Origin: Octopus vulgaris
Taxonomy: Eukaryota
Direction: 5' to 3'
NCBI GenBank assembly: GCA_951406725.2
Contig: OX597839.1
Location: 2,666,001 to 2,730,000 of the forward strand
DNA: 64,000 bases
This document shows positions 1 to 64,000 of the stretch, piece by piece. The position numbers and the translations under genes are program-made. Positions within the stretch are counted from its first letter, which is position 1. Every line of letters begins with the position of its first letter. Under the pieces are notes generated by a model, which was not told the DNA's origin, ran no database searches, and worked only from the letters and a program-made list of their open reading frames with translations.

Positions 1-65
1 TGCATATATATTAAACTGATAAGAGTAGATATTAGATGTTGATCTTAGCCATAAGACTGAGAAGT

Positions 66-129
<64 letters not shown>

Positions 130-408
130 GAGGGGAAATAAATTTGAAAGACAAAGAAACAGAGAATGAGAGAGCAAGAAAGAAACAAAGAAAGAGAGAC
201 ATACACAGAAGAAAATGCAGAGAGTAAAAGTTGTCTGTTTGTGGTGTATGTTTAAACTTGTACTTTATTTTATCAACGCAAGAAGAATACAATACAAAGT
301 TGCCACACTGGGATTTGGATACAGAACACAGACGAAGAAAACTAATAAAGTACAAAGCAATTTTTGAGAGACAGTCTACTGATTCCAAAAAATAATAATA
401 ATAACAAT

Positions 409-810
409 AGGCGCAGGAGTGGCTGTGTGGTAAGTAGCTTGCTAACCAACCACATGGTTCCGAGTTCAGTCCCACTGTGTGGCATCTTGGGCAGGTGTCT
501 TCTGCTATAGCCCCGGGCCGACCAATGCCTTGTGAGTGGATTTGGTAGACGGAAACTGAAAGAAGCTTGTCGTATATATGTATATATATATATGTGTATG
601 TGTGTGTTTGTGTGTCTGTGTTTGTCCCCCTAGCATTGCTTGACAACTGATGCTGGTGTGTTTACGTCTCCGTCACTTAGCGGTTCGGCAAAAGAGACCG
701 ATAGAATAAGTACTGGGCTTACAAAGAATGAGTCCTGGGGTCGATTGCTCGACTAAAGGCGGTGCTCCAGCATGGCCGCAGTCAAATGACTGAAACAAGT
801 AAAAGAGAGT
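409..810 (+). mobile_element. SINE-A (tRNA-headed, ~400 bp, central (TA/TG)n), full copy
   Basis: Head GGCGCAGGAGTGGCTGTGTGGTAAG..GTTCAGTCCC (A/B-box-like), tail ..GACTGAAACAAGTAAAAGAG; more than 20 full or partial copies in the window. Confidence 0.9.
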
Positions 811-1020
811 AATAATGATGATGATGCTGATGACGATGCTGATGATGATGAGGGACTCTCCTGTTCAAAGACAACATATATGATTGTTCAGCTTTTGCCA
901 AACGATCTGCACAAATAATTTGTTTATATTGATCCAATGTATGTGTTGTACATCAGCTCAATCCTTGCATGAAATCAACTTTGCCTGAAGAGGTGCACTG
1001 CACGTAATAATAATAATAAT

Positions 1021-1408
1021 GTGTGGTAAATAGCTTGCTTACCAACCACACGGTTCCGGGTTCAGTCCCACTGCGTGGCACCTTGGGCAAGTGTCTTGTA
1101 CTATAGCCTCGGGCCGACCAAAGCCTTGAGAGTGGATTTGGTAGACGGAAACTGAAAGAAGCCTGTCATATATAAATATATATATGTATATATGTGTGTT
1201 TGTGTGTCTGTGTTTGTCCCCCCAACATCGCTTGACAACCGCTGCTGGTATGTTTACGTCCCCGTTACTTAGCGATTCGGCAAAAGAGACCGATAGAATA
1301 AGTACTAGGCTTACAAAGAATAAGTCCTGGGGTCAATTTGCTCGACTAAAAGGCAGTGCTCCAGCATGGCCGCAGTCAAATGACTGAAACAAGTAAAAGA
1401 GTAAAAGA
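1021..1408 (+). mobile_element. SINE-A copy
   Basis: Homologous to 409-810. Confidence 0.9.
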
Positions 1409-3159
1409 ATAATAATAATAATAATAATAATAATACTATAGGCACAATGCTAGTCAATTACATCGACCCCAGAATTTCACTGGTACTTTCCTTATCAATC
1501 TCGAAAGGATGACAGACAAAGTGAACCTCTGCGAAATCCAAACTTAGAGTGTAAAGACAGATAAAATGCCACTAAGCACTTTGTGCAGTACACTAATGAT
1601 TCTACCTAACTGCTAAATTACAGGGAACACACACACACTGTTAAGCAGTGTGCAGTGAGAAACTCAGAGACAAAGACACATACACATGCGAGTGCCACAC
1701 AGCATCAGGAAAGGCATCCAGCTGTAGAAACCATACCACAACTGACAGCTGGAATCTGGACAGCTCCCAGCTAGCCAGCTCCATGCCAAACCATTCAACC
1801 CATGCCAGCACAGAAAGTGGGTGTTAAACAATGATGATGATGATTATTAGGAATTGTATAAGAAATTAAGATATTTGTAGAAGTGTATTGGAGATAAATT
1901 TTCACAATGTAATCTTATGTGGACCCCAAGGACCATATGAACTCCAGTTGAGAACCACTGAGTTAAAATGTATGTGATGTATTTATATACCAATGTGATG
2001 AGATGTTATAGAAAACTGTGGCAGTAATGGAGAAGCAAGCATTTATAGGATCATTTAGATTGCTAGAAATACAAGTCAAATCTCACGGAAAGAGGACATC
2101 AAACGATAATGGTGATAATGATGGTACAGAGGACATGTTGCTCCTAGTTTCCATCAACCAACTTCACTCACAAGGTCAGAGGCTATGGTAGAAAATACTT
2201 GCCCAAAGTACCAAGTAATGCAACAGAAACCAAAACCATGTGATTTTGTAGAGCAAACTTCTGAACCACCACACACCCATATCGAAAACTGAGTCATAAG
2301 CCAATATCATATCATATATAGAACTTTCTAGATGCCTGTTATTATATCTATGGGAGTGTTACAAGATGTATTTGGTCACCAACCAGTCACTAATTTGTAC
2401 TTCATGCATTGTTAAGCATTATCAATTAATTTTCTACTCAGCTAGTTTTCTTCTATGTGAACAAAGGACTACTAACTAAGTGTTCCGATTTCAAATCAAG
2501 CTGTGTGGGTAAGATATTTGCTTCCCAACCATCCGATTCAGGATACAGTCCCACTGTGTGGCACCTTGGGCAGATGTCTTCTACAATAGCCTCAGGCAGA
2601 CCAAAACATTTTGAGTGGATTTGGTAGATGAAAACTGAAAGAAGCCCACTGTATGTGTGTATGTGTGTGTACATGTGTGTGTATAAGTGTAAACAGGAAA
2701 AATAGAACTCAAAATATTTGTTGCTTCTGCTAAATATTAATTAAAAAAATACATATAAAGGCACAGGAGTTGCTGTGTAGTAAGTAGCTTGCTTACCAAC
2801 CACATAGTTCCGGGTTCAGCCCTACTGCGTGGCACCTTGGGCAAGTATCTTCTACTATAGTTTCGGGCCAACCAAAGCCTTGTGAGTGAATTTGGTAGAC
2901 GGAAACTGAAAGAAGCCCGTCACATGTATGTGTGTGTGTGTGTCCAACATTGCTTGACAACACAACAAAACAACCCAACAGACATTTGTTCTGTTAAGCA
3001 GACATCTGAAAGCATGCATTATTGGCTCACACTGATTGATTGATTGATTTCTATAAGTGATATTGATCTACATATTGATTATCTCACTTCAACAGAATCG
3101 TTTGTATTGTGACGATGGCAATGGTGATAGTGACATTACCATCACTTCATCTGTTACTG

Positions 3160-3165
3160 ACGTGT

Positions 3166-3197
<32 letters not shown>

Positions 3198-3395
3198 TGA
3201 TGTGTGAGTGTACGTGACTGTGTAGATATATGTTTGTGGACATTTGTGGACAGATGGGGGTGGAGGTGGAGTTGATGATCTCTTTAGTAAGGAAAAAGCT
3301 AAGAGTGAGATAGTGAAAGTAACATAGAGAGAGAGACAGAGAAGCAGAGTGAAAGAGAAGGAGAGTGAGAGTGAGAGAGAGTGAAAGAATGTGCA

Positions 3396-3426
<31 letters not shown>

Positions 3427-3989
3427 CAAACAGACACAGAGAGAGTGAAGGTGTGTGTGTGAGAGAGAGAGAGAGACAGACAGACACAGAGAGAGTGAAA
3501 GTGAAGGTGTGTGTGAGTATGAGAGTGCATGTGTGTGTGTGTGTGAGAGAGAGCAAGAGAGAGTGCATGCAGGTGTGTGTATGTGTGTGTGTGTTGTGTG
3601 TGCATGCTTCTGTGAGTAGAAGAGAGGATGTGTTTGTGGATATTTGTGGATGGATGTGGTGAGGGTGGGGGAGCTGAACGTATCCTTATCTATGTGGGAA
3701 AAAAATGAGAGAAAAATAAGAAAAAGAGAGAGAGAAAGATGTGTGTGTGTACATAGATGTGTGGATGTGTGTGGCTATAAGGATATAGAATTGAGCTTGT
3801 ATATGGCAGGGAGGGGCGGAAGTTCAATGTGTCCACTTCTTTATGGAAAGGAAAAGTTGAGAGAGTATGAAGGAGTGAACAGGAGAAAGAGAAACAGAAT
3901 GCATGTGTGTGTGTGTATGTGCTTCTCAGTGTGTGTGTGTGTGTGTGTGGGCATGTGGTGTGTGTGTATGTGTGTGTGTGTGTGTGTGT

Positions 3990-4022
<33 letters not shown>

Positions 4023-4180
4023 TTATGTCCTTTTTATATATATGTGGTATGTATGTAAAGCAAAACAGACAACAGAGTCTGCACATGTGTATGTGGAAAT
4101 CCTTTCTATGTGGAAATTTATGTGCGGAAAAGAGAGAAAGAGACAAAAGTGAGGTTTTACAGAGCATGCGTGTGTGTGTG
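3160..4180. repeat. Compound (TG)n/(AG)n microsatellite region
   Basis: Direct inspection. Confidence 0.9.
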
Positions 4181-4272
4181 TGTGTTGCATATATTTGGAA
4201 TTGTACATGATAAGGACGAACATAGGTGAAGTCCATGTATGCATGTGGAAGCATATTATAGTAAATGTCCAC

Positions 4273-4690
4273 AGCAGTGGCTGTGTGGTAAGTAGCTTGC
4301 TAACCAGCCACACGGTTCCGGGTTCAGTCCCACTGTGTGGCATCTTGGGCAAGTGTCTTCTGCTATAGCCCCGGGCCGACCAATACCTTGTGAGTGGATT
4401 TGGTAGATGGAAACTGAAAGAAGCCCGTCGTATATATGTATATATATGTATATTATGTGTGTGTGTGTGTGTGTGTGTGTCTGTTTGTTCCCCTAGCATT
4501 GCTTGACAACCGATGCTGGTGTGTTTACGTCTCTGTCACTTAGTGGTTCGGCAAAAGAGACCGATAGAATAAATACTGGGCTTACAAAGAATAAGTCCCT
4601 GGGGTCAATTTGTTCGACTGAAGGCGGTGCTCCAGCATGGCCGCAGTCAAATGACTGAAACAAGTAAAAGAGTAAAAGAGAGTAAAGAGC
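4273..4690 (+). mobile_element. SINE-A copy
   Basis: Homologous to 409-810. Confidence 0.9.
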
Positions 4691-4927
4691 AGTAATACAT
4701 GTGCACATGTCCATAATATTAATAAAAGTGTGTACATCTATCTATAACAGAATGCAAATATTGGTTACAAATTTTGTCACAAGGTCAGCAATTTCAGGTG
4801 TGGGGGATAAGTCAATAACATTGACCCCAGTTTTCAACTGGTTCTTATTTTATCAACCCCAAAAGGATGAAAAGCAAAACTGACTTCAGTGGAGTTGAAC
4901 TCAGAATGTAAAAATGGATGAAATACC

Positions 4928-5158
4928 TATTTCTTTACTACCCACAAGGGGCTAAACACAGAGAGGATAAACAAGGACAGCCAGATGGATTAAATCGGTT
5001 ATATTGACCCCAGTGCGTAACTGGTACTTAGTTTATCGACCCCGAAAGGATGAAAGGCAAAGTCGACCTCAGCGGAATTTGAACTCAGAACATAGCGGCA
5101 GACGAAATACTGCTCAGCATCTCGCCTGGCGTGCTGTTTCTGCCAGCTCACCGCCTTT
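4928..5158 (-). mobile_element. SINE-B (~230 bp) nested in an older SINE-B
   Basis: Head AGGCGGTGAGCTGGCAGAA..GAGTTCAAATTCC, tail ..GTAAAGAAATA; 16-bp TSD AAATGGATGAAATACC at 4912-4927 and 5159-5174. Confidence 0.9.
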
Positions 5159-5226
5159 AAATGGATGAAATACCATTAAGTATTTTGCACAATGTGCTAA
5201 CAATTCTGCCAGTTTGTCACTTTACA

Positions 5227-6135
5227 TACGAGGGTGGTTCATTAAAGATCTGCCCTGACCCACTTCCAGTTATTGCAGGAAACGGAACTTGTACATGTAG
5301 AATCATACATGTCTCTACATGTCACATTCTAAATTGCATCTTTCCACTATTATTCGTTTGTCTTTTACGGCTGCTGAAGTAGACTAAGGTGTTATAATGG
5401 AGGCAATTAAATGCAGATCAGTGATCAGGATCTTATACTTGAAAGGCCATACACCAAAAGAGACTTTCGATGAGATGAAAGAAGTTTATGGTGATGATGC
5501 ACCATCCTACAACGTAGTCATACACTGGCATCATCAGTTTAAACGTGGTTGGACATCAGTGGAAACTGCTCCTATTCCTGGATGGCCACATTCTGCCATT
5601 GATGATGACACCATTCATGAAGTGGAAGCCGCCATTTTGGAGGATCACCTCATAACTATTCGCCAGCTAGCTCAAGAAGTGAAGATAAGTGTAAAGTCCA
5701 TGGGAAAAATCATTCACGACCATTTACACACGTAGAAGTTGTCTGCACGATGGATTCTCTGGATGCTCACACCTTTTCAGGAGCAGGAATGAGTCAATTG
5801 TCCTCAGGTTATTTTGCAATGAGCCAAGAAAACAGGAAGGACTTTTTGGGGTAGATTTATCACACAGGATGAAACATGGATCCATCACTATGATCCTGAA
5901 ACTAAAGTCCAGGCAAAGCAATAGAAACATGAGAACTCATCACCTCCAAAGAAGGCTCAATTCCAACCCTCAGAAGGCAAGGTGATGCTCAGTCTTTTGG
6001 AACAAGCACAGAATAGTGATGACAGATTTTCTGGCAAAGGGCACCAAAATTAACAGGGCATATTATGCTTCTTTGCTGCAGAAATTGCAGGATGCTATCA
6101 AAGCAGAGAGGTATGGCATGCTGAGTCCACCTCCT
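5227..6135 (+). mobile_element. Decayed mariner-family transposon, 3'-truncated
   Basis: Starts TA|CGAGGG (mariner-type TIR start). ORF 5397-5735 gives the HTH region, followed through stops/frameshifts by KLSARWI, RFITQDETWIHHYDPETK and DFLAKGTKINRAYYASLLQKLQDAIK. Confidence 0.92.
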
Positions 6136-6144
6136 CAACAACAC

Positions 6145-6695
6145 AAACTGACCATATCTGGCCTCTCACACCTACCTTACAATGTTTACATCATCAAAAC
6201 CATGAAGCAACAAGATAATACATGGTTAATTGAAAACTAGGTGAATAAATAAGCATCACATTCAACAGAGTAATGTGAATGCTAAAGGGTTAAACCTCAC
6301 ACCCAGCCCAAATATTCTGCCTGTTTTTTGTTCAAACTGGCTAGATCTAGCCTCTCATACCTACCCAACAATGTCATTCTGAAAATATACAATCACATCA
6401 TTAAAACCTTGAAGCAACAAGATAATGCATGATTAATTTAAAACTATGGGAATAATTATGCATTACATTTGAGAGAGTAATCTGAATATTAAAGGGTTAA
6501 ACCAGCCATATCCAGCCCAAATATTATGCCAGTTTTATGCTGAAACTGATCAGATCTAGCCTCTCACACCTATCCTACAATGTACAATCCTATCATTAAA
6601 ATCTTGAAGCTACAAGATAATGCATAATTAATTCAAAACTGTGTGAATAAATAAGCATCACATTTGACAGAGCAATCTGAATGCTAAAAGGGTTA
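6145..6695. mobile_element. Three head-to-tail copies of a ~200-bp TTAA (piggyBac-type) MITE
   Basis: Units end AAAGGGTTAA at ~6292, ~6500 and ~6695; same family (opposite orientation) as 45283-45510 and 53470-53691. Confidence 0.8.
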
Positions 6696-6929
6696 AGACA
6701 GACGTTGATCTGGCTGCTATTTCTGGCAGGTGACTGACCATATAGGGACTCTCTTGTTAGTTTATGTCATTATGTGTGCTGTCCATTGATGCTGGCTCCT
6801 TGCTTACATTGTTAAATGGCATATGTGTGAGTATGTTTATGTTGTAAACAAAAGTTATAAAAGTTGGCCATTGAACATTTTGGCTCAAATTTTGCTAAAT
6901 TTGGTTTCGAGTTCTTTTGCCAATTTATA

Positions 6930-7565
6930 TTTATACATCTATCTAACCATCTCTCTATCTCTCCACCTACCTACCAGACTCCTTCATTCCCTCCTGCAAA
7001 AACACTGTTGATTGCTCTGACCATTTCTATTTATCTATCCATCTACCCTTGATAAATATATCTATTTATCTAACTACATGCCTACGTCGCTCTACAATCA
7101 TCGAGCTGCCTTTCCACCTGTTTGTCTGTCTGCTATCTCTCTACCTGTTAATCTATCTACCAGTATATCTCTCTATCTATTTACCTGATCATCTGGCTGC
7201 CCTTCCACCTATCTGTTTGCCTAACTACCAATCAATCTGTCAGTATATATCTATCTATCTATCTCTGATCATCTGTCTGCCCTTCCGCCTATCAGTCTGT
7301 CTGCCTGCTTGTCTATTAATCTCTCTATCTGCCTATCAATCTATCTATCCGTCTAGCTGCCTATATATCTATCTATCTATCAATCAGTCTATCTATCTGC
7401 CTATCAATCTATCTATCGGCTTATCTATCTGTCAATCAATCTATGTATCTATCTATCAATCTGTCTATCTATCTATCTGTCTGTCTGTCTGTCAATCTGT
7501 GTATCTATCACTCTATCTATCAATCTGTCTATCAATCTGTCTCTCTAGCTATCCACTACTATCCA
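6930..7565. repeat. Degenerate (TCTA/TCTG)n tetranucleotide microsatellite
   Basis: Direct inspection. Confidence 0.9.
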
Positions 7566-8934
7566 TTACAGAAGAGAATCTGAAATAATTCAGAAAACTT
7601 AAAAGTAAGAGCACAACACGTTTCCTAGTCCAGGGACCAAAACCTCAACCTTACCACTAAACCACATGCTTCCACAACCACCCCATTGCCCTACACGGGT
7701 ACTTTATCAACTCCAAACAAATGAAAGGCATGGTCTTCTGCATAAAAGGGTATGATGCTTGCAAGAGAACTGCAATGTTGCCTGGTAGCAAGGTGACAAT
7801 AGTTGACTTGTTTTTTCTGGGAAGACATTCTGAAGTTCTACAAGATAAGGGGTCTTTTAATGAAATGTAATAAAAGAAAAAAAATGGTATTCATTTTGAC
7901 AAAGTGACATTCATCATCATCATCACCATTTCATGTCTGTTTCCCATGCTGGCATGGGTTGGATGGTTTCTGAGGTTGGTTGCCCTTCCTGAGGTCAACC
8001 CCTTTACAATTTACTTGGCATTGGCATAGGTGCTTATGATGTTGTCTGTCACGGGTGTCATTTACATGACTCAACAGAGGTGCCTTTTACGTGGTGTTGG
8101 TACAGGTAATTTTTACATAGCACCCGCACAGGTGCTCTTTATGAGGCACCAGCCCGGGGCTCTTGCAAGGCAAAAACCCCTTCAGCTGGGAGGGGAGCAT
8201 TAGCAATTCTGCTGTGATGAACATGTCTTCTTGGGAAAAGCAAGGTGCCAAATATCTCAGTCCTTTGTCATCTCCTTTGTAAGGCTCAGTGTCTTGAGAT
8301 CAGCCTTCAATATATTTCGTTTCCTTTTACAAAATAATTCTCTCTAAAACAATTCCGGTATTGTTTAATGTTCTATTAAAATTAGGGTGGAGGGGGTTTG
8401 TTCATGAAATATTGGTTGGTGTCCCACAATATTTGGAAAATTGTGTAACATGCTACATAAACATTATAAGACCTTGCTTCCCACCCACTTGGTTTCAGGT
8501 TCAGTTCCACTGCACGGTACCTTGGGCAAGTGTCTTCAACTACAGACTTGGGCCGACTGAAGCCTTTTGAGTAGAACTAGTTTCAGAAACTGAAAGAAGT
8601 GTGTCATATGCTGGTGCCACATTAAAAGCACACACTGTAAAGTGGTTGGCATTTGGAAGGGCATCCAGTCATAGAAACCAAGCCAAATCAGACTGGAACC
8701 TCTCCAGCTTGCCAGCTCTGGTCAAACTGTCCGACCCATACCAGCATGGAGACAGATATTAAAGGATGATGATGATGATGATGAGAATGATCATATATAT
8801 TTGTGGATGTATAAGTACTTATGTCTCCAGCTGCAGAAAATATCCTACAAAGAACACTAAACCTATAATAATATTTAAAAGGATTTATGTAAATAAATTA
8901 CTATACGTTTCCATAAAGGACTTATTATCATTCT

Positions 8935-9390
8935 ACTTTTTAACTTTTACTTGTTTCAGTCATTAAACCGTGGCCTTGCTGGGGCACCACTTCAAAGAAT
9001 TTTAGTTGAACAAATCGACCCCCAATACTTATTTTCTTTTTAAAGCCTGGTATTTATTTTATCAGTCACTTTTGTCAAACAACTAAGTTGTTGGATGTAA
9101 GCACACCAACATGGTTGTCAAGTAGTGGTGAGGGACAAACACAGACACAAAAACACACACACACACAAATACACATACACACAGATATATGTGTGGTGAG
9201 GGGCAAACAGACACAGGCACATACACACAATGGGCTTCTTTCAGTTTCCATCTAGCAAATCCACTCACTAGGTTTGGGTCAGCCCAAGGCTATAAAAAAA
9301 AAAATTGTCCAATGTGCCATACAGTGGGACTGAACTTGAGACCTTGTGGTTGGGAAGCAAACTTCTTACCACACAGCCACACCTGTGCCT
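8935..9390 (-). mobile_element. SINE-A copy (older)
   Basis: Reverse-complement homology with CpG decay. Confidence 0.8.
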
Positions 9391-10513
9391 TTTATTATAT
9401 ATTTATATGATAAACATCCATAATTTCATCAGCAACTGAAATCTAAATAAATGTTTAAAATGAAGAAAAATATACATTTTACAATCCAACCCAAGCCAGC
9501 ATGGAACATAGAAGTTAATTGGTGATGATGTTCATGTTTAGAAAATAATGTTTGATTGAATCTAGAAAAAAATAAAATCACAGGAAACAACAGTTACAGG
9601 AAATGATATTTATGGAAAAAAAATGTTACAGGTAAACTATTACAAATAACAGATTTAATGGATTTACTTCTAGGTTTGTTGTTTTACTTGCAATTTTATA
9701 CTAAACAGGATTTTTTTCTCATAGATCTAACATTTTTTTTTATATAAATTGTTATTACGTACAACCTCAGTTAATAAGAAAATTAAATAATTATTTGTTT
9801 AATTATTTTATGGGTATTTTATTGAAGTGTTGACATTTTATTTCTGTGAACTTAAGAGTGTTGTAGTTCACTTGAAGCACTGCAGTCCAGAAGTAGAAAA
9901 ATGAAACAGGAGGGAAATTAAGCTTCTAACAATGCAAGAACAAAAAAAAAATATATAAGAAAACCTTTACATTTCAGGCTCAAAGGTGTATCTTCAGAAG
10001 GAAGCAGTCCGAGAAATGTGTATTTCTTCGACTGCTTCTTTCTGAAGATAAGCCATTGCATTCAAAATATAAAGTTTGCTTTCATTCTCTATCTCTGTGA
10101 ACTTATTTCCCAGCCTCATTTCTGGCTTTTTTTTTATCAGTGATTTACGTAATTATTTAATTGTCATGGTGATTTTATAGCTGTTCACCATCCTTGTCAT
10201 AATCATCATCATTCTTTAATATCCCTGTTCCATCACTGCATTGTGCTCCAATTGTCTGCTTTGCCATGGTTTCTACAGCTGGATGCCCTCCTAATGCCAA
10301 CCACTCAACAACATGTATTGAATGCTTTATTTCAAGTTACCAGCACCACAGAGGTTGCTGTGCAGCTTACAAGACTACATACCAAGGGGAAAGGATTTGC
10401 TTTATGCTAGGGCAGTAGTTCTCAACCACTTTTCTTTACCTATGGACCCTTTTATTATTTTTTCTAGTGGATCCCCATAGCCATTCAATGTTTTTTTTTT
10501 GCATTAAATACAT

Positions 10514-11410
10514 CTAAAGGTAGATTGTACAATGCATGTGTGTGAACTGCAATGCTTCACAGCAGTGAAACATGGGCTGTGACTGCGTAGGCTCAAAAGA
10601 AATGGAGCTAGCATGATCCGTTGGATGTGTAATGTCAGTGAACACACGACAGAGTGTAAGCACCCTGAGAGAAATGTTGGACATAAGAAGCATCAGATGT
10701 GACTGCAAGAGAGACATTTGCGTTGGTATGGTCATGTACTATGGATGGATAAGGAGAGCTGTGTGAAGAAGTTCCACTCCCAAACAGTGGAAGGAATCCA
10801 GGGTAGAGGGAGACCCAGGAAGACATGGGATGAGGTGGCAAAGCATGACCTTCAAACATTGGGCCTCACAGAGGCAATGGCAAAAACTGAGAACTCTGGA
10901 GATATGCTGTGACTGAGAAGACCCGGCAAATAAAGTGAATTCACAACTGTAACCTACACCAGTGTCGCATAACCAACCCACTCAAAAAGTACCTTGATCA
11001 TAGGGTAACATGTCATGCTTAAGGAGACCTACTGAGTCAAGTACAAAATCGAATCAAATCACAATCAAATGGAAATTGTAGTTGTGGTCCCTGTGCCAGT
11101 ATCACATAAAAAGCACCATCTGAATGTGGCCGATGCCAGTGCTGCCTTGACTGGCTTCTGTGCTGGTGGCACGTAAAAAGTACCATCCAATCATGGTTGA
11201 TGCCAGCCTCCTCTGGCCCCTGTGCTGGTGGCATGTAAAAAAGCATCCACTTCTCTCGGAGTGGTTGGTGTTAGGAAGGGCATTCAGCTGTAGAAACACT
11301 GCCAGATCAGACTGGAGCCTGGCACAGCCGCCTGGCTTCCCAGACCCCAGTCGAACCATCCAACCCATGCCAGCATGGAAAACAGACGTTAAACGATAAT
11401 GATGATGATA
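10514..11410 (+). mobile_element. 5'-truncated RTE-clade LINE (RT C-terminus + 3'UTR + (GAT)n tail)
   Basis: RWYGHVLWMD..CVKK..VEG..GRGRPRKTW motif; 3'UTR with repeated GGCACGTAAAAAGCACC units, then AGGAAGGGCATCCAGCTGTAGAAAC and ..GACGTTAAAC(GAT)n. Confidence 0.88.
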
Positions 11411-11989
11411 ATGTGAAATAATTCTTTTTTTGTTGTTTGTTTTTTGGAACAGTGAAACTAGCTATAAATAATGGCCTGTAAATACTGGGTCAAAAAATAC
11501 ATTTAGAGAGAAAAAATTGAAGGCTGCAACATCTTGAACTCATTGGTTACTTAATGTTAGCTGTTTGTTACCAAAAAGCCTTTGATTCCCAAAACAATCA
11601 CAATAAGTGAGTTTTGACTTGAAAAACCCTTAAAAGTATTAATAGAAACCAGCAAACACCAAGGCCAGTTGAGCTTCTTAATATATTTCCTCTCCTCTTT
11701 CTCCTCCTGAAAACCATTTTCTACACTTCCTACATCCTCACCCGCCTTCCTAATTCATTCATTCATTAAACCTCCCTGACCCCAGTACGAAAAACAGTGA
11801 CTACTATGGCTTAGGGATTCTAGCATAGCTCATCTACTGCTATGCTATTCATACTGTCAGCTGTTTGAACCATTTCAAACAGTTGAGCTAGATATACCAA
11901 GATAATTGAAAAGATCCCTATTGTGCCATTTTTACAACAATGAACAATCTCTCAGCATTTCATGATATTTTGCTAATATAAAACTATAT

Positions 11990-12368
11990 AGAAATGGCTG
12001 TGTACCACATGGTTCCTCGTTCCCCCCTGTCTTCTGCTATAGCCCCGGGCCGACCAATGCCTTGTGAGTGGATTTGGTAGACGGAAACTGAAAGAAGCCT
12101 GTCGTATATATGTATATATATATATATATATGTATGTGTGTTTGTTTGTGTGTCTGTGCTTGTCCCCCTAGTATTGCTTGACAACCGATGCTGGTGTGTT
12201 TATGTCCCCGTTACTTAGCAGTTCGGCAAAAGAGACCGATAGAATAAGTACTGAGCTTACAAAAAGAATAAGTCCCGGGGTCGAGTTGCTCGATTAAAGG
12301 CGGTGCTCCAGCATGGCCGCAGACAAATGACTGAAACAAGTAAAAGAGTAAAAGAGAGAGTAAAGAGT
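11990..12368 (+). mobile_element. SINE-A copy with deleted head segment
   Basis: Homologous to 409-810 with internal deletions in the head. Confidence 0.85.
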
Positions 12369-12479
12369 ATATACATGTAAGTGTGTGTAGGTATGTATAT
12401 ATAAACTCTGTGCATGTGTGTGCAAATATGAAAAAAAATACACACACACGTGTATGTGTGTGTCTATATATGTATGTGT

Positions 12480-12925
12480 GACCCTTCTGCCCAGCATTCG
12501 CCATGATAGATTGTTAGCCACTACACCTTTTTCTATTTTCTCTCCCTGTTTATTTCTGTGTTCCTTTCTGTCGAAGGAAGAGCGGAGGCTCGAAACATAA
12601 AAGACTTTCTCAGTTCCTGAGCGAGCGTTAAACAAATATATCTGTTTGTTGTTTATACACCCATCTTCGTCTTTTGTTTTTTCATAAATTCTCACTGTAT
12701 ATATATATATATAGTTAATCCAAACAAGAAAACACAAAAAAACACACCAACGCGAGGACGTGGAACAAATAAAGTATTATTGGACGCTCAGGAAAGAAGG
12801 GAAGAAGGAGGGTTTAACATTTCGAGTGGAGCTCTTCGTCGGAAACATAGGAGAAGGGAAGATCCCGAGAAGGGAAGACAGAGGAAAAAAAAATCGCTGG
12901 CGGTACTCACAAGGTCACATATTGA
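12480..12925. mobile_element. Tail-to-tail pair of Penelope-like pLTR modules around (TA)n
   Basis: Plus module (~12480-12697) carries AGAGCGGAGGCTC-GAAACATA; minus module (~12715-12925) carries CCGACGA-AGAGCTCCACTC-GAAATGTTA. A homologue of the plus module lies at 13905-14090. Confidence 0.55.
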
Positions 12926-13468
12926 AAGGCCGGAAGTTGTAAGGTGGAAGAATAATGTTTTTTAAAGACAGGAGAGTTTCAAAGACAGAATGGTAAGGAC
13001 AAGGAAATGTGTGTGGATGTGTGCGTGCGCGAAGGTCTGCGGGTGTGCGTATGTGTGCAATGATGACACGCGTGGGTGCGTGTGTGTTTGTATGTGTGTA
13101 TGGTGAACAACTGGCTAGTAGCTGGCCAGTTTGTAAGAATAAGGAGTGGTGATTTTTGTGTCCAGCACAGGTCAAAAACAAAGAGGTATGTGTGTGTGCG
13201 TGTATGTATATGTATCGTGTGTGTGTTTTGTTTGTAGTGTGTGTGTGTGTATGTGTGTGTTCGTGTGTGTATGCGTAGAGTTTGGGTGTGTGGCGAGTAA
13301 CTGTGCTTAACTTAGTGTATGTGTGCATGTACGTGCGTGTGTGTGTGTATATATATGTATGTATAATTGTGTGTATGGGATGTATGTGTGGGTTCATTTG
13401 TGTGTGTATGTATGTGCGTGTAGTTGTGTGTGCATGTATGTGTGCGTTTGTATGTGTGTGTGTGTACG

Positions 13469-13526
<58 letters not shown>

Positions 13527-13539
13527 CATATATATACAT

Positions 13540-14086
13540 ACTGGTGACAAAGGGTCTCTCACTCAGAGTGAAAGGTAGATTGTACGACGCATGTGTGCGA
13601 ACTGCCGTGCTTCACTGTAGTGAAACATGGGCTGTGACTGCGGAGGACATGCATAGGTTTGAAAGAAATGAAGATAGCATGATCCACTGGATGTGTAATG
13701 TCTGTCCATGCACGCAACAGAGTGTAAGCGCCCTGAGAGAAATGTTGGGCATAAGAAGCATCAAATGCAGCGTGCAAGAGAGACGTATGCGTTGGTATGG
13801 TCATGTACTACAGATGGATGAGGAGAGATGTGTGAAGAAGTGCCACTCCCAAACTGTTGGAGGAATCTGAAGGCAGTAAAGAAATATATATACATGCACA
13901 CACTATGATAGACTGCTAGCCCCTAAAGCTTATATTATTCTCTCTCTCTTTATTTTCTCATGTTCCTTCTGTTGAAGAGCATAGGGTCAAAACATAAAAG
14001 ACTTTCCCACCTTCCCGAGCATTAAACTAATACACCTGTTTGCTGTTTATACACCTGTCTTAGTCTTTTGTTTTTCTGTAAATTCC

Positions 14087-14121
<35 letters not shown>

Positions 14122-14445
14122 ATAGTGGCATGTAAAAAGCACCATTTGAGCGTGGTCGATGCCAGTGCCAGCTGACTGGTCCTGTGCCAGTGGCACATAA
14201 AAAACACCATTCAACCGTGGCCGATCCCAGTACTACCTGACTGGCCCTCATGCCGGTGGCACCTAAAAAGCACCCACTACACTCTCAGAGTGGTTGGTGT
14301 TAGGAAGGGCATCCAGCTGTAGAAACATTACCAGATCAAGATTGGAGCCTGGTGCAGCTTTCTGGCTCGTCAGCTTTCAGTCGAACCATCCAACCCATAC
14401 CAGCATGGAAAGCAGACATTAAACAACGACGATGATGATGATAAT
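13540..14445 (+). mobile_element. RTE LINE fragment interrupted by a Penelope-like module and (TA)n
   Basis: LSLRVKGRLYDACVRTAVLHCSETWA...RMRWYGHVLQMDEERCVKKC (13540-13870); the same 3'UTR/tail resumes at ~14125-14445. Confidence 0.85.
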
Positions 14446-14673
14446 GAATGTATACCAATGAAGCATAAAGTTCTCATGGGTTGGCAACAAAACGATATCC
14501 ATGTCACAAAAGAACTTCATGAAAACACAAATATACTCAGAAAAAAAAGAATGACAAAAGTTCACATAAAATGTACACAATAGAATTTTAACACCTCAGA
14601 TAAACCAACAGAGTACAAAAAAAAATGTATGTCAATAATACTTTTGTCAGTATATCTCACACACACACATAAA

Positions 14674-15322
14674 CAGGGTGTGGTGAATACATGGTCATCA
14701 AAATTAGACAAAAATGAAAATAACAGTTATATCTCATTTTAACAGCTGAATATATTTATTCAATAAAGTCGCCATTGGCTTCAACCACGGCCTCCAGATG
14801 ACTTCGGAATCTCCAGCAACTCTTCTGGACAGTCTCCTTGTTTAAGTTGGTGAATGCTGCCATGATTCTTGCCTTTAGTTCATCTTTGGTGTTACAAGGA
14901 GTTTTGTTGGTCTCTCGCTCAACTGCGCTCCACACATAATAATCAAGGGGGTTGCAGTCTGGGGAGTTAGGTGGCCAGATGTTAGGGGTGATGTGGTCGC
15001 AGAAATTGTCTGACAGCCATGACTGAGTTCTCCTGCTTGTGTCGCAGGGTGCAGAATCCTGTTGTCAGACACAGGGTCTTCCAGCAGCCACTCTCTTGAT
15101 CCAGGGTAGCACTACCTCCTCCAGGTACTTGATGTAAGCCTCCGTGCTGAGTCTGAGGCTGTGTGGGAAGATGAACGGAGGCATACTGCCGCCATCATTA
15201 GTGATCACTCCAAACACCATGATGTTTGGATTTTATCACTCTCGATACATGTATTGGGGACAAGGCAAGCCAACGGTTGTTCTGTGTGTTCACCATCTGA
15301 TCCTGGCAGAAATTTTTCAAAA
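14674..15322 (-). mobile_element. Decayed maT (DD37D) Tc1/mariner transposon, 3' part
   Basis: Minus-strand translation reads EKNFCQDQ..NTQNNRWLA..QQDSAPC-..-WPPNSPDCNPLDYYVW..ANGDFIE* (stop 14756-14758). I count 37 residues between the second and third catalytic D. TIR-like CAGGGTG end at ~14674; cut by a SINE at 15329. Confidence 0.88.
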
Positions 15323-15328
15323 GCTTCA

Positions 15329-15722
15329 CAGGCGTAGGAGTGGCTGTGTGGTAAGTAGCTTGCTAACCAACCACATGGTTCCGGGTTCAGTTCCACTGCG
15401 TGGCATCTTGGGCAAGTGTCTTCTGCTATAGCCCCAGGCCGACCAATGCCTAGTGAGTAGATTTGGTAGACGGAAACTGAAAGAAGCCTGTCGTATATAT
15501 ATATATGTATGTGTGTATGTTTGTGTGTCTGTGTTTGTCCCCCTAGCATGGCTTGACAACCGATGCTGGTGTGTTTACGTCCCCGTCACTTAGCAGTTCG
15601 GCAAAAAGAGACCGATAGAATAAGTACTGGGCTTACAAAAGAATAAGTCCCGGGGTCGATTTGCTCGACTAAATGCGGTGCTCCAGCATGGCCGCAGTCA
15701 AATGACTGAAACAAGCAAAAGA
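15329..15722 (+). mobile_element. SINE-A copy
   Basis: Full-length homologue truncating the maT element. Confidence 0.9.
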
Positions 15723-16091
15723 AAAAAGAATAAAAAGAAAATGCACAAAATTAAAAATATAAAAAACGCTCAAAAATGGTGTTTTTTACGTGCCACCTGC
15801 ACAGGAGTCAGTCCAGCAGCACTGGCAACGACCTCGCTCGAAAGTTTTCTTCACGTGCCACTGGCACAAGTGCCAGTGAGGCGACGCTGACAATGATCAT
15901 GCTCAAATGGTGCTCTTTACATGCATGTGCATTTTGTTTCTGTCAACTACTGTCTATGAGAAAAACAGCACATGGTTCAATCACACTGAACCCAGAAGGC
16001 AAGTGTCATTCTACTATAGCCTTGGGCCAACCAAAGCCTTGTAAGTGGATTTGGTAGACTGAAACTGAAAGAGACCCATATATATATATAT

Positions 16092-16320
16092 AAGGCGACG
16101 AGCTGGCAGAAACGTTAGCACGCCGGGCGAAATGCTTTGCGGTATTTCGTCTGCCGCTATGTTCTGAGTTCAATTTCCGCCGAGGTCGACTTTGCCTTTC
16201 ATCCTTTTGGGGTCGATAAATTAAGTACCTATTACACACTGGGGTCGATGTAATCGACTTAATCCGTTTGTTTGTCCTCTCTGTGTTTAGCCCCTTGTGG
16301 GTAGTGGGTAGTAAAGAAAT
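16092..16320 (+). mobile_element. SINE-B inserted in the microsatellite of a SINE-A
   Basis: Full SINE-B flanked by (TA)n; SINE-A halves at ~15965-16080 and 16325-16540. Confidence 0.88.
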
Positions 16321-16538
16321 ATATATAAGTGTGTGTGTGTGTGTGTTTGTCCCACCCCACCCCCAACATCACTTGACAGCCAATGCTGGTATGTTTACAT
16401 CCCTGTAACTTAGCAGTTCAGCAAAAGAGACTGATAGAATAAGCACTAGGCTGACAAAGAATAAGTCCTGGGGTTGATTTGCTCCACTAAAGGCGGTGCT
16501 CCAGCATGGCTGCAGTCAAATGACTGAAACAGGTAAAA

Positions 16539-16574
<36 letters not shown>

Positions 16575-16744
16575 GCATGCATGGTAGTATGATAAGAAGC
16601 TTGCTTCCCAACCACATGGTTGCAGGGTCAGTCCCGTTGTGTAGCACTTTGAGCAAGTGTCTTCTACTGTAGCCTCGGGCTGACCAAAGCCTTGTGAGTG
16701 GATTTGATAGACAGAACTGAAAGAAGCCCGTTGTATCTTTATAT

Positions 16745-17138
16745 ACTCTTTTACTCGTTTCAGTCATTTGACTGTGGCCATGCTGGAGCACCGCCTTTAG
16801 TCGAGCAACTCAACTCCAGGACTTATTCTTTGTAAGCCCAGTACTTATTCTATCGATCTCTTTTGCCGGACCGCTAAGTGACGGGGACATAAAGACACCA
16901 GCATCGGTTCTCAAGCAATGCTAGGGGAACAAACACAGACACACGAACATACATGCACACATACATATATATATACGACGGGCTTCTTTCAGTTTCCGTC
17001 TACCAAATCCACTCACAAGGCTTTGGTCGGCCCGAGGCTATAGTAGAAGACACTTGTCCAAGGTGCCACGCAGTGGGACTGAACCCGGAACTATGTGGTT
17101 GGTAAGCAAGCTACTTACCACACAGCCACTCCTGCGCC
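16745..17138 (-). mobile_element. SINE-A copy
   Basis: Full-length reverse-complement copy, CpGs retained. Confidence 0.9.
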
Positions 17139-18274
17139 TGTATATATGCATGTATTTATGTATATATGCATATATATGCATGTATTTAAGTGTGTGTGTG
17201 TGTGTTTGTCCCCCACCCCCACCCCACTGCCTGACAACAGATGTTGGCGTGATTACGACCCCGTAACATAGAGGTTCTGCAAAAGAACTGATAGAATAAG
17301 CTAGGGATTGATTTCTTCGACTGAAAGGCGGTGCTCCAGTATGGCCACAGTCAAATGACAAATAAAATATACATATATATATATATATATATAGGGGGGC
17401 GGAGAGTTTGTGTCTGTCCAACACCACTGCTTGTGAAAGAGTGTTGGCTTGTTAGGTAGCGGTTCGGCAGACGATACCGATAGAATAGAGTGCCACACTT
17501 TAAAAAATGAAAAAAGGAATATTGGAGGGATTCGTTCGACTAAGACTAAACCCTTCAATGCGGTGCCCCAGGATGGTTGCAATCAAATGACAGAAATAAG
17601 CAAAAGACATGCATTAAATACACACACACATACGAGCAAAATGAAATCCGTTCTCTTATCTATGGAATATAATTAAGCCACCTTATGTTATATATCGCGA
17701 TACATATTTTAAATTATCTTCAAAGTATATTGATAATATAATGATTTCGTTACATGCTAGCGAATATGAACACAGCATTTTTCTTATCAAAAGGCTCGTT
17801 CGTATGCATGTATATATATATATAAATATATGTATATATGTATGATATGCACATATAAATATATTTGTATATATGTGTGATATGCACATATAAATATATT
17901 TGTATATGTGTGTGTACCTATATTATATATATAGCATATGCGAACTGAAGCTGAGCGGTACAAGTACTCAATACTGTTAGGTAGAGTGGAATAATATTAC
18001 TCAAAGGTAACTCGGGAATTTCTCATCATAAATATATCGGGCTCATAAAAAGAGCAATCTACCTATCATTACACACACACACCTCAAAGGTATACACCCT
18101 TCGTTATACGTTTTATGTGTGGTAACTACCTGGTGCTTCGAACTTAATGTATTATGCACAAGATATGTCTACTAAATACTATGTTAAGACTTTAAATGCA
18201 TCAAGTGACATCTTGTTTCTTGAAATGAATATTTAAAAACTGATGAGGGGAGGGGTTTATTTACTTTTGATATA

Positions 18275-18327
<53 letters not shown>

Positions 18328-19154
18328 CGGTGGTAAGCCCCCTTTTAGAATCATCGCTCAATTCTAACACACAAAAAAGTGAAATTTTAGTTACGTAGAA
18401 AGAATCAGGGATGATTATGAAAATCCAGTAAGGTATTATATAGATATACATACAGACACATACTTATACACATGTGTGTGTGTATAGTTGCATGATTTTC
18501 ATGTAATACTCCATATATTTTCTAGCTTGTTACTCTGAAGGAAAAAGGGGTAAGACCTGTGTGTATGGCCATCTAAGACATCCAAGCACATTCGACCCTC
18601 TCCTAGGGTTAAATAGGGTGGAGCCGTGTCTAGTGCACTGACCCCATTTCCGTTAACAAACCTTTTATGTAGTCCTTTAACATGTTAGAACTAGCAACCA
18701 AATCTCCCTCAAAACCAATCTTGTCAATGGATGCACAAAAATAGACGAGAGAGTCACGACTGGAGTGTTGTCTTCAATCATAGATCTTAAAAGAATAGAA
18801 ACTAAACAACAGTATATCGGTGGGGGGATGGAAGGGATTAAATGGGAGAGTCTATTGTAGTTTGCCTTATTTAGTTTCTTTCACACAGTTGAGCGCCGGA
18901 CTAAATATTTTCTTATTCAAGTAGTGGTGCATTTTGTGATTTTTTTTATTTGTCATTCGGATCTAATTAAATACCTGTAATATACAGGTACGAATCAATG
19001 TCAGCAGCCTACGACTACCTCGATTTAGTAGTGTTGCTTCTCTTTGTGATCACTCGATTTACAAAAAGAAAAAAAATAGCAGCTAAATCTTTTTCATTAT
19101 ATTCTCTGTACAACTACTGTTAAAAAAAGCTTTGTACATGTAAAAGAAGCCCGT

Positions 19155-19189
<35 letters not shown>

Positions 19190-19274
19190 AGAGAGAGATC
19201 CTTCACTTGTTTTAGTCATTGGACTGCAGCCATGCTGGGGCACTGCCTTGAAGTGCCCCAGCAGGTCGAGATGA

Positions 19275-19720
19275 AGTGATCCCATATGTATAACTATGCC
19301 TTAATAAAGACTGGACGGCCACGGATGGAACGCCACGCATTATAGAAAAATAAGGAACAAGAAATAGATTAAGTAGACACAGACAGTGTTTTAAATATAA
19401 AGAACGACGGTCACGGATGGAACGCCACGGCTTATAGAAAAATAAGGAACAACATGCTACATTAAGTAGAAACAATTAGTCTAAAACAAAAAGACAACGG
19501 TCGCGGATGGAACGTCACGGTAGAACAAGGAATGGACAACACATGAGATAGAATAGACCTTATACTGTAAGATGTTGAACGAAAGATGGGATGGTCATGT
19601 GTGGAACAACATTAATCATAGAAAGCCAAAGAGTGATACACTGCAATAAGGTCCAAGTCCCATATGTATTGCACTTACGCCTGACTAAAACGATGGGATG
19701 GTCACAGCCAGCACACAGAT
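19275..19720. repeat. ~92-bp degenerate tandem repeat, ~5 units
   Basis: GACGGTCACGGATGGAACGCCAC-like anchors at 19314, 19406, 19496, ~19590 and ~19697. Confidence 0.75.
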
Positions 19721-20015
19721 GATCCTGGGTCTGTCCGTTCGTCGATCAGGGAGCTTAGCAAGAAATAACAAATCGGTCTTTATACTTAGTTCGACGCACA
19801 ACCCCGTCCTCGTTCACCCCCAACTCCCCCACAAACCAAATGTCCAATATTTACTGATGGTTCGTTATTATTTTCGCTATAAATCAATTAACTAAAGAGA
19901 CAGATGAAAAAAAAAAGACAAGTAATCCGTTATACAGACATACATAACTGTGCATACGTGTATTATATGTATATATACGTATATGTACATCAAACCTAAT
20001 CGTGCTTATATGCCC

Positions 20016-20056
<41 letters not shown>

Positions 20057-20329
20057 TATTATATATATATATATATAAATATATTATATATATATATATA
20101 TATATGTATGTATATGTGTGTGTATGTATTACAGATACATTTTAACAAGACAAGTGCTCTCAACAGGGTACATCACAACTCATTTGACTGAGGTATTTTT
20201 CACCCAAATGTTCAACAAATGTTTGTATATAAATTTATCATTTTGCGGCTTCGACATAAAAAATCTTTTAGAAAGTAATAAATAAGAACGAAAAGGAAAG
20301 AGTCGACATCTGATACAAAGACACGCAAT

Positions 20330-20384
<55 letters not shown>

Positions 20385-22201
20385 CCCGTTGATGAGTAAC
20401 AAGCGACTTACATAGCTATTTAGACGTAGAGAGATGCTCGGTGATAAATGCAGTCTACCATAATAGTGTACGACGAAACCTTCAGATCCGGTTATGTTAT
20501 CATATTTTCTTTCAGATGACAAACAGACATTATATATATATATATATATATATATACATACGGAGAGAGACAGTTATACAACGGTATTCATACACACACA
20601 TATATAAACACACGTATATCTTGCATACATTCAGACACGTACATGCATACACACACACGTACACTCATACATACACATAACATATATATACTCATGCATA
20701 CACACATATATATATATGCGTACATATACATACACGCATCTTCACGCTCCCATTCTTCCGTAATGTACATAATGAGCGGAAAACAATACAAAACATACAT
20801 GCAAAAAAAAAGGAAAAGGAAAGAAAAACACAAAGACGAAAACAAAAAATTATTAAAATAAAATAAAAGTACAGAACTAGAACCGGAGATTACAGGGCGG
20901 TGGGTAGAAGAAAAAAAAGAAAACCCAAATAATATTAACTGCTTTTAAAGTGTGAAGTGAAGCAAATATTTTAAAAAAAAAAAAAAAGCAGTAGTAGTAA
21001 CTATAGTAATAGTTATAGTACTAACAGTAGTAGTAAAGTCAGATTGTGTGTGTTAGTGAACATTTATTATGCAATAATAATAAAAAAATAATGATAATAG
21101 TAATAATAATCCTTTCTGTTAAAGGCACGATGCCTGAAATTTGATGGGGGGTGGGTTAAAAATTAATGAAAAGAAAATGAGACAGACGGGGAAAGAATGA
21201 GAAATGAAGAGAGAAAGAGAGCGAGACGAAACCCTCTCTCACCCACAGAAAGAAGATATAATAATAATGACAGGAAATTAAAGAGACTTGCAGTGGCGTG
21301 CATTGGTGTGACAGGTAGCAAGATCAAGTCAAAATAACAGCGAAATTGCTCAGAAAATAGGGGGGAGGGGTTTTACAAAAATTAGATAATAACGATCATG
21401 ATGACGATGATGGTGATGATGATAATTGCTTCTAAAACATGAATAATAATAACATTATTACTATTATGTGCTTTTTGATGGGGGGTATTTTTTTAAAATG
21501 TATTTGGCGGATTTTTCCTGTCTTTCTTGCATTTCTTAACCACCGCTTCCCTCACACCCCTCTTCGACCAGGCAACATAAAAATTTTCGGGGAGATGAAA
21601 TAATGTTAATTGACCAATACTGGAAATTAGTAACACGAGATTCTCCTTCCTGTCAAAAAGTAACGGGGGAAAAAAGCGGCCTATAAAATATATAAGGAAC
21701 ATTATTATTAATATTAGTATACCATATCGAATAAACCGTACGTACATACATCCATATATATACATACTCTCTGGATATTTTATGGATTTTCAGATAATCG
21801 GAGTGATAGCAATGAAAAAGCTTCACTCTTTTCAATTTTCTTGTAGCCGATAGCGCTTCATATGGTAAACACCAGACCAATTCAACACTTCTGTGGCATA
21901 AAGTGAGAAGAAGTAGGGCAATGCTAACGACACTTTTCAGGGATTCCTAAACTGTTGGGTGGGAAATGTTAGGCCCCGAATCCTAGCAACAAAATACTAA
22001 TTCACTTAAAGACATCCAGGACCGACCAGGTGATGGTATGTTGGTGCTAAACCGGGCAGCAGACAAGAAATCTACCAACTGAAAACATATATTGGTCCCT
22101 AAGATAACAGGCTTCCCGCAGATTCTCTCACAAGACTTTTGGGTCGAGTCAAGGCTTTGTAAAAAGACACTTTGTCTCCACATACTTATATAGATACGTG
22201 T

Positions 22202-22238
<37 letters not shown>

Positions 22239-22915
22239 GCATATGCATGTGTTAGCTGTATATAATTAGAGTCAAATTGATGTTGACGGGTTGATGAATA
22301 TGTAGATATGTTAATAGAGGAGGGCAACAGCAAGGAAAGAATTGAAAGTTATTAAAGACATATTCTTAATGCTCTCTTTTCTTTTCCTAACCTCGGTATC
22401 CCCACCCCTGCATCAAGGCAATTATCACGTTCTGGAACAGTCTGGCTGTCAACCTTTCTTAGTGTCGTTATGTAAATATATTAATTATCAACGATGGATT
22501 AACAAGAGAATACATACACACACACATATATCCACCCCAATATTATATTTACATATATAATACACACACACATATACGTACATGGCTATACATACATACA
22601 AAGATGTCTAGGTACATACATAAATGTACCCATATATACATACACAGGGTCATATATAGACATTAGAAAGACAGACAAATTATATATTTAATACAGTGTA
22701 CATCAAATGATATATATATACACACATACGTTATATATGACAAGGGATGCTATCTATCTATATACATACATATAGTCATATATACACGCAAATATTCATA
22801 TACATACAGAAGAAACACACACGCATATATATATATATATATACACACATCGTTTTCGTTTTAAAGTCCTGTCGTGGATACAAAATACAAAAACATAACA
22901 TACAATATTTATATA

Positions 22916-22966
<51 letters not shown>

Positions 22967-23199
22967 GCACATGCATATATGTACATATCTATATGATCAT
23001 GTGTGTATAAATATATATATATATATGTACATAGATACACAAGTTTTAGCACCAAGAACTACATATAAGCTGACATTTCTGTACAAATGTCACAGAAAAA
23101 TAACTCACCAATGTTTATGTACATACACACATATATATATATATACATATATAAATACAAATATATATAAAAGTATATATATTTATAAATATATATACA

Positions 23200-23700
23200 T
23201 ATATGAGTCTCCGTGTGATCGCAAAAAAAAAAAATCACAAAAAACAGTTGACAAGCCGCTCGTAAATTCCGTTCTGAGGCGTAAAGTAAAGGTATCCTGG
23301 TTCGTCTCTCACTCTCTCTCTCTATCTCCACACAACCCGCACCTGCAGTCACCACCACCACCTCCACCGCGACGACAACGACGGCAGCAACTACCACTGT
23401 TAGTAATACTACTACTACTACCACTCGCACTGTCGGTCATTCGTTCATTCATTCGTTCGTGTATTCTTCCGTTCCTCCATTCGAACGTACGCACGCGACC
23501 GCACGCACATACATTGTAGTAAGTAAGATATACGCATACACAGTTTAGCATATACACGCATATATGCATACGCACACACATACACTATATGCAGCAATAG
23601 TAATGGGAATAGGAAGTGGGCAGAACTTAATGCTTTCTTCATGTTTCATTGGTTGAAAATAATTCTCGCTTGCCCTGAAACATTCACTCGACATCTATTG
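23200..23700 (-). promoter_or_regulatory. Candidate promoter/5' region of an unidentified minus-strand gene
   Basis: CpG-rich unique patch with GGT/CGT/AGT triplet runs, GGAAGT (~23612) and ATTGG (~23648) motifs, at the right edge of a CpG-retaining domain. No coding exon identified; strand is inferred. Confidence 0.35.
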
Positions 23701-23830
23701 TCATGTTTCGTACACGCACACACACACACACTCATATATATATATATATATATAAATATATAAATATACGTACAAGTATAGTTATATATGCACATATATA
23801 TATTTATATGTATTTATAGATACAAACATA

Positions 23831-23878
<48 letters not shown>

Positions 23879-23911
23879 CATACTTATACATATGTATATA
23901 TATATACATAC

Positions 23912-23955
<44 letters not shown>

Positions 23956-23982
23956 ATATGTATGTGTATATATGTATGTATC

Positions 23983-24025
<43 letters not shown>

Positions 24026-24230
24026 ACAGATTTTAGTGACGAGACTGTTTTCAAAGATTTCACTTGAAAATATCGACTTCACACCGCTTATTTTTATTGA
24101 TCACTAAATATCGAATGAGTAAAAATCTCCTGGCGGAAGGGACATAACTCGCAGGGAATAACTATCTTAAAGAATTTATCAGTAATCACCCGTCAATATA
24201 TATATGTACAATTACAGAAAGGGATATATA

Positions 24231-24262
<32 letters not shown>

Positions 24263-24263
<1 letters not shown>

Positions 24264-24478
24264 TTCTTTACTACCCACAAGGGGCTAAACACAGAGGAGA
24301 CAAACGGATTAAGTTGATTACATCGACCCCAGTGCGTAACTGGTACTTAATTTATCGACCCCGGAAGGATGAAAGGCAAAGTCGACCTCGGCGGAATTTG
24401 AACTCGGAACGTAACGGCAGACGAAATACGGCAACGCATTTCGCCCGGCGTGCTAACGTTTCTGCCAGCTCGCCGCCT
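24263..24478 (-). mobile_element. SINE-B copy
   Basis: Young, CpG-rich homologue. Confidence 0.88.
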
Positions 24479-24848
24479 TCAATTTTGTGTGTAGTGTAGA
24501 ACCACGGAAATCAATGTGCAACATTTCAGGAAACTTTCAAATCCGAAAATCTTTGACCATTGACCTCTTGACCAAACAGCAACAACAATATAATTGACAA
24601 ATGGGGCTTCATCCTTTTATATTACCTTTATAGATTCAGGTGGTCAAAAATAAAAGAAATTCTACAAGTCCCTTATTGGTAGTTGATGAGAACAATCATA
24701 AAGTTTTCTCAGAGTATATTTTCTTTCCAAGTAAGCACATGAATGCAAAACAAGGTGGAAAAAATAGTACTTGAATACCAAAGGCAGAGTCATATACTAT
24801 TTCATTACAGCACCAAAAAAACTTTGTGCTAAAAAACCCAAAAAAACA

Positions 24849-25100
24849 ATGTATGTATGTATGTATGTATGTATGTATGTATGTATGTATGTATGTATGT
24901 ATGTATGTATGTATGTATGTATGTATGTATGTATGTATGTATGTATGTATGTATGTACGTATGTATGTATCTATGCATGTATGTATGTGTGTATGTATGT
25001 ATGTATCTATGTATGTATGTACGTATGTATGTATGTATGTATGTGTGTATGTATGCATGTATGTACGTATGTATGTATGTGTATGTGTGTGTGTGTGTGT
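24849..25100. repeat. (TATG)n then (TG)n microsatellite
   Basis: Direct inspection. Confidence 0.95.
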
Positions 25101-25107
25101 GGAGATA

Positions 25108-26916
25108 CTAGCTGACGTACCTGGTAATTCCAAGGAAAGCAGGGCTTATCCCTTGGTTCTGTTCTCATAATTGTTTCGCTAATCCAACAAAAAAAATACA
25201 AAGTATGTAGCCCTTAAAACGGTTTTTGTGCATTTACAGAGAATACCCAACTGTCTTACACAGGATCTTGTTTTTAGGAATTCCCAATAAGTTATGAATA
25301 CCCAAATTGTGAAGTCAGTTATGTAATAACATGAAATTAGTTACCCAATAGTAAGAATTCAAATAAAGTAGTCCCCAAAAGGGCTTTAATGCATTCCCAG
25401 AGTATATAGAACATAGGAGGAAATACTAATAAGTTATGTATACAAACATCGTGAAGTATGTTACTTAATAACAGACTAATCAGATATGAAATAATAACAA
25501 TTCAAAGTAAATAACTCTGAAAAGGGCTTTTGTGCATTCCCATAGAATATTTAACCTCAGGGACGCTAGTGTTGAAATAGATTTATAATGAATGTAGACA
25601 CAATAGGCGTGGGAGTGGCTGTGTGGTAAGTAGCTTGCTAACCAACCACATGGTTCTGGGTTCAGTCCCACTGCGTGGCATCTTGGGCAAGTGTCTTCTG
25701 CTATAGCCCCGGGCCGACCAATGCCTTGTGAGTGGATTTGGTAGACGGAAACTGAAAGAAGCCTGTCGTATATATGTATATATATATGTGTGTGTGTATG
25801 TCTGTGTTTGTCCCCCTAGCATTGCTTGACAACCGATTCTGGTGTGTTTACGTCTCCATCACTTAGCGGTTCGGCAAAAGAGACCGATAGAATAAGTACT
25901 GGGCTTACAAAGAATAAGTCCCGGGGTCGATTTGCTTGACTAAAGGCGGTGCTCCAGCATGACCGCAGTCAAATGACTGAAACATGTAAAAGAAAAAAAA
26001 AAGAAGTAAAAGAACACTGACTTTTAATTTTACAGTAAACATACAAATAAATTTGCATATAGATTTTAAAATAAAATAACATGCAGATTAGCAATACATT
26101 TATAAAACTTACAAATATTACAGTTAAATGATAAATGCCTGATGATTTGGTGAATCTTATTAAGCTTGCAGAGCTTCTTGATAAACAACATAGTTGGTCT
26201 TTCCTTGTAGGGCAGAAATAAACAAATGATTAGGATAGCCGACTCTTGAACATTCCACATAAAGTTGGCCATGGGAGAAAACTGGTTCCATAAGATTCAG
26301 ACCTATCATGTTCAAGGACTGCACCTGGGCCTTGTAAATACTCATTGCAAAGCTCAGTTTCAATGGGAATTGCAGGTGTTTGTACTGGAATGAATACAGG
26401 CTCACTGCTTGCTTTACCAATCTCCAAGACTGTTAGCATCATCTTCTTTATTATAAGTCATGTGCCCTTGCAAAGCTTTGGTGGATCAAGGTTTCGAAGC
26501 AGCTTAACTGGTGCCCCAATCTTGAGGTGCAAGTTGTGAGGTGGGAGGCCAGGTGGTGTTAGACTATTCAAGAATTCAACTGGATAATTCACAGCTTCAT
26601 CCATCTTGAGAACAGTGTCAATGAAATTGTAAATGTGACTTTCACCTGGCAGCTGTTCCAGAAGTTTAAAGTTCAAATCATCAAGTGCCACATTCTTTGG
26701 AGCTAAAATGGCATAGGTTTTCAACCACTTGTGGTCTGTAAACTGATTCTTCAGGTTAGGAAACATCTTATTCATTAGTTCCATTAAATCAGATACCATA
26801 TGTCCAGAAGGCAAGCTGACCCAGCCATCCTTCTCGCCAACCGAAGTGCCATTACCGACGCCCAACAGTTGCTTTGAAAAGGTTCTGTCTGCATCATCAC
26901 CACTGAGCTGCAATCT
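25108..26916 (-). mobile_element. Decayed Helitron, 3' part with PIF1-like helicase and intact 3' terminus
   Basis: AILAPKN, YPVEFLNSLTPPGLPPHNLHLKIGAPVKLLRNLDPPKLC, QFPLKLSFAMSIYKAQVQSL, VFSHGQLYVECSRV with stops and frameshifts; subterminal hairpin and CTAG|T end at 25108; SINE-A inserted at 25605-25995. Confidence 0.93.
25605..25995 (+). mobile_element. SINE-A copy nested in Helitron
   Basis: Full-length homologue. Confidence 0.9.
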
Positions 26917-27112
26917 CATCATCATCATCATTTAACGTCCGTTTTCCATGCTGGCATGGGTTGGGCGGTTTGACTGAGGTCTGGCAAGCCAGGAGGCTGC
27001 ACCAGGCTCCAGTCTGATCTGGCAGTGTTTCTACAGCTGGATGTCCTTCCTAACGTCAACCACTCTGTGATGCTAGCATGGAAAATGGACGTTAAACAAT
27101 GATGATGATGAT
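26917..27112. mobile_element. Two back-to-back RTE 3' tails
   Basis: (CAT)5TTAACGTCC.. minus-strand tail to ~27066, joined to plus-strand ..GGACGTTAAAC(GAT)n at ~27070-27112. Other tails at 1700-1845, 7910-8310, 8610-8780, 43470-43800, 54800-55160 and 63660-64000. Confidence 0.8.
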
Positions 27113-27430
27113 TGGTGTGTGTTTGTCGTGTTGTTAGCTAATTCCTCCTACATCGTTTTATTGATTTTGATGAAACTTGACACATGAATATGTCTGGAAA
27201 CCTCATAACATACTTAGACTGTCAAAAAAATTGATAATACGACCCCTGGAAGGGATCTTTATATCTACCTCATATAACTAATTTTTTTAAAAACACCCAA
27301 GGAAAATAACCCGTATCACCTGCACAATATTTTTTAAACACTCAAGGGAAATAATCCATAGCACCTGCACTTACAGTTGTTAGTTTTTAGCGAAGCGATC
27401 AATATTTGATTTTCACGATCATCGGACCTA
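27113..27430 (+). mobile_element. 5' fragment of the same Helitron family
   Basis: Aligns by eye to ~48686-48900 (GTTGTTAGCTAA..TTTTATTGATTTTGATGAAA..CTGGAAACCTC..CCCCTGGAAGGGATC). Confidence 0.8.
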
Positions 27431-27443
27431 ATTCTGCATTTCA

Positions 27444-27700
27444 CTACTCACAGTTTTGAACTGCTTCACCAGTTGGGACTTTGGTGAATAGACTTATCCC
27501 ATCTAGACTCACCATCAGGTTGGATTTAATGGGAGTACCCTTGATCAGTTTTGTGAAGTAGGTGGAATTCTTCATGTATGATGTTGACTTTCCTGCTAAT
27601 GGACTGATTATATCCACAAGGAAGCGGCTCAGTGGATGACATGCTGAACCTCTGATACTCACTATAGGTCTTATAATGGGAGGCAAGGTTCACGATATCG
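27444..27700 (-). mobile_element. Penelope-like element RT fragment
   Basis: IRPIVS..GSACHPLSRFL..KNS..MVSLDGISLFTKVP matches PLE RT motifs (RPIVS; SLDVxSLFTxVP). Confidence 0.8.
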
Positions 27701-27829
27701 GATGAATATTGTCTTCTCCCATTAGAATTGTTCTTTGTGTTGTTTCAGGCTCCAGCAGGCAAGAAAAGAAGTAAAAATGCAATTCATAACCAGTTTATTT
27801 ACAAGTTACACAGAATAGATGAAGTGTAA

Positions 27830-29900
27830 TGCTCTCAGTATACCATCTCAAGCTGTGTGCATCTCGTATCTCCATTAACGCGGGCCCATTGCCTCTGGAG
27901 ATATGGCATACAGACAGGACTAGCCTGGGTGGTACCGTAAAGGAGTTCAGCAGAGGAGAAACCTAGGTCTGCTTTTACATCAGTGTGACAACTAAGAAGA
28001 ATGATAGGTAGGAATTCTGTCCAAGACTGTAGGTCAGGAGTGGCACGTAGAGTGGCCTTCAGTTGCCTGTGAAAACATTTGACCATCCTGTTGGAGGCTG
28101 GGTGGTAGCTGGTCGTACGTATGTGATGAATGCCTAGGATACATGATAATTCATGATATATATTTCTTTATTGCCCACAAGGGGCTAAACATAGAGGGGA
28201 CAAACAAGGACAGACAAAGGGATTAAGTCGATTACATCGACCCCCAGTGTGAAACTGGTACTTTATTTATCGACCCCGAAAGGATGAAAGGCAAAGTCGA
28301 CCACTGAGCTGCAATCTCATCATCATCATTTAACATATGGTATCTGATATAGGGAAGCCTCAAACTGGTATCTGCAATCAGTGGCTATTTTAGCTGGGAC
28401 ACCAAAACAAGCAATCCAGTTAGAAACAAAAGCTGAAACAACTGACTCAGTGGAAATGTCCACTATTGGAATGGCCTCTGGCCAATGAGAGAAACGATCA
28501 ATGCATGTCAATATGTAAGAGAAACCGCAACTGACAGGCCATGGTCCAACCAGATCAATGTGGACATGGTGAAAGTGAGCCCTTGGAGGAGAAAACTGTC
28601 CAAGAGGAGCGCGAATACGCCTGTGGATTTTAGAACGCTGGCATTTTACACAACAGCATGCCCAATCAGTGATCATCCGGTGCATATTAGGCCAGAAAAA
28701 CCGAGCCATAATAAGCTTCACCAAGGCAGCGATGCCAGGATGTGACAGTGAATGCAAGGCATCAAAAACAGAGCACTGGTGGTTCTCGGGTTCAAATGGT
28801 CTGGGAGAACTTCAGCAGACGGAAGTGTAAGATAGGCAAACTTGCAACAGGACAACTTGGTAGAAGCTAAATCTAAAGTGTCCAGAGTTGGCTGATTCTG
28901 CACAATGGCAGTTAAATTGATTGCAGCAGGAGATGAAAGGGAGCACACAGGAAGATGAGAGAGTGTATTAGCAGGCATGTTCTCTGTTCCAGGCATGTAC
29001 GGAATGTCACTCGTGAACTGGGAAATGTAGTCCAGATGACGAAAAGCACAAGGCAAGTGTTTGTCCGATTTAGATGACAGAGCAAATGTAAGAGGCTTGT
29101 GATCAGTATAAATTACAAAATCTTGGCCCTCGAGTTGATATTGAAAATGAACTGACAAGTAGATCACCAAGAGCTCGTGATCAAATGTACTGTACTGATG
29201 TTCAGCTGGCTTTAATTGAAGAGAAAAGAATGCCAAAGGTTTAGTCTGATTGTCTACGGCAGTGGTTTTTAACCAGGGTTCCGCGGAACCTTAGGGTTCC
29301 GCCAGTACAGTCCAGGGGTTCCGCAAGAAGTTACAAAACTGCTAAAATCAGCAGTAATTTTTAATTCTCCTGTGCAGATATGTGTGCATAAGACTATTAA
29401 ATTATTGCACAGGGGTTCCTCGAGCCAGTGGAATGTTTCCTTGGGGTTCTGCTCCAGCAAAAAGTTTGAAAAGCACTGGTCTATGGTATGCTGCAAAACA
29501 GCACCAGCCACAGAATCCAATGCATCAACGGTTAAAGAGGGAGGAGCATCCGGAACCGGATGTGCAAGCAAAGGAACAGAAGCTATTTCTATCTTGATTG
29601 ACTCAAAAGCAGATAATTCCTTGGCAGATAAAGTAATAGGAGAATTCCTTTTTGTATTAGCTTTCAATAACTGAGTCAAGGGAAGTAACTTGTCTGCACA
29701 ATCACGAATGAATCGTCTGCAGAAGTTGACGACTCCCCAAAAATGGCAGAGTTGGCGTAGTGAAGTGGGGGGTGCGATGCACTGAATGGCATCGACTTTG
29801 GAAGTGAGAGGTCTGATATCATTTGAATTGATATAATGCCCCAGGAATTCCAGAGAGGACTGCCCCAAAATACACTTATCGGGGTTTCTCCTACATGCAC
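27830..29900 (-). mobile_element. Decayed Ty3/Gypsy LTR retrotransposon pol (RT-RNaseH-integrase)
   Basis: NPDKC..LEFLGH, LTVDA, YSTFDHELL..YTDHKPL, H..HPG..C..CQ zinc finger, HIDLVGP..LTCIDRFS, YHPASN..FHRQLK, in Gypsy order with many frameshifts. LTRs not seen. Confidence 0.92.
29260..29478. mobile_element. hAT (Buster-type) MITE inserted in Gypsy pol
   Basis: TIRs CAGTGGTTTTTAA / TTGAAAAGCACTG; 8-bp TSD GTCTACGG / GTCTATGG with central TA. Confidence 0.85.
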
Positions 29901-30169
29901 TCCTATTAGCAAATGAAACATGTGTAATAGTGAATAAATAAGACCAAAACATTTTCCAATCTCTCGTTTTGATGTGTATGTGTGTGTTTGTACTTATAAC
30001 TTTTATCTTTTATGTGGCCATGCTGAGAATTTTTTGTGGCCATGCTGAAGAATTTCTAGTCAAATAAATCAATCCCCAAATTTATTTTCTCTTTTTCAAG
30101 CCTGGTACTTATTCTGTTGGTCACTTTTGTCAAACTACTAAGTTACGCTATCTTTTGGAAGGGGAAAAA

Positions 30170-30545
30170 ATCCTAATGAACCATGCATCTCACGAGTTGG
30201 CCTGTGGACCAACCCAGACTCATCCCAACTGCTGTCCGTGAGCACCTGACAACTGTTCGGATCCCACTCATTCGGGACAGATTCCTTATGCTGAACTCTG
30301 TGTATGCCCCTACTCTCACATCTGAAGATGACATAAAGTGCTTCGTTCTACAACCTGACATTTCCCGTGCATAACAAACTTGTGTTGGTGGACCTTAACG
30401 GCAGAGTCAGCAGTGACCATTGTCTGTGGAATGGCATTCTTAGCCATCACAGCATTGGGAAATGCAATGCCAATGTCCAGTTCCTCCTGGACCTTTGTGC
30501 TGTGCATGAACTTGTCATGACCAACTCCTATTTCGTCTCTGTACC
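30170..30545 (+). mobile_element. RTE-like LINE apurinic endonuclease fragment
   Basis: SVYAPTL..., DLNGRV.., GKCNANVQFLLDLCAVHELVMTNSYF: AP-endonuclease motifs, frameshifted. Confidence 0.82.
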
Positions 30546-30660
30546 CGACTGAGTGGAAATAAAATGGAGAGAGAAAGAAAAAAGAAACGAAGAGAGAAAA
30601 AATGTGCAGGGGAATATTGGTTGAACATGATGAAATGGCCTGAAGAAAGGTTATATATAA

Positions 30661-31070
30661 AGGCGTAGGAGTGGCTGTGTGGTAAGTAGCTTGCTTACCA
30701 ACCACATGGTTCCAGGTTCAGTCCCACTGCGTGGCACCTTGGGCAAGTGTCTTCTACTATAGCCTCGGGCCGACCAAAGCCTTGTGAGTGGATTTGGTAG
30801 ACGGAAACTGAAAGAAGACCGTCGTATATATGTATATATATATGTATATGTGTGTGTGCGTGTATGTTTGTGTTTGTCCCCCTAGCATCGCTTGACAACC
30901 GATGCTGGTGTGTTTACGTCCCCGTCACTTAGTGGTTCGGCAAAAGAGACCGATAGAATAAGTACTGGGCTAACAAAGAATAAGTCCCGGGGACGAGTTG
31001 CTCGATTAAAGGTGGTGCTCAAGCATGGCCGCAGTCAAATGACTGAAACAAGTAAAAGAGAAAAAGAGAG
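30661..31070 (+). mobile_element. SINE-A copy
   Basis: Full-length homologue. Confidence 0.9.
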
Positions 31071-31380
31071 AGTATATATAGTACCTCATTTTCAATTGCC
31101 TACCACCTCAATACACTTGACTTATATAGGCAGATTGAGTTATTAATTTCCATAGGCTGAAACAGCTGTAAGTGATTTTAATACTTTATATTCATATTTT
31201 TTAATAACTACTTGTATTCTTATCTTATATCTTATATCTTATATCTTATATGCATTGAATTTTATACTGTATATATGTATGTTATTATGATTGTTGTTTT
31301 GATAAATAAATAAGTCAACATTTTAATATCCTAAAGCTGATGACCCAACTAATATGCTTCTCCATTTTCTTATTTGTAAT

Positions 31381-31414
<34 letters not shown>

Positions 31415-31547
31415 CTGTAAATGTGATATGTGACAATTATTCGGTATTATTCGGTAATAATTGTCACATATTACATTTACAGATAAATTCCTCTATTTAC
31501 ATAATATCAAGGTCTTTTTCTTTCTTTTGTTATCTTACCATTTTTAC

Positions 31548-31603
<56 letters not shown>

Positions 31604-31638
31604 ATATATAAACATATATATATACATATGTATATCTA

Positions 31639-31690
<52 letters not shown>

Positions 31691-31889
31691 CATATATACA
31701 TAAATACATATATATATATATATAACAATACAAACTGGGACAAGAACGCAAAACATTTAGAAGACGATACAAAAAACACGGACGGGACATTCAAAGCCTT
31801 CAATCTTCAGTCAAGAACCGGATCATCCTTGCAATTTCGGCTGATTATATATATATATACATACATATCCATAAATACACATATATATA

Positions 31890-32168
31890 TCACACGTGAT
31901 CACGTGACCGACCAGTCCATCAGATGTTGCTACATATCGCTGGTCACAATGCGTTCGCATTGTTTTAGCCTTCGAATGACGCCACTCTGCTGGCTAACAG
32001 AAGAAAGAGTGGTGAAAGAGTACAGTAGGGATCACCACCCCCTGCTGGAGCCTCGTGGAGCTTTTAGGTATTTTCGCTCAATAAACACTCACAATGCCCG
32101 GTCTGGGAATCGAAACCGCGATCCTACGACCGCGAGTCCGCTGCCCTAACCACTGGGCCATTGCGCCT
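31890..32168 (-). mobile_element. SINE-C (tRNA-headed)
   Basis: Minus-strand head GCGCAATGGCCCAGTGGTTAGGGCAGCGGACTCGCGG..GGTTTCGATTCCC followed by a non-tRNA body. Confidence 0.8.
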
Positions 32169-32192
32169 ACACACACACACACACATACATAC

Positions 32193-32259
<67 letters not shown>

Positions 32260-32733
32260 GATAGATAGATAGTTGTACACATACCTTTCTATCTACACAC
32301 TCACATACATTTGGGTCTCTCCCCAAATGTACCCATGTCAGTCTACATATTCACCCTGCCCCTACCTCTTTGAATCTCTTTCATTACTCCCCTATTCATC
32401 TTTTTATTACTCATCTCTCCATCACACTTCCTCCCTCCGCTCATCCTATTTTTTTCTTCTTTTTTTTTTATTTACTGTATTATTCTGCCGGGTGTCACTG
32501 AGGATGGCAGTACCTGATACCCCATACTATCACCCGTTTCTATAGTGCCAGTCATTTGTCCCTCCTTCTCTCTCTCGTTCTTTTCTTTCTGTACGTTTGT
32601 GCGGTCGTATTTTTGTGTGTGTATGTATGCATGTATGTACGTATATAAGCATTTATATGTAGCTAATGTATGTGTATGTATGAATGTACGCATGTATAGA
32701 GATATACACGCGTATAGATAGACAGATAGATAT

Positions 32734-32802
<69 letters not shown>

Positions 32803-35589
32803 TAGAGAGAGAGAGAGAGAGTGAGAGAGCGAGAGAGATACTAAAAAAATCATATTCGGCGACTTATATAGAATGTTTGCCTCATAGTTCTTATGTTTTG
32901 ATTTCTCTTTTCCTGTTTGTACCACCAAATCTATCCTTCGCTCTCTCTCTCTCTCTCTCTCTCTCCGCGTGTGTGTGCGTGCATGCATGCGTATATGTGT
33001 GCGTGCGCGTGTTCATATATATATATATATATATATATGTATGCGGACACATACATACATACATACGTACACACACATTATATATGCATGTATGTACGTA
33101 CGCACATATATGCGTAAGCAAAAATGTGTTTAATAAGTCAGTAATAGTTTATGATTTAGGATAAAAAGCTAGAAATTAGGGGAGAAACACTCTAATGTCG
33201 ATTTAATGAACTTTTCGACTTAAATGTGGTAAAAAGAAGAAGAAAAAAAAAGGAAATCACAGGGGTGGATGATAAGTAACAAACCCTCTCCGTTACCATG
33301 TTGAAATAAACAACGGCGCGATTTGAACTCATAATGCGAAGGATCATTATTGAATTAAATTACCGTAAACTATTTTACTCTGCTGCCTCACCTATACACC
33401 CACCCCTAGCGCCCAGCAATAAGCAATTCGATAATGGTTCAGAGATTTTTTGGTGAAAGTGTAGGGTGAAGTAAATCAAAGTATAGTACTCTTTTTTATC
33501 TACTGTTGCTGGAATTTTAGCTAGGAGCGTAAAGGTCCATAATTAAATACTGTCATATTTTTTAGTCAGACTCTTATTACTGCATCGCCCTAGCAATAAT
33601 AGCTCTTAACACAATGATAATGTGATAACGAAGAATAAAGTAAAAGATACCAAGTCAGTTTTTATATACACCCTTTGAATGACAACTGCAAAATATTTTC
33701 CACTAAACTTGTATTCTTCTAATCTTTTATTCCTTACGTTCATGAAATACCAATCAGTGCCTCAGTTCTTTTTGTATTTTATATTCATGTTGATTCCATT
33801 CCTTCTTTTGTTAGTTTATCATTCTTACTCCATTGGATGACAACTGCAAATGTTTTTTTTAAACTCATATTCTTTCATTCGTTTATCCTCTAACGTTCTC
33901 AAAACATGAATCAGTGCTTAAGTATGATATTTTCACTTTATTCCTTTATTCTGTTATGGTATTCTTTCATTCTTTCTTACTCATGTCATGTTTGTTACTC
34001 ACCCTAGTCAATGCAGACATCGTCAATAACAGCAGTAGTAGTAGTTATAGTAGTTGTTGTTGTTGTTGTGGGTAAGAGCTGATAGGAGGTGCACAGAAAT
34101 ACTGATCATTTGCTTTTTGTTTTTGCTCGGCTCTCCTCTACTCTGCTTCATTATTTAAATAAAACAAAGCAAAGACAGAGGTCCTCCTCAATCCATCGGC
34201 AAACCCACCCCCTCAAAACTGAAATAAAATAACACAAAAAACAACCAGCCCCCAAACCCCAAAACAAAGAAGAAATAATTAGACCCTGTTCCCTTTCCCG
34301 CAGATCCGTTCCATAGGAAATATGAGTAATATCGACTAGGAATATAATTATAGTAAGCTACCATCATTGGTGAATGTTTAAGAATCGTTTATTAACTTTG
34401 ATATTGAACATAGAGAGGATGATGACGGCGGTGATGGTAGTGTTGGGAACGAAATAAAATATAAAGGAAGAATAGAAAAAACTGATTAGTACGAAAAGTG
34501 TTTCCGTAGTTAAGTTTCGCATGTTTTTACTGTCTTAGTTTTAATTCATATGCCGGTCGTTACGGCTGTTGTCATTGTTGTTGCCTCGTCCCCTCTCTAT
34601 CTTCATTCCTAACCATGGCCAACCCTAATTAAGCAGCAGCCCTCGATCGCATATTCTTCCTAGTACTGTCTTAAAAGAAGGCCTCACTGAATAGTACCCC
34701 GGGGGCCTCGCCGGTCTCGGGTCTAATTCTGATCTAGTTATGCTGTTGTTTGTTGTCAATAAATAAATACTATTGAGTCCATTATAGCAATTTGCTCAGG
34801 AGCCTACAAATTTGCCAAGACAGCTCTGATCCTTCATTTATTTTAACTCCGTATACTATTCTTTGAGCGAAATTTAACAAGTATTTGTCGGAGATCTAGC
34901 AACTGTTTCGAAGCAGACATTCTCCATTTTTCTCTCTATCTCAACAAGCTTACAACTGCTACTGGTGTTACATCTGTACTATTACTAATAACGGGAAGGG
35001 GGTAAGGCGGTGAGTTGGCAGAATCGTTAGCACGTCGGACAAAAATGCTTACCGGCCCGTCTTTCGACTCTTTGCGTCCTAAGTTCAAATTCCGCCAGTG
35101 TCAAATTTGCCCTTCATCGTTTCGGGGGCTGATAAAATAAGTACCAATTGAATATTCGATTAGCTTTCTCCCCACAATTTCAGCCTTGTACCTTTGATAG
35201 AAAGACTGCAAGCTAGCCAGAATCGTTAGCAAGCCGGGCAAAATGCTTGGCGGCATTTCGTCCGTCTTTAGTTCAAATTCCACCGACATCGATTTTTGCC
35301 TTTCATCCTTTCGGGGTCGATAAAATAAATACGAATTAAGCACTGGGGCCAATGTAATTGTTACTCCCTCAAAATTGTTGGCCCTGTGCCAAAATTTGAA
35401 ACCATCAATATTATTATTGATAAATAGTGGAAGTGGTCATGTTATAACTGTAGTTATTACTAGTAGTGTTGATGGCAATGGTATTACTACTGTTACAACT
35501 TTACAATTAGTAAAGCGGTGGTGGTAGAAGCGGTAATGGTACTACTGCTGTTAGTGATACACAACTACTTCTGTTGCTGCTGCTGTCTT

Positions 35590-35726
35590 TACTCTCTCAC
35601 CAACCGCTCTACTCCAAATTCGTTTCGGTGGCTCCATTCCACATTTTGGTAGCAACTGGCTGCCTAAGCAGTCGGGCAAAAATTCACTGAGACGCCATTT
35701 TAGTTAGTTTGTTTTTGCCCTCTGGA
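35590..35726 (+). promoter_or_regulatory. dvl proximal promoter/5'UTR with YY1-like motif
   Basis: Non-repetitive, CpG-containing sequence directly upstream of the ATG; CGCCATTTT (YY1 consensus) at 35693-35701. Confidence 0.5.
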
Positions 35727-35887
35727 ATGGAGGAGACGAAGATTATTTACCACATTGACGACGAGGATACTCCTTACCTAATTAAGCTCCCTATTGCTGC
35801 CGATCGAGTAACGCTCGGGGATTTTAAAAATGCCCTCAACAGACCCAATTTCAAATTTTTCTTTAAGTCTATGGACGACGACTTCGG
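35727..35887 (+). CDS. dvl: Dishevelled, first coding exon (N-terminal half of DIX domain)
   Basis: Translates to [54 protein letters not shown], the typical Dvl N-terminus. Strong start context GGAATGG. Ends at a canonical phase-2 donor GG|GTAAGT, matching the DxDFG|VVKEE first-intron position I recall from vertebrate DVL genes. Downstream exons not found. Confidence 0.96.
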
Positions 35888-36225
35888 GTAAGTGCCGAAT
35901 AGATTACATACATACAAACATACATACATGCATATATATACATGTATGTTCCTGTGTGTACATGCTTGCAAGCATATATACACACACACCCACATATATG
36001 CATGCATACATGTAATCGATCATATACATACATACATATATACACATGCATACATATAAATCATATATGTGTGTATACACACATACGAGTACATATGCAT
36101 GCACAAATATATACATCAGTACACACACACACACACACATATATATATACATATATACACAATTATAGGCCCAGACTAGCTTGTCGATGATGTGTCTACT
36201 AGAATAAAACATACATACATACATA

Positions 36226-36266
<41 letters not shown>

Positions 36267-36683
36267 CATACACACACATATATATATACATACATACACA
36301 CATATACACATACATACACATATACACATACATAGGCACATATACGTGTTGTTTTAAGAATATATTATCTACTTCATCTGTCTTTGTATCTTGTTTCTCG
36401 TGCTTGTTACAATATTTTCTCGCCAATTTTAGGAAATATGGCAAACATATTCCATTGTCATCTGGAAATTTATTATTGCCAACTCTGCACCGTATTTTCT
36501 GAACCTCTGTTCATTAATTCGATTTGAGATTGTCTTGTGTAAAGAAATACACACACACGCGCATAGAAATATATATGCGAGTGTATGTATGTGTTTTACA
36601 TATGTACGTGTATGCATTTATGTATGCACACGTATTTTACATTTGTATGTGCGTGTATATATGAGTGTGTGTATTTGTGCATT

Positions 36684-36730
<47 letters not shown>

Positions 36731-38737
36731 AGGGCGGTGCCCCAGCATGGCCTCAGCCGGATGGCTGAAACAAGTAAAAGAGTATATATATATATACATG
36801 TGTGTGTGTATTTATGAGTAGGCGTGCATATATGTATTCAGGTATATGTATATATATAAGTACGTGTGTATACCTACGCGTGTTTATATGTGTATATAAA
36901 TTGTGTAGCTATGTAGTATATTATGTGTGAATGAATATATATACACACACGTTCAGAGAGAGAGAGATCGGGACTCCTCACACACGCTGTTTGTCAAACA
37001 TACACACACATATATACATACATACATACATACAGACAGATAGACAGACACAGTCCTTCTCATTTTAATATCTGTCAGACAGATTCTTCACCAAGAAATT
37101 CGTTCATTATTTTTTCTTGTGTGTGTGTGTATGTGTGTACCTGGTTTTAACTCGTTTGTTTTGACAGGTGAACAACGAAATCTACACGTTTGTAGTGATG
37201 GGTAGGTGGCTGAATGAATGGTTAAGACAGGTAATATATATATAGGTAGATAGAATATTCACGTTTTTATCCACTTTGTTCCCTTTTTCATTTGTATATA
37301 TATTCTCAACCATCCTTCAATTTGTGTGATCTGTCTATCTATTTATCAATCAATCAATCATATACCTTTCCCCTTAGCCATATATCTTCAGTATTCACAA
37401 TCAGCATAAATACTGCCAGCTGAATGCCATCAACTTTGCTGAGGAGGTCTTATTAAGGCCGAAACACAACTATTACTTTCTCTGAAAACTAGACCCTTCG
37501 CTCGCATATTTACTGAGTATATTGTCCAAAGATTTCATCTGATCTTATTTGTGTTACTTCCTTTGCTCGACTTTCAGTGTTAAACACCTCAAGTAGGAAG
37601 TTTTTACTTCCGAATCGCCTGGACAATCGCAGAATATCTACTTTATATTATCTTATTACGTGTGTGAAACTCTTATTCTATTTGTATTAAACTAGTAGAA
37701 ATCGCCTGAGGTATTTTTCCTTCGACCCCTATTGGCTTACATTTTTGTGGGTGTCATTAATTTTCGAGCCCCGTCCTCTATTATTTCGTCTGCTGAAACA
37801 TCCCTTTTGTTAAAGATCACTGAACAAAAATATTCCAACGTAACCCTTCCATATTTTTGATTTTAAGTGTTTTATCTTGGAGCATATTAACACAAATGTA
37901 CTCCTTACGACTTTCTCATTAACTTTCAGAAAAAAAAAATTTAATTAAATTTTTCTACAGTTACTTTTCAGATGGTATACTTAACGACTATACCTATCTT
38001 GGATTACATTATCCAATGCCTTTTTTTTTTCCTTCTTAAGACAATAGTAGTAGGGATATAATACGTTCGAGATTTGGCTATTATTTCTAGCTGCTCTGTT
38101 GCTGACTTAGAGGCTCCCTATTCCTTGTTCGATCCCTTAAAAAATTTTCCTGTCGCTCTGTTATATCTTTACACACACTTACGCTGCTTCTATCTGTAGA
38201 CTTATGTTGAAACCAGGAATGGTTACTAATTTTCTGAATATTTCTCGAGCACTTTTGCTGAAAAAAATGGCCCGTTAAGGTTAATTTTGATCTACCTTGT
38301 GAAGTATGCGTCTTCATACCGTGTGCGTATATATATTATTACCAACATTAATCTGCAGAATTTACAGGGATTCGAGGGGCTACAGTTTCGTGCATTGATT
38401 AGCGACTTATAAAGCTAAATAATAATCCTTTCTACTATAATAGGCACAAGGCCTGAAATTTTGGAGTAGGGGACTAGTCGATTACATTGACCCCAGTACT
38501 TAATTTATCGATCCCGAAAGGATGAAAGGCAAAGTGGACCTAGGCGGAATTTGAACTCAGAACTTAAAGACGGATAAAATGCGTTGTCTAGCGTGCTCAC
38601 CAGCTTAATGATGATGATGATAATAATAATAATAGTATATTACATACACACACACAGAGGCAGAGTTGTGTGTGTATGTATATTCTGCTGTGACAGATTT
38701 CCATAGTTAGAAAATCTGGATATTATATAAATTTCCT

Positions 38738-38828
38738 GGCGAAGGTACAGAATACGTACACCACCCGTTTTCGGCATAAGAAAAACCCTAACCCTAAACA
38801 CAGGGTGTACATATTCTTTACTTTCGCC
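38738..38828. mobile_element. Tiny MITE with ~25-bp TIRs and internal AACCCTAACCCTAA
   Basis: GGCGAAGGTACAGAATACGTACACC ... GGTGTACATATTCTTTACTTTCGCC; degenerate flanking 8-mers AATTTCCT / AATTTTTC. Confidence 0.6.
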
Positions 38829-39299
38829 AATTTTTCCATAGCTTTATAGTACTACCTTCATATCATAGTTAGCCGTCAAAGCAATGATAATTATTTGCAC
38901 TCACATGTGTGTATGTATGTATGTATGAATAGATTGATAAATAATCTGGTTGACCTTATGTACATAATACACACCCGTACACCCAGGGGCATACTTCAGT
39001 TTATGTCTTTTTCGACTAGGCTTCGTTTTCGTTAATGGCAAAAACATACCTAAAATTCAATAGATTTATCCTATTTAATGTCGGTCTCAGCCAACATATT
39101 TTCGAAAACATAAAAATTTAAAAAGAAAAACACTTAAAAACCAATACTGAAATGAAAAATCAAATAAAATAAGTATGATAGATAGTATGAAGAAATCATA
39201 TTTATTAAAACACATGAACTAATGCATTTTTAAAAATGTTTTTCGGGTTAAGTCGGATATCTTGGTACCGACTACCGACATAAGTTGAAGTATGCTTGC

Positions 39300-39347
<48 letters not shown>

Positions 39348-41259
39348 ATTATCAAGTAACATTTCTTGTACTTTTTCTCGTATCTGAGTGTATAACGCAT
39401 GAAAATGTGTACCGAGTTATATTTCAGGAGGGTCTTGTTACCTCTACTATATATATATATATATGTATAAATATACATACCGGTTTCCCAGGTGAAGTCT
39501 AAGTATAAAAATAGTACGACTTATACACGAGTAAATTACTCTGTATGTGTGTGTGTGTGTGTGCATATACACACACACACACACTGTTTGTGTAGGTTTT
39601 ATAGGTATTAAAATCCTTAAATCAATCTATTTAATGGTTTATTCTGGCACGGCATGTGAGTGAGTAAACCATTAAACTGATGTGTTTAAAGGTTTTGATA
39701 CCTATAAAACACACACACTCACACACACACACATATATATATTTGCACCTTATACCTTCCTCTGCAAATGTATGCATGGTGTGCATATATTTTTGCTCCA
39801 ATAAACCCATTGATTATTATCAGATCGATAGACAAGAGAGATGGTTATCGTTGCTCTTGTTCAGCGCCCCTTCTCCCCTCACATATCAGCCATAATTTAG
39901 GGCATTGAATCTGTGACCATCCAGTCTGATTTTGTATATCAGCAACAACGTTTTTCCTTTCTTTCTTTGAGGGGGTTTCAGCGAGATTTTGGCTTGTATC
40001 TCATTTAGTTCGTGTAATCGCATCCGCACGCAGTGTTCCTCGTTGGAAGTTTATAGAATCTAGGATTTAACTCCAGATTAGCCCTGGACCTACCTACAGA
40101 TTTATAATCAAAGCCGTTCCAATAGTGATCATCCTACTGTTTTATTACTATTATTATAAACATTTTCGGATACTTGTGCATGTATATTTAGGACTCCATT
40201 CTCCAATGTGTTATTCCTTTGTACAGATTTGAGTATAATTTCAGGGAGATATTTGGTTGCTATCTCTGCCATATAATACGACCACGTAGAAACCTTTTTC
40301 TCTGTTTTTTTTTTATTAGCTTCAATAAAACACCCAGTTATGTACAGGGTTTGAATATCATTAATTGTGTGTAGGGGAGGCCTTGTGATATGTTTTTTTT
40401 TAATTTTCATTTAACGATGGTCGTCACGAAAAAGGATCTTGACTCTCCGCCACCGCAGCCCCCCCCTTCCCCACTATTTCTTCCCCATTCTCGCTATTGT
40501 TGCGTTTCTAATTCCTGCTCCCTTTTAAAAGGGAGCAGCAAGGGAGGAGTCAGGGAACAGGCGATAGTGAGCGAACAAGCAAAGCAAGAAAGCAACACGC
40601 ATTAACTACAATTTTACCATTTGCTATATATCATCACCACCACCACCACCACCGCCGCCGTCATCATCATCACCATCAAGCCCAGGTGTGTTCTGGCATA
40701 CACAAAGAAGACTACCACTCTTCCCTTCTTTCTGTCTGTGTGTCTGTGTAGGTTCCTTTAGCTTTTTTTCTTCTTCCATAGTTTAAACTTTTTTGCGGGC
40801 GGATGGCGACTCCAACATACGTTTGTACACACACACACACATATATTCTTCGCACCTCATACCTTCATATTCTTTACATGTATTAAAGCCCTTTCTCATT
40901 CATCTGACATAAAATAACGTACATTTGTATGTATATATAAAAGCAGGGAATGGAGGGTACTTATGAGGTATTCCCATTTCTGGGAAGTAAAGTAGCTTTT
41001 AACCAAGTCATCTCTCTTGGACGAAATGGACAACATTCCATACCATCTTACAACAAACCTAGGAGCTGCGCACCCAAGCCCGACCTTAGGCACGCACGCA
41101 CACACATACACATTTTGGAGTTCTTTTGGTGCTGTTGGATGAGAACTAAGATTTCAGAGGTTTAAATTCTTCTTTTTTTTTAGAAACTAGTTTCTTCGCC
41201 ATTTTTCTAAGAAGATAAAATAAATGTGATGTTCCTTTCTGTCATAAAAAAAAAAAAAT

Positions 41260-41592
41260 TCCTGCGTGGCATCTTGGGCAAGTATCTTCTGCTATAGCCC
41301 CGGGCCGACCAATGCCTTGTGAGTGGATTTGGTAGACGGAAACTGAAAGAAGCCTGTCGTATATCTGTATATATATATGTGTGTGTGTGCGTCTGTGTTT
41401 GTCCCCCTAGCATTGCTTGAGAACCGATGCTGGTGTGTTTACGTCCCCGTCACTTAGCGGTTCGGCAAAAAGAGACATAGAATAAGTACTGGGCTTACAA
41501 AGAATAAGTCCCGGGGTCGATTTGCTCGACTAAAGGCGGTGCTCCAGCATGGCCGCAGTCAAATGACTGAAACAAGTAAAAGGGTAAAAGAG
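41260..41592 (+). mobile_element. SINE-A copy, 5'-truncated
   Basis: Begins at CTGCGTGGCATCTTGGGC; remainder homologous. Confidence 0.9.
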
Positions 41593-42412
41593 TATGTATG
41601 CTTGTGAACATGAACACACATCTAATAATGTATGATGTGTGTATGTGCTATATTATGCCAAAATAAACACACACACACACGTGTGTGTGTAGGTAGTGTA
41701 TAAGAAAGATTAAGGATGTGAAGATGAGCTCACGTCTAATGTGTGTGTGTGTGTGTGCACATATGCTTGATCATGATTGCAAAAATAAACACACGTATGT
41801 ATGTATGTATGCATGTTTGTATGTGTGTGTTGATAGTACACAAGATTTGTGAACACGAACGTGTGTGTGTAAGTGTGGTTGCGAAAATGAACGCTTATAT
41901 GTATGTATTTGTGTGTGTAATAAATCTATAGATAAATAAATAGTCTGGTGTGTGAGAGTGCGTGCTAAAAGTGTGGTTGTGAAAGATTGGTGATGGTGGT
42001 AGGCATTGCTTTGGGACTTTCTTTATACCGTACCACCTCTCCACGTACCTACCTACCTACCTTCCTACCCATCCCTTCAAAAGCAAAGACGAAATAAAAG
42101 CAGGGAATGGAGGGAGTTACGAGGTAAGGTATTTTATTTCTGGGAAGTAAAGTAGCTTTTAACCAAGTCATCTCTCTCTCTCTCTTCTCTTCTCTTCTCT
42201 CTCTTTCGTTTCTCCATCATCACAGCTGCTGTCTCGGATTTCTGGCGAAAAGCTGAATTATCAACATTTTTTTTTCTTCTTTTTACTTCAAACCCTCTCT
42301 GATCATTAACCAACACCCTGATTCTGACTAAGTTTAAATTAATATAAATAACCCCTTTTTGCTCCCTTCTTTTCTTTTCATTTCAGAAATACAATTTGTT
42401 TTGAGTGTGCAT

Positions 42413-42465
<53 letters not shown>

Positions 42466-42535
42466 AACACTTTATTAATAAAGCTGCAAAGCCATCACAA
42501 AAACTGTTTCATGTTCCCGTTCATCGGACACCTAG

Positions 42536-42583
42536 AAAAACTGTCCGACGAACGGGAACGTGAAACTCTGAGTAACAGTTTTT
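42536..42583 (+). ncRNA. Minimal type-I hammerhead-ribozyme-like motif (U4C variant)
   Basis: AAAAACTGT-CCGACGA-ACG(GGAA)CGT-GAA-ACTC(T)GAGT-A-ACAGTTTTT: stems I, II and III pair perfectly, with a GUA cleavage triplet. Confidence 0.65.
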
Positions 42584-42682
42584 ATGATGGCTTTGCAGAC
42601 TTATTAACAAAGCATATTACTCTACCTCTGGTATTCGAGTATTATTTTTTCCATCTTGTTTCACATTTATGTGCATACTCTG

Positions 42683-42720
<38 letters not shown>

Positions 42721-44546
42721 ATCCAGCCTGTTTAGTGTTGACTGTTGGAAAAAAAGAGTACTTGGTACCATTGTCTAGATTAATGGTTGAGTCAGTCTCC
42801 TGCTACTTTGAGTTTCGCCTGTGGATGCAAAGGGTCTTCAGATAAATTATGATAGTCATAACTAGTCTGAAGATCCTTGCACCTCCCGGTGAAACTCATT
42901 AGCAAGAGAATTGACTCAATCAAAATAAACACACACACACACACACATATATATGTCTCAATTTAATAGACATCCAGAAAGAGCTATTTATTGTGTCATG
43001 CTAGTTAAAGTACCATAAAAGCATGAAACTATTAGTAGCTCTTTCAGGATATCTATTAAATTGATATTTAACTTTCACTGGATAGAGTAGTTTTTTGTTT
43101 TTTGCTGATTCTGCCTATATTGGACTTATAAACTATTTAAAAAAAAAAAAGGGAGTAAAGATCCCTTTTGGTCATGAATGACTGTGGGATTACACCTAGA
43201 AAGTTCCCATCCCAGGCACACGTTCAGGCAAGGTTGTTTATGGAAGACCAGCAGTCAGCCATGCATACCAGTCTCCCCCACCGATGTTGTCCAAGGGAAA
43301 GGCAAAGGCCGATACAGCTTGGCAATTCATTTCTACTGTTGAGTAAACTGGAGCAACACGAAATAACGTATCTTGCTCAAGAACACAATACACAGCTTGG
43401 TCTGGGAATTGAACTCACTACCTCATGATTGTGGACCCAATGTTCTAATCACTGAGCTGAGCACCATCGGAGTGCCAGCGTAGCCTTACTGGCACTTGAG
43501 CCCCGTGCTAGTAGGGTATTAAGAGCACCATCCAAATGTGATCATTACCAGAGCGCCTATCTGGCCTCCGTGCTGGTAGCTCGTAAAAGACACCATTTGA
43601 GTGTGATCGTTACCAGCATCGCCTTACTGGCACCCACTACACTCTCGGAGTGGTTGGCATTAGGAAGGGCATCCAGCTGTAGAAACTCTGCCAGATCAAG
43701 ATTGAAGTCTGGTGCAGCCATCTGGTTCGCCAGCCCTCAGTCAAATCGTCCAACCCACGCTAGCATGGAAAGCGGACATTAAACAATGATGATGACAATG
43801 ATGATATATATATATATATAGTATGTGTGTCTGTGTATGTATGTATGTGTTGCATGTATATATAGGGCTATAGTACCAAATTGATAAAACTAACTCTGAT
43901 GGTCGTTCTAGGGTAGGGTCATAAAACTCTATTCTGTAAGCTGTAACCATATATATATATGTATATAAAATACTTGTCTAAGGAATTGAATTCTCTGCAG
44001 TGCATATTATGATGCTTGTACCTCCTAACGAGTTACACAAATACACTCACATGTGTATGTGTGTGTATTTTTATCTATTTATATATCTTCTATTTTCTGC
44101 TTGTTTCAGTCATTGGACTGTGGCCATGCTGGGGCACCACCTTGAAGTGTCTCTAGTCAAATAGACACCTGTCTGGTACTTATTCCACAGTTCTCTTTGG
44201 ACTGCTAAGTTACGGGAACATAAACAAACCAACATTTGTTGTTAAACAAGAGAGTGGACAAATACACACATACATGCACACATGCTTATATATGTGATGG
44301 GCTTCTACATAGTTTCTGTCTTCCAAATTCACTCACAAGGTATGGACATGATCAGTCGAAATACTCAGATAATCTTTGGCATTTGACTCTGACCTGAAGA
44401 ACAAGTATAGAGCCAAGAGAATTCTGTGATATGGTCGCCAAATCATTGTAAAGCCATGTCTCTCCTACATAGTAGGGAGACAAACAATCAGGGCTGAAGG
44501 CTTTTTCAGCCTGTCTTCAGACATCAGCTTGTCCCAAATTGTGGTA

Positions 44547-44770
44547 GGCGAGTTGGCAGAAATGTTAGCACGCCAGGCAAAATGCTTAGCAGTATTTCAT
44601 CTGCTGTTGTGTTCTGAGTTCAAATTCCGCCGAGGTCGACTTTGCCTTTCATCCTTTTGGGGTCGATATATTAAGTACCAGTTATGCACTGGGGTCGATG
44701 TAATCGACTTAATCCGTTTGTCCTTGTTTGTCCTCTCTGTGTTTAGCCCCTTGTGGGTAATAAAGAAATA
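44547..44770 (+). mobile_element. SINE-B copy
   Basis: Full-length homologue. Confidence 0.88.
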
Positions 44771-45282
44771 GGTAGGTGGTAGGGGAGGATGAACGATGAT
44801 TCTTCAGAGAAGATGACATTGTTCCAATGAGCCCTTTTCTTTCCGCTTTTGAATGATAAATGCGGACAGGAGAGGTTTATCAGTTGCAGTCTTCCCATGT
44901 CATCCAGCTTTATGGAGCTCACAATGAACAGTTTTTTGGTTGACAGGGTATTGGTTTAGCTCTGCTGTTACTTCTGCTGCTGCAGCTTGATGGTTTTTAG
45001 ATGCAATATCTTTCACTAATTCTGCAGTCCATCTTTGTGAGTTTTGCCTTCATCATTATCATCAAACATTCGTCCATGCAGGCATGGGTTGAGCTGCAAG
45101 CTGGGGAGCTGCACCAGACTCCAGTCTGATTTGGTATGGTTTCCACGACCAGATGTCCTTTCTAATGCTAATCACTTTACAGGGTGTGCTGGGCGCTTTT
45201 ACATGGCACCACATTATACTTGGTTTGGAATGCCAACATCATTTCAAAGACTGTTCTCAAAACATTTAAACAATTTAGCAGT

Positions 45283-45510
45283 TTAACCTTTTGGCATTCA
45301 TGTTATTCTGTCAAAAGTAATGCTTATTTATTCACATTGTTTTCAATGAATCCTGCATTATCTTGTAGCTTCAAGATTTTGATGAGATAACTGTTAATTC
45401 TTAGAATGATATTGTAGGGTTAGTATGAGAGGCCAGATCTGGTCAGTTTGAACAGAAAACAGGTAGAATGTTTTGTCTGGATATGGCCGGTTTAAATGCT
45501 AAAGGTTTAA
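45283..45510. mobile_element. TTAA MITE (piggyBac-type), complete copy
   Basis: TTAA-CCTTTTGGCATT ... AATGCTAAAGGT-TTAA: terminal inverted repeats bounded by TTAA. Confidence 0.8.
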
Positions 45511-46206
45511 TAACTGAAGCTCCAACCATTTATGTGCCAGAACATAAGTACACACAAGATAAGACCTCTCAACTGAACAGGGTACAGACTGGAGGACAAA
45601 GAAACTATGCTAGAGGGAGAGGAATAGGCATTCATTTATATCACAGTAGCATTTGTTATTTTTTGTTTTTATCTTTCTGATAGTCAAAGTTACCCTTTTT
45701 TTCCTCTACTTTTCAAACTATGGTTATGCTGTCATCCAATAAAAATTCCTTTCTTCTGCATTAAAGTAAGCACTGGTGATGGTGCCATGTTAAAAGCACT
45801 GGTGCCACATAAAAAGCAGTGGTAAGAAGCTTGCTTCCCAACCACATGGTTCCATGTTTGGTTCCACTTTGTAGATCTGTCTGTCCATCTGTCCATCCAA
45901 AAACCTACCCAGATATACAAGATCTTTTCTGAGTCATGTAAACTCATAGAGCTGGTTTCCGTGGTACATATATTTCCTGTAGGATAGGGCCCTGGTCCAT
46001 TGCAGGATTGCTCATTTTTGTCAGCTGAGTGAACTGGAATGACATGAAATGAAGTGTTTTGCTCAAGAACTCAAAATGCATTGCCCAGTACAGTAATTGA
46101 AACCACAATCTTATGATCATGAGTCCAACACCCTAACCACTAAGCCATGTGTGCCTTCATGATTTGATAGATGGAAGTGGAAAAAAAACCTGTTGTATCT
46201 ATGTAT

Positions 46207-46600
46207 AGGTGCAGGCATGTTTATGTGGTAAGCGACTTACTTCACAACCACATGGTTTTAGGTTCAGTCCCACTATGTGGCACCTTGGGCAAGTGTCTTC
46301 TACTGTAGCCTTGGGCTGATCAAAGGCTTGTGAGTGGACTTGTTAGATGGAAACTGAAAGAAGCCCGTCATATATGTATATGTTTATGTGTGTATGTTTG
46401 TATTTGTCCATGCTACCATTATTTGACAACTGATGTTGGTGTGTTTACGTTCCCATAACTTAGCAGTTAGACAAAAGAGACCAATAGAGTGAGTACTAGG
46501 CTTATATAGAATAAGTCCTGGGGATCGATTTGACTAAAATCCTTTAAGGTGGTGCTCCAGCATGGCTGCAGTGAAATGACTGAAACAGGTAAAAGAAAAG
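46207..46600 (+). mobile_element. SINE-A copy (older)
   Basis: Homologous with CpG>TpG decay. Confidence 0.85.
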
Positions 46601-47282
46601 TATATATATATATATATATATATAAATGTGGGTGTGTATGTGACGGGGTAGGTGAGTATATGTTCATATCTCCTTGATGGCTATAAATGAGTATTTCTGT
46701 CATACAACTGTTGTTATTTATTTCCGATGCCTTCAAAAACATGTCTGGCTATGGAGGAAATATTACCTCGTTAGGAAGGTAACGAGGAAGACGAAAACTA
46801 TAAAATTCCAGTCCCTTGAGATATTGCATAACTGAGAAAATATGTATAAATAGGTTAACTGTGAAATAAAATGAGAGCACTAAACAAACTTGAATGCATT
46901 AACTAGAACAATTTCTAAGTAGAATTGCAAACATGGTCCTCCTTGTAGAGGTATGGAACAACAACTTGCAGCTACCTTTGTTTGTTGCTATTTGTGAAAA
47001 TATCATTCCCACAGTTATCATCATAATCATCAAAGTTTTAGCATGTATTTTTTCATGATTGCGCACATTGGATGATGTGCATTGGGCAGATTTTCTATGA
47101 CTAGGTGACTTTCCTCTCACCAACCTCGCCTGTTTCCAAGCAAGTATGACAGTGTTATGTGTTTACAACTATTACATGTTGTCAAGACAAGGAGACACAA
47201 ACATATACTCACACACATGACCTGCCCACTACAATACAACTTAGATCCTACAACCAAGGAACCACATAAAAGGCATTGGTTG

Positions 47283-47410
47283 GGTGCTGGTGCCACATAA
47301 AAGGTGCTGGTGCCACATAAAAAGCACTGGTGCTGGTGCCACATAAAAAGCACTGCTGCTGGTGCCACATGAAAAGCGATGGTGATGGTGCCATGTAAAA
47401 AGCACTGGTG
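47283..47410 (+). repeat. Tandem array of GGTGCCACATAAAAAGCACT units
   Basis: Five units of the RTE-3'UTR motif; a smaller array lies at 45770-45820. Confidence 0.8.
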
Positions 47411-47549
47411 ATGTGTGCACATTATCTCAATTCACAGTTATCTTAGATAAAATTCACAGGAATATCCCAGGTTCACTCTTTCCATCTAACTAACTAAATT
47501 ATTTAGGACACAGTTTGCATTCTATATTGAACATATCTATCTATATCTA

Positions 47550-47600
<51 letters not shown>

Positions 47601-47601
47601 A

Positions 47602-47637
<36 letters not shown>

Positions 47638-47640
47638 CTA

Positions 47641-47679
<39 letters not shown>

Positions 47680-47871
47680 ATATCTATATCTATCTATATA
47701 TATATATATATATATATATATAGATGCATTTATATGCACCAGCACACAATATACAGGCAATTGTATACTCACATGCATGAACTTGCACCTTTTCTTAACC
47801 ATTTCGACTCAATACTGATCCTTATCACATGACGTCAACGTCATCTTGATAGCCTTTGTGCACATGCGCAC

Positions 47872-47920
<49 letters not shown>

Positions 47921-48096
47921 CATAGACACACTGACACACACACATACACCCTTATATCTGCATACTGCTTTTATCACATAGATAGCTGAATGGGCAGTGA
48001 CTGCTGCAATTACATTTGTTGGACAAAGTGATGTCCACTGCTCATTTGGCCAGCTGACTGTCAGCATCTACATAAACTCACATTTCTTAACTGCAT

Positions 48097-48136
48097 TCTT
48101 CTGATGACGGGCCATTGTGCTCGAAATATATAAAGG
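48097..48136 (+). ncRNA. Minimal type-I hammerhead-ribozyme-like motif with canonical core
   Basis: TCTT-CTGATGA-C-GGGC(CATTGT)GCTC-GAA-ATATAT-A-AAGG; palindromic stem III, AUA cleavage triplet. Confidence 0.55.
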
Positions 48137-48654
48137 TTGCTCAAATTCCTCTGTGCATTGTAAGAAGCTCTCTTTTCTTTTTGTTTGTTATTCTATTTCT
48201 CTATCAGAATGCTTCATGCAAGCTATAACACTCTTCTTAAAATCATAAGTACTGGAGTCGATTCATTTGACTAAAAATTCTTCAGGATGGTGCCCCAGCA
48301 TGGCAACAGTTTAATGACTGAAACAAGTAAAAGATAGAAGATATATCTTGAATTGACCCCAGTACTTATTTTTTTTCATCATAAGCCTGGTACTTATTCT
48401 ATCGATCGGTTTTGCTGAACTGTTAAGTTACAGAGATGTAAACAAATCAACAGCGGTTATCAAGTAGTGGTGGCTGAGAAACACACACACATTTATATGG
48501 CGAGCTTCTTTCAGTTTCTGTTTACCAATTCCACTCGTAAGGCTTTGATTGGGCTAAGGATATAGTAGAAGATGCTTGCTCAAGGTGTCATGCAGTGGGA
48601 CCAAATATGGGACAATGGGTTTGGGAAGTAAGCTTCTTACCACACAAATATATA

Positions 48655-49540
48655 TCTACTACATATGTGGGAAATTCTGTCTGTGGGTGTGTTTGTGGAG
48701 TTGTTAGCTAACTCCTTCTACATCATTTTATTGATTTTGATGAAATGTGACACGTGAGTAGAACTTGTATCTGGAAACCTCTTGGCATACTCAGATTGTT
48801 GAAAAAATTGATAATAGGCCCCCTGGAAGGGATCCTTATATATATCTAATATATTTCATTTTAAAAACCAACAGAAATAACCCATTCTCCCCTGGAAGGG
48901 ATCCTTATATAAAGCCAAGGGAAATATTTTCCTAAATTATTTGGTAAAAATGAAATTGAGTATTCTTATTTCTTAGTATTTGAACTGTTAGTTATTTTCG
49001 CAATTTATCCAGTACAACCCTTAAACAAGTAAATAGTATTTTCCTAAACAATAGATTCACTTATTTCAGTTAGTGACTTATTCACGAATATACCAACACT
49101 AGTGCCCCTGAGGGTAATATTCTCTGAGAACACACAAAAGCCATTTGCAGAGTTACTTATTTTGAATTGTTATCATCTCATATCTGATTAGCCTGTTATT
49201 ATTTTAGTATACATACCTTATTAGTATTTCCTCCTATGTTCTATATACTCTGGGAATGCGTTGAAGCCCTTTTCGGGGCTACTTTATTTGAATTCTTACT
49301 ATCGGGTAACTAATTTCATGTTATTACATAACTGACTTCACAATTTGGGTATTCATAACTTATTGGGAATTCCTAAAAACAAGATCCTGTGTAAGACAGT
49401 TGGGTATTCTCTGTAAATGCACAAAAACCGTTTTAAGGGCTACATACTTTGTATTTTTGTTGTTGGATTAGCGAAACAATTATGAGAACGGAACCAAGGG
49501 ATAAGCCCAGCTTTCTGGGAATTACCAGGCACGTCAGCTA

Positions 49541-49541
<1 letters not shown>
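48655..49541 (+). mobile_element. Complete non-autonomous Helitron (~890 bp)
   Basis: A|TC 5' end, CTGG-GAATTA-CCAG subterminal hairpin, CTAG|T 3' end, no TSD. The last ~330 bp are nearly identical (reverse complement) to 25108-25430. Confidence 0.9.
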
Positions 49542-49577
<36 letters not shown>

Positions 49578-49889
49578 GATTAAACCTGAAATCATGTGGT
49601 TGGAAAGTAAACTTAACCACATAACCAAGTCTGCATATGCCACTTGTGTGTATAATGAATTTGTATATATTTGTATGTTTCCTTTTATTGGGTTCAACCT
49701 ATGAACTGTAGTTTTGCTGGGATATGACCTTCAAGGTTTTTTTTTGTCTATCATTTTGAGCGCAGTGCTTGTTCTGGCCAAGTACTGAATTTTATTAGTC
49801 TCTGGAAACTGACCAAGTTATTATTTGATGTATAAATTGACTGACCTTTTTGTTTGGCTGTAAATTTTGGTCTGAAAAATTTGACTTGC

Positions 49890-50296
49890 ATCTTTTACCT
49901 TTCACTTGTTTCAGTCATCAGGCTGTGGCCATACTGGAGTACTGCTTTGAAGAACTTATAGTTGTTTGAATCGACCCTAGTATTCATTCTCTTTTTGTTT
50001 TTGTTTCGAAACCTGGTACTTATTCTATCATATCTTTTGTTGAACTGCTAAGTTACAGGGACATTAACACACCAACATCGGTTGTCAAACGGTGATGGTA
50101 GACAAACACAGACCCCAAATCTCTCTCTCTCACACACACACATACAATTACAGTGGGCTTCTTTTAGTTTCCGTCTACCAAATCCACTCACAAGGCTTTG
50201 GTCGGCCTGAGGCCATAGTAGAAGACACTTTTCCAAGGTGCCACACAGTGGGACTGAACCGAGAACTATATGGTTGGGAAACAAGCTTCTTACCAT
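49890..50296 (-). mobile_element. SINE-A copy
   Basis: Reverse-complement homology. Confidence 0.8.
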
Positions 50297-50858
50297 ATGC
50301 CGAAAAATACTACTAGTACTACTTACTGCTGCTACTACTACTACTGCAATGTTTGATTTGTGAGTCTGCTCCCAACATCTCTCAATGTCTTCATCACACA
50401 GAACTCCTCCTAATACAGTAGTTATTTCTAAGCTGATTCTGCTCTAAGCTCTTCCCTCTCCCCTTAAACTTTTTTTCTTTAAATTATTTTATGCTCCTGT
50501 TCAATTTGATACCAGTCTAACAAAATAAATTTTTAAAAAAGTAGTAAAATAAACCCTCATGAAGTTGAGGGCTATAAAGAACTTGAAGTTATTTATTCAA
50601 TCAACTCTCTGTTTGTCACTTTTTCTTTTTCTATTTCTCTCTCTCTCTATCTCACTCTCTTTCTTTTGCTCTGTATTTCTGTCTGTCTGTCTGTTTCTCT
50701 CTCTTTCTCTCTCTCATTTTTTTCTTTGTCGCTCTCTATTGCTCTTATTCTTTTTCACTCTCTTCATTCTCAATCTCTCTTTCTTACTCAATTTTCTTTC
50801 CTATTTTCTTTTTCTTTCTTTCTTTCCTTCTCTCTCTGCCTCTGTCTGTCTCTCTCTC

Positions 50859-50896
<38 letters not shown>

Positions 50897-51460
50897 TGAA
50901 TGTGTATTATATAAATATAAAAAAAAAGAAGCCTAGCCAGATTATCTGAAATTAATCCTTTGCAATAAAATTGAAAATTGGATCTGCTTCTTCCAGAAAA
51001 CAAACAAAACAAAATAAAACCAAGCCAGAAAAATAAACAAACAAGCGCCCATCCTACCCCCTAAGCCAAACTAAGCCTACATCTATCCCTTCTGGAATTT
51101 CCTTCTATCCCATGTGTTCCCATCAATTACAGAGATCAGCAACACTTCTAAAACTGAAATACTAAACTGCACTAAAATCTAACGCACACATCATGCTCCC
51201 TCCACTGTCCCCTAGCCTTACTAAGGCACCAACCAATCCCCTTCCTATAATTTTTTCACTCCAAAGACACACACACACACATCAGTAGACTGGGTGTAGT
51301 CTTTCCTCTTACTGAAACAGTTATTAGAGAAAAGGCTGTTGTTGATGGTGGTGGGGTTGTTGTTGTAGGTGGTGTTTTGGTGGAAGTGAGAGAAATAAAT
51401 TTCTAACCCTTAATAAGGGATGTTGTTCCTTAGCTGAAACTCCCATTGTACACATAGTGA

Positions 51461-51497
<37 letters not shown>

Positions 51498-51526
51498 GCA
51501 CACATGATGTGTGCATATACATTGTG

Positions 51527-51594
<68 letters not shown>

Positions 51595-52059
51595 TTAAGA
51601 CATAATAAATGCACAAATAGGAAATAGACACAGAAGGTTACCAACCACTCATCAGTTATTGGCCAGAGGGTCAAGCGCAATTTCGCACATTAATGATATA
51701 TATACTATTTTTATTGTTAATCACTTATCAAACGTAAGTACCAATGCATGAAACTCTCGGCCCCTTGAGTCATTCTGTAACCTGCTGATTAATAGATATA
51801 AAAATATATATACTCATATTTTGAGTTCTGTTTTCCTGTTTGTATTGCCAATCCTATATACATACATACATATGTGTGTGTGTGTGTGTGTGTTCAGTTA
51901 TAATAATAACAATTTTACATTAATCTGATGGGTTGGTCTATGCTGTTGTTGAGTTGTCAATCCATTGTTGATGATGGCTTACCTGACCAAAATTTCGAAG
52001 TCACTGTCAACAACATTCTTGTTTAAGAAGAAAAAAATATATATGTATATATGTTTGTT

Positions 52060-52352
52060 CCTTTTCTAGTCATGCCAGGCTCATAAGAGCTGGTTTCCCG
52101 GTTTCCTTGGCATATAAGTTCCCCATCTGGATGGGACGCCGGTCCGCCGCAGGTGAGCTACAAGATGCAGGAGAAAAGAGCGAGAGAAAGTTGTGGCGAA
52201 AGAGTCAGCAGAAGTTCGCCATTACCTTCTGCCGGAGCTGTGTGGAGCTTAGGTGTTTCGCTCATAAACATACACATCGCCCGGTCTGAGATTCGAACCC
52301 ACGATCCCTCGACCGCGAGTGCGCTGCTCTAACCACAAGGCCATGTGCCTCC
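52060..52352 (-). mobile_element. SINE-C-related element with V-domain-like segment
   Basis: tRNA-like head, then CCTGCGGCGGACCGGCGTCCCATCCAG (resembles the V-SINE central domain, from recall); older relatives at 45940-46160, 62215-62390 and 62637-62860. Confidence 0.7.
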
Positions 52353-52958
52353 ACACACAATATATACATATATATATAGGCTTAGTGAATTCATAGCTAA
52401 AATTTTATAAACAAAAAAAATAAAAAGACATCTCAATTAGATCCTGTACACACATACACACACACACACCTCAGCTAAAAATAAACAAAGGTTGAATCAA
52501 GAAGTTTCCACAAGTACTGTAGCATGTTTTGTCAGTCAGCCATTTTGATTGGATGCCATGTATCTCTCGTCATATCATTTGTTATTGCGTGATTTTCCAA
52601 TCTAAATAGCTGACTAGCAAATCAAGTTGCCGCACTAGTTGCTACTTGTATTAAATGGCATTATTTCTGATCTGGTTAACCAAATTAAATTATTCATATT
52701 CTATTTCCTCTATTGAATACTCTTTTTTCAAAAAATTTCTTTTATCTTTTGGCCCTTTTGTTACCATCCCACCCAGGGCCACTCCTAATTCTTTCTATGA
52801 TGTAAGCTTCCTGGTTTAAAACAATCAAAATTAAAACTTCCCATCAAACATTTCAATGTTTGACCTATGTTCTAAACACTAACTTTAATAATGACATAGT
52901 AAATTCTTTATTTTCAAAATTAATTGAAACAAAACTAATGAAGCTCAGCAGAAATATC

Positions 52959-53354
52959 TATTTCTTTACTACCCACAAGGGGCTAAACGCAGAGGGGACA
53001 AACAAGGACAGACAAACAGATTAAGTCGATTACATCGACCCCAGTGCGTAACTGGTACTTATTTAATCGACCCCGAAAGGATGAAAGGCAAAGTCGACCT
53101 TGGTGGATTTGAACTCAGAACGTAGTGGCAGACAAAACACCTATTTCTCTAAACACAGAGGGGACTAAACAAGGACAGACAGATTGTCGATTAGATCGAC
53201 CCCAGTCCGTAACTGGTACTTATTTAATTGACCCCGAAAGGATGAAAGGCAAAGTCGACCTCGGCGGAATTTGAACTCAGAATGTAGCGGCAGACGAAAT
53301 ACCGCTAAGTATTTTGCCAGGTGTGCTAACAATTCTGCCAGTTCGCTTCCTTAT
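52959..53354 (-). mobile_element. SINE-B dimer
   Basis: Two SINE-B units flanked together by the TSD CTCAGCAGAAATATC (52944-52958 / 53355-53369). Confidence 0.85.
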
Positions 53355-53469
53355 CTCAGCAGAAATATCTTCTGTCTCTTATTTTGGTCATTAGAGCGTG
53401 ACTGTGCTTGGGCACTGCCTTGAAGGGTTTTAGTTGAATAGATTGACTCCAGTGCCTAATTTTTTAAAA

Positions 53470-53691
53470 CCCTTTAGTATTTATACTTCTTTGTCAAATG
53501 TACTGCTTGTTTATTCGCATTAGTTTGAATTAATCTTGGATTATCTTGTAGCATTGAGATTTTGATGATGTGATTGTTTATCCTTAGAATGGCATTGTAG
53601 AGTAGGTATGACGTGCCTGATCTGGCTAGTTTGAACATAAAATGGGTAGAATTTTTGGGCCTCATATGGCTGGTTTAGATGCTATAAAGGG
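53470..53691. mobile_element. TTAA MITE inserted in a SINE
   Basis: CCCTTTAG...AAAGGG-TTAA interrupting a minus-strand SINE-A at a TTAA; homologous to 45283-45510. Confidence 0.75.
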
Positions 53692-56059
53692 TTAAGCCTG
53701 GTACTTATTCTATCAATCTTTTGCTGAATTTAAGCTAATTTATGGAGATGTAAGCAAACCAACACTGGTTGTTAAGCCATTGTTGGGGACAAACACACAC
53801 ACATATATGCACATGATGGGCTTCTTTTAGCTCCCATCCACCGTATCATCTCACAATGCTTTGGTCAGCCTGGAGATAAAGTAGAAGACACTTGCTCAAG
53901 GTTCTACACAGTGGGACTGAACCTAAGACTACATAGTTAGGAAGCAAGCTTCTTACCATAAAGCCACCCCTGTAACAAAAGGGTTAAATTGACTGTATAT
54001 TTTGAGTATACATAATTTACTTACATTTCATCCAACTCAAGTTAGCTTTTTTATCGATCTGTTATCAGCATGACTATCTTTTGACTTTCCCCTTTTGATA
54101 TTTTTCCAATTCCCTTTGATATCCCTCAGTTCGCCAAGTTTAACCAGATTCATGTATATCAACAACAGCCTGCATTATTTTATTAATTATTCCATAGACG
54201 ACAATGATGTAGATAAAATTTACTTATGTTCCATTCAGTCCAAGCTATCTTTTTTTTTTATATTTTGTTTTCATTTATTGATATGTATTGATGTGACAAT
54301 CGTTTCATTTATCTGCTATGAGTGTTTTTTTCCCCACTTTTCTCTTTGATATTTCTTCAATTATCCAAACTTAGCCAGATTTCATTATGTTTCAACAATG
54401 GTTTTTCACATATGTTGAATTATTCAACAATCACTATGTGAGTCAAATGAGTTAAGAAGGATTTATTGCATTGATCTCAGGCTACATAGCCTATAATTCT
54501 TCCTATGCTAGTTGATTACATGGACCTCCAATGTTCAACTGGTAGTTATTTTATTCACCTCAAAAGGATGGAAGTAAAATTGACCTCTGCAGAACTAGAA
54601 TTCAGTATGTAAAGAGCTGGAAGAAATGCCACTTAGCATTGTGGCCAAGTGTGCTAACGATTCTGCCAGCTTGCCATCTTAAGATTTGATTCAAAACCTG
54701 TTTAGTTTTTGCATGAACTTAAATTTAATCAGCAATGAATATTCATATATTGAAAGAAATTTATTACACGATCTCCTCTCTCTTTCTCTCTCTTCTCTCC
54801 TGTTTTTTCAACTGAGGTAGCCATGTGTCTCCTCTATAGCAAGACATCTGTCTCTGCCCCTCTATCATACTTTAACATCTCATCACCTGGCACTGAGCCG
54901 TTCCTCTCAGTATTAATCCACACTCAGTTGAAGGGTCCAGTCTTGTGAGTTACCTGGTGACCTCACTGGTGAGGGTGCCACACAAAAAGCACTCAGTACA
55001 CTCTGTAAAGTGTTTGGTATTAGGAAGGGTATCCATCTGCAAAAACCATGCCACAGCTGACAGAGCATTGTATATAGTTCTGCTGGTTCTCCAGCTCCTG
55101 TCATACCATTCAAAACATGCCACAATGGAAATTGGGTGTCAAAATGGTGATGACAATGATGATGGGGATTCATTAGAAATAAAGTAAAATTACACTGGAT
55201 TCTGAATTTCAATATTCTTTAACCTTTTAGCATTCAGAGCCTGTGTGTGTACGTGTGTGTGTGTTTAAATATTTTAATCGAATTTCTAAATTTCTTATGT
55301 TTGTGATCATGTTTGATGTCTTTGTCTGTCTGTCTCTCTCTTCCTGTTTCATGGCCTATGTCTGTCCGTCTGTCTCTCTCTGTTCCTTTCTTTCAGTGTC
55401 TCTATTTGCTTCTCTGTTCCTGTTTCAGTATCACTGTCTATTTCTCTCTCTCTCTTTCATTGTTTCTGTCTGTCTGTCTACCTGCACCTCTCTTTCCCTG
55501 TGTTTTAGTCAGTCTGTCACTCTTTCTGTTCCTCTCTTCCTCCCCCGTTCTCTTTTCTCTACAGTACAGTCTCTGTGTCTGTCTCAGTAGAATAATTGTG
55601 GGTAGGACATTACATTATAAATTAATGACAACCATAAGAAAAATTCAAAATAAAAATGCAAGAAACCAATGGTAACATGTAGAATATATTTAACAAAGTA
55701 TTTTAAATTTCTGTTAAAACAATAAGCAAGAAAGATGTGAAAATAAAACAGTGTAAAGCAGGACCAAATTTGACTCTTTCTTAACCATTTTTTCATATGT
55801 TGTGTAAACAGACTCTTTATTCTCCCTCTTTTTCCTATAGTGAATGTCTCCATCAACCTTATCTAACACGGGTCTCAGTTATTTCCTGAAATATATATAA
55901 ATAAGGGTAAATTATTCTTGTCTTTTTTTTTCGTCTTGAAAAGGAGTGTCCTTAGGAAATGTTATTAAAATCTTTGAAAGGAGAGAGAAAGAGGAAAAAT
56001 GTGAAGCAAACTTCTTAACCACTTAGCCATGCCTACTTCTCCAATAATAAAAAATAATA

Positions 56060-56489
56060 ATGATGATTTCAAATTTTGGTACAATTTTGGGGACTGGGAA
56101 ACTCAATTACATCAACCTCAGTGCTCAACTGATACTTATTATATTGACCCCGAAAGGATGAAAGATAAAGTTGACTTTGGTGCAGTTTGAACTCAGAATA
56201 TCAAGACGGACAAAATGCCACTAAGGATTTTAACCTGGCATGCTAACAATGCAGCCACTTTAGTAGTTGTAATAATAATGATAAAAATAATTCTTTCTAT
56301 TATAGGCACAAGTCCTGAAATTTTTTTGTTGGGGAGAGGGGAAGTCAATTCTATTGACCCCAGTGTTCAACTGGTGCTTATTTTATCAACTTTGAAAGGA
56401 TGGAAGGCAAAGTCAACCTTGTTGGAATTTGAACTCAGAATGTAAAACCAGAAGAAATGCTGCTAAGCACTTTTGTCCAGCATGCTATA

Positions 56490-56521
<32 letters not shown>

Positions 56522-56680
56522 CCATTCTGCTAAAAGAACAAGGCCTGAAATTTTTGGGGAGGGGACTAGTCAATTACATCGACCCTAGTGTTTCACTGGT
56601 GCTTAATTTATTGACCTCGAAAGGATGAAAGGCGAAGTTGACCCCAGCGGAATTTGAACTCAGGATGTAAGGATGGATAA
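56060..56680 (-). mobile_element. Three tandem old SINE-B-related copies separated by (TAA)n
   Basis: Each contains GACCCC..ACTGGT..AAAGGATG..AAAGT..GAATTTGAACTCAG; related copies at 1430-1620, 35004-35405, 38425-38600 and 63261-63470. Confidence 0.75.
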
Positions 56681-57199
56681 TAGTGATGATCTTTATTATT
56701 GCTACAAAGGTGACTGACAGTATACCATCACTGAGACAGATGACTAAAAGTGTGGGGGTACTTTTTCTATTGGTCTCTTTTGCTGAATCGCTAAGTTATA
56801 GGGGTGTAAACACACAAGCAGTGGTCACACACACACACTCTCTCTCTCTCTCTCTCTCTCTCACTCAATGTATTTCTTTCAGTTTCCATCAACCAGATCC
56901 ACTCACAAGGCTTTGGTTGACCCAAGGCTACACTAGAAGACACTGGCTTGAGGTGCCATACAATGGGACTGAACCCAGAACCATGTGGTTGGGAAGCAAG
57001 CTTCTTACCACACAGCCATTTGAAAAGTTTTCTCTTGCTTTTTTTAATTGCAAAGTCTTTGATTAGATCCTCAAAATTAATCTTATGTAACACATCTACT
57101 TCTATACTTAGTTGAGATAAGGCATCCTAAATATTATTTCAGCAAGTTTAAAGTGATTCCTTTTCTGCTGTAAACATTTCTCATGGCCTCAGCTGACAA

Positions 57200-57845
57200 A
57201 ATGGAAATGGTGTTACCCTGGAGGAGGGTGAGGGAGATGTGCTGGAACAACCACTCTGACTCGCAGGGCTCTCAGTTGCAGACAACCATTTCCACTCCAA
57301 TAGCAATTCACAGGCATATGGAAATGGTTCGGTGGGGGGGGAGAGGGAGAGCATTGGAAGTGTCTGCTGCCACAGATTTGACCATAAAACTGTTGGGGTT
57401 ACACTTATAGACAGCCATTTCTGCTCTGATAGCGATGAGCAGGGATATGGTCTCGGGGCCAAGAATGCTGGAGGTCTGTCTCCACTGCCACAGACTTGAC
57501 TATGTACCTATTAGAGTTGCACTTACAGACAGCTATCTTCTGCCCCGATAATGGTGAGCAGGGATATGGTTGTGGGGGCAGGGGGAACAAAAACGCCCAA
57601 AGTCTCCAATGCCACATGCTTGACCATAAACCTGTCTGAGTAGCACTTGTGTACAGCCATCTCTGTCCCGATAGTGGTGAGCTGGGATATGGTCTTGGAG
57701 CCAAGAATGCTGGAAGTCTGCACTGCGACTGGCTTGACCATAAACCTGTTGGGAGTTACACTGGTACCCCGATGATGGTGAGCAGGAGTATGGTCCAAGG
57801 GCCAAAAGCACCAGAGGTCTCCATTGCCACAGGTTCATCCATAAA
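57200..57845. repeat. ~120-bp GC-richer tandem repeat, ~5.5 units
   Basis: GTCT..TGCCACA..TTGACCATAAA anchors at ~57362, 57478, 57602, 57717 and 57817. Confidence 0.8.
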
Positions 57846-60439
57846 CATGTCAGGAAGCAACTGAAACTTTGACAGTTTGCTAAACTCTTTACCATTTTTT
57901 TGTGGTGTCCCACCTCTTCCCTTGATACCCAAAGCATGTGCTTATTTTGTTGAATGGTTAAATCAGTGTTGGTCCAGGGGCTGAGGATAATGATGATGAT
58001 TTGTAAATAAGAAGGGACAATCATAATAATAATTATTAGTCATTTGCTTCATGTTTTTTGTCAGTCTTCAGTATTTTCATTTCATTCCTTTGACGTTTTC
58101 TGGTAATAGAGGAGAGAGAGAGAGAAAGACAACCTTAGCGGCAGTTTTTTTTTTTATCTCTTTCATTCTTTCTTCATTTATCTTTCACTTTTTCTTATTT
58201 TCCTTCATTCTCTGCTCCGTCTTTCTTTCTTACTTTCATTCATTCTCCTCCCTCTGTTTTTCTATTCCTTCTTAACTTTCTTTCATTTTTCTCCTTTTCT
58301 GTATTTGTTACTCTTTTTTCTCATTCTGTTTTCCTTCTTTCTGTCTATATTTCCTTACCATTCCATATTTTTTCATCTGTTTATTCATTTTATTTTATTT
58401 TATTTTACTTATTTATTTATTCTAATCGCTGATTGTCTTTAATTCAGAACTATGTCCTTATGTCGTCTGTAATAGAATTGTGAAATACAACAATAAGCAA
58501 ACACTGCCGCCTCTCCAATTGTCTTTAACTAACTCTACAGAGACAAGAGCAAGTACTTTGTGGTGTAACCTAGTGTTTTGTTGCTGTTGTTGTTGCCATT
58601 GTCATCTTAGTACAATGAATGTGTGATGGTTACTCATCACTGCACACACACACACACACATGCACGCATGCACAAAAAGTTTCCGAGTGGATCTCATTAA
58701 AAATTCTATTGTGACTGAGTACAAGACATGTCATAGTGTCTTTCTTTGTTTCTATGATTTTTATATGTTATTTCAACATATTTTAATTTATTCAGTAGCA
58801 GCGATGTTTGGTTGTCTTTGAAAATCTGTAAAATCATTTTTGTAACTGTAGCCCTGTCTAGCTCTTGTTAATAGGATGCAGGGAGGGGGGGAGGAGTTTG
58901 TTGTTGTCATTTTACATGATATTTCTACCAAAATAAGGTTTTATTTCATCTGTCTTTATATTCTGAGTTCAAATTCCTCCAAGGTTGACTTAGCCTTTTG
59001 TCCTCCCAGGGTCAGTAAAATAAGTATCAGTTGAGTACTTACTCTTTCCTCTGAAATCATGGGCTTCCACACAGTTTTTATCTACAATATTCACTCACAA
59101 GGCATTGGTTAGTCTGCAGCTTTTGTACAAGACACTTTGCCAATGTGCCATGCAGTGGCACTGAACTTGAAACCACGTGGTTGCAAGGTGATCTTCTTAA
59201 CCACATGGCCATGCTTGCAGCTATTTATCTTTTAATTATAATTAAGTTAGAACTAATTACTCTTGTGTTTTAATTTCTGTGAATATAACAGGATTTAGTT
59301 TCGTACACTTTAGTATTTAAATTTCATCAAGGTGCAGGCATGGCTGTATGGTAAAAAGCTTGCTTTCTAACCATAATTCCAGGTTCAGTCCCACTGTGTG
59401 GCACCTTGGGCAAGTGTCTTCTACTATAGCATCAGGCTGAGCAAAGCCTCGTGAGTGAATTTGGTAGCTGGAAACTGAAAGAAGCCTGTCATATATATAT
59501 ATATGTATGTATATATATATATATATATATATATAATGATAACAAATTAATAGATAAAACACATGCATACATACATATATGTACATACCTACATCTATAT
59601 GTATATATACATGCATATATGGGTACAGGACACCAAAAAAACGTAGAACACAACGAGAAACGAAAACATAAAAACTAAAACATGGAAACGGACTTTTTCA
59701 AACAACGAAAAAACAGAGTACAAGACATACAACACAAGGAACATTCCCCTTCCTCAGCTGCCCCTGAATTAGTGGATGGATGAGGGAGAAAGACGAAAAC
59801 AAACAGGATGACATGTGGACATACGAATGAACTGAAATAACAGAATATATACATGATGGGCTTCTTTCAGTTTCTGCCTGCCTGATCCACTCACAAGACT
59901 TTAGTAGATAACACTTGCTCTAAGTGCTATGCAATGGGACTGAACTCAGAACCCTGTGGTTGGGAAGCAAGCTTCTTATGCAGCCATGCCTCAGCTGTTT
60001 TTGCTTTTAGTGTCTGTCTGTGTGTATGTGTAAGGGGTAGAGGTGTTGGTTGTGTATGCATTGATGATAGTGCTGGGTGTGGATGGAGATTGTTGACTAT
60101 ATTATTGTTTGAAACCTAAAATGTTCCTTGTCATCTGACTATCACCTTTAGAGTAGTGGTTGTTCAGCCCCAGGTCAACCATGATCAAGTAGAACTATCA
60201 TCAAAGACATTCTAGTCGTGACCATCTTGACTATTTTTATGATGTGCTGGGAACCCTGTAATCACGTTCAGCATGCTTTTGTGCCATCAACCTCTTTTTT
60301 TTTTAAGAAAGTAGCATGAGATTTGAGGAAACTTAGCTGCTATTTCCAGCAGATTGAGAGACCATATAAAGGTTTTTTTGTTACCATTGTCGGTTAGAAG
60401 GGGCAGTGGTGATGAAGTGAAGCGATATATTTTTTTATT

Positions 60440-61100
60440 TGTGATCATTGTTAAGTCATCATCATAGTCATAGTTGAATTTATCAATCATCATTCTCATC
60501 ACCATTGTCGTCATCATTGCCAGAATTATCAGTCATCGTATCATCATCATTATTGTCATTGTTCTTGTCATCATCATCATCATTATCATTGTCAACATTG
60601 CAGAATTTACCAATATCATCATCATCATCATCAATGCTGTCGTCGCCATGCTATCACTGCCATCATCATCTCTATCATTCATTGTCATTATCATAATCAT
60701 CATAATCGATATCAGTACTGAATTTATTAACTGCCATCTCTACTACCACCACCATCACCACCACCACCATCAGCAGCAGCAGCACCATCATCACTACCAT
60801 CATCATCACAGCTATCATCAATCATCATTAAAAACGCCCTCTCCATCCTTACTACCACCACCACCACTACCTACCATCACCGACATCATTATGGTTATCA
60901 TGTTCATCAACATCAGCAGCATCTTTGTACCAAGTATTTCTGTATCTGACTCTTTGGTTTGGTTGGATGAGTAAGTTTGTGAATGTTTGTTGTGTGGCTG
61001 TTGCTGTCACCACCACCACTACTACTACCACCAGCACCATCACCACCACCTGTACTACTACTACTACTACTACGGCTGCTGCTGCTGCTACTACTACTCA
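60440..61100. repeat. Mosaic trinucleotide tract (CAT/CAC/CAG/TAC/GCT)n
   Basis: Direct inspection. Confidence 0.9.
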
Positions 61101-61649
61101 TTGTATTATCTTCCAAATCCTTGCTGAGTGACAGGACTAAGGGAAAAAAAATCCCAGTAAAACTGTTATCCACCACTCCATCCCCTGATACATTTTCCGG
61201 ACTTGACTCACTGAACAGATAGGGGTGGGGTGGGGGGTGGGGGCCCAAAAACAAAAACAGGTTGAATAAATGTTATTTTTCTTTTACAAACAAAACCTTA
61301 TTGTTTGCATAGCACAATAAAATAAATATCATAAACATATTTGTATTTTTTTCATTATTAATTTCATTTTTTTTTTCGTGTTCATAGATACATATTCAGA
61401 ATTATTCATAGCAACCGTGTAACCCCTAGTTCTCACCGTCTAGGGTCCATCATTATCCATGTATACATTGATTTCTTGGCAGTGGTGTGGTGATGGTACA
61501 GTTGTAGTTGTTGAGTCCAAAGTCTGTCCTGATGGAATAGTCCTAAGATCAAAAAGTGCTCCAATTATGACCCAGTTTTTTTGTTTTTTTTTAAATTTCT
61601 TGTGCTTTAGAAGTTTGCCTCATGTCTGTGTAGTTGTTTTGGGGTTAGC

Positions 61650-61996
61650 TTGACTGTGTAGCACTTTGGGTTTGTGCCTTCTACTATAGTCTTGTCCTAA
61701 CCATAAGGTTGTTTGGGGTCAGTCCCATTGTCTCTTTGGCATGTCCATAAGGCTGTTTGTGGATCCTAGGGTAATTGCCTTCTTGGCATGACTATAATGC
61801 TGTTTTGGTTCAGTCCCACTGTGTGACACTGCGAGTGAGTGCTTTCTACTGTATCCTAGGTAAGTGCCATCCTGGCATGACCATAAGGTTGTTTGGGATT
61901 AGTCCCATTGTGTGACACCAACGGTAAGTGCCATCCTGGCTTGACCATAAGACCCTTTGTGACACCTAGTGTAAGTGCCATCTTGTCTTGACCATC
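61650..61996. repeat. Minisatellite built from SINE-A head fragments
   Basis: Recurring ACCATAAG..GTTT, AGTCCCA(T/C)TG, GTGACAC and GTAAGTGCCATC units. Confidence 0.7.
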
Positions 61997-64000
61997 TCCT
62001 TTTCTATGTTTTTGTTTGTTGGACAGGTCCTCTCCAACATAGCATTTTGTTACTTGTTGCTTTTTGTTTTTCTTGCCTCCTTTGTGAAGTTCAACATTCT
62101 GAGATCTGCTTTCACTACTTCAACTTCTATTTAGGTCTCCTGACCCCGCTTTTTTTTTTTTTACCTAACCATCAACTTCATTCTTTATTTTTTAACCCAA
62201 CTATCATCCTCCATAGAAGGCTTGTAGCCTAGTGTTTACTGTGTTGCAGGCGTGATTGCAAGATAATGGTTTCAATTCCCCGACCAGGTGGTGCTGTGTG
62301 TACTTGAGCAAAAGACTTCATTCATATTAGTCCTGTCTGCTTAGCTGTAACCCTGCAACGGACTGGCATTCCATTCAGGGTTAGTGTTGTGATCTTGGTC
62401 ATTTATAAGCTATGAAATCCAGATAGCTGACCTAAAGTTAGGACTAAAAATAGTACTGTCCAAGAGATGATGATGACATCTTTCATATGCATCACATGCC
62501 TGTACCAGGTTGTTCACATGCTCTAACATCACACATCCAGGTGAGCAATGCTTACTGATTCGTCTCTTCCCAGTCTTTGCATGCCCTCTACATTCAGCAC
62601 TCATATCTTACTACCATTTTTCAGCATTCTTTCTACAGTGGAGGTGCATGGCTTAGTGGTTGAGGTGTTGAATTCATGATCGTAAGATGGTGGTTTCGAT
62701 TCCTGGATTGGGCAACACATTTTGTTCTTGAGTAAAACACTTCATTTCACATTGCTGGCAAAAATGAGTTATCCTGTGACAGACCAGTGTCCCATCCAGG
62801 TGGGGAATTATATGTTATAGAAACCGTTAAACTGAGTTGGTGTGACTCAAGAAGGAAACTGAGAAAAGAAAACAAAAACAAAAGAAAATCTTTCAACATA
62901 AGCATTGCGCAATCAATCCTTTGCTCAGAGATAGGATCTCTTTGTCATCATAATAACTCCCTGAACTTTTTTTTTTTCCACTGTTCTTATTCTGGCTACT
63001 ATGCTTTCAGAATACACTCCCCTATCACTGATTTGGTTGCCTAGGCAACAGAAGCTATCAATTACCTCTACAGTGTTTTCTGAGCATTGAAAAGAACATA
63101 TTTTGCTGTTTGGTGCCGTGACTGTTTACTACTCTAGTAGTACATCTGCCACTTTTTCAAATGAAATTCTATTGTTAAAGTACATAAATACACAGACAGT
63201 TTTAGTCAATATATCCATACAGCTATTATATTATTATATTAGTCAATTTAGCCATACAAATAAGGCGACGAGCTGGCAGAATTGTTAGCACGCCAGGCAA
63301 AATTATTAGTAGCATTTTGTCTGTCTTTACATTCTGAATTTAAATTCCACTGAGGTCAACTTTGTTCTTGATCCTTTCTGGGTTAATAAAATAAGTACCA
63401 GTTGAGCATTGGGGTTGATTTTATTGACCTATCCCATCCCTGAAATTGCTGTGCCTAAACTTAAAAGCACTATATCCATACAAATGGGTAGATTGTACCA
63501 GAAGTGATTTGAGCCTAATAAGCCTCTAAATTAGGGATCCCTACCCACCAGGCTGTGGACCAACACCCCAATCACCAAACCACTCAGAAAGACTAAATTG
63601 TAAATTTCTATTTCTATTTTATTGACTATTGCAGTTTACAGAGTGTTTTTGCATTATATATGTCACACTCTGACCTTTCATCATCTGACACAAGATCACC
63701 CCCTCCAATGTCCTCCTCCCCTCACAATAATGCTTTATCTTGCAAAGTGATTTAGTGACCCTGCTAGTGCTGGTAGTTGCCACTTAAAAAGCACTCACTC
63801 CAAACTGTGAAGTGGTTGGCATTTGGAAAAGCATCCAGCCGTAAAAACCATGCCAATACTGACCTCACATGTGTAAGTGGCATGTAAAAAGAACTCAGCC
63901 CATTCTGCAGAGTGGTTGGTGTTAGGAAGGGCATCCAGCCATAAAAACCATGCCAAAACATACAGAAGCATGGTGCAGGCTCCTACCTGGCCAGCTCCTG

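What the first reader, a model, noticed from the sequence alone, without database searches (positions are those of the whole stretch)
42470..43065. Three consecutive hammerhead-bearing palindromes in the dishevelled first intron
Seen: three different fold-back units, each next to or between microsatellite tracts: 42475-42607, 42787-42919 and 42958-43064. Unit 1 contains a fully paired minimal type-I hammerhead topology (42536-42583) with an inverted partial copy on the other strand. Unit 2 has outward-facing CTGAAGA..GAAAC cores on both strands (42867-42895 +, 42812-42841 -). Unit 3 keeps only GAA-ACTA(T)TAGT-A. Established: Penelope-like retroelements carry minimal hammerheads with tiny or palindromic stem III in their pLTRs and often insert with an inverted 5' part. 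Inference: several unrelated non-autonomous PLE/retrozyme-like families have converged on a palindromic form at (TA)n sites. In pre-mRNA the fold-back would sequester the ribozyme and create dsRNA.
Basis: partly seen in the sequence, partly recalled or inferred. Interest (0 to 1): 0.72.

Follow-up and report, generated by a model that had tools for sequence, protein, structure and literature searches.

The report
Head-to-head Penelope retrotransposon end stubs
These three DNA hairpins are separate insertions of related, genome-wide repeats that are most likely the ribozyme-bearing ends of Penelope-like jumping genes; each joins a tailed and a tail-less copy head to head, likely made when both cut DNA strands copy one RNA, and the one intact ribozyme motif is predicted to be zipped shut in the host gene's RNA.

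Summary
The three fold-backs and their hammerhead motifs are real. Each belongs to a different dispersed family and runs about 70 nt past the palindrome on one side, ending in (TA)n. That is the known Penelope-like (PLE) insertion unit, inverted pLTR plus one-sided tail, with Hydra-clade-type hammerheads. The three families share tail sequence, so they are related, not convergent, and centres differ from copy to copy, so palindromes are built at each insertion. In a young autonomous Hydra family of this genome, 29 of 30 two-armed insertions have one tailed and one tail-less arm, 0 of 29 mix a short with a long arm, and short arms stop at a sharp edge just upstream of the ribozyme. Best reading: twin priming from the two RT start sites on one RNA, with short arms running off its 5' end (inferred). 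C at core position 4 is the family state (58 of 73 cores in the unit-1 family, 58 of 58 in the young family), not decay. Only unit 1 has an intact motif, predicted fully sequestered. This scan noted the same layout, run-off idea and C4 cores before, on other DNA.

The parts
35727..35887 (+). Context: first coding exon of dishevelled (DIX domain); the finding lies in the intron that follows
   Evidence: Pfam DIX 2e-19; GT donor at 35888; contigs of 4 of 4 runs stop at 35887
42416..42469 (.). (TA)n/(CA)n target tract left of unit 1
42470..42530 (-). Unit 1 tail-less arm; 10-nt deletion has removed stem III and the cut site
   Evidence: arm alignment; profile hit 42530-42469
42536..42684 (+). Unit 1 tailed arm (family 1), 136 of 147 positions identical to the long-copy majority
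42537..42582 (+). Intact type I minimal hammerhead motif with C at core position 4; predicted cut after 42574
42613..42684 (+). One-sided tail of unit 1 (about 72 nt)
   Evidence: shared by family copies, ends at (TA)n
42685..42718 (.). (TG)(TA)n tract shared by the tails of units 1 and 2
42719..42852 (-). Unit 2 tailed arm (family 2): tail about 42719-42784, decayed CTGAAGA hammerhead 42812-42841
42853..42926 (+). Unit 2 tail-less arm: CTGAAGA core at 42867, stems I-III damaged relative to the family
42927..42954 (.). (CA)n(TA)n tract between units 2 and 3
42955..43002 (-). Unit 3 tail-less arm, cut inside stem II
43000..43132 (+). Unit 3 tailed arm (family 3): 3' part of a long stem II, GAAA, CTA-T-TAG, stem I 3' strand, tail; the CTGAAAGA half-core of the family is absent because the arm is truncated

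Best explanation
The three palindromes are independent insertions into (TA)n tracts of related repeat families that are most likely the pLTR ends of Hydra-clade Penelope-like retrotransposons, each made of one tailed and one tail-less copy joined head to head, likely built at insertion when both cut target strands prime reverse transcription on one element RNA. Shown: family membership, the one-tailed/one-tail-less rule, copy-specific junctions, matched arm size classes, a sharp upstream edge for short arms, and an endonuclease remnant upstream of family 3. Inferred: the two arm ends are the two internal RT start sites found in vitro for another PLE; the two cDNAs are joined at their 3' ends with some trimming; short arms are run-off copies of an uncut RNA whose 5' end lies about 10-30 nt upstream of hammerhead stem I. 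The hammerheads are passengers; in dishevelled pre-mRNA the only intact one is predicted to be locked in the fold-back, so a host function is unlikely.
For: Families: 40 of 40 scored candidates match for units 1, 2 and 3 (first-look candidates 1042, 58, 447; lower bounds). Tail rule: 29 of 30 two-armed loci in the young family, 22 of 23 two-armed loci in family 1 (36 further loci showed one arm). Young family is an intact PLE: 717-aa frame, 2589-bp unit, RWK, DKT, CxCX5C, CxxC/CxH motifs, matching the Hydra definition (PMC8557442 section 11). Family 3 arms sit downstream of endonuclease remnants in 3 loci (tblastn to the young protein 3e-18 and 4e-5, third locus 8e-7 to the first remnant). Hammerhead layout matches Craig File S2 Hydra rows. 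Edge: family 1, 36 arm ends in the 5 nt inside vs 2 in the 5 nt outside, of 116 arms; young family, 32 of 94 arms end at -36..+38, 0 at -37..-122, 62 further upstream. 0 of 29 pairs mix short and long arms, permutation mean 13.6, 0 of 20000. 11 variants private to one insertion are on both of its arms, in 6 of 18 loci. The tail-less arm is the longer one in 11 of 29 pairs (read), which a single fold-back cannot give. In vitro, a PLE protein cuts and extends both strands, starts at two internal sites that define the tail, and uses uncut RNA (PMC11167929).
Against: No RT or endonuclease was linked to families 1 or 2; long family 1 copies extend at least 700 nt upstream as AT-rich non-coding DNA, so these two may be non-autonomous. 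No RNA 5' end was mapped. A cap-derived G was not found (G before 4 of 13 ends at the edge vs 29 of 79 elsewhere). The young family's edge is spread over about -25 to -36, not one base. Both edges follow T-rich tracts, so an RT stop could mimic a start site. Shared private variants may reflect one source copy or gene conversion rather than one RNA; private unshared differences number 28 outside two poorly aligned loci (169 with them). The young-family sample is from the first 100 of 2251 matches, all on one contig. One arm end was corrected by hand (L310).
Confidence: 0.7

Rival explanations
1. Same PLE origin, but short arms end where RT stalls or falls off after unfolding the hammerhead or on reaching a U-rich tract, not at the RNA 5' end.
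For: Edges in families 1 and Y lie next to T-runs; many ends lie between the edge and the ribozyme; no cap-G signal.
Against: No ends at -37..-122 although that stretch has T-runs; the same hammerhead is read through by all 62 long arms; stalling alone does not predict 0 of 29 mixed pairs.
Confidence: 0.14
2. One cDNA folds back (self-primes) and copies itself, or self-priming occurs on an antisense template, as proposed by Arkhipova et al. 2013.
For: Several pairs are nearly symmetric, junctions favour short palindromes, and arms share private variants; PMC3846280 proposes self-priming.
Against: The tail-less arm is the longer one in 11 of 29 pairs; a copy of a tail-less strand cannot gain the tail. 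Both outer ends are fixed at two different sites.
Confidence: 0.09
3. Non-autonomous palindromic master elements (retrozyme-like) that are copied as hairpins, with centres scrambled after insertion.
For: No ORF linked to families 1 and 2; short palindromes are the commonest class in family 1 (89 of 116 arms start at or inside the edge).
Against: All 11 short-short junctions in the near-identical young family differ; the same layout spans 100 bp to full length; no head-to-tail tandem; tails are related between families.
Confidence: 0.05
4. Miniature DNA transposons (MITEs) whose arms are terminal inverted repeats.
For: Short, palindromic, abundant, at TA.
Against: One-sided tail, variable centre, variable 5' truncation, hammerhead topology in all three families, endonuclease remnants upstream of family 3.
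Confidence: 0.01
5. The cluster is kept because it acts on dishevelled pre-mRNA (dsRNA, editing or regulated cleavage).
For: Three families within 660 bp is unusual: 84 kb around 60 family 1 copies held 0 family 2 and 0 family 3 hits; stable dsRNA is predicted.
Against: Five of six arms are damaged or truncated; unit 1 differs from its family at 11 of 147 positions like other copies; all share one target type.
Confidence: 0.03

Closest known systems
Insertion unit of endonuclease-positive Penelope-like elements: inverted 5'-truncated pLTR plus one-sided tail (PMC3846280; PMC8557442 Fig. 2 legend)
   Same: Head-to-head inverted pLTR, tail on one side only, palindrome or microhomology at the junction, microsatellite target.
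   Different: Here the whole insert is only the two pLTR ends (about 175-215 bp); tails are about 65-72 nt, not 30-40; the size classes of the two arms are coupled.
Hydra clade of PLEs, incl. Hydra-1_Obim, Hydra-2_Amil, Penelope-1_HM (PMC8557442 section 11, Files S1/S2)
   Same: (TA)n target; stem III of the act-N-agt type (unit 3 has the same acta-t-tagt as Penelope-1_HM; unit 1 the same ctgt/acag stem I as Hydra-2_Amil); extra T.T next to stem II; young relative has RWK, DKT, CxCX5C, CxxC/CxH.
   Different: All Hydra rows of File S2 have a CTGA core (their descriptor required it); family 1 and the young family have CCGA; family 3 has an 8-nt core and about 60 nt between the half-cores.
Poseidon PAc of Anolis in vitro (PMC11167929)
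   Same: Both strands cut and extended; two internal RT start sites define the tail; uncut RNA is the main template.
   Different: Different clade; there the tail lies in the ORF, here it ends about 110 nt before the first ATG of the young family; head-to-head joining and run-off were not addressed in the parts read.
Minimal hammerheads of metazoan PLEs (PMC4209133)
   Same: Type I, palindromic helix III, mostly solo, some pairs 100-700 bp apart on opposite strands, weak dimer-dependent cleavage.
   Different: That paper reports a U3-A8 variant, not C4, in the parts read, and does not explain the opposite-strand pairs.
Non-LTR retrozymes (bioRxiv 10.64898/2026.07.22.740005; PMC7229834 listing only)
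   Same: Non-coding, type I hammerhead, derived from PLE pLTRs.
   Different: Retrozymes are head-to-tail tandems; these are head-to-head pairs with copy-specific junctions.

Membership tests
EN+ Penelope-like element insertion unit | Type I minimal hammerhead with palindromic helix III in the pLTR | tested here: met
   All three family majorities pair in stem I (8, 5, 5 bp) with palindromic helix III; intact in the window only in unit 1
EN+ Penelope-like element insertion unit | Inverted 5'-truncated copy joined at the 5' end | tested here: met
EN+ Penelope-like element insertion unit | Tail on one side only | tested here: met
   All 3 window units; 22 of 23 two-armed family 1 loci; 29 of 30 young-family loci; length 65-72 nt vs 30-40 in print
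EN+ Penelope-like element insertion unit | Linked RT + GIY-YIG ORF upstream, same sense as the hammerhead (family 3) | tested here: met
   Endonuclease C-terminal remnants in 3 loci; remnants only, no RT seen
EN+ Penelope-like element insertion unit | Linked RT + GIY-YIG ORF (families 1 and 2) | tested here: inconclusive
   None found in about 1.5 kb flanks of fetched copies
EN+ Penelope-like element insertion unit | Target-site duplication | tested here: inconclusive
   Not readable in (TA)n flanks
EN+ Penelope-like element insertion unit | Internal promoter / RNA start in the pLTR | not testable with these tools
   Only contigs were offered; edge of short arms is indirect
Hammerhead ribozyme | Canonical CUGANGA core | tested here: not met
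   Family 1 CCGACGA (C4 in 58 of 73 cores), family 3 majority CTGAAAGA; met only by family 2
Hammerhead ribozyme | Self-cleavage | not testable with these tools
   Indirect hint only: 6 of 100 young-family sites start within 7 nt 3' of the predicted cut
Hydra clade | RWK, DKT, CxCX5C linker, CxxC and CxH, unit under 3 kb (young family) | tested here: met
   read against PMC8557442 section 11; no tree was built
Hydra clade | Same protein features for the three window families | tested here: inconclusive
   Family 3 remnants align to the young protein; families 1 and 2 rest on hammerhead layout, tail likeness and target only
Hydra clade | (TA)n insertion | tested here: met
Non-LTR retrozyme | Head-to-tail tandem units each with a hammerhead | tested here: not met
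   No such array at 38-48 kb; copies are head-to-head or single
Non-LTR retrozyme | Circular RNA | not tested
   no raw reads
MITE / TIR DNA transposon | Symmetric terminal inverted repeats around a fixed interior | tested here: not met
   One-sided tail and variable centre

The most novel reading that the evidence does not exclude
These stubs are the fossil record of a PLE step not yet described: an RT dimer primes both target strands on one RNA, from the tail and tail-less start sites of the same pLTR; when it engages the 5' pLTR both cDNAs run off the transcript start and are joined head to head, so the short palindromes map the element's start site genome-wide. A minority of templates were first cut by a hammerhead that carries C4, fixed in a family still amplifying, which would show that this weak core variant cleaves in animal cells.
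Probability: 0.45. Interest if true: 0.62.

Novelty: new variant of a known kind. Interest (0 to 1): 0.42.

Why it matters
How PLEs make their inverted repeats and tails is an open question (stated in PMC8557442 and PMC3846280). A young family with over 2000 near-identical ends gives counts that separate the models: tail asymmetry, coupled arm lengths, a sharp edge and shared private variants. It would also explain the many solo and opposite-strand hammerheads in animal genomes as by-products of integration rather than new ribozyme elements, and warns that descriptors fixed on CUGANGA and Rfam models miss whole active families. For dishevelled itself the cluster is most likely inert.

Tried and rejected
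Rfam: no hammerhead model at E<=10 in 40-46 kb or on 3 loci with intact copies; the models are blind to these motifs, so this is no evidence either way. Idea that the tails encode a shared peptide (note): dropped, since the young family's first ATG lies about 110 nt past its tail. Idea that the ORF is antisense to the hammerhead: dropped; the intact RT/GIY-YIG frame next to a family 3 arm belongs to another PLE with its own sense hammerhead. Search for copies of that element's pLTR returned nothing, not even itself: uninformative. Cap-derived G at the edge: not supported. Family 2 edge: too few long copies (10 exact matches). Expression: no RNA holder listed; contigs of guessed-RNA runs showed no start, end or joint on the young pLTR. 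Pfam gave no hit for the 717-aa protein and only 0.0012 for its endonuclease piece, so its class rests on motifs. Within-family covariation was not counted (alignment A1): copies decay from one master. Literature searches for a published run-off or twin-priming model of PLE palindromes or a PLE C4 core found none; Lunse et al. 2017, which I recall lists PLE hammerhead variants, was not held and may report C4.

Full report
1. Observation. The three fold-backs are in the sequence as described and far exceed shuffled controls (z -15.1, -10.9, -9.6; 0 of 200 shuffles each). Unit 1 holds a complete type I minimal hammerhead topology at 42537-42582 with core CCGACGA, palindromic helix III and a predicted cut after 42574. 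Its inverted arm lacks 10 nt that carried helix III. Unit 2 has CTGAAGA and GAAA boxes on both strands, but neither passes a pairing descriptor. Unit 3 has only the GAAA half. A DIX-domain exon at 35727-35887 ends in a GT donor; contigs of 4 of 4 runs cover it and stop at 35887, and a scan with recalled motifs found no further exon in the window, so the site is in the first coding intron of dishevelled.

2. Searches of the own genome (2.8 Gb) gave 1042, 58 and 447 first-look candidates, 40 scored each, all lower bounds. Copies carry about 65-72 nt more sequence on one side only, ending at (TA)n. True bounds are about 42470-42684 (+), 42719-42926 (tailed arm on -) and 42955-43132 (+). Units 1 and 2 point their tails into one TA tract. 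The family majorities all form hammerheads: family 1 with an 8-bp stem I and CCGACGA; family 2 with a 5-bp stem I, CTGAAGA and CTC-A-GAG; family 3 with a 5-bp stem I, an 8-nt CTGAAAGA core, about 60 nt between the half-cores and CTA-T-TAG. The window's unit 3 is cut inside that long stem II, which is why it lacks the first half-core.

3. The families are related. Sequence 3' of the ribozyme aligns between families 1 and 2 and between 2 and 3 (0 of 1000 shuffles reach the score), more weakly between 1 and 3 (14 of 1000). Convergence of unrelated elements is therefore not supported.

4. C4 is ancestral in family 1. Of 73 distinct cores, 58 have C at position 4 and 14 have T, while 18 have G5 changed to A: the symmetric pattern of CpG decay. 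Perreault et al. note that a natural U4C variant much lowers activity in vitro yet permits viroid infectivity (PMC3088659, passages).

5. Link to Penelope-like elements. Three family 3 loci have endonuclease C-terminal remnants upstream. A related fragment in a flank led to a very young family: 150 of 150 scored matches 100% identical, 717-aa frame, 2589-bp unit, hammerhead in the pLTR, 2251 exact matches to a 39-nt end motif. Its protein has RWK, DKT, a CxCX5C linker and CxxC/CxH motifs, the features given for the Hydra clade (PMC8557442 section 11); no tree was built. The hammerhead rows for Hydra elements in that paper's File S2 have the same helix III type and extra T.T as the window families, but all have CTGA cores; the young family has C4 in 58 of 58 cores. 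No ORF was tied to families 1 or 2, so for them membership rests on layout, tail likeness and target.

6. How the palindromes form. I used the young family as a near-undamaged test set: 94 arms from 70 loci drawn from the first 100 of 2251 matches (one contig; 4 arms ran off their locus and count as long; one end corrected by hand). (a) 29 of 30 two-armed loci have one tailed and one tail-less arm; family 1 gives 22 of 23, with 36 more loci showing one arm. (b) Arm 5' ends are bimodal: 32 at -36..+38 from core C3, 0 at -37..-122, 62 from -123 to full length; 1.8 expected in the short window at long-class density. Family 1 has a sharper edge 17-18 nt upstream of C3: 36 ends in the 5 nt inside, 2 in the 5 nt outside, of 116 arms from searches blind to the centre (26 vs 2 of 82 in the pattern set alone). 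(c) 0 of 29 pairs mix a short and a long arm (permutation mean 13.6; 0 of 20000). (d) All 11 short-short junctions differ. (e) 11 variants private to one insertion occur on both its arms, in 6 of 18 long pairs; private unshared differences number 28 outside two badly aligned loci. (f) The tail-less arm is the longer one in 11 of 29 pairs, which a single fold-back cannot produce. In vitro, the Anolis PLE protein cuts and extends both strands, starts at two internal sites that bound the tail, is predicted to be a dimer and uses uncut RNA (PMC11167929, parts 1-2 of 4). Drosophila Penelope starts transcription inside the pLTR (PMC2377424, passages). Together these favour twin priming on one RNA, with short arms running off the transcript start. 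That last step is inferred: no start site was mapped, no cap-G signal was seen (4 of 13 vs 29 of 79), and a stop at a U-rich tract remains possible.

7. Does the ribozyme cut? Untested. In the young family 6 of 100 sites start within 7 nt 3' of the predicted cut, against 8 ends in the 50 nt before it; this is a post hoc hint, and earlier notes of this scan say the same. For the window, the unit 1 motif forms alone (stem I 0.77-0.99, stem II about 0.49) but has probability 0.0 with the upstream arm, at a cost of 34.8 kcal/mol. Minimal PLE hammerheads also need a dimer and are weak (PMC4209133, parts 1-2 of 4). Cleavage of dishevelled pre-mRNA is unlikely; dsRNA formation is predicted; no effect is shown.

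8. The cluster. Three families within 660 bp is rare: 84 kb around 60 family 1 copies held no family 2 or 3 hit and 3 young-family hits, and 100 kb of arbitrary DNA held 1 hit. Shared (TA)n targeting is the likely cause; this was not shown.

9. Comparison and verdict. The layout is in print: inverted pLTR, one-sided tail and junction palindromes (PMC3846280, passages; PMC8557442, passages, section 11 and supplement part 2 of 59), and opposite-strand hammerhead pairs (PMC4209133). Retrozymes are tandem (bioRxiv 10.64898/2026.07.22.740005, part 1 of 5), which these are not. PMC6765202 was seen as passages. Eight searches found no paper with a run-off or twin-priming account of PLE palindromes or a PLE C4 core; Lunse et al. 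2017 could not be read and may cover C4, and the supplements of the other papers were not opened. Earlier AI notes of this scan reach the same reading on other DNA; my model was written down before I saw them and they are not independent support; they gave me PMC3846280. Verdict: real, a variant of a known kind, inert for the host as far as can be told, and useful as a quantitative test of PLE integration. Interest 0.42.

Noticed in passing
L281:2073-4223 (G000:C5); 2251 exact matches genome-wide: Very young, high-copy Hydra-clade PLE (717-aa frame, 2589-bp unit) with a C4 hammerhead; 150 of 150 scored protein matches were 100% identical.
   Followed up: yes
L195:6460-8568 (-) (G000:C9): Open 478-aa RT + GIY-YIG frame with a Neptune-like zinc-finger linker (label from PMC8557442 passages, no tree) and its own C4 hammerhead, inserted inside a family 3 element.
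   Followed up: partly
L284, L285, L315, L326, L362, L363: Six young-family arms start +51..+57, at or just after the predicted cut (+51); two continue into the ORF. Post hoc; two loci were picked for ORF length and one end is blurred by TA.
   Followed up: partly
L303/L311, L319/L332, L329/L353, L306/L344: Recurrent truncation points in long arms of different insertions (about -345/-357, -1363, -1393, -835), one at a short palindrome.
   Followed up: no
many fetched loci: At least a dozen further distinct type I hammerhead motifs in flanks, several with C4 (L115, L140) or very long stem II (L045, L086, L190, L306, L335).
   Followed up: no
window 24730-24818 (-): Decayed family 1 tail fragment.
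   Followed up: partly
window 31410-31550: Tiny head-to-head stub of an older relative of the young family, both arms 3' of the ribozyme, in (TA)n.
   Followed up: partly
L340:323-405: A young palindrome passes Rfam's gathering score for mir-9 (61 vs 58.6 bits): such stubs can be mis-annotated as microRNA precursors.
   Followed up: no
window 43150-43800, 45780-45823, 47283-47422: Other abundant dispersed and 20-26-nt tandem repeats; not identified.
   Followed up: no
G000:C1:57208859-57222573: Head-to-head array of several full tandem units of the young family.
   Followed up: no
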